Below, one piece after another: positions 1 through 64,000 of a stretch of DNA of 64,000 bases. Positions within the stretch are counted from its first letter, which is position 1. Every line of letters begins with the position of its first letter. The notes under the pieces were generated by a model. That model saw nothing but the letters and a program-made list of their open reading frames with translations, searched no databases and was not told the origin of the DNA. Source of the stretch: Klebsormidium nitens (taxonomy: Eukaryota > Plantae > Klebsormidiophyceae); contig DF236973.1 of assembly GCA_000708835.1 (NCBI GenBank), forward strand, positions 302,436 through 366,435, read 5' to 3'. The translations under genes and the position numbers were made by a program.

Positions 1-809
1 GACACGACGGGAATCTGCAGAACGAGTGGACAAGACTAGCGGCCCCACAACGTATACTAACACTGCTGAAAATCTTCAGACGTTGGCCAAGGGGTCAGAA
101 GCGGCGGTCTCACGAGTTGCCCGCGAATCTCAAAGTGCTTTGAAGGTCTTTGTTCAAGCTGAGACGCCGCCAAGCCACGGCCAAGGACCAATCGGCGACG
201 AGACAACCGCAGCGTCTTCCGACCTAAAGGTAAGTGATTTGAGCCGGAGTGAGCTTCCAAACGCCAGAGCATACTAGGCCTGAATTGAGAATTTTGGACA
301 TGTTCATGTTTCTCATGGGTCCTGTTGAGCATAGCAACTTTTGAAGAGAAACCGCCTACACTTGAAGGTTTCAGAGAGTCTTCATATGTTCATACGTCTT
401 GTTCATTTAAAATCTGCTCGGAAGATTACCGAAGGACCTCTTTGTAATCGATAGCTTGAAGCTCAATTTGCTTGCTCTAGTTCATTCAAAAGCTTGATCG
501 GCTCGAAGGCTTGAATAATTCAAAAGCTTGATCTCCTTGATCTACTCCATAGCCAATTGCTCTGATTTGTCCAGGGAACCGCATTTTCAATCCCAGCACT
601 CTAAACATGTTCTCTTATCTCCCTCTTGTTTGCTACAATATTCCCTGGCAGTATCATTTCGAAGTCTTGTCATCCACACTTCTCACGTTCTTTGTGAGGT
701 CGGATAATTAGGGAAAGCTTCAAGCGCTTACCCCTTTCATATACTCATCCCTCACAGAAGCTCAATGTTTCCAATGCTACCAATCTCATTTCTTCTCTGC
801 AGAACAAAA

Positions 810-3800
810 ATGACTTCCAAAAAATCAACTACGTCAACCAAGTGGACAGCAGTCCTGATAAGCACCTTGGGTTTGCTTGCCCTTGCTCCGGTGCAAGTTC
901 AAGGAGGTTCTGGTGCTTTCGACGGCTCCTCTTACACCTTCTGTGTGGCGGTTCGTTTCGACGCCTCCCCTGACGTCATCACCCGCATTAAGTCTGTCTT
1001 CACAGCGGCAAGCCAGGTACCAGCCCACAAGCTACAGGGGTTTTTGGCCCATAACTAAGGACGGTTCTGGGCTGGTTCTGGGCTGGTTAGAACCGGTTGT
1101 ATGCCCAGTGAGCAGATCTGGGCGTTAGACAGCCTCTGAAACAGTGTTACTAGCCCGGTTGATTGTCCATTAACCCGAGAGTCAAGTCAGCCACGTTAGC
1201 AGCCAGAATCTTCTGCGTTAACTAGACTCTAGAAAGACCGCGCTGTGCCGCTTTGTATACCAGCTCTGGCCTTTCACCTTTGAGTTAGACACTCGAGGTC
1301 TTCAAGAAGGAGAGCACTCCCCCTCTTATGAGCGTCTGAGAAATCTTTTGGTTGCTGAACTAGCTTCATGATCTGGTTGAGATTCTCAAAGAACTCTTCC
1401 ACAGTCAAACCCTCAGAGCACTCCCCCTGTATTCCGACCCATCAACCTTTTTTTTAAAGACAGCACTCCCCTTCAGGCATTCTTAGAAGAGGATCTAGAG
1501 CATCTTTCAAAAGCTGCTTTTTCGATTACGGTTTTGAAAGAAACACTACCGGAGGTTATTGTTGGTTGGCGTTCTGGATCCAGCACACGCATGGCACTGG
1601 AAGGACTGAGCATCCTGTTTTGTCTCTCTCCTTTTGCTGGTGTACATACTTCCAATGGTTGTGCCCGGATGTGAGTGTCATTCCTTCCGCTTGCTTTCCC
1701 CTTGCAAGGAATGCAAAAGGTAGTATTGCTCACTAAATGCCACATCTCTCAAAGCACTGATTATGCGGTGCATGTTCTGAAGTGGTCGTTCCTTGGTCCT
1801 TTCCCTAGAATTCCACTGAGCTTTCTTCCTGCGAGCTCGTGTGTTGTTTCTTAGATCCAGGAAGCCTAGCGACAATGACCTGTTGCTGGCTCTGAGTACT
1901 CTCCGTGCTATCTCGTTGGCTTGTGATTCTCTTTCTTGAGGAAAAAGAATCTCGGCTGTTATGGTAGGGCCTTGACTTGGAAGGCCGCTTCCAGAGTAGA
2001 TCAAAGGAGGCAAAGAGCAACTTGCTAACATGCCCTCTGACTTGCAAGTCAACGTCATTGCTTAAGGAGCCGTAGAACGAGAAGCTCGACCCATTTAGAC
2101 GGAAGTATCCAAACAAGCCATGGAATATAGCAGTCTGATATCAATGTGGCTTGTTTGAAGAAACAGTATCAAAAGAGACCGGAAAGGCCCAATAAACCAG
2201 TCATAGCACCTCATTCTCCCTGTGGACTTCTTGAGCAGGTTTTCAATGACGCGACCGACGGTCAGCAGCGCTTTGGGACCATCAAAATTGTGCCTAATCT
2301 ACTCGAGTCGGACGACGCCGAATTCTACATCCATCAAGAAGAGGGCCGAGCCGACGCCCCGCCAGACGGCTACGGAGTTCGAGGACAAGTGAGCCACGTG
2401 CTATTCGATAACGTCATCTTCGTGGTGTGCTGTAAGCCGTTGACTGGCAATTCAGGAATCAGAATCCTGAAAAATCTGGTGCAGACTAGAGTCCGCTAGG
2501 AATCAACGGGGCCAGTCAAGTCGCTGACGTCAGTGCTCTTTTGTTATCAGTTTGCTTACGTTCTTCTTGTTGAAGTCCTTATTATATTCATACGCGATCG
2601 GAGATTCTGGCCGAGCGTTTAACAGGGTCCTGGATTCAGGCCACAACTGCTTAAAAATCTACAATCTCGTCAGATATTGAACACCTTTGCAACCACAGTA
2701 ACGCCGCTTACGTAACCTACTGATCCCAATCTCGAACGTGCTTAGAGCGAGGACCGTTCGTCGCACAGGCCCAGCAACAAAGGACTTCCGTGTTTTTCCG
2801 TTCACCTGAGACTCTGAATCCCCCCGGCCAATATCACGGAGGCTATCATCGACTTTCCTTAGGAAAAGAGTGTCCGCGTTTTTCAACGTGTCCTTTCTTT
2901 ATAATGCAGCACGTCGAAGTCTGTACTTGCCCAAAGAGTTTGTTCGACCCACGCTTTGTCTTAGCTGCAGCACGTCAAGTTGTGCTGGCTTAGTGACTGT
3001 TTGGTACGCCATCGTTTTCATTAACAGCACGGCCACCTATGCTAATTCAGAGAGGTTGTTTGAAGCCATCCTTTTTTCAACCGCAGCACGTCAACCTTTA
3101 ATGACTCAGTGGGTTTGTTATAAGCCATTCTTTCTCTAAGTGCATCACATCAATCAGTACTGACCCAGTGTTTATTAGTACGGACTTTCGCGAGGGTTAA
3201 ATGTCCTTGATTCGTCAACGCATCCTTTTGTTTGTTGCAGCACGTCAATCTGTACTACCCGGATGATTTTGCGGCTAGCATCGACAGCGGCGCCTTCACG
3301 ATCGCGCACGAGATGGGCCACCATGCTTTCGGACTGCGCGACGAGTATTCGGACGACAAGAAAGTTGCGTGCTCGGACCACACGGACGACCCAAACCTTT
3401 CGTAAGAAGCAACATCTTTCCTCGGTTTGCTTCTTGACAAGTATCCGCCTGTCTGACGTGTCCGACCTGCCCTATCCTTCGATTTTTCAAGTCAGCAATC
3501 AAACCACCGGGGAATGTGCTGGAAGCACAGAACGCGGCAAGTCCGACCTTTTTCCAATTTGAGCTCCCTTCTCCTCACTATACCATTCCCGACGTCCTGT
3601 CCGTATCCTCCCTGAGTTGCAAGTGACCACGAACTCCGGCCTTTCGACGGCATCCTTATGATTGTTCTGAGTTGTAGTCCTGGCATAAAGTGCGGCCCTG
3701 ATCCTGGTTTAGTATGCTCGCGGCGCTTCTAAGGCAGCTGACGGCTCGATTCTAGAGAAAGAATTCTCATCCTTGAAATCTCCGTTGCGTTCAATGTCGC

Positions 3801-6247
3801 AGTGGCGCATGATTCAGTATCTGACAAATTCGAGTGGCTCGACTTAGTGTTCCTCGGTCTTGGCTTTAGGTCGACGAGCTTGTTCACCCTAGCATGGCGT
3901 GGTATTGAAACCCATTCTGGCGAGATATTTCAGCATCCCTGATGCTTTTGAGATTCTGATTGAATCATCGCAGACGTTGTTGCACTTTTCTCTGTACTCT
4001 ACTTCTAATTGGCTTCTTCTAACAATGTATCATCTGACGCTGGATCGAAGCTTGTCGTTCGTGCTTTGTCCTTCTGGTCAACATGTTTCTCGAGACTGCT
4101 TTCCGTTTTGTCTCGGCAGAATACAACTGCAACAGAAGGATGTATCGGTCGTCCTTACTCATTGCATGATCAGACTCTTCGAAGAACGTTTTCTCAAGCC
4201 CAACTAGAGGAATTTCGCAAGCAAAAATGAAGGGAAAAGGCCGCGTATTCACCTGGGCTTGCATCCCTATAGCCAAGCAAACCCTTTGAGAAAGGTTATT
4301 TACTTCATCTCGGCTCAACCGTTACAGGTTTGCCAACCGCCGGGGTGCTAACCAATCTTTCAAACCCACCCCCCTTCGCGCAGGTTTTGTCTGATGGACA
4401 ATTACTTCGCCTACGGCGCTCGGAAGACGGACCCAAGCGCCCGGCCCACGCTCAAGGAATTTTGCGTGCATGACGTCAGCGGAGCCTTATCGCACGACCC
4501 CAACATGGACACGCGGCAGAGCAAGCTGAACAAGGGCCAGTCCTGCTGGGAGACGATCGCGACGCACCCGACTCGGCCGGCCCAGCCCCCAAACCCCGGG
4601 CAACTGCCAAACCCCTTGATTCCGGCCTTGCAGCTGGTCGACTTCGCGGAAAATTCCGGGTTTGGAACCAGTGTGGTTATCGTCATCGACCGGTCCGGCA
4701 GCATGGCGGACGACGGCAAGCTGGAATACGCGCAGGCGGGGGCGATAGCGTATGTCAACTCGCTTATCGAGGGGGATAGCGTGGCCGTCGTATCGTTTGC
4801 CTGCGACGGGGGCACTGTTGATATGGACCTGACGGTTATCGACAAAGACGGGCGGGTTAAGAGCACCGCCAATAATGCAATTCAGGGCCTGGAAGCGGAC
4901 GGTTCGACCGGGATCTCAGACGGGATCGGGTTAGCCGTTAACCTGCTGGTTAGCGCGGCGTCCCGCCCCTGCCGCGAGAAGATCGTTTTGCTGACGGACG
5001 GCGACTGGAACTGCGGAGAGTCTCCCGTCAATCTCATTCCGCTCCTGCAGAAGGAGGGCATCTCGTGCTTCGCTCTGGGGGTCGGGGAGGGTTTGTCGAC
5101 CGGCGGCTTAACCGACCTCCAAACCCTGGCCAAAGGCACGAGCGGCCAGTTCTGGGCGTCCCAGTCGCCCCTTTCTACGGTTAGCACGTTTCTGGGTTTA
5201 AGCGCCGGGAACGTCAACAAACGTCAGCTCGGCTCCCTGGTGGGCGGCGAGGTTTCTACCGGGTCAGGGAATGTAACCGACCCGGTTAAGGTGGGACCCC
5301 TCGAGGCAATGGTCGAGGTTAATGCGACCGAGGTCTCGTTCCTGCTCGTGTTTAACTCGTCCGCCGCTAACCTAACCATCCAAGACCCGACCGGGAAAAC
5401 GCTCCAAGTCACCGGGTACAACTTCACGCGGACGTACAGCAACTTTTCAGTGGCCCAGGCGCCCGCGCCGCTGGCCCCTAACCTGACCGCGGTTAACCAA
5501 ACCTACAACCTGTCCTCCACGACGACGGTCGAGCTGGGGCCAAACTTCGTTTCGGTAACCGTCCAGAAACCCGTCCCGGGAACGTACACGGTGTCGGGCG
5601 TCCAAGTGTTTAACGCGTCGGTTAGCGCCCTAACCCCGGCTCCCGCGCCCGCGCCAAAGCCTGTAGGCTTTCAAGCTCGGCAGGGGGATCCCCCTCCGAA
5701 GCCTCAGTTGGAGCTCTTCGTCTACGGAAGAAACCCTCTGGGCGCCCAGTTGAACGCGCTGGTCGTCAATAACGACACGGTTTACGCGCCTGACCCGGTG
5801 GTTATCGAGGCTAACCTGCTCTTCAGCGGACGCCTCGTGCTCAACGCGACCGTCACCGCTGACGTCTTCTTCCCGAACGGCACCCGGGCCGGCAACTTCA
5901 CCCTGCTTGACAACGGCAATAACAACGACTCGATCGCGGACGACGGCTACTACACCGGACGCTTCTCGGACTACGGCGCAGATACGGACGGCTCGTACAC
6001 CTTCAAGCTGACGGCGCGTTCCGGGCAGAACGCGAGCATTTACCCCGGGGAGAGCTTATTCGCGGCGACTAGCCCCCCCGCGAGCGTGCCTGGAGGGGTG
6101 CCGGACTTCGTGCGTCAGCAGACGGTGTCCGCAGTCGTTGCGGACACGCCGGTGGATTTCGGACAGTTCTCGGTCCCTTCACCTCCGCGGGCGAGGTCTC
6201 CCGCGCCCGCGCCCGCGCGCGCGTTTGGGCCGACGGGGGCACCTTGA
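810..6247 (+). CDS. CLCA: CLCA-like secreted zincin metalloprotease / von Willebrand A protein, ~793 aa; join(810..1016,2239..2388,3241..3401,4384..6247)
   Basis: Four exons join in frame through GT-AG introns (phases 0,0,2), total 2382 nt. There is an N-terminal hydrophobic signal (LISTLGLLALAPVQVQG). Exon 3 encodes IAHEMGHHAFGLRDEY (HExxH...DEY, the CLCA metalloprotease signature). Exon 4 encodes CLMDNY...KEFC...H...QS...SCWETI (CLCA Cys-rich region), a vWA MIDAS (VIDRSGSM, GST, LLTDG) and LLDNGNNNDSIADDGYYTGRF (CLCA C-terminal Ca-binding-type motif). Confidence 0.85.
1033..1217. mobile_element. MITE-like element, family A copy 1 (~185 bp), in CLCA intron 1
   Basis: Shares GGCCCATAAC.AAGGA.GGTTCTGGGCTGGTTCTGGGCTGGTTAGAA and TAACCCGAGAGTCAAGTC with 9697-9877. 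Ends are imperfect inverted repeats (TACAGGGGTTTTTGGC ... GCCAGAATCTTCTGCG). Confidence 0.7.
2890..3265 (+). repeat. Degenerate ~59-bp tandem copies of the CLCA intron 2 / exon 3 acceptor junction
   Basis: Pyrimidine tract + (G)CAG|CACGTCAA motif recurs with AG at 2908, 2969, 3026 and 3085, plus a decayed copy at ~3145. The functional junction is TTGCAG|CACGTCAATCTGTAC at 3240/3241. Confidence 0.75.
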
Positions 6248-6989
6248 AACGGAGGGGTGAAGTTGTAACCTGACGGCGGGAAGAGTCTGTGTAAAAAAGT
6301 TTGACAGAATGTTGAGGCGAAGGGAGTCAGTAGCGTGGACTGATCATCAAGAGGACTGCAAGTTGGTGTACAGTACTTTATCGCAACGGAGATTGAGCGT
6401 CTTGAGAACTCGTGCCTTTGTTAAAACTACAGCGATGAAGGCATAGGATGTGTGGCATCAACCGGCTATGATGCACGTTTCTTACTGGTGCTTTGTACAA
6501 TAGCTTTCAAAACCATTGTAATTGTACAGTAGAGCGTAAGGGCTAATCTCAAAACCTTGGTCGGATTGGAGGCTGAGAACGTCTTAGAATTGTACGACTG
6601 GAACGGTTTGAATGCATTGTCGTCCTTGTATTTCATTGTCTTGTGTATTGCACCTTCATTGGTGCAGATTAAGGGAACTTCACCGGACTTGGCAGAACAG
6701 CATAAGAAATCTTCAATCGCTGAGCGTGACGAACGCCCGTCCCAGACTTTGACCTCAATCTCCAAACTATAGTGACTCCGTCCTTTCGTAACCGAGATTC
6801 TATTGGCGATTTGTCTGAAATAATAAGCCATCATGCTTCTTGGAAGCGCTGGGAAATTCCTGCGGCTGTTTTGCGCATCGTCGATTCGAAGAGGAACCCT
6901 TGCAAAGCGACCTTTACGTGCATGGATTCGAAAAGGATCTTGCCGGTCTCCCACGCGCACTCTTGCTCGTAATTATAAGTTTGATTTCT

Positions 6990-7096
6990 TATCACCATCT
7001 TTTTAGCACACTTGCACACACCAAGTTTGCCTGAAACGTTTCATATCACCATCTTTTTAGCACGTGATCTTTTAGCACTTGCACACACCAAGTTTG
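6990..7096. repeat. Small tandem duplication (~40 bp, 2 copies)
   Basis: TATCACCATCTTTTTAGCAC...CTTGCACACACCAAGTTTG at 6990-7029 and 7044-7096; the second copy has a short internal insertion. Confidence 0.8.
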
Positions 7097-7537
7097 ATTT
7101 TCCTGGGTGTGCGTCTTTGAGAGAGGGCGCTGCAATAGAAATTGTGGCTTGAGTTTTTCGCCTGCTCATGATTTGCGGAGGGGATTCTTGATTTTGGTGC
7201 TGTCAAAAGTTTCAGAAACTTACATTTAAAACTTTCCCTTCTACTCGCATCCCTGCCTCATGTCGTATGCGCGTTGCGAGATTGTCCAGAACAAGTCACG
7301 CATACTCTTGTTTTCTCGGGGCTACGATTGCGCGCCTTCCACCGTCAAAAGCTGAGGGGAGCTGATTTGGGCCGCTGGATCTGCCACGTGGCAGCATCTG
7401 AGGGCGGGACCCGCTTTCGTTGCAGGCGGCCCACAAGGATTTCCTCTGGACTTTCGACGCCTTTTATACCCAATGATAGCCGTAGCTTGCAACGCTCTAG
7501 GCGTGAAGGGCTGCGCGCCCTTCAGGGCTGTGCCCTG

Positions 7538-8342
7538 CTGATAAGGGGGGAGCCCCTTCCGGGCTGCGCCCGGCCAGGCTCCGCCTGGGAGCATACGCCG
7601 CGGGTGACTACGATCACCATCGGCGTGTGCTTAAAGTGCTGCACCATCAGCATTATGCTTCCTTGACTTTTCCTTGATTGAATATAAGAGCGGGTCTCTT
7701 AACAACAGTCCCATTTATCATCCTCTTACTACACAAACCCTTGGAGCAGCACCCAGAAGCTGTTAGTTTTTCGACAGACTCCGAGATGGGACTTACCGCA
7801 TCCAACGAATAACCTCAGCTGGACACCATTACAGGAGCACGTGATAACGCTCGCTTATATACAGGGTTTGTTCAAGTCCTGCAAACCAAACCGCTTCAGC
7901 CTTGCCAGTTTGCCCCAAAGCTTGGTAGCTTTGAACAAAACCATGACACCTGTCTGCATTCGTGCACGAAGAAGAGTTGATTTACCAAAGGCGATGAGAT
8001 TTGAGGGCCAGTTTTGATAGCTTTAGCGTGATTTGGTTTAGCCTAGGTTTTTATATTGACGGGCAACAGCTGGACGCCTCGAGAAAGTATCATTCGTCGG
8101 TTGCTGTGTTGAAGGGGATGCCACATATTTAAAGCAATCAAGTCCTTTTGAAAAGGAGTTCGCAACTCATCGAGCCCAAGCAACGGTTTGCTTTACTAAG
8201 TAGTCTGCGGCAAAAGCGGCAAAATATGCTGATGGAGCATATTTTGAACACGCGCTAATGATGATCGTCATCACCCGTAGCGCGTGTTCCCAGGCGCAGC
8301 CTGGCCGGGCGGCAGCCCGGAAAGGGGCTTCCCCTTTATCAG
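7538..8342. mobile_element. ~800-bp element bounded by ~120-bp imperfect inverted repeats (foldback / long-TIR non-autonomous element)
   Basis: 7538-7656 (CTGATAAGGGGGGAGCCCCTTCCGGGCTGCGCCCGGCCAGGCT...CATCAGCATTAT) is the reverse complement, at roughly 75% identity by eye, of 8224-8342 (ATATGCTGATGG...AGCCTGGCCGGGCGGCAGCCCGGAAAGGGGCTTCCCCTTTATCAG). No target-site duplication recognised. Confidence 0.65.
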
Positions 8343-8733
8343 TTAACGCTTGTGGTGTTGCTGAAAGGGGTTCGATTTCTCTATATAAAGGCTCCTAAAG
8401 TGCAGAACCAGCTTTGTGGGCGAAGGAACTAGGTTCGAGCGAAACCAGCCGTCCGATGACGCTACGTGGTAGAATCAACGGCTCCGTGAAGGGCAAGCGA
8501 ACCGTTCCGATGATCGGCCACGACGCGAAGCCGCGCGTATATGGCTCGGCAGATTGGATAGTCTGCAACGCCCAGGAATAGAAGGCGCTCAGTCGGAGGA
8601 TCAATCAACTGCAGAGCAAACGCAGATATCTTCTCCAAGCATCTTCTGCGTGATTGTGGGGACGGTTTCAGCACAGCCTTGTCAGTCAATCTGTTGCTTG
8701 ATATGCTTACATACCATCTGGCCATAAGTCTAT

Positions 8734-8916
8734 CACAGGAGTTTGTTGGCTATAAACCATGGATGGTCATGAGCTGCTTATCGGCTGGTCAGGAAGCTTT
8801 TGTGTGTCCAGTAACCAGACTTGGTTGGTAACCAAATTTCGAACCGGTTTAAAACCTGGCTGTCTGTAGTTCCTGGTTCTGGTAATCAGCCTGGTTAGCA
8901 GCCAAACTTTCCTGTG
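8734..8916. mobile_element. MITE-like element, family A copy 2 (183 bp)
   Basis: TIR CACAGGAGTTTGTTGGC ... GCCAAACTTTCCTGTG. Internal sequence is similar to copies at 1033 and 9697 (TGTGTCCAGTAA.CAGAC, TCAGCCTG.TTAGCA). Confidence 0.7.
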
Positions 8917-9501
8917 TTAGAGGCACCTGTACATGGTGGTGCGTATGGATGATAAACAGAGACATCTGTAAGGTACTCTACTCTACGACGCGGCCCTGCT
9001 TTCTGTGGTTGCTTATGATGAAGTTTGCCCCATGTCATACTCTCTGAAACGCGTCCAAATACCTCAGGGAAAAGCTTCATTTGCCTGGCCACGTTCTTCA
9101 AACTTTTCCGCGATTCCCCTGGCAGAGGGGGAACGTCGGGGGATGGTCACGAAGCGCCCGGACTGGCAGACGAACTGAGTCCGTTTAGTGTGTAATGAGA
9201 ATTTTGTTGGATTCGGATTGAGTTGATCCCGTCAGAAGCGCGCTCAAAGCCTGAATGAGGCGCGGCCTTCTTGTCTACTTTGCATCTCCCTCCCCCCTTC
9301 ATCAATGAATTTTGCACAAGATTCAAGTCAAAAGATGTAAACACTTGGTGCGAGAGAGAAGCGGAGATGTGGTCACATGCCCGGGGATGCTTGACTGCCT
9401 AAAACCGGCATCTTGACTTGCTTAAGGACCCATCTCAAGGACTAAGCTCTACTATGCGCTTCATCGAATTGAGCGCTTGCACCAACACTCCTGTCCTTTT
9501 G

Positions 9502-9600
9502 CCGACGTTTCGGCCGCTTCCCAGGCATGTCGGACGCTTTCGCTGACGTTTCGGACGCTTTCCAGACATGTCGGACGCTTCCACTAACGTTTCGGACGCC
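9502..9600. repeat. Minisatellite, ~20-bp unit x5
   Basis: Alternating GACGTTTCGGACGCTTTCC / AGACATGTCGGACGCTTCC units. Confidence 0.8.
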
Positions 9601-9696
9601 CGCGCCATTCGTTTGAGCTTCTCTACAAGCACCCGACGTCCGAAAGCCGCCGCTCCATGTTCGCACCTCTCGTGCCCCGTCCCGCCGTCACAGTAT

Positions 9697-9877
9697 CACA
9701 GGAGTTTTTGGCCCATAACCAAGGATGGTTCTGGGCTGGTTCTGGGCTGGTTAGAAAGCGTATGTGTCCAGTAATCAGACGTGGGCGTTAGACAGCCCTG
9801 GAACAAGGTTATTTGTCCGGTAACCCGAGAGTCAAGTCTGGTAGTCAGCCTGCTTAGCACTGCCAAAACTTCCTCTG
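9697..9877. mobile_element. MITE-like element, family A copy 3 (181 bp)
   Basis: TIR CACAGGAGTTTTTGGC ... GCCAAAACTTCCTCTG; closely similar to 1033-1217. Confidence 0.75.
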
Positions 9878-11167
9878 CTTCTTCTCTGCGGCCAGGATTA
9901 ACCGACTGACGTCTTCCCATATGCTTCTAACGCCCGCAGCGCCTCTCGGAAAGTCTCTCCACAGAGGCGCAGCGCCCCAGTTCTGGAAGCAGCTCCCGTT
10001 TGAAAGCGTCCACTCCCCAGCAGATTGCATCTAGGGCGTCGCTTAACGCTACAAGGGGATGCCACCTGGCTGCTTCTGATTAGGTGCCGCGAGTGTGCCG
10101 CCAGATCGACGACTCAACCCTGCCGCGCTCCGCCCTAGAGACGAGAAGGGCCTCCATAGCCCTCGCCACCAAACGTACGTCCGCTTTCTTTCCCCAGGCT
10201 TCCAAACAGTGCCCGAGTAAATTTGCAGCCCAGTGCGCTGCTGACCTCAGCTCCTGCGCGCTCCCAATCAGTCGGATCGCACACCGATCCAGCGGATGTT
10301 CCATTACGATGCGAAGCGTCCGAAAGAGGACAACATTACACTGAACGAAACGCCAGTCTAAGGCAATTAGTCTCCGGATCAACCATGCAATGTGATGCGG
10401 ACTTTAATTCATGTACGTCAGACCATCACGGTGCTGCAACTTGCAAGCCGGCCAGTACCATAGTTCTTATATGCATGTATTCAAAACGTACTGTATACGG
10501 GTTATTTCAGGTTTGCTTGATCGCCGTTCCGGACGTCATTAACTAGGGCGGCATCCACGACGGCGATATCTGAATCCGCTGATAAGTTCACCGTTCTTCA
10601 AGTTTTTGTATGCTCAGATCTGCTCGTCAGTTTGCGCAGCATCAGGCAAGTTTCGGCCCTGAGTAACTTGCATGCAGTTTTACGAGCAGTGACTCGGTGT
10701 CGGACGTTCAAACGACAAAAAAACCGTTGAACCATGAATGGATCACGACGGTGTCAACAAATGCAGTGCGATATGCGAATTCTGAGTCGTTTGCGGGAGT
10801 CGTTCGCGCCGAGCGATCGCATGTGGCATCGGAAGCATACGTTTGGCTCTCAATTCTAGATTCTAAAGTATGTTCCTCATTTGCAAATGTGCCATCATTA
10901 TGTATCCAGGCCGTCGCTGGCCCACGGCCGCTCGGGAACCATCATGCGACACGATCGCGGGATGTACGTACGGGCCTGCATGTGATTCTTATCGGGTCAA
11001 CCTAATCATGCGATGTCAGTTGCGGCGCGAGCCGGCCGCCGCAGCCGAGACGGTCATCTCGGACCCACGTTTCGTCGACCACGTTACGGTTGATCAAGGC
11101 GATCATAAGCACGGACACGACCATGCATGCAATCACTCAATATGATTTGGACTTTGCTCTTTTCGAC

Positions 11168-14100
11168 TTACGTCCTTTTCGTACTGCAATCAAAGTCGTA
11201 GTCTATACTTGTGTCAGAGTACTTTGACGCAAAGGTGGAGGGCACGCCGCTGGCTAGAAGGAACCCAAGCACTGCTAGCGCGAGAAACTCGTTATAGACG
11301 GACGCTCGCCGGCTCGCTAGGCTGCGGACGCTCCACAGGTTGGCCGGACCCTCAACTCGTACCTGGGTCGTGAAGAAAAGACAGGTTAGTTGGACATGTT
11401 GGCTGGCTTTTTTTCCGACGTGTATCGTGGGAGATGCCGACAGAACGGCCGATCGCTTTTGCTGGGAGCAGGGACGCTCGGAGTTAGTCGTCGCTTCCAA
11501 GAGCTGCATCGGGGCTAGAAGGCGTTCGCGCACGAGGAGCCAGATTCAGGATCAGTCTTTCAGCAAGGTCCCCTCCCTTCTGGCTTCGCAAGAGTGGTGT
11601 GGACTGAAGGGTCAGAAATGTTGTATTTTGAGACAGACAAAGTTACGGACGATCGCCCCAGGAGCACAAATTCTGAGCGCTTCGAAGTGCGAAGCGATTG
11701 CGGATTCTGCTGCTTGTGATGCGTACGAGAGTAAGGAACGAATCCAAACTGAAGAGACTCTGGCGTACTTTGAAACCTTCGATCTTTGTCCTGAAGACGA
11801 TTTCTTTCCGAGGGACTTTGGTGAGGGACTTTTGTGAGATTCTGCCGGTGCTGTTAAAGTGAACGGGCATGAGCTGGACCATAGCGCAAAACACCACTGA
11901 TTTTTCTAATTAGTGTCAACGATAGATCATTATCTCTCCAGGCTTGAAACACTCAAACTTTAAGCGGATGAAAGCTCAACCCCTTTCCGCAACGAGTCTC
12001 CATCGAGAAGCGGCGTAGAGCACGTAAAATCAAGCAGAGACTTGACGGATCGAAATGACTTCAAGGAGCATCAAAGGAAACGGCGAAGAGAATATCGGCA
12101 CCCGCCTCGACGGAGCGGCGGGAACTTGTGACTTTTGAAAAAGCATGCCGGAACACGGACCTAAAGAGCACCTTTGACCAGCTGAAATGAATCAAAGCCA
12201 GCCCCGCGGCCGGACATACGAATTAGGGGGCCTTCTGAGGGGGACACGTGGCGCACCTGTATCCGTCGACTCCCGTCTCCAAGCTGGTCGACATCTGAGA
12301 CGGTCGCTTTCAGGGCGTACCCAGCCTTCACGAATATTGACAAAATTTGCTTCACGCCGTTCACAACCTGCAACACAGGACAAGCAGTTCGGATCGGAGG
12401 CATGAGCAGGCCTTCGATTAAGTACAACCTTAGACGTGAGCGTCTAGATTACGTCTCAAACTCCAGCGATGCGACCCGAGACGTTGGGATCTCTGAAATA
12501 AAAATCAGTTTCCAGCTCATAGCTTTGTTGGCAAGGACGTCACAATGAAGCCCGGGACGTGTATTACTGAGCTACTTTGCGAATACGGTCTGCCGGCAGT
12601 CTTTCAACAGAGTCGAAAAACGAGAGTTCAATCGGACGCGAAAGCGGGTCTGGTGCTGAAAGGGCATAAGAAGCGCATAGCAAATGCTTGAAAGGCGACC
12701 TTTCAAAAGATGCACCAGACTCTCTTTACTCACAAACCGTCTTCCTATCCCTTGGGAACATTTTTGCCTCTCCTACTTCGTTCTCCTAGGTCCTCGTCTG
12801 AAACTTTCCCAGGGGCCTCGTATCAGCAACGTCGAAAGCAAAGCGGCTCACATACGGTAGTCGGATGGTGCGCCCGCTTTGCTATGACACGGAGCCTCCG
12901 GACTGCCACAAAACCCGCCACCGAAGCCGCAAACTTAACTTTCTAAGCTTGCCTTCGCATGTTTCTCTCCTTCTTTCCATCTGGCTCTCTTGTCCGCTGA
13001 TTAAGATTCCAGATACCCGCGTTTGCAAGGCCTTGTATCAAAAGTAACCCGACACACACAGTCGGATGGTGTGGCAGCCTCGCACGGCACGGGGCTTCTG
13101 TAGTCGACTTCCTCAAAGTTCTCCACCCATCTATTATCTCAACTTGTTCCCGCATCTTCCTCTCGTCTTTCTTTCTCTCCTTCAGATTTAACGGTCAAAG
13201 TCCAGATCAAGCATTTGCAAGGCCTCCTTCAGCAATCATCGAAAAAAACACGACTCACGCAGTCGGCTGGCGCGCCCGCCTCGCATGGCACAGGGCCTCC
13301 GAACTGGACCTCCTCGAAACCCTCCACCAGACCGGTGTAGATCTTCTTCGCAACGCTCTCTTTGAACGCTGATGGCAGGCTCGCGTTATCGCGTAACTCG
13401 GGGTTGCGGCGCACGGTCTTTACAAGGCCCCCCGCGCCCAGCTTCTCCTGCAACAACGAGTGGGTAAAGGTTTTGTATATCTCGTTTATAGTAAACTTAA
13501 TCCGGTAAGCAACAAGTCCTCGACCGGACGAAAGGCCTGAATAGAAGATATACGCGCTCCGCACCCGAACCCGCCCAAACCCCGAGTAACCGCGCCCGTC
13601 TCAATATAGTCTTCTTATTGTTCACTGTATCGAGCAGAAAGACAGCTTCGGTGTCGCGGCTGTAAGGACGTCAAATTCAAAGGACTGGGGCGTCGTCTCT
13701 GCGTATCTCGGAACCATGATATCCGGTGGGTAATCTAGACGATATTAACAGTCTGGGCGCTGCCAACGAAAGTGCTTTGGAGCGCGGTTCCCAACCTACT
13801 GCCCTTAGGTGAAATGATTGTCGACAATCATGAAGAGATGTTATGACGTTTCCGGCTCCATCCATTCTGAGGGTGACAATCTGGAAGCGCTCCGCTAGTG
13901 CCACATCGTGCGGTTCGAAGGGCCACTGTATTCCAGGTGCTATGTTAAGAATCCGACCTCCCACGAATTCAGTCCAAAAAGGTGCCGAGTGAAGAGGCCC
14001 GCGGATGACATATGTGACCAACAAATGCCTGTTCCAGACCAGCATCAGATTTAGGACCGAGTTTGGGTTCTGAAACTAATCTCGGACTCAAGAGTACAGT

Positions 14101-16589
14101 GGCGTCGCCTTACCTGGAAGACTTGCTGGCCCTCCCTCATCTCATTTGAGATCGCCGCGTACTGACTGAAAGAGATGAAGTCGAAGTAGAGCTGCAGCAT
14201 TCGGAGATACCACAACCTTGTCAGCGCAAAACAATCATCAGCATTTTAAAAATCCCCTTCGGTTCCTGGACCATCTGCTTTTCTCCTCGTTTTCTTTCTT
14301 CTGTTCGCGAAACCAATCTTCCAAATTTTCCTTTTGTTGGGGTTTCTTGGAAGGCGTATGAACAGCAAAAACAGGTGAACCCAGTTTCTCACGACATGCA
14401 AAGTCGATACGCCAGGAGTGGAGTGCCTAACGACGAGATTGCTTATACTTTCTCTGAACAAAGGGGCCGAGTAAAAGCGGTCCTGACCCAAAAAAGCTCA
14501 CCTAGACTTTAACACCTTTGAGTGTTCGCCTTCAAAGATCTCAGGACCGTTTCTGAGGTTCTAAAAGTTACATCCAAAAATTGAGTACTTTAAGCGTCCG
14601 AAAAATGGCCTAGAAGATTGGTTTGGAGTGGCCGAAGACAGAGCAGTCGTGAAGCAGTGTCGTTTCGACGAAGCTGCCAGATAAAGATCAGGGCGATTCC
14701 TAAAGCACGGAGATGGGCGAAGGCGGCCTGCCATTCGAGGCCGGAAAAGTATAGACTCCCTTCCATTCGGCTTAGTAAAAGTTCGTCCGCCGTAACTAGT
14801 AGGAGCGGTAACTAGTAGGAGCAAAGAACCTAGCTGACAGCTGACGTCCCCAGCTCAGTCGCACGCGGAATACTATACCTTATCCGAAGCCTTTGCAGTC
14901 ACAGGCAATGCCAGCCGGACCAAGAGGGAAAAGCGAAGAACAGAGTCCAACTTCAGATGCGAGAGGCGGACATCACCAAGCCTTGCTTGCACGAAACCCG
15001 CTCCGAAAGTACTGCCAGTGTTGATACCTTACCGGGTCACTGAGGTCTCCGTACTTTGCCTTCAGAGGGCTGTACTGCAGCGCATACGGCTCCAGCTCGC
15101 TTTGCCGCAATTTCCAAAACTGCAAAGACAAGGGAAATCATCGGGAGGCCAGAACTTTGAGGGGTTTTCCCTTGCAATTTCATTCAATGAACCAGCAATC
15201 CCTAGAACGCCAATTCTCGAACACGGATCGGAAGCATATCAAGTCCCGACATTGAAGTCGTTCACTTTTCCGCGCTGCCAAAAATTGACTGTTTGTATGG
15301 ACGTTTAGATAAAAGACAGCAGGTTTAGAGGTCTTGTTTGAAAGCAGGAATCTCATATGTCTAAAAGAAGGTAATCAGAAACCAGCAAGAAGGCGCACTA
15401 AGTCACCGATTTTTGACCAGAGAAAGTCAAATATACAACTCCTGGTTGCAAAAGACGGCCAGGTCTGTCAAGCAACATCAACCACTTGAGTTCAACAGCA
15501 ACCAAAAGAAGAGCAGGCAGGAAAACAAAGGGGTCGATTCCTCCGCATTTTTTATTCACAAACGAGTCCACCTCTTCAGCTTGCAATCTTCTGAGCTGAA
15601 TCCACCACCGGTTTGATCAAGGACCAGTCCCGCTACGAAGTCCTCATAGATCTGTGAGGGGCATCTCAGTTGTCCCCCTTTCATAGCAAGATTGGACCGC
15701 CATCAATCGCCGCAAAGGGGTCATTGATTACAACGACTATAACTGGTTTCTGGGGTGTGTACCTGGAACCAGCTGACTTCCAACTCAATCTGCGCGTCTC
15801 GCTTGAGAGTAGACACAAAACACCCACCTTAACCTGAAACCTGTCCATCGGTACAAAATCTAGTTCGTCCACTGCTTCATAAGACGACCGCATCAGCAGG
15901 ACCGCAAACTTAAGGTCCAGTCTTTTGCGCTGGAACTTGACGGGGTCAGGGGCGAGGGGGGGAAGAAACGTGGAGGCCCTGTCGGCCCAGCCGCGGGGGG
16001 AGTCTGACCAGTCGAAATCGAGGATCGCCCTGGTTGACAGGGCCTTTTCAGATTTTGCGCTCTTTCTGAATCCGATGGAATGGTGGTGCAGCTTATGTCT
16101 ATCTGTGAACTCGGATCTTTGCGGTCCAGTGAATCTGCATCTCTGCAGTCGCTTTGATGAGGGGCTTGGGAAAGAATCCACAGTTTGTTGGTGGCAGAGA
16201 AAAGCGCGCACAGTGCAAGAGTTTATCCCTATTGCCCCTGGCCGAGCTGCGTCAGATCTAAGCGCCGCTGCCGGGACGCATGCCCCCCGGCGGTGAGTGC
16301 AATGTCTTTGGGGAAAATCTGCATTGTGGCCGCTTGCTCTGGCTCTTGCATCTAGTTTGACATTACTCAGATCAATTGCAGCATTGCCCGCTTCTGTCCT
16401 TGCAGGAAGCCAACCTACCCTGCCGCCAATGTGGGGAGCTAGCACACTGTTCATTGCATTCAGTCGGGCGGTGGTATCTCCAGCGGCTTGGCCGCGCCAC
16501 TGCCCCTGAATCGTATCATTGATGTGCCTGTGACTTGGAGTTTGCACGAAAGCTGACGTTTTAGAGCAAGGTAGCGCTGCACTTGACAT
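11168..16589 (-). CDS. Protein of unknown function, probably plastid-targeted, ~473 aa; complement(join(11168..11362,12257..12367,13259..13447,14114..14191,15033..15119,15828..16589))
   Basis: Six exons, all phase 0, with GT-AG borders. They give a continuous protein ...RLDLKFAVLLMRSSYEAVDELDFVPMDRFQVK|FWKLRQSELEPYALQYSPLKAKYGDLSDP|LYFDFISFSQYAAISNE...|...GFEEVQFGGP...|VVNGVKQILSIFVKAGY...|VRVEGPANLW... The long Ser/Ala/Arg-rich N-terminus resembles a transit peptide. I recall similar motifs in algal hypothetical proteins but cannot name the family. The start codon is uncertain. Confidence 0.8.
12840..13320 (-). repeat. ~205-bp tandem echoes of the exon 4 / intron 4 donor junction of the 11168-16589 gene
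   Basis: On the + strand, ACGACTCACGCAGTCGGCTGGCGCGCCCGCCTCGCATGGCACAGGGCCTCCGAACTGGACCTCC (13250-13315) recurs as CACACACAGTCGGATGGTGTGGCAGCCTCGCACGGCACGGGGCTTCTGTAG (~13050-13105) and GTAGTCGGATGGTGCGCCCGCTTTGCTATGACACGGAGCCTCCGGACTG (~12857-12905). The adjacent intron sequence (TTTGCAAGGCCT) is repeated too. Confidence 0.8.
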
Positions 16590-17475
16590 TCTTAGTAACG
16601 CGCGGAAAGTAATTACAACTGTACCTTGCAGGGTATCAGCTCCAGACGAATCAAGCGGCAATACTTGCAATCACTGAATGCATCTTACAGGGCTGTCGAT
16701 CAGTGCTGCATTTCAGCTTATCGGAACAATCTACAGATTCGCCTTGCTGCCCTCACAAGGACCTTCACAATCGCCTGATGCCAATGCCAATCCGAATCGC
16801 CTGTATCCTGGATGGCCAGCTAGCGCCAGCGTCCTAGCGCCAGCACATGGCTGTAAATCTAGGGTGGCGGCAATATACTGTAGCTGGAAAAGCGCAGCTG
16901 CCGCCCTGCGCGGCCGCGTCGCGGTAATGCTTTAAGATATTTCCTGGGGCACCATTCCCGTGCACTTTGTCTAAGCTTTTTGAACTTTGAGCAATCCTGC
17001 TGGTTACTTTCCTTGAGAGGTCCAAAATGTATATCCTTTTTTGCCCGGAAGAAAGTGCTTCCCCTCCACGTTCGCAGCCGTCAGATGGCTTTTCCGCGAG
17101 TTATCTGACGGTGCTCATGAATCTAAAGAATATCAGAAGAATCCGCGGATGGTGGACTCGGAGAGGAATGGCGGTCGGTTTCAGCAACAAACAGCAATTG
17201 CTGTTTGCTGGTAGCAACTTCTTCCCTTCTTTGAAGTTTGAATTTTCCCCTTCCCTTCGTCAAGGAATCTGCTGCCAGTGCTGGAGTTAAGAATTGCCTT
17301 GTCGACTTTGAATGCCGGAGACGAAGGATGGGAAGGAAGAAATGTGGGAGCAGAGCCTGCAATCACGTGGTTTGAAGTCCTACCTATGGTGAAGAGAAAG
17401 CAACAGCTTTGATCCAATTGGCAATTGCCTCGACCGCCCTTTGCACTGGAAACCACAGATAGGTCTCTTGCCAGC

Positions 17476-20400
17476 ATGACGTCAGCAAAAGCGCTGGCGG
17501 GCTCCTCAGCCATGCCGTGCGCTCAATGCGGCTTTGGGCCGTCCCAGTCTTTCAGGGCCGAGCCCTCTCCACCGTCAACTGCCGGCCCATATAGAAATCA
17601 TCTTGCCTCGCCCTCCTCCTTTTCTAATCATACAAAATTCAAAAATAGAAAAGCGCCCAAATGGCCGGCTGGTTTTGGCAAGATGAAAGGGGCCCGGCGG
17701 GCCGTGTCAATGGAGTACGGGGGAAACATGATCAGACCGGAATTGACGGGGGAGCGGGAGATTGTGTCGGGCCAGCAAATGCTGCAGCAGCTCCGGAAGC
17801 AGTTGCTTGAAGCCATCAACATGGAGGTGAGGGTTTGGAAGGCAAAATGCACTGAGCTGCTTTTACTTGGACATACAAGGCTTGTCTCAACGTCCGAGAA
17901 AGCAGACTGTTAGGGCAGAGGCACAGTCCGAAGCCTGCCTCAGGGTGGCCATGAGGTCGCTCTCTGACTGCCTTATCTGCAGCTGGTTTGACTGCGCGGA
18001 TCGGGAATCTTTTCTTGGACTTTCTGAGCGGAATTCCTTTGACGTCCTTGGTTCCTCAAGTTAGGCTGCAGTGTAAGCTGGCTGGTAAACGAGTTTGTGT
18101 AAACGTGTGTGAAGAGTTTTGGTAATGGTGGCCTTGCAATAAGCTCGTGCTCCCTCTACGGCAGTCTAGGCAAGAATCCAGACTCTGTTTACTCAAGTTA
18201 GACGCCAGAATAGAACAAACAAAAAATAAATAGTTGAGCTGGCTGCACATTGGGCACTTCTTTCCAGAACCTCACGGTATTGTGAAGCATTACTTTCTTG
18301 GCAGTCAGGTTGACAAGCCGTTCAGATCAAACCAAAGTATTCATTTGCAGGTTTCAGCTTCTGTGAGGAATGTCTTCATACTGTCAACTCAACCAGGGAC
18401 TTTTGAACAGTGGAAGCTTCCGTTCAGCAACTCGTAATACCAATGCACTGATTGCAAGAATCCACAGTGAACTCCTGCTTTTAGAGTAATTATAGGTCTT
18501 TCTTAATATGGGCAGTGTTGGAAACACATCTGAGGTACAGCTATCTACCAAACAACAGCCTGTCCTCAAAGATGTCTCACAACATCGATTTGCACCGTGC
18601 ATAAGCTAGCAGACTCAGGTCAGGATAGTCTTTTACAAAACATCATGGGTTCTTAAAAACAGGTTCACTGTACTTCTCATTGTCAAAGTCGAGCTGGCGC
18701 AGTTTGCTAAAGCCAGATACAACCCGAGAGCAAGCCCTGAAATGAATTAAAACCTTGGAAGCTCAAAATGGTTGCAGAAAGTTAATCGTTCAAGCTGATC
18801 ATTTTCGTCGCCTGTGTTTCTGACAACAGGATTACATCGAGGCAGCGCGGGTTCGTGACTTCATCAGCATCGTCGTCTCCCAGGACCCGGTGCTGAGCAC
18901 ACGCGAGGCGCTTGAGCGGGCAATCTCTGAGGAGCGGTACGACGTGAGTGCATCACACACTCTCATAGGATCAGAAACCACCAATGTGGGATGCTTTGGT
19001 TTTTGCTAAAAGGCTTCTCTGATTTATGCACTTGTACTGTTCCACGGTGAGTATCTTTCAAAGCGTCACGCGGATTATGTGGTATCCTCCACTTGCGCAT
19101 GCTGTTAGAAGTCCTATGTTGATGCAGCCTTTGCAAAGCTCAGAAACATCATGGGAAACAGAAGCTGTAGTTGACGTTTACAAAATGGAAGATTTTCTTG
19201 GGGTACGGTTCGGGCTGCTCTACCGTGACTTGGAAAAATCAGAACACTCGACCGATCTCCAAAGCTGTACCACCAAACGTGCTCTTAAGTACGGCATTCC
19301 ACAAGTACGGCATGTGGATTTTTTCAATCAGTGCCAAAGTTTCACCAACGCCCCATGTGTTGATATCAGGATGCGGCCAAGCTGCGCGACGAGTTGAAAG
19401 ACCTGACCCCGGTCGAGGAGGAGACTGCAAGCTTTCTGGGCGATCTGGGGAACTCCAGTGATACACTCACACAGGTGAGCAATTGTCACTTCGGTTCTTG
19501 ATGTGATAGTGTGCGTCGTTTTGGCTTGGCTTTTAAATAAGCTTCTGGAGATCGGTGATTGTGGGCTGGGATGATGTGCACATTCCAATCAATTGGATTC
19601 GCTGCTCTTCGCTCTTTTCGGTCAGCCTTGGATACTGCAAATGATGCTTGTTAACAATCTGCAAAGTATCTCTAAAGTGAACGAGAGTTTGCGCCATTCA
19701 AGCAAAGTATTGATCTTTTCCTGCATTTTGTCAATTCAATCATCTAGCCAAATTGCATTAGCTGGCACAGTGTACGATCACCAAAGTGCTGCCACTTGGA
19801 GCACAACATCAAGGTCGAGTTTGACACCGAGCAGAAGTGATCTGGTATCCATTCACCTACTTGTTGCCCTTTGGCAGAACATGTCACGGTAAACAGCTAA
19901 GTACACTGTAATCGAACAGCCCGTTTGCTGTCTGCTGGCACGTCACAGAGAACTATCCTTCACAGTGTTTCAATGAAAAGTGAATAATACTGTCTCCGTT
20001 GCAATGCTTTGCAGAACATCCGCGTGCGCGTGAAGAGTGGTTACGTGGTGGAGCGCAGCGACCCTCTGAAGCAGCAGTACTTCTTTGCGTACCGCATCCG
20101 CATCACCAACGAGGGCCCGCGCACCGTCCAGCTCCTGCACCGCCACTGGGTCATCACCGACGCCACCGGCCGTACCGAGGAGGTCCGGTGAGGATCATGG
20201 TTTCTCTTTGCTTTTTATTAATATTTTCTAGATTTATTTGCAATAATTGCTACGTCTGACACCGTAAAGGCGTGGACGTTGCTTTCGTATGCTTTGCTTT
20301 GGTTGCTTCACGATTAGATTTACCAGAGCCACCGGCCGCACCGAGGAGGTCCGGTGAGGATCCATAACCCACATCCTGGTTGGTTTTCTCCTTATTTCTC

Positions 20401-21726
20401 GTTTAATCATTTTACCTCCTCCTTTTTTCAAATTGACTATCCATGGTCCGCACCGAGGAGGTCGGGTGAGGACACTGAGTCTCATTCACTTTATGTTGGA
20501 ACCTTTCAATGCTACCAGCCGCATCGAGGAGTTACAGTGATGGCTGTATTTACGCCAATTGTTGCACCAGGATTGCCACTGAAGGAGAGAGGGAGTCTCT
20601 CTTTCATTCACTTTCTCGCTCCACATACATGCCGGTCGTTTGCACGGAGTTCCGACCAAGAAGCGTGCCAGGGAATTGCAAAGTGCAACCTGAGTGAACA
20701 GATTCCACGATTACTTCGAGGCTGCTGAGGACCCCCAATATGTTATGTTTTTGATATTCAAATGTCCTCCCTGCCTCGGCCAAGACAAAATGCCCCGCAA
20801 GCGCTACAGAAGAGCAGTCAAGAAAGCTGCTCTTCTGATGGCTCTCGCCCCTTGCGTAATCGGAGGACCCCCGTATTCTGCTTAGGACGCTCATTGAGCC
20901 GCATAAGATGTCAGGCGGGTTTCATAGCTTATATTCGATTGCGGTGCCAATGGAGAGCTCTGAGTAAAAGACCCGGTAACACAGCCTCCTCGATTGAGCT
21001 TACTGCGACCCACTAATCCAACCTTGCCACCCACCAAACGCTTCACAAGCCAAACCCTGCCACTAACCAAGCCCTGCCACTCACCAACTCTTGCCAGTAA
21101 CCAGATCCTGCCACAAAACAAACCCTGCCACTAACCAGACCGATAACTTTTGCAGGGGTCCTGGAGTGATTGGCGAGCAGCCTGTCCTGAGGGCCGGGCA
21201 CGAGTTTGAGTACACTTCTGCTTGCCCTCTTAGAACGCCAGCGGGCAAGATGGTGAGAAACAGCGTCACAGCGTTACGGTATTTGCTCTTCGCCTCAGTC
21301 GTGGTTTCTGGAGGCTACCGCCGCTGTCTTTCCTCCGCTGGAATGGTGCTGGAACATGCTGCTCTGCCTTAGGATCTTCGGGGCGCCAGCCTAAAGTCCG
21401 CTGAACCCTGCTCTTATTGAAGTTAACACATTTTGTGTCATGATTGTTCTCTGAAGCTTTTGGCTCAGGGGCTGACTCAATCATACCCCAGATGATACTT
21501 CACTCTCAGTCGTCTAGCCACGTTGTTCCCGATCAAGAGGCGCTCCAAAGATCCTTGAGACTCCTTACTCGGCTTCTCTCTTACGGTCGCTTCTTTTGTT
21601 GTGTAGGAGGGCGAGTATCAAATGATCCACGTGGACTCGGACGACCCGGCTCCCTTTGCAGTCAAGATCGGTCCGTTTGCTCTGCGGGCGGAGGAGGATG
21701 AGGAAAGCGCGGCGGGGTTCCAATAG
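17476..21726 (+). CDS. ApaG: Putative chloroplast UvrB/C (UVR) repeat + ApaG/DUF525 domain protein, ~319 aa; join(17476..17826,18830..18943,19370..19474,20015..20187,21156..21252,21607..21726)
   Basis: Exons join in frame (960 nt). There are two UVR coiled-coil motifs ([12 protein letters not shown]|[10 protein letters not shown]; [11 protein letters not shown]|DAAKLRDEL) and the ApaG signature [13 protein letters not shown]...[12 protein letters not shown]...EEVR|[11 protein letters not shown]...[16 protein letters not shown]|EGEYQM. The N-terminus is transit-peptide-like. Confidence 0.9.
20160..20545 (+). repeat. Tandem echoes of the ApaG exon 4 donor junction
   Basis: The functional CCGAGGAGGTCCG|GTGAGGA (donor 20188) recurs as GCACCGAGGAGGTCCG GTGAGGA (20354), GCACCGAGGAGGTCGG GTGAGGA (20466) and a decayed GCATCGAGGAGTTACAGTGATG (~20520). 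Confidence 0.85.
21009..21138 (+). repeat. ~17-18-bp tandem repeat carrying branch-point-like CTAAC just upstream of the ApaG exon 5 acceptor
   Basis: About 7 copies of CCCTGCCACTAACCAA/G (e.g. 21055, 21072, 21089, 21107, 21123), ending 17 nt before the AG at 21154-21155. Confidence 0.8.
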
Positions 21727-23490
21727 CGGCGGGCTCTGGCTGATCTCGAGTCTAAGGAGATAGAGTCAGCTACAGAGTTTATAGATATTGTTGAGTGTTG
21801 AGTGAGCGGGCTAACTTAGTCACCTTAATCCCGACACGGTTTCTTGACTGGAGGCTGTACACTGAGAAAGCAGCCTGCCGTCGGGAGTGCATTTGTGTGC
21901 GCTATTGTTGGATAACCTAGCTAAGTCTAGGCGTGGAGTCAATCCTCGCAGGTTCGCCAACCTCAAACGAAGATAAGAGCAGGCGGACTTCCTGTGACCA
22001 GCACTACAGGTCAGCCAACTGTCGACACCCACTGGATTAAGCTTGCACGTTAAGGACTTTGTTGCAAGCATGTGGGCTTTGCCTTCCACCCACTAGAAGG
22101 GGTGGGGAGAAGTCTGTATTTTTAGGTTGGACAAAGCTGGGGGTACATAGCGTTCGACTCCTTCTGGCCGGAAGTACCTGGTTCCTCTTGACCGGTGGGG
22201 CTGCGGCCAACTTTCAAATGTAGTTATAAACCTTTTAGTGATTACTAGCTAGCAGTTCGACATGTGCCTAGTTGGGTGCCCACGTGGTCTCGAGCAAAAG
22301 CTCACACTCTGATGATAAGCAGTCAGATTTGTGCTTGCCGGTCAAGTTGTCAACGTTGAGCAGGGCTTTGATAAAGTTGGGGTCGAGTCAACAGTGTGAT
22401 TGAGCCCACTGAATGAAACAGCACTCTCGTGTATCTTGTCAATCCCCTGTAGTTAAACGAGACAGCTACAGTTTACATGCAGTGTGCTCTGCGCGCTTAA
22501 GTACTAATACTTAAACCCACTTCGTATAGCGGCTCCAAGGTCGATATGCAACTGATCCGCGGGAAGAAGCATATATTTTGTTCAGCATCATTGTATGCCA
22601 GCATGCGCATAGGCAGCCATGAGGTGCATGCATCTAGGATTCTAGTGTCGGATCAGCATACGGCCCTGTAGTATATTCTTTAAGTTGTGCACCATCTTGT
22701 CAACTATGGACGATCGACAGCGCTACATCCCATGCAACTAAATGATAGCCCGTGTATCATAGCTGGGTATTAGTGATGTGTCCAACGGTCACCCGCAAAC
22801 AAGCCACGTGCAGCTTATGGGCGAGATCGTGACGACTTGACAGTTTGGAAGATGACACAGGAACTTAATAGCGCAAAACATGTCATGTGCAACATCGTAA
22901 TTGCACAGATGTGAGCCGCGCATGCTGGCCGGCTAGGTGCACTTGCTGGCGCCATGCAAGGCAGCTGCTCCAGAGCGATGCCGGCTGTTCATTGCTGATG
23001 TGGATTCGGTGATGTCTGTCAGGTTGCTGGATATCTCTGATGGGTGACTGCTAGTGCATCTTGCTACTTTCAGATTTTGCAAAACCAGCCATTACGAAGA
23101 CAGTCCAACAATCAAGAGCATCGTCGACCACGTCCAGGTCGTGGAGTCCTAAAATAACAGGTCGAGAAACACCAACTTACGAATTGAGGATGCTTACCCT
23201 TGCTTCGCAAACATGCAGTATACTCTGATTTGTAAGGTACCAGGTTTGCATGCAGTCCTGGCAGTCCCGGTTTCAGGAGCCGGGAACTGTAGTACCAATC
23301 ATCTTGTGCTGGACCTGCAAGTGTATTCAACTAGCTACACACAACCTTGAACTTCTAGCAAAAAGCTACCCCAGAAACAGCATAACTCTACCAAGCACTT
23401 CGTCGCGTACTCATGCTCGATCAAAAGAGTGCCCTTGCCTAACATTTACGAACCAGATGTACACAAAGAGGACGGGTGGATCATAGAAGA

Positions 23491-25506
23491 TCAGGCCAGC
23501 TTGGCAAGGGCTTCGATGCTTCCATTGAAGTGCTCCCCGTAGCCTTTCAGCTTCTGCATACGATTGAACGGTTGATAAGCGTTAGACAACGTGCAATATT
23601 TGACGGGTTCTCAGGGGCACTCATTGGGTTTGAAAGTAAGTCGGTTGATTAACAGTCCTTAGAGCAGTTCATTCTCGCTTGTTGGAATTTTGCAAATCTA
23701 GGGTCTCAACCAGACAAAGCACACCTTTTGTTCAGTTGCAGATGACCGGCAACAAATATGCAAGAACCGTTTGTAGTCATTGAGGCCGTGCAATTGCTCT
23801 GTCAATACTCCACTTATCTCTTTTGTGAAAGCAACACCGCTCAAGTCCTCACCTCAATCGCTTCCGTGCACGCCTCCTGGTCAAGCACTGCCTTGCCCTT
23901 GGTGGCTGCCTGCTTCATGTAGCCATCGAGCGCCTTGAACGTCAGCGACTTCTGGTTGTTCTTGGAGGAGTCGTCCCAGGTCGGTGCGCTCGCTGCATTC
24001 TGCGCAGCACTAAGAACGTACTCCAAAACAGTGGGCCAGGCGGCGGAGGTGACCAGGTTCTTTCCCTCCTCAAGGATGGCTTTCTGCACAGTCAACAAAG
24101 TCGGAGGAACAAGTGAGTGTTATGATGCAACAGCTTAGGCAGAGGGTGCTTCGTTTCCTTTTGTCTTCAAAAGTGGATCTCAGCGACATGGAATAGGCCG
24201 AGCCGGTCTTAGAATGATAAAAGAGAAGAGCATCAGGACCAGGATTTCAAAGGCCGGATAGGAAGTTTTCAATGTGGACTAAAGCGTCAACCCGTCAAAA
24301 TATAGAGAAGTGACAACAGGGTCAGCAGGCCAGTACCTGTTATCATGAGTCATGACAAATGGCAGGCAGACGAGTTACGGGATGAATCAGTTCAAACATA
24401 AGCAAGGCTGCCTCATTCTCAGGTTATCTATGCTTCAGCCAAGGGCAATTGAGGAATTTTCTTTGGAACTGTTGGTTACTCCTTCGCTTCAGTCAAGTCT
24501 CGCTTGCGACCACTGTCAATCATGATGTGGAAGGCCCTACCTTCAGTGCTCCTACATGGACAGAGCACCGCCGATAGCAGAACGCATCGCGCCCAGAGCC
24601 AAAGCGGGTGTTTGGCATGGCTCTCCAGATCTGCATATAAGAGATGGCATGAATGGGTTGTGATGCAGACATCTAAAAGAAGAACAAGTGCCCCAAGTAT
24701 CAATGCAATCAGGCTCACACTACAAGAGTTGACGACAGCGGAAGAGCTCCAGCAAAGTGCATACAGATGTGCGTCCTTGACTTACATTCCTCTCCAGTTG
24801 GTCTAGCCTTTTAAGCTTCTTGGCAAGGTCTGGCTTTGGAAGGTTCTCCAGCACTCGGGCCTGCAGCTCTGGCTTCTCAGCAACCATCTTCAAAATGAGC
24901 TGTATCAGTTGCTCATTGTCGAATGCCTGGGGGAAAAAAAGAAAAAAAGTTCACAAATGTCAAAGATTGAATGTTTTCACTCCAGAGTCTTATCCTTTGT
25001 TGCATGATCTGAGCCTACAAAAGAATTCCAGAGTTTGCAATTGCAGTAAGATAGTACATTCGCGAACCAAGCCAAACATTTGCGAAAGAAGGGAAAAAGG
25101 CAAAAGGTTGTCAAGAAGATATCTAACATCAGCCAGGCAGAGAGACATTTGAAAACGGCTATGCCTCGAGCAATTCTTAGTGACAATCCTAGGTGCACTG
25201 TTAGAGATGTTGAGACAGCAGTAGACCTCAGGCTCATACGTTCTTCCTCTCAGCACTTTCCCCATACCTTCAGCAATTTTGGCAGAGCGGGTGCTTTTGC
25301 TGCTGTTGGCTTCTTGCCAGCAGCCACCCGCTTTTGCTTCGGTTTGATCTGAGGGTGTGCAACTGTGGCACCAACAGACGGTGACGTTTTCTGTTGATTG
25401 GTTCGTCCACCTCGCTCGCAGAGCCGAGCACGTCATCAGAGAAGCTGGAGCCTTCTGGGTCGACCTCTGGCTCATAGGAGCCATCGCTCAAGGCTGGAGA
25501 AGCCAT
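23491..25506 (-). CDS. Cut8/Sts1-like nuclear proteasome tethering factor, ~254 aa; complement(join(23491..23553,23853..24083,24541..24630,24786..24926,25268..25506)), with one base missing in exon 1
   Basis: Exons 2-5 are all phase 0 with GT-AG borders. The protein reads ...LPKLLK|AFDNEQLIQLILKMVAEKPELQARVLENLPKPDL...|IWRAMPNTRFGSGRDAFCYRR...|...YVLSAAQNAASAPTWDDSSKNNQKSLTFKAL. From memory this matches the order and spacing of fission yeast Cut8 motifs (L..LL...D..QL..+L...V...P+L......LP.P; P...G...D.+.+.R; P.+....HN..K). Exon 1 is 239 nt, one short of frame. Confidence 0.7.
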
Positions 25507-26085
25507 CTCAAATGCGGCAAGCTGGAACCACAGCACTCAGTCAACAAAGAATTTTCTTAGGCAAACACTTCAATGTCCGGTTAACCCTGCGGTTGGCCTG
25601 ATGTATGGTGGCTTTGCACAGGCTAGGGAAGCGTTCACCACCAGAGCAGGATCCTCCCTGAGGCACCTTGGGAATCGAGGTACCGGTATGTGACAGCGGA
25701 TAACATCCCTTGTCGTCGGTCGGCTTTCCAATACAGGATTCAGGAAGCAGCAAGTTCTGCCAGCCTCTTGAGTCTTGGTCCATCATGTCATTTCATAGCC
25801 TGAGGCTGCTGGTACAAATTTAAATTTTGGCGGGAAGCGAATGCTCGGTCGGACGATCTGCAGTGGGCTCACATTTGCGTTGACGGCTCAGATGTCTTCA
25901 GGCTTGAGAGACATACGCGATGAGCGAGCACAGGACATAGCGTATCTTCAACGCTAAGGCGTCAAGCGCAAGGAAGTTTGCTAGGAGCGCTGCCACATGC
26001 TGCGACCCAATCAAGAACAGCTGGGCGCAAGGTTGCACGTCCTGAGACAGAGCAAGAAGCGGATGCAGCACCTCGAATCGAGGAC

Positions 26086-27441
26086 ATGGCGACCTTAGGT
26101 TCTGCAGTCGGACGCTCTGGGAGCCTTTCTATCATGGAGGCGGTCCCTCTGGAGATGCTCGCTTACATCTTATCCCTGGCAGTCAAAGGGGACAGTGTGA
26201 CCACAGCATCATGCAAGCTCGTCAGCAAGGACTGGCGCGATCTGACGCGGCTGTCAAGCACCAAGCTGGTCATACAGGGAGACGATGCGGTTCCAAAGAT
26301 TATACGCCCTAACGTCTCGCTCAAACGAGCCCTAGACAAGAACCCTCAGATCGTGGAGCTAGCGCTCCACATTGATAGCAGAGGGGAATACTGGGATGAT
26401 GGGGAGGAAGAATGGGGAGTGAATTGGGATAGAATTAGAATTCTATGTGCGCTTCCTGTTAGGGCTTGGACTGAAGTCACCCTGCATTTGTCTGATGATG
26501 CCGAAACATGCTCTTTCTCGAGATTGCTCGCAGCTTCTAAGGACACTTTGCGGAAGCTTCACATGGACATTGAACTGTTTTTGCTAATGGATCTGGAGGT
26601 GGTCCTAAGGGAGCTGCGGCAGCTGACGCATTTGACAGTACGGGGATTGGGCTCCCTAGAACCAAGATCCCTGCTTGCAATTCTGGATACTGCTGGCAGA
26701 TCCCCTCTTCTCAATGTGAGGGAGCTTGATGTAGACGAGTTCGCTTGGTACGACCCCCCTGATGGAGTGATGCATCCTACTAGGGGCCAATCCTTTGCAA
26801 AGTTACAACAGGTGTTTCCAAACCTCGAGAATCTGACTGTGAGGGGCTCTGGAAAAGGCATCACCCGGGATGACTATGTGGCTTTACTTGGCGGCTTGCC
26901 TCGCTTACGAAATCTAGTTATCGAGGGCGAGTCTCTTGCAGTGGTGGACAACACAGTGCTTCAGACCCTCGCTCAGAAATGTCCATTGCTGGAGGCTCTC
27001 GTGCTAGCGCGTAAGGGGGTCCGCAATGTACATTTGCTCGGCGAGGAGGACGATGGCATGGGAACGCGCCTTACAGCAGCTGGAATTGCAAGTCTTCTTG
27101 GAAGCTGCTCGTCGTTGAGAAATTTGAAACTCTCAAATCTTCCAGTCATAGGCGACGAGGATTGGGCACCGTTGCTTCTAAAAATGAGATCACTTGAGTA
27201 TTTTGAGGGGCCTTTTCCCTGTAGAAGTGCGATAAAGTCCTTTGCAATTCTTAGCAACCTTAGGGAATTGGCATTTGTTCAAGACCAGGAGGTCCAACAA
27301 CAGGATTTGATTTCCATTTCAAAAGTTGCCAGGCTCTTACCCAAATGCACAAAACTTAGGGTTGTCGCACCTGGCTTGAATCCTGCCACTGCTGAAGCAG
27401 TGAGGATACAGCTGCCAGGTGTTGGTATTCCGAATGCTTAA
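26086..27441 (+). CDS. Intronless F-box / leucine-rich repeat (RNI-like) protein, 451 aa
   Basis: Uninterrupted ORF; first ATG at 26086. F-box-like VPLEMLAYILSL...SCKLVSKDWRDL is followed by LRR-type repeats (LRQLTHLTV, FPNLENLTV, LPRLRNLVI, CPLLEALVL, CSSLRNLKL). Confidence 0.85.
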   Translation: MATLGSAVGRSGSLSIMEAVPLEMLAYILSLAVKGDSVTTASCKLVSKDWRDLTRLSSTKLVIQGDDAVPKIIRPNVSLKRALDKNPQIVELALHIDSRGEYWDDGEEEWGVNWDRIRILCALPVRAWTEVTLHLSDDAETCSFSRLLAASKDTLRKLHMDIELFLLMDLEVVLRELRQLTHLTVRGLGSLEPRSLLAILDTAGRSPLLNVRELDVDEFAWYDPPDGVMHPTRGQSFAKLQQVFPNLENLTVRGSGKGITRDDYVALLGGLPRLRNLVIEGESLAVVDNTVLQTLAQKCPLLEALVLARKGVRNVHLLGEEDDGMGTRLTAAGIASLLGSCSSLRNLKLSNLPVIGDEDWAPLLLKMRSLEYFEGPFPCRSAIKSFAILSNLRELAFVQDQEVQQQDLISISKVARLLPKCTKLRVVAPGLNPATAEAVRIQLPGVGIPNA

Positions 27442-27638
27442 AGAAAGGTGGTGACTCGTGAGAGGGATTGAGTTTGGAAATACTCTCCTAAAAGATAATA
27501 CAAGAACTCCAGATATCCTGCTAATCTTCTTGAAAAACCAGGATGTAAGTACCCGGTTAGGTACATCAAATCCACTTTTCGATCTTGCATTACAGTGATA
27601 ACCTTCCCAAACGAGTTCCAGTATGTCATATCAGAGTA

Positions 27639-27830
27639 CCGTACTAGCGTTTAATTTCGTCAACAAATAAATAATTATTTGGCCTGCCGAAAATTTTAGA
27701 AATATATTTCAGGCGGTAATGGTTCGATAATGGTATGTTTTAGCAGGTAACATTAGGTCTGCCGAAGTCCTCAAACGTTTCATAATTAATTATTTGGCGT
27801 CGAATCTGACGAAATTAAACGCTGGTACGG
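27639..27830. mobile_element. Tc1/mariner-type MITE (192 bp) with TA target-site duplication
   Basis: TA|CCGTACTAGCGTTTAATTTCGTCA ... TGACGAAATTAAACGCTGGTACGG|TA: 24-bp TIR with 1 mismatch, TA on both flanks, AT-rich interior. Confidence 0.9.
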
Positions 27831-29013
27831 TATGTCAATGTAGTCCTTTGCTGCCAGATCCGTTCAAATGCATGGATCTCATATGCACTCAAAAGCCTGG
27901 TAGCATTCCACGTTTCAACCTATAGATCTGATTGAACGAGTTCCAAATGTCAGCGGCTGCATGCCAAGCAATCATGCCAGTTACTACTGTACACATTGCT
28001 GGTTCGGGCATCTGTCCAGTAGATATAGCTCAAACCATGCCCGGAACGGACTTTAACAAACCAATTAGTAAACTAGAGAAATCTCAAATCTGTCCAAACA
28101 AGAACCATGCAGAAAGAGTTGCCCGATCATGTTAGCCTATCATACGAAATTGCTCACCCGGATAAAGATCTGACCAACCGGCATGTTGTGACAGTAAGCA
28201 TAGTACTTCAGAAAGCAGCTCTCCTAATCCGTTTGCGGTTGCAATTGCGCAGTACTGAACGGTGCTGCGGCACATGCTCGGCACTGTGGTACACGGCCTC
28301 AATTCGCTCCTACCCCCTGGTGAGGCAAAGCATCAACCATTTATGCGAAAACAATTTCGCCCCAGAACCGAGACTGCAGTAGCTACCAGTGTGCCTTCGA
28401 GCACATTCAAGCATCGTCTCAGTGCAAACCAGCCCAAGGAAGCTAGCCATCCGGAATGTGAAGCTCAGCACTGGCGTGCAAACCGCAGAGGGAGCTACAT
28501 CCCGCAGACTGATGAAGCTGCTCACTCTACTCTTGACAGACTTCAGGCTGCGGAGACATGGGCCTTTTCGCTCGAAAGTGTGCGCGCACAGAAACGTCAG
28601 CTTGCTGCCGCTTCCTCTTTGAGGCTTGTTACGAGCCTGCACCTGTCACCGTTTTGGTTGGAGCGGAGCCAGCTGGTGATTGCTCTTCGATCACGGCCAC
28701 AGCTTGTTCTGCCTGCACGAACTCCAGATCGTGTGCTCAGGTATGAGGTGGCGCGCTCGCCCAGCCTAAGGTTGGTCCGCAGCCAGGTCGATCACAAAGC
28801 CGAGTGGACGTCAGGAATATATCTCCGAAAGAGTCAACATAGGCGAGACGATATCAACGAGCGCAGGACTCTGAAGGCTTTGCGCGCTCAGAACTTTGAA
28901 AAGGACACCGCTAGTCTTCCAAATCCTTGCAAAACGCAGAAATCCATCTGACCAGAACAAGATGCTGCGAGGAAGCTCAACGAAAACTTACGTCGATAGA
29001 GTCCTCCCGCAGG

Positions 29014-32000
29014 TTACCCCGGCTTCTGAACGGCAACCCACATCTGCTTCTGCAAAGACGGAACACAGAGCCGGTGAGGATCCGAACACGTCCACTCAAC
29101 CGTGAATCATCGTTGTCACATTTAATATGCACCACTGCCGCTGACAGAAGTACAAACAGACAAAACTCCGGTCATAAGGCCCGTGATCTCTATTGAAAGC
29201 ATCAACCGCCGTGACAGAATGAAGTAAACCTCTACCTCGGCGAGACTGCCAATCTGCACAACTCTCAGCTTCGTTCAGCCAGCGGTTCCCCACCTTCGCA
29301 GCGGCACCTTCAGCCCCAGTCATCTCCGCCGCCCCCCCCGACCCCGCTCCATGGGGCACTCCCTCCCGGCTCTTTGCACCGTCCACGCCGCTCTCAGTCA
29401 CCCCCTGTCCTGCACTGCTCGGCCCGTCCCCCTGCCGCAACATCGCACGGTTCGAGCCCCGCCCCCGCCCCGCTTGGTAGGGGCCCTGGTGCCGAGGCTG
29501 TCGCCCCAAACGAGGCTGCCCTTTGCTCGCTGCCCCTGTCGACTGCTGCAGATACGGGGCCTCACTGGCGCTCCCGAGACCGTTCTCCGACGCGCCTCCC
29601 GATCGCGTCATTTGACCTCCGGATGGGATCCCCAAGGAGCTATTCTGGATGGAGTCGGTCAGGGAAGCGTCTGAAGTAGGCCCCCCCGGCCGCTGCATTA
29701 AGCGGATTGTGGAGCCGGATCCTGACGCCTTGTTAACGTCATCCTGGCCACGTAGGGAGTCGCGAGGCTGCCGGGTCGGCCGTGCTGACGTTAGGTCGTC
29801 CGACTTGGGCGGAACTAGTGTGGGCGGGACAGAACTTGAGACGGGAGTGGCTCCAGAAAGGGCGGCCCAGGCGGCACTGGCGGCGGCAGCTGCATCGGAA
29901 CTAGCTGCACAACGCAGAACACTCACGGTTCGAGACAGTCGAAGACATCGTGGTCGGATGCAAACGTCACCGTTCATACAAGAGGTGCCAATCCTGCCTG
30001 CGACAAACGGACGGACTCTGCCTGCAAATGGGCCAGCGCTTTGTCATCACAGACGGGAGGAGAAGGAAACGAAGAAACCGGGGCCGATACCGCCTGACAA
30101 AACGGGGAGGGCTCAAGCAGGTGGCAGGCAGCGGGAACACAAAACTTCCAAGTCGATTCAACCTTTAGTGATGATGTGGAGAATCGGATCGAGCAAACTT
30201 CCACTTATACATCACAAAAATGGCCAATGATGGTGCTAGACTTACCGTCAGGTGCAAGCCCGCGACCCTGACCGCGCCGTCTCGAGCCCCGTCCTCCACC
30301 CCTGCCAGTCCCCTCATCCCGAGCCCGGGGGGGCTGGCTGCCAGCCATTTGTTGCCCCCTGCCAGCAGATCGGGCTGTCGACTGTCCGATATTTAAAGCG
30401 TCGAGCCTGCTTGTGACTCCACCGATCGAAGATTCCTCTCCGCTGATCCGCACACCGGAGACTCCCTCGCCGGCAGACTGCGGAGCCATTCGGTCGCCGT
30501 TAGCAGGACTGGTCCCACCAGCCTCCCGCTGCAGGATGGTCACTTGCGACGCGGCGCCTGCGGAAGCCCCCTGTTGACCCCGCTTGTTCGGACCGCCGGA
30601 CGGGACGCGCTCTTGCGACGCAGCAACCCCCCTCAAACCGATCCGTTTTGGCTCCGGCCCCTCCCCTGCGGGCGCTCTCAGCAGCCCGTCGCTGACGTCA
30701 TCCCAGCCCGTCGCTTGTGGCTCGCTCTCGCTCCTTCCCCCCGACGACCTGCCCCCGCGACCCCCCCCCTCCGAGAAGCGCCCTCCTTCCTTCCGCCCGC
30801 GCTTGGCTCAGTCCCCGTCTTTGCCATGTTCGCGGCAAGCGGGTTCTCGGTCCCCCAATCCGCAGAAGGACCCGCGGAACTGTTCGCAGCGGTTGAAGCT
30901 CCGTCGGGGAGGTCGCCCCACCCGCTGGGCTCGGCCGGAAGAGGACTCGGCGCAGGGGCACTTCGCTGATCTCTCCTGGACTGCCGGCCACCCCCCCGGG
31001 AAGTGCCGTCCCCGAATCCGGCATCTCTGACATCAGCATCCCGGCTGCCACGTGGCGGCCTCCCGAGTCCCCCTCCGATGATGGATGCAAGGGCGCCTTT
31101 GACGATGCGCTTTTCGGGACCCCCCCGAGCGGAGGCGTCTTTTCTCCGGTCGCTTGAAGGGCCGGCTTCGCTCTCAGGAGTTGGGGGCCGTTTCAGGATG
31201 CCAGTCGGGTCACGGGGGGTGGAACGGGCAGCATTTTGGGAGGATGAGTCGGTCTTGTCCGCTTCACAAGCTGTGAAGAAAATGTTGGTTTAGCAAACCC
31301 ATCGAACCATCCGTGTGCGTCAGACTCCTTGCATTCTGACGCTGACATACGTAAGTAGCTGGCCGTTTCTGTTGCGTCCAAAACTCTTTCTTAGATCAAA
31401 CAGAGTCTCGATTTGATAGCAGATGGTACAGGAAGGCCTACAATAAGTACTGACATTCCACTCACCCGGTTCAACAAAGCCGGCATACACTGGTAAGTAC
31501 GCGAAACGGGAAAGGACTTACCCGAGCTAGAGTCCCGTCTAGATGTACGTGCGGACGACTTTCGAGACGAATCATCTTTGCCGGTGCCCTTCCGCTCCAA
31601 TATACCCTTCTCATTGGAGCCGCCTTTCCCGCTTCTGCTGGAGGCCGAACCCAAGGGAGCCGCTGAAGCTGCTTTCCGTGCCGAGTCCCTAGACGTGCTT
31701 CGGGGCCCGACTTTCTGCAAGGAGGTCGAATAGCACGTGATGTCATTGACAGCTCGCCTTTTAAGAGGAAAGCGTGTCCTGCGAAGGTCAAAAGCCGGAG
31801 ACGGAAGGAAGGCCAAGAGCTTCGGAACGTTCGATGCAGGCTGTCCGTTGAGGATCTGAGAATGACGATGCTAACAGCAACACGCCAGCGCTTTCAGCTC
31901 AAGACGTCAGTCTGTCGACGTAAGCGTAGGTGGGAATGAGTCCTACGACGGGCGCTGTCGTAGTTATCGACTTCCAAACCGAGCCCCCGCTATCGGGTGT

Positions 32001-34155
32001 TACCTCGAGCTCGCAGTCACAGATGCCCAATCAGGACTCTCTGCTGAGCGTAACCCAAGCCGGACAGGGTAGAGCAGCCTCACCTCCCTCCCTGCTGCCT
32101 TGCTGGCCCTCTTGTCCCGGATGAACTGGATGAGCGGCGTGATTATCGGGCCTTTGGCAGCTGTCAAAAGACATCAACAGCCACAAAGTTTATTTGAATG
32201 GGAAACCAGGCTTGTGGGCACACGGGGCAACTCCCTGAAGCGTGACTAATGAGAAACATGAGGGTGAAGGAACAGCCAGCTATGAAGCAAACGGACAAAC
32301 GGGCAAGCTTTCAGGGCTTCTTTGGAGTCACTAATGAGAGAAAGGCTTCCCAATGCGCTGGAAGGAAAGCGGTAGGTTTGGAAGGTGGATAGACATAATG
32401 CACGGCCCGGATCTTGTCAGCCTTACTATATATTTGGTCCAAGTGAAGTGCCATCACTGTGGACCGACTTCACAGCCTCTCTTGAGGTACAGACTCACCT
32501 GCTTTTTCTGCCTCTTCCCTTTTAGCATCGCTGGCAGAAGCGCTCGGCTTGGGATTTTCCAGCTCAGCCAGGAAAGAGAGATAGTCGGGATCTGGAAGGA
32601 TGCTACAATCTGTCAGCTCCAGGACAAGGTGGAACGCCAGACAATGCTGGAAGTAGAGGTGTCTCCGAAGGTGTCTCCGAAGGTGTCTCCGAAAAGTACG
32701 TGCGAGTACAATCAGGGAAAATACCTTCATAACCACTGTCTGTAATTGAGCTGCCACCGAGGCCACAGAGCAACACAAACATGCGAGCGGTTGAATTCTC
32801 AGTCAAGGGCAGCCAACCCAGGCGTCTTATTACTAATCTGGCGCCTAGGGAGAGAAGAAAGCAACTGCAAAACCAACTTGGTGCCAAGATGCTGAAGGTT
32901 GCTGCGAAATGTTATGACAAAGCGCGGTATATGCATTCTTCCTTTTGCACACAGGTGTAAACATCTGCAGGCATATGCTACCCGCTCTTTCATGACCAAA
33001 AGCACAGTTGATTTGTATCGATTCATACCTTCAAATATGGTGCCTTCCCGCAGGTCCTTCTTGTTGCGCCCTTTCGGAACCTTCTGATAAGGAGCATACT
33101 CCACCTCTGCTCTGAATTGGACCCCTGAAGGCAACACGACTTATTCAGTTCTTGGGTCAGTGTGTTGTGGATTCAGGCAATGAGCGTTTCTAAACAATAA
33201 ACATCAAAGAAGCAATCAGACACCATTTTGAGATGCTGTAGAAAAATGTGACAACGTTTTTGGTGCCACTAAGGAACTGCCTCTTGGTTAAAAGAACGTC
33301 AAAAGCTCTCAAGCCACCACCAAATGCAACCTTTTGCCTTCACTTCAACGATGCCGTCATGACTTACCCTTTTCATTGACAAAGATGTGGCCATCAAAAC
33401 TCTCGTAGAAGTCGTATACGAGCTCCGCTTTCTTGAAGTTAAGGTAAGCTCTTGAGTGCACCAGCCTCCGGTGACTGTAGAAAGTGTTTAACGAAATAAG
33501 TTATCCCCCCAACTCAAGTTTCAGGACACCACTTGTCTAGAAGAGCATTGGAGCAAATCAATGATACCTCCTGAGAAACAAGCCTTGGTCTGATGAAACC
33601 CCCGTCTATGCAAAAGCATCGACCTAATTTTCTTCCTCGCTGTGTCCCACCTCATCACAGGCTTTCAGCAACGGAGAAATTTTTTACGACAAAATCTAAT
33701 GCACAAGATGAACTGAGATGCTCAAGCAATACGAAAAGGTGCGAGCCTAGATCGCATGCCTGTTTCAGAATCTGGCGCCATCATAAGTCTATGTCATGAA
33801 ACTTCCACAACTAGCTATGCTGTAACCTTCCTTCCTTCTTTCGTACTGAATGATATCTAGACTATGCTTGGTATTCTCCTTTTACAGCAACAGGCAATGC
33901 CGGACCAAAATAGGTTAAGAAACACTTTTAGCTTGGAGGCGCCATGGTCTCTGCTGACCCAATCAATCAGAAGCGAAGACTTGCTTTTCCTTGCTTCCCT
34001 CCCGTCACCGATCCTCACCTCAGCTTTCCAGGGTAGTAAGAGAACCAATCATAAGCTCCTTCAAAATTCTTGTTCACCGCCTCCAGAAGCCCTTCCTGCT
34101 TCAAATACGGTGGCAATTTTCTAATGACAACTTTTGTTTTACTTTCCTGCGCCAT
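29014..34155 (-). CDS. UPF3: UPF3 nonsense-mediated decay factor, ~791 aa; complement(join(29014..29049,29294..29904,30246..31270,31522..31714,32084..32160,32499..32591,33029..33124,33368..33474,34019..34155)), with one base missing in exon 7
   Basis: MAQESKTKVVIRKLPPYL...DWFSYYPGK|...HSRAYLNFK...FDGHIFVNEKG|VQFRAEVEYAPYQKVPK...KDLREGTIFE|DPDYLSFL...|IITPLIQFIRDKRA is the Smg4/UPF3 domain. The C-terminal KQMWVAVQKPG resembles the plant UPF3 tail. All splice phases are consistent except for a one-base deficit at the C9 run 30761-30769. Confidence 0.9.
32658..32693. repeat. 12-bp tandem repeat x3 (GGTGTCTCCGAA) in UPF3 intron 3
   Basis: Three exact copies. Confidence 0.9.
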
Positions 34156-34380
34156 CTTTCCTCATCCAAATGATCAGTTTTGCTTCTCCACTACGCCCGG
34201 CTTGTTGTGGATAAGATAGACGTTCAATGACAAAAAGCTCGGTCAAAATTCAGTCAGTGGCTGGCTCTCGCCATCCCTGGCAAGGCCATGGTGGCTTAGC
34301 AGGCTTGCCCTTCATTTAATCAAAGCAGGGCTCCGCCAATTTTGCGTGAGCCAAGACAATGAGGAGCTTTCATGCACTGC

Positions 34381-34801
34381 TGACAGAGGGGGGACAAGGA
34401 GAATGATTCTTTTGGCGACCCTGAGCCCGGGGGCTGTTGGAAGGTGCCTTTAGTGACCTGGGGTTGACTCCATCCGGGAGATGCGGACCTCATGTGTCAA
34501 AGCGTATGCTATGATAGCTATGATATACTTAACACAATTCAAGATGCCTTGCCTCAGTAGGTCCTCTCCGAGTCCAACATAATTCGCAGCAGCACAAACC
34601 CGAAGCCTGACCCAAATCGATGAGGGCCGATGAGGAGATACTCACCGTCCGATGATTGGCATTTATACATCCGACGGTTGATTACTTGCTATCTGCACAC
34701 GTGGAGTTCTGGTCAAGCTGCAGACGTAGATGAGGCACCTTCCAACAGCCCCCGGGCTCAGGGTCCCGAAAAGAACCATTCTCCTTGTCCGCCCTCTGAC
34801 A
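34381..34801. repeat. 69-bp near-perfect inverted repeat pair in the UPF3/NOC3 divergent intergenic region
   Basis: The reverse complement of 34381-34449 is AGGCACCTTCCAACAGCCCCCGGGCTCAGGGTCGCCAAAAGAATCATTCTCCTTGTCCCCCCTCTGTCA. The + strand at ~34733-34801 reads AGGCACCTTCCAACAGCCCCCGGGCTCAGGGTCCCGAAAAGAACCATTCTCCTTGTCCGCCCTCTGACA (about 90% identical). Confidence 0.9.
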
Positions 34802-35069
34802 AGCTTTCAAGAGCTGACCACGAGTGGGTTTAAGTGCGGAAACTTGTTGAGTTTAAGTGTAACATTTTATCCCCATAACGCCTGCCATCGAACCTCTATG
34901 GGGGACCATATTACTCAGTTTATTTCGATGGCGCTACTTCGATAAAGTCAAATGGTGCGGTTTTCATACATTATAATCATGTAGGTTTTCGTAACAAGGG
35001 GGGCCACAACCACTACGTATGATGCATGTTGCTGATCACAGTTCTGAACTCTGACAAAGCCAATTTGTC

Positions 35070-38000
35070 ATGGCAGGCAAGAAGCAGGCTGGGCGCCCTT
35101 CTCCCAAAGGGCAGGGGAAGAAGAAGAAGAAAGAGCAGCCTGTGCCGGTGGTGGACATTCCGGACGAAGATGTTGCGGTTTCTGATGAAGACGTTGAGTT
35201 TTTCAGCCGCGGCAAGGGGCACGCATTCCTTGCAAAGCTCGATCCATCCAAGTTGGAGCAAGGGAAGAAGGTATGGCTTTCCGAATATGCAATTCGTAGG
35301 AACGTGTTTATCTGCTGCAGAACCAGGCTCTTGTGGTAAATGTAAACTCCAAGTTTTGGTAATGGTGGAATGCAATTGAACACCTTGCCTTTCCAGTGGT
35401 GCATTTTATTGTGAGGAGTTTGCACAAGAACCTGTCACAGTGTAAGGAGTGCGACTATTGATGTCCAGTGGTGGTGCTAAATATGCTACTGGCGTTCCAC
35501 ATAAGTTATACGATCTATTCAGAAACGTTGTGTTTGTAATGTTCATGATGGTGGTGGTGGGCGCTTTCAAGGAACACAAAAGCCTGTATACGTCATTCAA
35601 AACCCTTGAGATCATGTTTCTTCACTTCAACTGCAATTCTTCAGCCCCAGTTTTGAAGCTACTCAATATTGACTGCCACCACGAACATGCAGCTCAATAG
35701 AAGACCACTTCGAAGAAGCCGAATCCCCTTGACAACTGATCCAATGAAGCAGACACAGTCATTTTCTGACACTGCCAAGGCCTTCTGACAAGCCAACACG
35801 TTTTACAGGCGAAATCAAAGACCAAAGAGACGCCAGAAGATTACTATGCTCGCTTAGCCCGGCAGGATGAGAGGGGAGAAGAGGATATGGGCAAAAGCTA
35901 CGGGCCAGAGGATGTTCTGCCAATCAAAACGCTTGGAGGAGAGTTGCAGTACCGCAGTTTGGAGAAACTAGAGGAGGCAGAAGATGGACCGACCACAGTC
36001 GAGGACCGGAGGGCAGCGCTCAAGCGGAAGAAAGGGGAAGCGGAGGGGGAGGAGAAAGAGGATGATAAGGAAACAGAGGGTGCGGAGATTGAAGCGGAGG
36101 GGCGAAAGTCGAAGAAGCAGCGCAGGGAGGATGTGAAGAAGCAGAAGCGAGAGGAGAAGAAGAAGAAGGAGGAGGGGCCTGAGAAGGGAAAGAAAGAGGG
36201 GCGGGAGATTGAAGTGGAAGGAGAGGCGGATGACGAGGGAGCAGAGGGTGCCGAGGAGGACGGGCTGACAGTCCCAACGCAAGAAGATATCGTGAGGCAC
36301 ACGCCTTCTTGTTTTGAAATGCCAGATGCACAAACCATTGTTGATCTTTGTCCATTCATTGTTTCAAACAGGGACTGGGTTGGACACCCGGGACACCTGC
36401 AATGGGATCTAACTTCTTTCCAACACGAGTCCAAATTGAAAGAGCTAAGGTAATTTGACGTAATCTCAATGTGGGTTGCAATCTCAGCCTATTCTGTCTT
36501 GATAGAAGCCGTAGTGAGATCCGTCGTCGGTGGCTTTGTGGATGGCAAATACCTGAGACAAGCTCTTGACAGTGGATCAATCACGGGGTCTTGGCACAGC
36601 CAGCTGATGTCAAGTGCATCCGCATTCCTTCTTGAGGCTGTCATCAGCAGGCGACTCTTGCACAGAGAACCTAGGGAGTAATAGATCACCCCCACGCTTT
36701 TTCATTGGACTGCTAGATGCTTCTGTTCTTTCTCAGCCTTCTGTTTGGCGTGTTTTCTTATCTATGCTAGCTTGCCGCTGCGCACCAATGTGCCTCGGCT
36801 CCGAAGCATACTCTGGCACTGTCTCAAAATCCGGAAGACCTTGTTGGAGAGATTCATCGAGAAGTCGGCTTTCTCCCTTCTCAACAATTGTTTGTTTTCG
36901 TCCCTAGGTTGCATCGCTGCGCGAGTATGCCTAAAACCAGGAGAGCCGTCTGTTGGTGCGGCTGCGCATGGCGGAGACGCCGTTTCTTCGCTCATAAACC
37001 AACACTTTTTGTCGTCCCTAGGTTGCGTCGCTGCGCGAGTATGCCTCGGTTCAGGAGCGCCGTCCGGCGCTGCGTCTGCGTATGGCGGAAATTGGGACGT
37101 CGCTGCTGGCGGACCCTGAGGGGCACATGGGCGCACTCAAGGAGCTGCTGCAGATGTGCGACGATGACGACGTCGAGGTGGCGCAGCTGGCGATGCTCTC
37201 GGCAATGGCTGTCTTCAAGGACATCTGTCCAGGGTGGGTTTTTGATCCCCATTTGGGCTTGGAACTCAGTCCTATTCTCTTCTGACGGCCAAAATTTGTG
37301 TGCAGCTTCGCTCTGTCCCATTTGGGACTTGTTGCTTTCGGAGTTCGGGAGCCCTTTTCCAGAGATTTCCCCACCAACAAATGAGGCGGACTGACAGAAA
37401 GGCCAGAATGACGGGATCACCTGGTTCTAGTCCGAACGATTATTCTGACGGTTAGTTAACCCGCGCGTGAGTGCCAATAGCTTCGAAGTCACCACTTCTG
37501 ACTCGCCATCAAGATGCCAAGCTCCGATGACACTTTGACGCCATGCTGTCATCAGGTACCGGATACGGCTGCCCACGGCCAAGGAGCTCGACGTGAAGGT
37601 CTCGAAGGAGGTTCTCAAGCTGCGCCAGTTTGAGGCCAGCCTCCTGCACGCTTACCGGGTGAGGCCCCGCTTCTAGTTGCAACACTTTAGAAGGTTCGAC
37701 AGGACAACGAGAATCTCACGGGGAAGCGCATGATACCACTTATGCAAGCATCGGTATGATCTTTGTTGACGCAGCGGGCCTTTGTTCGCTCCAAATTTTT
37801 ATAGGTGAACGAAGATGGTCGTTCTCTCTCGTCAATCTTTGTGGACATTATTCCACAAGTATCAGTGAAGGTTTGCATACTCTCAACAAAACATATCTGT
37901 CGGCTTAAAATGTCCCCCCGCACCCCCTGCACTGGTAACATACTTCCAGCAGCTTGTCACGAAGCTCTTCAAGACCGCATCCCTCCCTCTGGCAGTTTAC

Positions 38001-41000
38001 TGCTCGACACCTTACATTTCGTTTTTGAAGACGACCCTTTAGTGACACCAGCGCTGGGCTGATTCTATTGCTAACGGCAACTTCCTTTCCTGGCAGTCGT
38101 ACCTCCAGCACTTTGTTTCGGCCGCCAACTCCTCCCCCATTTGTTGCACGCAGCAAGCCGTTGATGCTATTGCAGACCGCAACTCTGTTTCCTGGCAGTC
38201 TTACGTCCAGCAACTTGTCAAGGCCGCCAAGTCCCACCCCCTGCGGCGCGCGGCGGTGCGAGCGCTGGCCGGGCTGTTGGTCGCCCTCCCCCACTTCAAC
38301 CTGCGCGAGAGCCTGCTCCAGGCGCTCGTCCCGCGCATGGACGCGGCGGATGACGTCATCAGCGGCCAGTGCTGTGGAGCGCTGCGGGATCTGTTTGCGG
38401 GGCGGGGGACCGCGCACCAGGAGGCGGCGCTCGAGGCGGTGCAGCTGATTGCGGACTTCGTGAGTCACTTTCCCAGCAGATTTCGACTGTGCTATTGTGA
38501 AAAGTTTTGGAAGTCGTTCAAACTTTTTATTCCCAGCAGTCCGATGCGGTTTGACGCATAGATATGGGCGTGCCGATTCCACGCTTCGGATAGGGAACGG
38601 CTTTTGGAGCCCTGCCCGTTGCAAAGATTCGCAATGATTGCCCGATACATCCTGATACGAGCTGCAGGATTTGAAGAGTTTGGGGATCCACAGCTGATCG
38701 AACAAAACCCATTTATTGCGAACGGTGAAGGTTTTGTGATGTACGTATCGCCGAATGTGTTCAGGAAATTTGCCATGCTCTTCACTTTGCTTGCTCAAGG
38801 GGTCGGTCAACCGAGACTTTTCAGCCCTCAGTAGCTTACTTTCTAAGCACTGTACCCCCCGTTCTCCTGAGCGTTGGTGGTCAAGCCAAAGTGCTGCTAC
38901 AACATGTGTCAACAAAAGCGAGCGTGATTGAACGCCGTCTCTTCCTCTGCGCAGGTCCGGCAGCGTGCGTGCAGAGTCCACCCTGACGTCATCCGCGTCT
39001 ACCTCAACCTGCGCTTCGACGAAGACCTGGGGCGGTCTTCGGGCACCGGCGAGAAGGCTAACGCTGGTGAGTTTAGTCGGCAGCACTTTTTTAGTCGCAA
39101 GAGGGTCTAATCTAGTAAAGGCGCCAATTCATTGATTTGCAACAACTTCAAGGATTTCCCTTCTTTCCTTTTCACTTTCCTTTTCGTACTTTTTGTGACG
39201 ATGAGCAGCGCCCTTAGTAACATTTTATACCGTCACTCTAGCCGAGATTCTGTGCAGGCAAGGTTCATTTTTATTGAGTCAACTGAGGTGACTCCTCAAA
39301 GAACAGCGAATCATTGTCTTCCTTGCTGGCAACCAGGATCTTTAAAAGGTGTTAGCGAGTCAGTTGACAAACATGCTTGGTTGCAGGCGAGTTTCTGCAC
39401 TGCCTCATTCTAGTCCTTCTCTTGGAACTAACTGATTGGTGGTCAGACCAGCTTATGCTTTCGCCCTCTCAATCTAAGTAAGGGGTCCAAGAAGGCGCCT
39501 CAGCTGGGAAGGAGGAAGCAACAGTAGAACTTTCCGAGGTCAATCCGACTGTTTGCGAGGCAAAGTTTGTCCCGCCAATGTTCGCGTGGCACAGGACCTT
39601 CAGCAATTTCTGGTCGTCCGCATCGTTGATGCTTGCTCCTTCGCATGGAAGGAGGCCTCCAAACTGGACACTCGTAATGCCGCTGCCACTTTACAGGAAG
39701 AAGCGGAGTCGGACGTTCCGAGAAGCCCAGACCGTCTTGGCACCGTCCGAGTAGGCAGGAGATGAAGCAAACCGTGGTAGCCGGTTTTGAAAGTTACTCC
39801 ATACCCAAAACTCAATCCTGACCCTTCTTCGCCCCTTTGCAGGCAAGGTTTCGAAAAAGGCCGCCAAGCTGGAGAAGCGCAAGCTCGCCGCCAAGCTGCG
39901 GAAAGAAGTCGAGTCGGACGTCCGGGAAGCGGAGGCCGTCCTGGTGCCGTCCGAACGGCGCAAGCTCCAGAGCCAAACGGTGGCCGCCGTGTTCGAAACG
40001 TATTTCCGGGTGCTGAAAGATGCGGACAGTGGGAGCACCAGTCTGCTGTCCGTTGGGGACGGCTCAGCGGCGAAGGGTTTGGGGCCGCGGCCGCTGCTGG
40101 GGGCGGCGCTCGAGGGACTGGCGAAGCTGAGCCATCTGATCAGGTGGGTTGGCTTGTACCCGCTCTAATTCTTCTGAGAGCAATTGCGGGAAAGTAGGGA
40201 CATGATTGAGGCTTCTCTTGGCTGATGTGGCGCTCGAAGGGCTTGCGAAGCTGAGCCATCTGATCAGGTGGGTTGGCTTGTACCCGCTCTACTTCATGTG
40301 AAAGCAATTGAGGGGGGAGTGGGGACAGGGTTAAGGTTTTTCTTGGCTGGGGCGGCGCTCGAGGGGCCGGCGAAGCTGAAAGATCTGATCAGGTCGGTTG
40401 GTTTGTACTCGCTCTAGTTCATGTAAAAGCGTTCGAGGAGGGAGAGGGGACAGGATTGAGGTTTCTATTGGCTGAGGTGGCGCTCGAGGGGCTGGCGAAG
40501 CTGAGCCATCTGATCTGGTGGGTTAGCCTGTACTAGCTCTCCTTCTGTTTTTGGGGTTTCTTGGGGACTGAGCCATCTGCTCAGGTTGGTTGACATTGTA
40601 CCAGCTATTCTCTTTAGCAATTGCAAGTCTTTGCGGTGGAGCGCAGTGAGAGGGGGTATAGCCCAGTTGCCTCGTTTGAAGAGCCTGTTTCATGCTGTCT
40701 GGAGGCCTTTTGCTGCTTTTAGCTCCGGTTGAATGCTGCCACCTGCTGATGAGAACCCCATCAATGAAGCGTTTCATTCAAGATTTTTGCCATGTCTTGC
40801 ATCGGCGAAGCGCATTGCATGCATCATCGCACTGGTTTGGGCTTTCAAAGTTTCGTGGCTGGCTGGTTGCGATGTTCCTTTAGTGGTTGAGCGATCCGGC
40901 TCGCTGGATAGTCGCTCACTTTGAAAATCTTTCGTCGAATATGAATTGATTTGAGTAGCATTGGAGGATTTTAGCGCTAACTTACTTCTCTTATTTCCAA

Positions 41001-44000
41001 ACCAATGGCTTGGCACTCTGAAGGGGAGTCTCGGCTGGTATTACCTCATTGACGTTGTCGTTTCCAAGACTGAACATGATGGGATCGAAGTTAAGCGTGC
41101 AGTAATGAAGGTTTGGCTTCCCTACTCGAAAACCAGATCCAATCTCATTTGATGCTGCTTCTTGTACTCTGTGGAGGAGATCTTCTCCACAGTCCTTGTG
41201 ATTTTGAGGTGCAGGTCCTGAAATTGACTGTGCATGTGTCCACAAGCTCGGGAGTCTTGCCCCAAAAAACATAAAAGTGCACGAGTGGGCTTCGCTCCTT
41301 TCGTCGTGCCTTCTTCATCCCGTTTCAATAGCGCCACCATTTGAAATCAGCAATGATGGTCAGGACATGGCACTCTTTGAAGTACCACACTTCCTCTTGG
41401 TAAGGTCCTGATGCTGCTCACGGTGAAACATGCAAAGGAGGAAGTTCCGCAAAGCTTCTCCGCTCTTATAAGCTCCAAGTATTGGCTTTCCCTTTGAGGG
41501 TAAGCTGTTATACACAAAGTGGGCGCATGACTAGGATGACGTCACTTTCGCAATCAGTGGGTGAATCTGCGTTCCTCAGCGAACGTCGAAGCTTTGGCAG
41601 CTTCAAGCACGTTGAATGCTCGTATGGGCGAAGCATGCGTGGATATCTGGAGAGTCGATGAGTCAAACATTTAGTAAGGATGCAACATTGCGGATCTTAC
41701 GATAGAAGGGTGCCTTTTCAAGTTTTTCAAGCCGCTTGTCAAAGCAAGGACGTTCCAAACTTGGCTTACCGAGAAGGTCGCCAGACTTGCATGATAGTCC
41801 TCTGATGCTGCTTGATGCTGCGTGGTCGCCTTGGTAGCGACGCTGAGCAGGGGGTAGTACAGTGCCAATCAAATCTCATCAGAGATGCCCCCTCTGCAAG
41901 CCGCGTCCTCTTTGCGATCGTGGTTACCTTTGTCTTTCTCGTCACACCTCTGGCTGAGTATCACATTGCTTGCTCGGATTCCCATTTCCGGCAGTGGCGA
42001 ACCGTTTCGCCCTTTGAATCGGGATTAGAGACGTCCGACCATCTGTAAAACATTCTCTTTGGGATCGTCAAAGCCCCTTTTGATCTGGCTTGTCGTTGAG
42101 GTATCTTGTCCATTTCGAGAGTTGGCCCTTTTGCCAATCTCCGGGTGTTTCATGCGGCAAGGAGGAGAAGACTTTGGCGGCTAAAGTCTGGTCGAGTTTT
42201 CGGATGCCTTTGAGCCGCTTTGTGTGGAAAGCGTGTTTTTCTGATAAGGTGTCTTGGCCCTTGTCTCCGAGAAGCCCCCACTCAACCTACTTTTTGAACA
42301 TGGTGGATTTGGGCAACCTGATGCAGCAAGTCGGTACGTCAATGCGTTTGGTCCTTCTAAAATCGATCCTGGGCGCCAGAACAACGGCCTGATGCAACTA
42401 TTGGCCTGTATAAAAACAAGCAGCAGTGATTATTTGTTCCTGGCTTGTGGATACAATAGCCATCTACGCTTCTTCGCCTGATGCTGCTTGAGAACAAGAT
42501 TCCCATTGCGATCAGGTGACTCTTTGGTGCGCCAACGCTTGGCGGGTATTGATTGTTAGGAAAATGTCTTGCACAAATCAAGTGTTCAAACCATTATATC
42601 TAGTGGCGTGCTCGTTTTCTCAACGCGTTGGAAGATTGGTAAGCAGGCAGTACTCACTCGCTTGATGAGACAAGATGCCGGACTATGAGGTCTGTGGAAG
42701 GATTCTGTGCATCTATGTTTTGCGGCCATTCAGCCACACCGCCTTTGTACGGCTGCGAACGCTACATTTGACGACTCTTGAAACATAAAAAGTTGCTTCG
42801 CATCCAGACCTTACCTTCCTCGGTTGGTGGCTGGGTCGGTTACCTCGACCCTTTTCCAGACCGTAACGCAAGGGCTCTGCTCTGAATGCGGCAATGACGT
42901 TTGCTGATTGGCTTTCTTGCGGAGCCAGCCAAGGCGTTTTCCCGGAGCTGCTCATGTGCTGAAAGGAAGGGTCAGCCTGAGAACCTCACAGGATTCTCGA
43001 ACGCCCCTCTCGGTTGTTGCTGAAGAAGTAAAGTCTTTTAAAGAAGGTCAAACCCGGCAGCGAGGTTGACCCGATCATTGACTCAATACACAAATGTCAT
43101 ACGTCGGAGCAGGAATCCCGCAGCTGCGTTGGAAGAGTCGGTTGATGGTTCCCTCCTTACATGCTCAGCCTTGAAAGGTCCATTTGTTTATTTGGTTGTC
43201 CTTTTGAAATGCCTTCTTGGTGTCGTGGCTTACGTACGTTCCTTTGATCCCAAGGTTCTGGAAGCAGACAGTTGTCTCCGTGTGCAAGGGCTGAAGTCGC
43301 CCATGGAATGAGGGGTCTGCTGGATCGAAGCTTGCTTGGACGATTGTTCGTCTATGTTTCTGTTCTGCCATATATCTCCCTGATCTAGGAACCTCCTTCA
43401 AGGTTGCAGACTTCGTTTTCTTGACCCACTTCCAATCAGTGTGCCCTTGCGTGTACTCATATGAGCCACAGCTTGACATGTGAGACAGAGCTTGATGGTT
43501 TTGTGGTGTTCCTTGGGAACTCCACACAGTTTTTTTGCTGTGATATGTTTCGCCCTTCACATTCGCGCGTCATCTTCTGGATGCTCTGATTCGAACGTCC
43601 ACGCTCTTATGTATCCCTTCAAGCGCATCCATGTTGGCCACTTTGGCACTTGTGGTGCAAGGCCAAATATGATCGCGCCCGTGATGCTGCTCCTGGGCCT
43701 CTCTTTAAATTTGAAAAGCTCACACTGGCAATCAAAGACGCCGTTTTCCGCGTCAAACACGCTAACGTTGCTCCCCCTCGGCCTATTGTTTGCATGCCCT
43801 GTGCACAACCTTGTCAGACTGTTAGAAAAGCTTCGCAAAAACATTCCGCGCCTGTTGGCTCGTATGACCGCTCAAGATGTCAATCACCACATGCAGCGAT
43901 GCCAAACCGAGCAAATGTATATTAGCGGGCAGTAGTCCACTGCAGGTTGGGAGATACTTGCGTGCCTGAAGTCTCCTGGCGCGATAGTCACCTTTCGAGG

Positions 44001-46929
44001 CCACGTCCGAAACCGTATTGCGTCTGTAGAGTATCTTGGAAGCTTTCGTGTGTGCATGCGGCAAAGATGCGGGCTACCGGCATCTTTAAGTGAAGCCAGA
44101 GCCTGTCTTCCGGAGCTGAGCTGTAGCACACCTGTCGGACAAACAATTGCTAGCAAGTGTCTCTGAAGAAGCTTGGCTATTCGTGTAACAGAAGGGACTC
44201 TTTACAGAGTCGCTCTGTCGTGCCAAGCTCTGGCTGCGCTGGTCTTTCTCATCGTCCCCTTAATTTTTCTTTTTTATATTCGCTTTCTCTGCCATGCACT
44301 TTGCCGTCTGAGCTTCAAAGAATTTGACTAGAGACACACTTTCGTCCTTCCTTGACCAGGAAAGCAAGCTGTTGAAGCCAAACCTCTGTCCATTTCAGTG
44401 ACGGACCAGTGTAGTTTGCGTCTGACGCCTTTCCCTCACCTTCCTTCCGCAGTGTCGATTTCATGGGCGACTTATTGGAAGTTCTGCGCCGCCTCGCGCT
44501 GGGGGGCGCCGCGCGCCTGCTGGACGACACCCCCGACCCGGAAACCCCCCCGGAGGTGGACGATGACGTCAGCCTGACGCCAGACGAGCAGCTGCAGTGC
44601 TGCGTGGCAGCGTTCCGCATCGTCAAGGGCGCGCTCGACGCGCTCAACGTGGACCTGCGCGACTTCTACGTGCGGCTGTATCAGCTGCTGCCGGAGGTGC
44701 CCTTCGAAAACAGGTAGGGCTTTTGTACTTTTTGGTTGGCTTCAGATAGGGTTTTGGGCTACGGTTAACGAGGCATTGGGCCTTCCTTGGGCGTCAGTCT
44801 CGAAAAGGAACTTTTACTGGCGGCCCTACCAGCTGCTTCCGGAGGTGACCTTTAAGAAAAGGTGAGAATTTGATGTGTTTGAGGTTCTGGGTTTTCTCGT
44901 ACTTGGTGGAAGTTCGCGGTTGGGAGTCTGCCCGCTTCTGTGCGCATCTTCATCAGTTGCTGTCAGAGGTGCCCTGGATTGCAAGTTGTCCCACATGTCT
45001 TTTAGAATCTGTGCCACACTTATGGGGTTTATTGGAAGGGCTTTCCAGGTGCTTCGCGTTTCTTATCGCGCTCTATGTGACCCATGCGGGGGGCTCTGCC
45101 AGCTGCTGAAAAAATTTGCCTTCACGTTTGGGTGCGGCGATCTTACCATTCAACACTCACCGTTAATAATCCATTGCGATTTGGATCATCGCAAGCCATC
45201 GATTCAAATGTAGAGATGCAGAATACTTGCAGAGTATTCAACTCTGCTTTTTCTCCCTCCTTGCAGCGAAATTTTGGGTCCCCCCCGGGGCAGGCCCTTG
45301 AGAGCACTCTATGGGGGCCTCTCAAATCCCATCTGTCAAATCTTTTGTACCAGATCATCCCAAAATTCCTGAAACCCATTGACCTGTAACCTAACTCCTT
45401 TTTGTCTCTTCCAGCGACACTCTGGGCCCCGCCCTGGCCCAAGCGCTCGAGAGCACTTTATGGGAGGCTCGCCAAGTGGACCAGGGCCGCGTCGCGGGTT
45501 TTGCCAAGCGGCTTGCGGGGGGTTCCCTCGCCACCACCGACACTGCCGCTGCAGTCGCGGAGCTGATCGCGCTTCGGCGGCTGTTGCAGCGCCACCCGAA
45601 AGTGGGCTCTGGGATGCTGGATACGGAAGGGGGAGGGGGGCTTACGGTGAGGGACTTACCTCTCCTTTGCTGGATGTAGTGTTTTTCAAGTTCGTGATTC
45701 TGTTTGAGCACGCTTCGGGCCTTCGAGGTGTCCTCCATCATGCTGGAATGAAAGGGGGAGGCTTAAGGTAAATTGACTACTACTTCGTTGCTGTTTATTT
45801 CTTCCTTCGGTCAAGAAAAAGGAGAAAGCCGTGCTTTGCAAAATTCCGGTTGTGGTCCGGTAAGTTTTTTGGTCCCTGGCCCCTATCATGCTTGTGAAGT
45901 ACCTGCAGCAGCAGCAAAGTGGCGATAATGTATAATCACTTAGAAAAGAGCAGCGGTCTTCCGTTGACGTTAGAGTCTCATGACACCGTCAGTGAAAAGA
46001 AGGGGAAAGCGACACCCTTCGTAAAAAGAAGGGGAAAGCGTTGGATAACAAGAGCCTTTACGATTTTTTGCTCGGCAGAATCATGGATTCATTGCCTGCT
46101 CTTAAACGGGGGATATTGGTGACGAACGGCTGTTTTCGTACACCTTGGAGGCCAACCCGCCGGAAAGTCAACAGATTAACTCATGAAAGCGCTCAAGGAA
46201 CCTCGCTGGCTTTGCGCTGAGGAGTCCACGTCAGCCGCTGACGTCCGTCGTCTTTTGCAGGTATACCGCCCCGAGGCTCCCGACCCCGAGAGCAGCGGCG
46301 CGCTTGCGTCGTGCCTGTGGGAGCTGTCCCTGTTAACCCGCCACTTCCACCCCGCGATCGCCAGGCTGGCAGCTGACGTGGCAGCCCTGGCGTCCTCCCG
46401 GGATGCAACCGGTTACCTCGGCCTTACTCCGACCGAGGCAGTCACCGCTTACAGCACGGCTGGGGGGGGCTTCCGACCGGGGATTAAGGCCCCCCGGAAG
46501 AAAGGAAATGCGGGCGGGGGCGGAAAGAGAAAACCCGGGTTTGGTGACGCGTTTGCGAAGTTAGTGGAGGAGAACGAAGTGGGGGGGAGTGGAAGAGGGG
46601 GAAACCAGGGGGGTGGTGAGGAGTTGGTCGGGAGAGCGTTTAGGGTTATGTTTAGGGAGGTTAGGGATCACCGGGACAACTTGGCGCTGAGACGAGAGCA
46701 GCGGAGAGTGGCGGCACTGCAGGCCAAGATGCGGGAGCGGGCGGAACAGCAAGCGAAGCGGAAACGGAAGACGGAACGGATCGCGAATGGTAGTGTAGGA
46801 GGGGTGAATGGAGGGGAGGGCCTTAAGAAGAGCGTTAGAAGAAGAGGACGGTCGAAGGGTCAGAACAAAAGCAAGGCAAGCAGAAAAAGCGAAGCAAACA
46901 GTGAAGGGATGGAAGAAGGTGCCCATTGA
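35070..46929 (+). CDS. NOC3: Nucleolar complex protein 3 (NOC3) homolog, ~944 aa; join(35070..35270,35809..36291,37022..37233,37556..37658,38199..38459,38955..39066,39843..40143,44453..44713,45415..45646,46261..46929)
   Basis: Ten exons join in frame (2835 nt). NOC3 motifs include LLADPE...LKELL, AVFKDICPG|YRIRLPT.KEL..KVSKEV.KLR.FE..LL..Y, LPHFNLRE, AVFETYFRVLK, ALEGLAKLSHLI, DFMGDLL, RVAGFAKRL and YRPEAPDPESSGALASCLWELSLLTRHFHP (CBF/Mak21-type C-terminus). Confidence 0.95.
36760..37095 (+). repeat. ~115-bp echoes of the NOC3 exon 3 acceptor junction
   Basis: The functional GTCGTCCCTAG|GTTGCGTCGCTGCGCGAGTATGCC (37021/37022) is preceded by TTCGTCCCTAG GTTGCATCGCTGCGCGAGTATGCCTAA (AG at ~36906) and a more decayed CTAGCTTGCCGCTGCGC...ATGTGCCTCGG (~36767). 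Confidence 0.85.
37925..38235 (+). repeat. ~101-bp echoes of the NOC3 exon 5 acceptor junction
   Basis: The functional TTTCCTGGCAG|TCTTACGTCCAGCAACTTGTCAAGGCCGCC (AG 38197-8) is echoed at AG 38095-6 (TTTCCTGGCAG TCGTACCTCCAGCACTTTGTTTCGGCCGCC) and AG 37994-5 (CCTCTGGCAG TTTAC). Confidence 0.8.
39480..39960 (+). repeat. Decayed echoes of the NOC3 exon 7 start inside intron 6
   Basis: 39640-39750 (translates ..KEASKLDTRNAAATLQEEAESDV..) parallels exon 7 (..KKAAKLEKRKLAAKLRKEVESDV..). A weaker copy AAGGGGTCCAAGAAGGCGCCTCAGCTGGGAAGG lies at ~39480. Confidence 0.7.
40090..40605 (+). repeat. ~124-bp tandem echoes (functional + 4 copies) of the NOC3 exon 7 donor junction
   Basis: GGCGCTCGAGGG.CTGGCGAAGCTGAGCCATCTGATCAG|GTGGGTTGGCTTGTACCCGCTCT; donor or pseudo-donor positions 40144 (functional), 40268, 40393, 40518 and 40585. 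Confidence 0.9.
44675..44990 (+). repeat. Echoes of the NOC3 exon 8 donor junction
   Basis: The functional TATCAGCTGCTGCCGGAGGTGCCCTTCGAAAACAG|GTAGGG (44714) recurs as TACCAGCTGCTTCCGGAGGTGACCTTTAAGAAAAG GTGAGA (44862) and CATCAGTTGCTGTCAGAGGTGCCCTGGATTGCAAG TT (~44985, donor lost). Confidence 0.8.
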
Positions 46930-46969
46930 ATCTTAAATCAGATATTCCGACCAAGATGTGAGCTTCTAC

Positions 46970-49900
46970 AACATTGGACTTTCAGCAGATCAATCAAATC
47001 AGATTGGAAGGGAGATTTCGAGGCGTGGTCGATCACTCTCGCTTCTTTTTCAACGAACTGCGCCATCAGGATCAAATACTCTGGAGGTTTTCTCGAAGTG
47101 TCGCTTTTCACTCCAGATATGCTTTGTTTCTTACCAATGAGAGGCGAGTCAACCCTTTCCCAATGGCGGACTGACGTCAGCATTGGAGTTGGCTGCTCGA
47201 GGTACGAACAGATGGTAAACGAAAGGAGGGCATATGATCAGACTTTCCCTTCAGTCTTCCACGTTCTGAGGGTACGCATTCTAATTCACTCAAGCGTACT
47301 GTCTAAGATGAGACGCGCTGACCGGTATACATGCCGAGGTTGCAACTTTGCAAGCGTGTGCAATTGAAGCACAGCGAGTGTGACTACAGAATAAGGGGGT
47401 TCTATTTTGTCTGTCTGGAAATGGAGGCGCGGCAGCTCTTGAAAGCGACTCTCCGGAAGACAATGACATTGTCTCAACGGTTGGCTTACCCAGCTGATGC
47501 GCTGCCTTTGTTTGTTCGTTCTTATTTCTTCTCTTTCAAAGAGGATTAAGTCAAAGATGAGCCTTGTTACCAAAGCGCTTGTTCTGCTCGATCTGTCTGC
47601 TTCGTCTAGCTGCGCCTTTTTGGGTGCTTTCTTGGGGTCGAAGCTCCAGCAGTTGAGCAGCAAGGATGACCAGCATCTGGCCAATCAGAACAGTGCCATA
47701 CTAGTCTTCGTGCGACATGATTGACGCTGCGTACATGGTCGGACAAGAATTTGAGGTTTATTTCTCGCAGTCGTTGACCCCATGCATAATGGTTTTGGTC
47801 GTTGGCGGACGTCTTCATTTATGCCGAGCCAGTGTCGTGGCCCATAATTTAGCTCGCCTTTGGTCCGTGTTGAAGTCTGGTTTTGCTTCGATTGGTTCCT
47901 GCACAGTCACAGCCGCTTCTTTGCATAGGCAGCGAAGATGAAATAGTCTGGCTAAGGGGCCCTTGAGTCCATGATGCGGCACAACGGACTCCGTGTATCC
48001 TTCTCGGTGAACATGTGCAACCTTGCGCAAGTTGCGCGACCGTTGCTGCTTAACAGCACAATAAGACTCCGTCTGACTCGCCTTATTGGTTGCACCGAGT
48101 CGAGCGGCAGCCTTCGGCCGCTCAAAGGCCGTTGTCTTTGGATCCGGCAGGTCGATCACCGGCGAACCTGCGGACGTGGCTAAGGCTGAAATTGTGAACC
48201 GTTCCATGTTGAGAGGCACGGTTTGAATGCTTTTCACTGAGCAGCAAAGAGGACACAGCTAAGGCTGGCAGCCGTATGCGCCAGACCGGGATCTGAATTT
48301 CTGACCTGACGGCCAGGCAAGTAATGTGCACCGAGATTGGGCAGTTGTCACGTTTACGCTGATGGATGTACCTTGTTGTGGGTATTCCGTGTAGGTTTCA
48401 GGCGGTAGGCGCTTTCAATACTGGTTGAAATCCTGGTCGAGCTCAATTGGAGATGCATGGATAGTAGAGTTGCGGTGGCTGGTGAGCCTGATAAGCTTTC
48501 TCTTGGAAGGTGACCCCTATGACACAACCGCACACTACGCTTGAGTCAACTTTTTTACCCAGCATGGGCTGCGCGTCCTCAACTGGTAATAATACAATCA
48601 CAATCTTAACTTGTCAATCCGGCGACTGATGACGAAGGTGTGTTGGGTGAGCTACTGTCCCTTTGTTTGAGTCCATCGGCGAACGCATGCTCCGTTGGCA
48701 GTCTGCAGCAAGGACGTTGGACATGTGTAGCCATGGCTGTTTTGGTGGTCATGCAATATTTTTACCACGAGTACGAGTCAAGGACGCTGCGCGAATTGAA
48801 CGGTGATTTGTTTGATTGCTGGCATTCGACGTAAATGCTTCACCGAAGCAGACATGCCAGAAAAACTGTTTGGTCTCTGGAGAGGACGTGAATATAGAGG
48901 TCTCTCGCCACATCTACATATCTGAGCTTCGTTTTGAAAGCAATGGATATGGAGCTGAAATTGAAAGTCACTTGAACGATTTGTTCGGCATTCTTTGAAT
49001 GATCGATCGAAGTCGGACTGCTGTGGGCTCTTCGAGTGTCCGCATTCTGTGTAGTCCGATTGATAGCTGCCAGCTTTACGAGAGTTTTTCACACTCCGCA
49101 ACAGCTTGAAAGCTTCTCTGCATTTTCTCAGTACTTGTACTAAAGCTCTAAGCGTCACGCTTAATGATGCAGAGCCCATATACATAAAAGCTCAGGGTTC
49201 AAACGTCATTTGCCCTTTGAAACCATTCACGAAGTGTCGGAGTTACTTGATACAGTTGACTTCGTACAATTGGCTTTTGCTTCATTGTCCCTTTGTCGTT
49301 AGTCTCGGTAGTCTCGGCGACGCAGAGTTGGTTGTAACAGCAAGGGCGGACAGAATCTGGCTGTACCAATTCGCTTGCGCGCCCTAAAACCCTAAAACCA
49401 CAGAAATAATAGGTCGTCCTGCCCCTGATGCTTCACAGTGACTCGGTAACGAGAGTCGATCTTCTCGTCCCTGATGGGTTCACCTGTTCAAACGGGTGCG
49501 TCGACGTATGGGCTTCTTTTTCGATGATCCCTGTCCCTCCATAGGAAAGTGCTTTTTGTTGACTAGCCGCTTTTGTTAGCACAGCAGTTCCAGACATTGG
49601 AGACCTGTTGAACGTGCGTCGTCTGATACTGTCCGAACGACGTTCCCGCACGAGCACGACCTGGGCAACACGGCAAAGACACGCGGCTCTAAGAATGACG
49701 GATAAAGACAGCCATCGTCAGAACATTTGCTAGGATACATTTTTCTTGCAAGGTTCAGTCTGAGTACGTCTGTTGGCAGCGGCGATGATGGTGTTGGCTT
49801 GCGGTATGTCATGGCCACACCGCAGGTCGGCTTTGAAAGTGGCTTCAAATGATGCTGCTCACGTGGGTCGAAAGTCATTCGGGCACCCACTGCAAGAATG

Positions 49901-52900
49901 TTCCATTTTTGAGGTTTCGTGCACGGCTGGCTCACAGCAGAGCCGTTGGGTCCCACTTTTACTCCTCCTCTGCTCTTGCATCGAAATCAGTACCTTTTGA
50001 GAAGACCGGCATATGAACCGGGGCCGATGACATGCATCTCAACTATAACCCTGTCCAAATGGGCAGGCCAGAAAGTGGCGTAGACTAAAGATCGTGACAA
50101 AAGTTATGCTTGCGTTTCGCAGAGCATGGCGCAGCCCACGTCTTATTGCTGGAAGCGTGGCTCTTGGCAGTTCAGCAATCATAGACTCGCCTCAACGAGA
50201 TTTCTGCCGTGAGAACGGGTGCCTATTATAGTAAATCTCGTTCTGAGTAAAATCATTCCCCAGTTCTTACCCCCTTCGGTTGTATTTAGTCTCGAGTGCA
50301 GTTGTAACCGCAATCTGACAGTTGTCAGAGGGACTTGTTTCAGTGGCTAGTATCCATCCAATGGTGCGACCGTCTTTTGCTCACATTAGGCGTGCTGCTG
50401 TGTACTCCGCCTTTTGTACACAAAACGAGCTGCTTAGAGTTTTCTCTTCAATAGTGCGGAGCGTTCAGGCTTTGAGAGTCCGGCTTTGCGGACGCATGCA
50501 TAAGAGCCGACGAACGGTGAATCAATGATCCGCAGTGATTCGAAAAAGCCGGTACTCCTTTCCTTTCCACATAAGCTGCGCCAGGTCCATGGATTCGTGC
50601 TGAGAAATATACTTTTGCCCGGAGACTATATGTGCTCCGTTCCTGCAGCTAGGAAAACCAACCAGGTTGTTAAATCCATCCGTTCCTCGTGCGCTGCTCT
50701 TCAACGGATTCGAGATCGGATCATGCTGCACGAACCGCTTGCTTCTTACCGCAGTAATGAAGAACCTGCATGGGTGGCCTTCTTAAGGCAGCCACGCTCC
50801 CTGTTGAACCTCTTGAGGCTGCCAGCAGACGTACGTTATGAATTTGTTCGAATAAGGTACACGCGAGGAAACAAGCTCTTCCGTTTCTTGATGATGGAAA
50901 CGCTTTGCGATTCCATAGATTGGTGCCTACGTATGATCATGCTGTAGGCCTCGGTAAGAGATGGGCGAACCTGTAGAAAGCTCACAGCCCATTCCTTACA
51001 AGCTGCATTCGACGTGTGGTCGCATTGCTTAGCTATAGAAACGGGTAGCCTTCGGCTGTCCCCGCGTGGGAGGCGCGCAAAGGTAACAAACCATCCCAAT
51101 CCACCTGTTTCTGGCCCAGACTGTGAAATCGCCTTTCCGCCCCAACTTTTTGAGACCCGTGCTTCTAGATAGACTGAGCATGTCGTCCTAATTTACAAGG
51201 CCTGGCCAGTCTTAAAAGCAGCAAGGATGTCATAGAGCAGGCATATGCATATGCCAAGATCCCCTAGCTGGTCGACTGCCTTCCCTGATGCTGCTGATTA
51301 CGAAGCTCCGTTGAGCAATTCAAATGCACCTGCTTCGTGGGAGTTTTGGGTTGGCAAGCGCCACAATAGCGTTTTCGAGCATGCCCACGAATCCCCTTAG
51401 AGACGGAAGTTTGGAGCGAACTTCGGAAGCCGTCATTCCGCGGTGCTAGTAGCCCACCAGATTTTATGCGCATTTACCAGGGTGCTTCGGGACGGAGCCC
51501 ACGAGTGGAATTCACTGTACAAGCACACGCGTGCAACAGTATATAGTCGTACATCATCGGTCAAGGTCCTCGCCCTTCTTCTTGGCAGCACGAAACCTGC
51601 TAAATCATTTTCGTCTCAATCTTTTTGAAAATTTTGAATGCGACTTTATCAATACGCATCTGACAAAGATCCAAGCTTTCGTAGTATTAGTAGGGTCTGT
51701 TGCGGCAAGGAAATACGTCACCAGGACCTGCCGGCTTTCAACGGGCCAGCGGGGGATTGATGAAGATACCGAGCCACTTCGCATGCGTACAAATCAACTG
51801 TTTACTACCTTCACTTCCTAGATTCTTCGCAATCTTTTGAGCATCTCGAGCAAATGATCAACACGCAACACGGCTGTGATGTTTGTTCTGATTTGCATAC
51901 GTTGTGCGGGCACTGTCTTACCACTCTTGAGGTGCAAGTGCGGGGACTCTGCAATGAGCGCTTTCCAACTCAAAAAGGGGGTTTCTGCAAGGTGATTCGA
52001 TCACTTTCCACTTACGCGGCTGGGACGAACTAGCTGTGGCATTCAGCCGCTCGTCCGGCTGGAATTGTCACGTCGCAATGGAAGACAGCAATCCTACGCC
52101 GCTCGTGATCCGGCCCTTTGAGCCACTTCGTACGAATCATGCAGGAGACCAACGTTATCCAAAGGTATTCATGGTTTGCCGTGTGGAAAACATCAGATTG
52201 CCGATTCTAAAAGATCTCAAGGACGCGCCACTTCGCGTGTTGCGATGCTTCGGAGTAGAGTACTGCCGGCGACTCGTGACCGAGTTGCCTGGATCGAGGG
52301 AAGGATGGAAGCCGGGGGTAAGCATCAATTGCTTCACCAGGGCTCCGTCAATTGCTGGGCACTTAGACGGGACCCGTTACATGACATGCTGCATCGCTGT
52401 ACGGGTTGTGGCACCTTCGCAGACTGGCTTCGCCCCTCCGGCTTGGGCTTATGTCGCTTTGAAGGAACGGATTCTGCGGATCAGACAGGAAGAGTCTCTG
52501 GACAGCCGATTGCATGCAGTGGCTACTTGCAGTCCTCCTTTCACGTCTCGAAATTAGCCGCCATGTTTTCAGAAAGTTATGCTTTCCGGACGCGGCAGGG
52601 ACGAAGGGAAAATTGGCACAAAATTGGGCCAACTTTGAACATTTGGGGTCGGAGCCGCTACCAATCTCACCGATGCCTCCTGATTTCACGCGTGGGCAGA
52701 CCTCCAGAACATAAAAACTCTCGTCAAGCTAGCCCTCTTCCGCTTAACCTGACCGGCTCTCATTGACCAGCGAGTTGTTATTAAGCAGTCATCATCACGC
52801 TGCATGTATTTTATCTCAGCTCAAGTTACTGACTGAACGACTCGGGTTGACATATTGAATCGGGTCGATAACAGCAAGATCGGTTGGTCGGGCATCATGC

Positions 52901-53115
52901 GTCGAGATCATGGGTGCGATCGAAGCTAGTCTGCCTGAAATCTCATTGGGGCGCAGACTTTGCTGCCCTTAATCCTTGCACGTCGGCAACGAAAAGGAGA
53001 AACTGGCAATCAAGCTGGAAAAGCCAGTACCATTCTGCTCTTGAGCCGCCAACTTTGAAGGAATTGTGGTCCTGGTTGGGACTCGAGCCGTTGATGTTTA
53101 AAAAAATACCGGCAC
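46970..53115 (-). pseudogene. Decayed coding unit, copy A (~6 kb); product unidentified, possibly a transposon relic
   Basis: Collinear ~65-75% nucleotide similarity (by eye) to 53870-59340 at many anchors: 47500/54035, 48250/54805, 49100/55310, 49430/55625, 51180/56490, 52035/57360, 52870/58430. Many stops and frameshifts. Some minus-strand segments differ only at synonymous sites (RLFHLRCL; KT.AFERP; WRIRLPALA). Boundaries are approximate. Confidence 0.55.
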
Positions 53116-53869
53116 TCGGACTGTCGCTTTAAGAATGAATCATAACAGAAGGAGCTGATACGGCGTGCAGATATAAACTTGGGCACTCGACGCTCAGCGA
53201 CTTTCTTAGCGATCTTTCTGCGCCACGAAAGTCACATTTTTGCAACATCCTCTTTCGACTCTTCAGCTTGCGAGCGGCAATGATGGTATGCTCCTGGCTT
53301 CCAGTAGCGAAAGCCAGAGCTCTGGCATATCCCACTCTGACGCCCCTCATGTTTCTTGCTTCCTGAGCAACCAAGCACTGGTCGATGACCACCGTTTGAT
53401 CAGCACCGATATTTAGTCGATCTCAAAGCGGCAAGGAGGCTAGCGCTATATCATACGCGCCCGTCAATTTGAAATCGACCTTCACAAGATCTTCGCTTTC
53501 CGTTACTTCTCTGCCGCTCAGCTGCGGAGATTTTCCTAGGAAGTGGTCGTGGGCGCTCTGAATGATTGATTTCTAGTTGTTTTTGAACACGTACATTCTG
53601 GCCAAGGATTGCTGCAGCTTTGTCCAGATTGTTGAGCAGAAAATGTGATCGTCTCGCTCCTTATGAGACGGAAGCCAGTTGTTTAAGGGTGCCTGCTGAT
53701 GCTGCTTACGCTTGTACCTTGTGTTTCCCACGAGCTCCTTAATCTGGTCAAGTGACTGGCGCATTCACGGTCACTGGCAGCAGGCTTGCAATTGACGGCC
53801 TCGCATGCGTTTAAAAAAGCCCCACTCTGGAAAGTTGACACACGGCTATATTTCACATGTCCTTTGTTC

Positions 53870-56800
53870 GAGAGCACTAAAGCTCGAACCAGATCATGGA
53901 GGGGAACGCTATACTCTCCGCGGCTTCAATCAACATAAACCCGAAGGGATTTTTGTCAGGAGATGGGGGCCGCGGCCGCTTGGATCCCGCTCTTCGACAC
54001 ACTTCTCTTAACGGTCGATTCATCTAGCCTATGCGCTGCGTTCGTTGGTTCGTTCCTATTTTCTTCTCGCAATGAGGATAAGTCAAAGATGACCCTTGTT
54101 GCTCAGCGCTTATTCTGCTCTGTGCTTGCCTGCTCTACCTGCGCCTTCCTTTGACGCTTTCCTTGTAGCCTTGGAAGATCCAAAAGTTCAGCAGCAAGAA
54201 TGACCAGCATCTGCCAATCAGAACAGTGCCGCTAAGCTTTGTGGCAATCGACAATTGATGCTTCACACTGGACGCTGCTTACATATGGTCGGAAAAAATG
54301 GGAACTTGCGTTTGTTCGTCGTGGATATCGATGCATCGACCCCAGTTCTTTAAACGGTTTCTTTTGAGACGTCATTCTACCACGCATGTGCAATCGCGAA
54401 CCTTTATATACCAACATCTATGGCGATCGCCTTATCACTCCGTCGTGGCTGTTTTTGGTCCAGCGGTTCCTGCACATGCACGTCAGCCATTTGTCGAGGC
54501 AGCGGAGATGGAATAGTCTGGAGCCCTAAGCGAACTGATTGCTGATGCTGCACGGCAATTTTACTCCTCTCCTATTTGGTCACTTGACACGCTTTGCGAC
54601 TTCCGATGCTTCGAAGCATAAAAGACTGTGCCTGTCTAAATCGCTTCGTTTTTCGTTTATGTTGCGGCCTGGTTTGGGCGCTCGAAGGCCATAGTCTTTT
54701 CGGATCCCGCAGGCAACCTGCAGACCTGCACACTGTGGCCCGCTAATACTGGGTCTATTGTTCCATGTTGAAGTTGTTGAGGTGTTCAAAGCCTTTCAGC
54801 AGCAAGGACAAGCCAAGGCTGGCAGTCGTATGCGCCAGATGTCGTTTTTGTCGTTGACGCTGCGTTGAATGCCAAGCCAGGCAAGTAAGGCGTGCTGAGC
54901 TTAGGCATTTGACTGGTGATAAGACGGGTGTACTTTGCCCCGGGCCGGGTCTGCGGCGCCCGAATACTCTGAACAAGCCTCAACTTTCCGCCATTGTGTC
55001 GCAATGAATCGTCGTGCCAGATTGATCAGTGCACTTGTAGTAAAAGATAACGGATGTCGGATTGATTGTGCGCTTCGTGTTCCAGCTGAAGTAGCGCGTG
55101 GCCGGCCGGCCTGGGCGACAACTTTCAGCGCGCGAGCCTGGTCACACCAACGTATCAGAGCTTTGTCTTGAAGCGATGGAGTTGGAGCTGAGGTTCCATT
55201 GACCTGTCTTGCACTGAAGAAATCACGAGCTCGGACTGCTTTGGGCTCGTAGATCTTCTGCATTCTGTGAGGTCCGGAAAAGCTGCCAACTAGAATGAGA
55301 AACTTTCACACTCCGCACAACGTCAGAGCTTCTCTGCGTTCTCCTAAAACATGTTCGGAAGCTCTAGACGTCAAAGCGGTTGATATGATGCAGAGCCCAC
55401 GTATGTAAAAGCTCAAGGTCCAACGTCGATTGCTCTTTCTATGGCAAACTCCGAAAGTGCCGGACTTGCTTCGTACACTCGGCTCTGTAGCAACGGCTCT
55501 GCTTAATTGTCTAGTGTCGTTAGTCTAGGGGACGCCAAATGTGTCTGTACAGGAAGGACGGACAGATTCTGGCCGCACGGAGTCGCATGCGCGGTTCATT
55601 TATGACACATGTTGTCCTGTCTCTGATGCTGCACAGTGACTCGGTAACGGGATTCGTTCTTCTCGTGAGTCTCTCGGAGGATTCAACCTATGGTCTTCTC
55701 TCTTTTATGATCCCTGTCACTTAGAGGGAAAGTCCTTTTTTGTTGATCAACCGCTTTTGATAGCACAGGAGTTCCAGAAATGGAAGACCGGTTGAATGCT
55801 TGCACGCCGAACTCAATCTTACTGCTGCTCATAACTAGCTTGGGATCGGCTGTGTCGGGACCGGCTTTGTCTTTAGCTGCCCCGGTTTTCGGTTTCCCCC
55901 ACACGAGAACGAGGATTCTTGCCTGAAGGAGAGACATGTTCCACTCTCACAAACTCAAAGAGAGAAATGATCGCACTCCGGTCTAGGCTTTTTCAGCGCG
56001 CGGCAAGGACGAACGTGGCTGCCCTACCAAAGGCAACCTCAACTTGAATACAGGAAAAGAAAAGCTCTAACGCTGCAAGCAGAACGCAGAAAAAGTCATT
56101 CTTCATGCAAGCCCTCCTCGTTCTTGTCGACAAAAATCATTTCATATCTTGGTACGATTGTGCCCATGTATGATCAGGCTGTAGCCCTCGGTAAAGACGG
56201 GCGCTTCTGCATGAAACACACCGTCCGTCTAAGCTGTTCAAATCATCTTCATCTACGCACATCCTCACGTCGCAAGGCTGCAAGATTAAGCCAGCACCAC
56301 AGTCGCCCATCAAGAAACGAACAATTTCGGGGCAGCTTTTGCATTCCCATGCTGGGGCGGTCTTTGGCCTCGAGACGCTAGCCAAGGTAAAATTAATTCC
56401 AGTCCGCGCACTGGTCCGCACCAGACTGGGCAGGTTCTTTCCCGCCTTGGCTTTTTTGGAGGTCGTGCTTATAGATCAAGTGCGCATGTCGTCCTCCTTC
56501 CTTTCTTGGCCTGGTCAATCCTGAAAGCAGCAGGATGTTATACAGTAGGCATATATATGCACATGCCAAATTCTCTCTTGATTTGCTTGGTGCTGCTAAG
56601 AGTAGAGGCCCTCGTCGAGAGATTCTTCGCCGACCTGATGCAAAAGCTGCGTCAAAGTTTTTGAGGTTGGCTAGGATAACGTTTGTCAGCATGCACTCAA
56701 ATTGGTCTGCTAGAGACGCGGCCGTTCAGAAAAAAGTTCGGTTGAAGCCGTCACCAACGCCATGCAAGTACTTGCGCTCACCGATTTGTCATTTGGAATT

Positions 56801-59340
56801 TACCAGGGTGACTTAGCACGGAGCCCAGAACATGATTGGTATGATCGTACAGAGCAAAGGAGTGCAATAGCAAATGTTGTAGATCTTGGTCTGGCTTCTT
56901 GCTCTCCTCCTTTTCAGGACGTAAGCGAGCGGGAAGATCTTTTGAAAGCTTTCCGAGTCGATTTCCATTTTTCCTAACGGTTCGAACGCGACGTTTATTA
57001 ATACGCATCTGACTCAGATGAAAGCTTTCTTGGTACCTACGGTCTATTGCGGCAATGAAAACGGTCATCTGGCCACGCTGGCTTTCAAGGAACTAGCAAG
57101 GAAGTATTGAATGACTTAATCCACTTGCGTACAAAGTATCGTATTGTCGGTTAATTTGCTGCCTAGTAAGCGTTGAGAATATTGAGCTGTTAACACGCAT
57201 CACGGATTCTGGAGTTCGATATGATCACAAACGGTGTGCGGGCACTGTGGTCACTACTCGTGAACTGCGTTTGCGGGGGCTTTTATAATCTTTCACTCTT
57301 AAGGAGACATTTTATGCGAGGTGATTCCATCTGTCTCCCCTTACGCGGCTGCGACGCGCTAGCTGTGGCATTCAGCCGCTCGTCCTCCTGCTGTAATTGT
57401 CAAAAATTCGAAGACAGGGATCCGACGCCGCTCGTCCTCAGGCCTTTTGAGCTGCTTCGAAAATTCTCATGCAAGACCAATTTATAACTAAGTTGATCAC
57501 GATTTGCCGTGTGGAAGAAACTTCAGATCCCCGATTCTAAAAGGTTTCGAGCATTGCAAGGACGCGCCACTTCGCGTGCTGCGATGCTCAAAGTCGGGTA
57601 ATATCGACGACGTGTGATCGACTTGCGTGGCGGAAAGGATGGTAGCCCGAGGTAGCATCGTTCTTTTAAGCGGGGCTTGGTGATATGCTGGGCAGTTAGG
57701 CGGGTCCCATTTCACATACTTCATTTACGTACGGGTCTCCGAAATGTCCTGGTTGTGGCACCTTCGCAGATCTGCTTCGGACATCCACCTCGGGCTTATG
57801 TTGCTTTGGAGGATACGAAGTCTGCGGATTGGACGGAAATCTTACGGAGATTGTCTGACTATCATGCTTTTGGTAGACAGTACTGGAGGGCTTTCTGATC
57901 AAGAGACGGGGTTTAGCAGGACACGTGCCTGCTTGAAGGTTTCGTTTCCCCCAAATTTCAAGAAAACCTCCCTTCTGCGGGTTTGCTTCGGTGTTAACCA
58001 GAGCTCCTGTCGCTTTACGAAGCGACGAGCTCTAGAGAGTTAGAGAGAATCTTCGAGATTTAGCCGATCGGACAGGCATTGAACTGGTTTCTCGCTGCCC
58101 TCTTTCACAATCGACGTCTTTTTAAAGTCCCCTCAAAGTACGGCAAGGGCGAAAGAAGCAAGATTGGCACCCGCGGGTGAGCCAGTAACAAGTTCTGTCT
58201 ACAACGTGGCCGCTTTCAGTCTGAACGGCTCGCATGATGTTCTATACGTGAGCAGGCTCCGAAACCTGTCGAAAGCTCTTGTCAAGGAACGCAAAGCCCC
58301 GGTCTTCATAACCTGACCGACAATTGTCTGCTAGCAAGCTGTAAACGTGTTTATCTCCGGGGCTGTTATGATAGGTCCGGCTCAATCCGGGTCAGAACGA
58401 CTCTGATTTTGATACGACGTGTACTCGACAGCAAGGCTGGTGGGTCCTGAAAATTTACACCGGGCGGTCGACGTAGAACTTGCTTTGAGCCTCCAAGGCG
58501 CTAGAGTAAGGGCAGTGGTTTTATCCCAGTACGGAACCTCTAAAGCCTCTGCTTAAGTATGCACTCAAACGAGCAATTTTCGGCGGATCTGTGGGTCATT
58601 ATGGTTTACAACTTTACAGTACCGCGTACAGTGCTTATTGTCTTCGTACGCATCTGTGCAACTTCATTGACAGCCTTCGGAAGCAGCTGGGATGAACCGA
58701 AATTGGCTCTCTAGCGGCCAGTGCTTGGTTAGCTGTCGGTGATGCTGCAAGATGAAAGGTTTGAAACATCTTATGAATCCAGATGATGCCTCTCAAAATA
58801 AGAATCAATAACAGCTTGAGCCAAGAATGGCGCCGTGAGCATAGTCTTCTCCTCGACTTTTCTATGCCTAAATCTTCGTATTACTGTATTTGCTTAAAAC
58901 CGTTTCATACTCAAGGCTTTGAAACGATTGCGCTTGGCAAATCAAATTTACAAGTTGCGGAACATCAAGTTTTTGCCGAATTCATTCATTTCGTCGAAGA
59001 CGTACTGGGAGCATAGGTCGCCTAGCGCGGTGGGGCTGCGGTGCATGCTCGGATATTCTTGCAGCAACGTTGAGACAGTTTTGGAGGCTACCCTTTTTGT
59101 GACGGGTGTGCACACTTGCTTTCTGTCACAAACTGCTCTTGTGCCGTATTACTGGCTTTGAAGCCGATCCGCCTGAAACTTTCAGCCGCCTGGAACTCCC
59201 TTAGTCCGTACACGGCAAGGAAGATCAAAAGCTGGTAAGACTGTTCCAAGGAAAGCCAGTACAGTGCTGTCCGCCTGAGCCGGCATTCAAGTGGGTCGGG
59301 TTATGATTGGATCCGGCATCAGTGTCTTCAACCCAGAACT
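53870..59340 (-). pseudogene. Decayed coding unit, copy B (~5.5 kb), tandem paralog of 46970-53115 lacking ~0.9 kb of copy A
   Basis: Same anchors as copy A. The offset drops from ~6.2-6.5 kb to ~5.3 kb across A 49900-51100, implying an indel. Boundaries are approximate. Confidence 0.55.
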
Positions 59341-60419
59341 TCAACATTTATTTTTCAGGGGAAGCTGACGTCTGGTGTGGAAACACACATGCGCATATAC
59401 TGTGGCTCTGCGCACTTTGTGCAAGCATTTTTTCCAGTTTCCGAACTTCGACCTTTCGCAGCTTCCGTTCGTTCATTCCAGGTCACGTCACGAGCGGCAA
59501 GGATGTTACGGTCCTGGCTTTCTGAGTAGAAACGCCACAATTCATCCGGTAAATCTGACTCCGCTTATGTGCCTTGATTTTCAGGCGTCAAATTTGTCAC
59601 ACAATGAGTCTCTATTCAATGTCTGCCCAGCGAGACAGTTGTGACCTAACGCTACGCTGCGCAAGGAGGTCATGACACACGCCTGTGCTTTAATGTGGAC
59701 TGGACTTCATACGACAGCCGTTCCCATCGTTTTCCGAGTATGCTTAAGTCGCTCGAAATCCCGAAGCTGCCAAGTTTTCATCGGCCGCTGTGGGCATCCG
59801 GAAGGGTAGGTTTCCCATTTTTGCGACACGTGCTTAGTCAGCAACCGCTGCTTCATAAAGTGGTCAGGCAATGAGATAATTTCTTCTCGCTTCTCGCGAG
59901 AGAAGCCATTTGTGGACAAAAAGTGCTCTGATGCTGGTTTAGGCGTCCCTTCTCTTCTACGAGCATTTATGCGCAATTCAAAGATTCTGGTGATGGACGC
60001 GTGCATGATTGTCAGGATTGCAACTTTCTTGGGTTGGTATGTGGTACAAAGTCACCCGGCTCTTCAAACATGGGGTTTTTTTAAGACTCGTAACCGCTTC
60101 AAGTCAAAGTGAGTTCCGGCTGGACCAATTATAATCAACTACGGAAACCACTTGGCAGCCCACCGAAAGCTATCTGCGCGGCGGTTTGCCATTTCAGAAG
60201 GTATAGATGCGTACGGGATTGCCAAACTCTTTCCCCATTTATGAAGCGGATCATACATAGACGCTCGCCGGTGGTTTGTATTGCTCTTCGTTCCCTTGAA
60301 TCGCGTGCGGCGAGGATCGACCGTCGTGTCGACGTCTGGCTTCGAAACACCAACTCAGCGTCCACAAGCTGAGGTGCCTCCTTCTCGAAACTGGCGCGCC
60401 TCCGAGTCCTATACCGCGT

Positions 60420-62060
60420 CAGATCGTACTTTTACTGTTCGTCAAACTGTGAGACTTTCTTGAAAAATGGAGCACGTTTTGAATTTTCTGATCATCACCT
60501 ACCCTCGACCTTGCCGTGGCGCCGACACCATTCTCATGGGCTGGAAGCACCATGCTTGCAGCCGAGGGCAAGTGGCAGTCTTGCCTTTCATGTGAAGGCG
60601 GGGCGAACGTTCATAGCGTGACGGTGCAGGCCCTCTGCCACATCGGATTTCTGAGACACCTTTGATGCAACTTACAAAATCATCCAAGGGGATTGGCCGG
60701 ATCGTTTGTGGACGTCCGATCATCCAGGAGCAGCTGTGACGAACGAGGCTGGATTCTGACCTTGACGGACGGTCCAGGAGTCCTGCTCTTCGATGATGCT
60801 GCCGGGCGACTCTTGTAGAGTTTAGTAGTATCAAACTCGGGCGTTTACTTCATATGAGCTCTAAGTCATTGATGGTACTTTGCTCTCTCATCTTTATAAT
60901 TCTGAGGGTCTTCGTGTTGTGTTCGTGATCGCCTGAGATGTGGCCAAGTCTGGCGCTGAAGTCGCCCAACAACAAAACCTCGCCTTTAAACATATACCCA
61001 GTACAGGATTCTAACAGGGCAGCATAAAAAGCGCGTCTCATCATTCGCTCTGAGTATCTCCAAAGCAAATGGACGAGACGGAGAGAACTGATGTGCATTT
61101 TGTGATTCGTATACACGGGCATGACTCGCGGCCCAATGAAACCTTTCGCTCTTGTGTCTGCACTGCAAATGCAGACACTCAGCAACAGCCTCTTTCGAAT
61201 CAAATCAGCTGAATACGAGCGGCGATTAGACATTGCTCCCGGCTTCCCAACACGAGAGCCATTGAGAAAGTTTCGTTACTCTGATGCCACTCGGCTTGAT
61301 TTCCAGGCCCTCCCAGGACACTTTGAGTCTTTGTCGCCTTCGAATCGTTCACCAACGTCCGAGCCGCAATCTTGAATTTTTCACGTTCCGTGGCGAAAAA
61401 GAGGTGAACTGTGCCCGTGCATTGAGTCCGGGCTTCACGAGAATCAGCGGCGCTTCTCGCCGTTTAGGAAGGTCCTGGAGTCTCTTCTATGCCGCTCTCA
61501 AACAAATCAAAGCACCAGGCTCTGGTCGTGCCCCGTTGTACGTGGGCACTCCATGTGGGCGGTGGGTCTGGTCGCTTGCGGACTACTTCTAATGGGCGGC
61601 CAGCAATTGTCGCAGTTAGGTGGTCAAGAAATGATGGAAGAGTTCTGGCTTTCAAAACAGTGGCCAACTGTGAACCTGTCCTGACGCCGCCGTTACGCAC
61701 GCGCCTCGGGCCTGGTTTCACAAATATGGAATAAATGCGCAATTCAGAGGGATTAAATCCGTGTTTAAAGAAATCTTGATCAGCAGGTTTGCGATTGATT
61801 GATCTGGCATGGTGTGGAAGAGTGCCACCAAGGAAGATGTTGCAGGGCTATAAGTATATGGGTATATCTTTGAAACGCCGAAGCTTTGACCAGACGGACG
61901 AGAACGACTGGTTTCTCCGCGGTGCAGCTAAAACAATCACAGTGAAGAAAGCTTGCAACCCACCAGAACTTTTGCGACCGATGTCTGGAATCAAAAGGAA
62001 CGCTTTCGTTGTGCCGATGCGCCTACCGTCTTTTGAACACTCCACCAACAGACCTTGACT
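60420..62060. mobile_element. Highly degenerate non-LTR (LINE-like) retrotransposon fragments
   Basis: The minus strand at 61030-60860 encodes FYAALL...VLLLGDFSARLG..GD...N (AP-endonuclease motif GDFNAR). The plus strand has weaker RT-like remnants (SDRTFTVRQ ~60420, LDLA ~60505, LLF-DD ~60785, YKYMGI 61849). Orientations are mixed and the frames broken. Confidence 0.35.
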
Positions 62061-62185
62061 GCTCTTCCGTCATTAAACTTCATGAATTTCAAACGAGCTT
62101 TGTTGGGCATTTTTTGAGAGCATCTGGGAGGAACCGCGTCTGGCTTGTGACATGACTGCCAGTACTCTCACTGTGAGAAGTCGGT

Positions 62186-63480
62186 TGTCTGATCCGTGTC
62201 TGAAGCATGTCTGATCTAAAGTGACCATCAGACGCGCTTCAGACACGGTCGGACATGGATCAGACACGTTTCAGACATGTCAAATCATGTCGAGCAATCG
62301 TGACATGGCTGTCGACATCGGCGCAACTATGAATGATTGGACAATGATCAGACACGTTTTAGACACATTTCAGGCATCAGAAAGATGTCTGAATGAGACA
62401 ATTATTGTCGAGCAGCTGTTTCAATTGTCTGATTGGTGTCTAATAAGCGTCTAATACACGTCTGAACTAAGGCTGGCCCAGAGCCGGTGGTCGGGTCAGA
62501 CGCCGTCCTAATCTAACGTACCCCGACTGCAGGCCTATGAATTTGACACTACTCTGCAAGCTACCTGTTGCTGCGGCCCTGGACTGTGGTTCCAGAGAAC
62601 GCGTGTTTTGAGCAGTGTCCGTCACAGGCCTGGCGTAAGCTTGGCAGCTTCCCGGGACTTTAGTGAGGTTAAAAAGGTGATTGAGAGGTAGATTAAGGAC
62701 TACTAGTCTGCCCCTTATGCGACGAGCGTGGCCGCTTTTACAATGCAACCGGGAAGGCCACACCGGTGTCAGGTCAACCAGCTTGTCACAAGTTGACAGA
62801 GTTCATTCGTAAGGATCTGTACGGTAAAAACTTTGTGATCATTCAGGACGGAAACCACTGTGCATCAGCGATCCAGTCTGGTTGTCCGGTTCCGGCAGCG
62901 ACAATTGGCGGACTATACTATGTATAGGTTCCTGACAAAAGCAATGGTGACGAGTCTGCATCCGTGATCATGACTTTTTGTCACAGAGCCTGCATCGATA
63001 TTTTATGGTGGGTCGGAATTGGCGGTGAAGCATGCCATGATGTTCATCATGCTTCATGGAAGATGCCGGGCTGTCACGAGGCCGGGCGCTCCAAAATTAT
63101 AGTTGCACAATGCTTTGTTTTATATGCATACTGAGGGACAAAGGACTGGTTTTAGATGCCATGAATGAAATGCGTCTGCGCGGTCTGCAGCGGCACTGTG
63201 ATAGTCACAGCGAGAACATTCACCGGTACTGGTCAACAATTGCCGCCGGACTTGAGGATCACGTCTTTCTGGCAACGAAGTCACTACTGTAGCTGTGGTT
63301 GACAATGATAATGAGCCAAACGGATCAGACAGCCTTCGGACACCTTTCGGACACCTTTCAGACATGTCTGAACTCCGTCGAAGTGTCGGAAAGTTCCCTC
63401 GGTCCGTCCGTTAGACATGCATTAGACACGGCCAATTAAGATCAGACACGTATCAGACGGTGTTTAGACAAATTATTTCT
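62186..63480. repeat. Two clusters of (T)CAGACAC / GTGTCTGA motifs in both orientations, including a ~30-bp hairpin
   Basis: 62186-62215 pairs with 62227-62255 (11-nt loop). Further copies lie at 62260-62465 and 63325-63470 (e.g. TTCGGACACCTTTCGGACACCTTTCAGACATGTCTGA). Confidence 0.65.
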
Positions 63481-64000
63481 CACAGTGTCTCTCAGGTGCT
63501 TTCTGATGATGCTGCATTGTGACAGCTTGGCAAGCTTGGATTGCAATGCTCGGCGGCACAGCGCTGGGCGGCACGCTGGGCGTTTCCAAAAACGGCTTGA
63601 TTTTTATCGAACCGAATCGAATTGAATGGTGAGAGCCTAGTGCTTTCCCATCAGGTATACGATGAAGAGACGGTCTCACATTTCAACTGCGCTGGCGCGC
63701 TCAGCTTGCTTTCTGCTAAAGAACTTCGTCAGATTTTGACAAAGAGCAAGCTGTGCCGATGGATACTTCTCTTAAAGCCCGTGCGTATCAAAGGCATGGG
63801 GCGTGTGCAGGTACAATGGCAGTGAAAGCCATTGTACGATCGGCCTGATCGAAAAAACTACCGGCACGCTAATCTGGTCCACAAGGGAGATTTCAAGCTT
63901 TTCCGTTCCTAGCGCGGTTCCGCCGCTATCATTAGTCGCTGTCTACCAAGTGCCGGCCGGACCAGGCGGACCGACCGACCGCTTGGACCGCACTATCAGG

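Follow-up and report, generated by a model that had tools for sequence, protein, structure and literature searches.

The vWA domain of human CLCA1 engages TMEM16A. Animal CLCA proteins (PF08434 plus VWA; TIGR00868; MEROPS M87) are secreted proteases rather than channels, and substitution within the active site is a documented habit of the family (PMC3650047). A survey of the CLCA_N domain recorded none in plants, fungi or amoebae (PMC3650047), and the view published in 2013 is of few bacterial CLCAs, acquired as rare imports from Metazoa. The gene described here is nuclear and expressed in Klebsormidium nitens. It probably encodes a CLCA-like, secreted, heavily N-glycosylated zinc metalloprotease that derives from bacteria by horizontal transfer, followed by the gain of introns and sequons. 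GenBank already gives it a CLCA name, "calcium-activated chloride channel family member 4", and we found no discussion of it in the literature; bacterial-type kinship and a horizontal origin are the best reading of it.

The window (the whole stretch of DNA analysed, 64,000 nucleotides) contains a complete four-exon gene at 810-6247 on the forward strand with a product of 793 residues, 100% identical to the K. nitens GenBank protein. Its features are as follows.

1-229, forward strand: 5'UTR exon, non-coding, extending beyond the first letter of the window (RNA contigs)
230-802, forward strand: 5'UTR intron, GT..AG (loose RNA contig ends read against the window sequence)
810-1016, forward strand: coding exon 1, with ATG 810, signal peptide (~810-905) and start of the protease domain (sequence, RNA contigs, family alignment)
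1017-2238, forward strand: intron 1, phase 0 (joint in four of four runs; same position in the homolog of a second plant-lineage alga, L001)
2239-2388, forward strand: coding exon 2, protease domain with the conserved DATDGQQRFGTI block (RNA contigs, alignment)
2389-3240, forward strand: intron 2, phase 0 (RNA contigs)
3241-3401, forward strand: coding exon 3, with the zinc site HEMGHHAFGLRDEY at 3307-3348 (RNA contigs, alignment, profile search)
3402-4383, forward strand: intron 3, phase 2, splitting a Ser codon (RNA contigs, L001 comparison)
4384-6247, forward strand: coding exon 4, with the end of the protease/Cys region, vWA, beta-sandwich region and stop (ORF list, RNA contigs)
4673-5119, forward strand: vWA domain (Pfam VWA, E 3e-14; aligned with 6pyo, the structure of the human CLCA1 vWA domain)
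5624-5704, forward strand: alga-specific Pro/Ala-rich linker with no bacterial counterpart, disordered in the model
5909-5953, forward strand: DNG...DDG.Y motif DNGNNNDSIADDGYY in an Ig-like/macroglobulin-type beta-sandwich (profile, homologs, fold)

The preliminary description of this DNA had proposed normal spliceosomal introns, and all three coding introns, each GT..AG, are indeed spliced out in RNA-derived contigs from four studies (joints 1016 to 2239, 2388 to 3241 and 3401 to 4384), in which read depth over exons is far greater than over introns. Its exon ends were wrong, exon 2 being 2239-2388 and exon 3 ending at 3401, and the streptophyte alga that it called apparent is established as K. 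nitens by the identity with the GenBank protein. Upstream, RNA contigs of three runs carry at least 255-389 letters 5' of position 801 that end as window positions 196-229, and with a 229-to-803 joint the upstream ORF does not share the reading frame of ATG 810. The GenBank model includes a coding exon at ~649-702 without support from the RNA contigs, and both the first 87 residues of that model and its "chloride channel" name are due for correction. Upstream of its 3' splice site, intron 2 (2389-3240) contains degenerate repeats of that site.

The nearest relatives of the protein are bacterial, and exon 4, at 1.86 kb the longest ORF of the window, has a GC content of 63% (GC3 78%) against 47-49% in the introns, both of which could suggest bacterial contamination or an assembly artefact. 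The probability of such an origin is vanishingly small. It is refuted by the spliced RNA contigs, and is countered further by the 366-kb contig, on which an ORF with a CBF/Mak21 domain is a eukaryotic neighbour, by the occurrence of the same introns in the second alga and by a sequon enrichment like that of eukaryotic secreted proteins.

All motifs of the preliminary description are present, in CLCA order. Residues 10-33, aligned with the signal peptides of bacterial homologs up to a common G-(N/S)-G-(T/A)-F mature end, are the sole strongly hydrophobic stretch of the protein (mean Kyte-Doolittle 1.73), which bears out the proposed signal peptide behind ATG 810; hydrophobicity across the whole protein gives no membrane segment after it. 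The zinc site HEMGHHAFGLRDEY (HEMGH...GLRDEY) was located at 3307-3348 as a HExxH followed by G..DE(Y), with Glu eight residues past the second His as in the CLCA motif. The family alignment shows no variation at the His, Asp, Glu and Tyr positions and very little at the catalytic Glu (conserved at 90% or more). The proposed Cys-rich segment stands only as a Cys-containing linker, since just four cysteines occur in ~70 residues of a low-confidence model. As in CLCA proteins, the protease region is followed immediately by a vWA domain. Its MIDAS is intact as claimed: DRSGS (4688-4702), the ADGSTGI Thr and the LLTDGD Asp each match the corresponding residue in the alignment with 6pyo. The proposed C-terminal DNG..D...DDG.Y motif was likewise recovered, and is kept in bacterial homologs. 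The DNGNNNDSIADDGYY region scores 21 bits against NCBIfam choice-of-anchor X (NF041940), slightly below the cutoff of 25, and the fold of the C-terminal model resembles sandwiches of the MG and invasin types (Z ~10). A Pro/Ala-rich tail follows this single confidently modelled beta-sandwich and closes the protein.

Sequence and predicted structure thus support a CLCA-type architecture of zincin, Cys-containing linker, vWA and beta-sandwich. Membership of the animal CLCA family itself fails at the curated thresholds of PF08434 and TIGR00868, and the protein belongs to a bacterial sister family. Pfam CLCA_N (PF08434) matches the N-terminal domain at 15.6 bits (E 0.012; gathering cutoff 25.6). 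Of 28 family members, 26 likewise match it under the cutoff, with E 1e-5 at best, and the bacterial relative P0136 passes at 29.4 bits. Homology of the N-terminal domain to CLCA_N is accordingly likely, although curated membership fails. TIGR00868 (hCaCC) gives 72.8 bits at E 1e-20 against a cutoff of 900.85, over model positions 254-549 only. Modelled at pLDDT 75, the N-terminal domain resembles chordate CLCA clusters with TM 0.72, 0.66 and 0.64 over 209-244 residues, both sides being predicted; this is on par with its own bacterial family (0.68) and far higher than with matrixins (0.40). The predicted C-terminal fold matches chordate CLCA clusters with TM 0.60. With ADAM-type matches as well (Z 9.8-8.6 to the catalytic domains of ADAM, ADAMTS and snake-venom metalloproteinases, 142-172 residues aligned), the N-terminal half is predicted to have a zincin fold.

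Kinship with bacteria extends over the whole length of the protein. The N-terminal 269 residues match 34 proteins of ~800 residues each at 39-49% identity (E down to 7e-56), the named matches being Pyrinomonadaceae and Robiginitomaculum MAG proteins, and the family spans Acidobacteriota, Verrucomicrobiota, Planctomycetota and others. Twenty-seven members align collinearly over the N-terminal region at 37-47% identity. Twenty-eight columns of this alignment do not vary, and they take in the mature N-terminus, zinc site and LMDN block; the C-terminal region aligns with 14 bacterial members at 27-37%. Exhaustive phmmer searching of 1.84 billion representatives (15 billion clustered proteins) reached E 2.5e-102 over protease plus vWA and returned 108 clusters at E 1e-30 or better from at least eight phyla; relatives were also placed at 43 GTDB loci, again in at least eight phyla. 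Among the matches listed, one protein exceeds 42% identity (P0002, at 62%); it is the sole protein closer than the bacterial ones and is from another plant-lineage eukaryote. In the other 149 the signal peptide is of bacterial type and sequons are sparse; most top matches are metagenome proteins, called bacterial by these features and not by taxonomy, and the three listed matches examined in their own contigs all lie amid bacterial genes. Scores are 360 bits for bacterial proteins against 73 bits for the animal-built TIGR00868, and this roughly fivefold score difference is the basis on which the algal protein appears closer to bacteria than to animals.

The preliminary description had left two origins side by side, an ancient eukaryotic gene or a horizontally acquired and intronised one, and bacterial kinship, search and tree favour the second. 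In a tree of bacterial proteins and the algal pair, which lacks an animal outgroup because animal CLCA sequences were sought and none obtained, the two algal sequences pair (100) inside the bacterial crown, with enclosing branches at SH-aLRT 99 and 97 and a long algal stem branch (1.94). The AU test (p 0.24) does not reject a tree in which the algal pair lies outside this crown of 54 rows, so the nesting is carried solely by the SH-aLRT values. That test leaves the exact branching point open, and to this extent accommodates vertical descent of an ancient CLCA from a common ancestor with animals, with loss from land plants and from almost all eukaryotes besides. The animal CLCA domain order, the significant similarity to TIGR00868, the resemblance of the predicted folds to chordate CLCA models and the spliceosomal introns are all in keeping with such descent. 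We nevertheless regard it as quite improbable, given the far higher bacterial scores and the presence of hallmarks of the bacterial family to which the Pfam CLCA model gives no credit. Further, only one other eukaryotic carrier turned up among 15 billion clustered proteins, CLCA_N was absent from plants, fungi and amoebae in the published survey, and very many independent losses would be needed. The distribution of introns also argues against it: every one falls in the initial 22% of the coding sequence, ahead of a single long last exon. Where the preliminary description allowed for close orthologs widespread or already described in land plants and algae, one other plant-lineage carrier was found.

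Horizontal transfer is supported by this distribution of relatives, mostly metagenomic as they are, together with integration and expression in the host, where three coding introns and a 5'UTR intron are spliced on a 366-kb contig. The homolog in L001 has the same three intron positions and phases, and its contig also holds a plant-type LRR gene. The algal pair is rich in sequons (17 against 6.4 expected, z 4.4; 22 against 7.1 expected, z 6.1) compared with bacterial homologs (z -1.0 to 2.8); in the K. nitens protein, which also carries alga-specific inserts, 16 of the 17 lie C-terminal of the vWA domain. The donor would be a bacterium with a member of the family that soil Acidobacteriota, Verrucomicrobiota and Planctomycetota commonly carry, and the transfer would predate the split between K. 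nitens and the second alga. Subsequent gains would then comprise the three introns, located in the protease-coding 5' part, many N-x-S/T sites and the Pro/Ala-rich linker.

The signal peptide would direct the protein through the secretory pathway to the wall or mucilage. Zinc may be held by His142 and His146 together with Glu154 or the adjacent Asp153 (793-residue numbering), with Glu143 as the putative catalytic base, and the protease domain may cleave extracellular proteins, possibly including itself. The vWA MIDAS could bind a partner through a metal ion, and the C-terminal beta-sandwich could be either a spacer or a module for binding. The protease activity of the protein, its binding of zinc and its secretion, glycosylation and self-cleavage are all predictions. 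The protein is not a chloride channel. The GenBank name and the similarity of its vWA domain to that of human CLCA1 are all that would point to a calcium-activated chloride channel or a TMEM16-type channel regulator. Both roles are very improbable, as there is no transmembrane segment besides the signal peptide, animal CLCAs are themselves secreted proteases (PMC3650047), and members of the bacterial family cannot have a TMEM16 partner.

The L001 homolog reads HMMGH, a change of the catalytic Glu to Met that takes at least two base changes, and its reading frame, signal peptide, MIDAS and introns are all intact. By this sequence, at least one lineage can do without catalysis. Together with the documented substitutions in CLCA active sites and the absence of the motif from a few bacterial members, L001 raises the question of whether the K. 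nitens protein is mainly a non-catalytic extracellular binding or adhesion protein, acting through its MIDAS and beta-sandwich with the protease domain as a structural remnant. This is unlikely: K. nitens retains every one of the invariant or nearly invariant H, E, H, D, E and Y residues, which points to selection for catalysis in its copy. A HEMGH copy with a HMMGH relative provides a natural experiment on the importance of catalysis in the family.

Given the earlier survey, this is the first CLCA-type protease documented in the plant lineage, and a clean case, with introns, RNA support and donor family all in evidence. To the bacterial genes acquired by the group to which this early land-adapted alga belongs, it adds an enzyme predicted to be secreted and to face the wall. 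The size of the bacterial family undercuts the rare-import argument of 2013 and bears on the origin of animal CLCA. More tentatively, CLCA-like zincin-vWA proteins may form an ancient, extensive and varied pool in bacteria that eukaryotes have tapped more than once, in the Klebsormidium lineage and separately at the animal root, the algal protein having been domesticated as a glycosylated protease of the wall or mucilage that cleaves itself like CLCA1. Repeated uptake of this kind, if true, reverses the published Metazoa-to-bacteria direction.

Among known systems, adamalysin/ADAM-type metzincins share the zincin catalytic fold and M64 IgA peptidase gives a weak Pfam M64 match at the algal zinc helix, but identity to both is 9-19% with no membership at the sequence level, and metzincins use a third His where the algal third ligand is of Glu/Asp type, eight residues past the second His. 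Animal CLCAs have the same domain order, HExxHxxxGxxDEY with identical spacing and a complete MIDAS. Unlike them, the algal protein has far fewer cysteines, lacks the FnIII and the membrane or GPI anchor end of many animal members, and is much nearer to bacterial proteins. From the bacterial zincin-vWA family ("VWA domain-containing protein"; Pyrinomonadaceae, Opitutia and Robiginitomaculum MAGs) it differs in its three introns, its Pro/Ala-rich linker and other short inserts, a sequon density 2-4 times higher, a zinc helix reading HEMGH where most bacterial members have HEHAH, and the absence of their C-terminal add-ons (DUF11/CLIPPER, PPC, T9SS tails). With this family it shares collinearity over its whole length, an identity of 40-49% across the protease region, the mature N-terminus G-N/S-G-T/A-F...FCV.VRF, the zinc site HE..HH..G..DEY, LMDNYF, EFC...HDP...W.TI, the DRSGS MIDAS and the D(D/N)G...DG.Y sandwich motif.

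The gene at window positions 810-6247 is a real, complete and expressed algal gene of a bacterial family. It lies on the forward strand and has four exons, which together encode 793 residues.

810-1016, + strand, coding exon 1
2239-2388, + strand, coding exon 2
3241-3401, + strand, coding exon 3
4384-6247, + strand, coding exon 4

Four sequencing runs, each from a different study, supplied Logan contigs for alignment to positions 700-6400, and the GT..AG joints 1016|2239, 2388|3241 and 3401|4384 are present in all four, with contig depth far higher over exons than over introns. That these runs are RNA is a guess, but only RNA can yield spliced contigs. The three coding introns are confined to the initial 22% of the coding sequence. 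The last exon (1.86 kb) is the longest open reading frame of the 64-kb window and has a GC3 of 0.78, higher than the other putative reading frames there. Its translation is 100% identical to an 880-residue K. nitens protein held in GenBank, UniRef and EukProt and encoded on a 366-kb contig; the GenBank protein, P0001, served as the query in whole-protein analyses and single exons were used otherwise. The GenBank name is "calcium-activated chloride channel family member 4", so a likeness to CLCA had already been flagged by automatic annotation. A literature search on CLCA in Klebsormidium or streptophytes found no paper on the gene, its matches being unrelated ClcA/CLC channel papers.

The additional length of the GenBank model derives from two upstream exons that contribute 87 N-terminal residues.

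about 77-229, + strand, extra exon of the GenBank model
about 649-702, + strand, extra exon of the GenBank model

This extension is unsupported, as RNA contigs from three runs instead splice an upstream exon ending at 229 to position 803. The joint leaves the upstream reading frame out of frame with the ATG at 810, which makes 230-802 a 5'UTR intron and bears out the start codon chosen in the preliminary description. The additional GenBank residues appear to come from a 5'UTR annotated in error, which may contain an upstream open reading frame.

Intron 2 carries, upstream of its true 3' splice site, four to five degenerate copies of that site between window positions 2895 and 3160. Each copy consists of a pyrimidine tract and GCAG|CACGTCAA, and so reproduces the acceptor together with 10-20 nt from the start of exon 3. 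The copies are mostly spaced at about 60 nt or multiples thereof.

near 2895, + strand, start of a degenerate acceptor copy
near 2956, + strand, start of a degenerate acceptor copy
near 3072, + strand, start of a degenerate acceptor copy
near 3131, + strand, start of a degenerate acceptor copy

The RNA contigs use 3240|3241 only, leaving the upstream copies unused.

In the 793-residue numbering, residues 10-33 are the sole strongly hydrophobic stretch; they can be aligned with the bacterial homologs' signal peptides as far as the mature N terminus that both share, G-(N/S)-G-(T/A)-F. No membrane anchor was found in the protein. The zinc site reads HEMGHHAFGLRDEY. A vWA domain follows (Pfam VWA, E 3e-14), in which D-x-S-x-S, Thr and Asp line up with structure 6pyo of the human CLCA1 vWA domain. 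A Pro/Ala-rich linker at residues 587-613, which is not present in the bacterial homologs and is disordered in the predicted model, leads to an Ig-like or macroglobulin-type beta-sandwich with Z scores of about 10 to many such domains. This sandwich contains DNGNNNDSIADDGYY, which matches NCBIfam choice-of-anchor X at a score close to the threshold. The Cys-rich segment that had been described was overstated, the region having four cysteines only. The product is predicted to be secreted and to combine a CLCA-like zinc protease with a vWA domain, a putative function read from the intact catalytic and MIDAS residues only. It may also cleave itself and act in the wall or mucilage.

By curated thresholds the protein lies outside CLCA. 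The Pfam CLCA_N score of 15.6 bits is below that model's cutoff of 25.6, and TIGR00868 reaches 73 bits against a cutoff of 901, yet with an E of 1e-20 and a match that extends past the vWA domain on both sides. Sub-threshold CLCA_N matches recur in 26 of 28 members of its family, and P0136, a bacterial relative (E 1.5e-35 to the K. nitens protein), exceeds the Pfam cutoff. In an Atlas search the predicted N-terminal model (pLDDT 75) matched chordate CLCA clusters with TM scores of 0.72, 0.66 and 0.64, as well as it matched its own bacterial family, with matrixins far lower at 0.40. The region C-terminal of the vWA domain gave TM 0.59-0.60 to chordate CLCA models. Compared with experimental structures by VIA-align, the catalytic domain is a zincin nearest to ADAM, ADAMTS and snake-venom metalloproteinases (Z 9.8-8.6); the PDB copy searched yielded neither a full-length CLCA structure nor a CLCA protease domain. 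Foldseek against the PDB gave weaker zincin matches (E about 1e-3) than the clearer VIA-align and Atlas results, and a sequence search of the PDB with the N-terminal region found no match even at E 10. The CLCA-type assignment of the preliminary description thus stands as to homology and predicted fold, which make the protein a probable CLCA relative, and falls short at both profile cutoffs.

The protein belongs to a bacterial family. The N-terminal 269 residues are the informative query (exon 4 gave only weak bacterial matches in a word-based homolog search) and retrieved 34 protein matches of about 800-1300 residues at 39-49% identity, with E down to 7e-56, the named ones being metagenome-assembled genome (MAG) proteins of Pyrinomonadaceae and Robiginitomaculum. 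The alignment with bacterial relatives is collinear and has 28 invariant columns. When bacterial and archaeal species were scanned, each represented by a single genome, 43 loci turned up in at least eight phyla: Acidobacteriota (mostly Pyrinomonadaceae), Verrucomicrobiota, Planctomycetota, Myxococcota, Pseudomonadota, Actinomycetota, Binatota and Cyanobacteriota. Exhaustive phmmer against 1.84 billion cluster representatives (clusters at 50% identity) returned 108 matches at E 1e-30 or better. Among the matches listed, the sole one above 42% identity is P0002, at 62%, and the remaining 149 are sparse in sequons and begin with signal peptides of bacterial type; nine matched proteins are identical to reading frames of named MAGs over the 200 C-terminal residues compared. 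Three proteins starting at the MDNY block (P0095, P0118 and P0161) were considered as intron-split eukaryotic copies and rejected, their contigs being plainly bacterial. In some bacterial contigs the family gene is called as two reading frames (L045, 3608-6515; L046, 3612-5898), a short upstream frame without a Pfam match being followed by one whose first residue is the Met within the conserved LMDNY block. Such genes may be split or frameshifted. The break coincides with the conserved block in which algal intron 3 sits, a position that may be merely that of the first available Met.

P0002, the homolog from a second eukaryote of the plant lineage, is encoded on a 26.8-kb Logan contig, L001, of run SRR23617307. 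None of the four exons is missing from L001, the introns match those of K. nitens exactly in position and phase, and the gene has its own signal peptide. Its neighbour is a plant-type LRR gene, and no synteny with the window was found outside the gene. As intron positions and phases are common to both copies, transfer and intron gain are older than their split. In exon 3 of L001 (9456-9625) AHMMGH replaces AHEMGH at the zinc helix, and the change of the catalytic Glu to Met in the resulting HMMGH takes a minimum of two base changes. Otherwise the gene is intact, with GDEY, the MIDAS site, the signal peptide and every intron retained. Judged by these residues, P0002 is a naturally inactivated sister copy predicted to have given up catalysis, a loss already described among CLCAs (PMC3650047).

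Phylogeny was inferred from 74 sequences (637 columns, LG+C20+F+G4, quick search) and rooted on more distant HE.GHY-type bacterial proteins. The set has no animal CLCA: a homolog search with P0136, whose score exceeds the Pfam CLCA cutoff, recovered nothing but P0136. The two algal sequences pair with support of 100, and their stem is long, at 1.94 changes per column. The pair falls within a crown, first of 56 rows and then of 48, enclosed by branches with SH-aLRT values of 99 and 97; the tree does not resolve which crown members are its sister. A tree in which the algae branch just outside the 54 bacterial rows of the crown is not rejected by the AU test (p 0.24, lnL difference 18.3), and nesting inside the bacterial crown is therefore suggested rather than proven. 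With either placement, all tree neighbours of the pair are bacterial. Of the two origins first proposed, an ancient eukaryotic gene lost in land plants is unlikely; a horizontally acquired and intronised gene is supported, and acquisition by horizontal transfer is most likely. The K. nitens protein has 17 N-x-S/T sequons against 6.4 expected from composition (z 4.4) and P0002 has 22 against 7.1 (z 6.1), with z from -1.0 to 2.8 in 33 bacterial homologs. Sixteen of the 17 lie C-terminal of the vWA domain, several within alga-specific inserts. This sequon excess, the inserts, the 5'-placed introns and the long last exon are signs of domestication. Elsewhere in the window, a reading frame at 46183-46926 has a CBF/Mak21 domain (E 7e-11), of a eukaryotic nucleolar protein family, as would be expected of ordinary nuclear DNA.

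In plants, a survey published in 2013 detected no CLCA domain, and it regarded bacterial CLCAs as a handful of rare imports from animals (PMC3650047). The bacterial CLCA-like zincin-vWA family described here is large, which is at odds with that view. Its breadth in bacteria would speak, tentatively, for a direction of transfer opposite to import from animals into bacteria.
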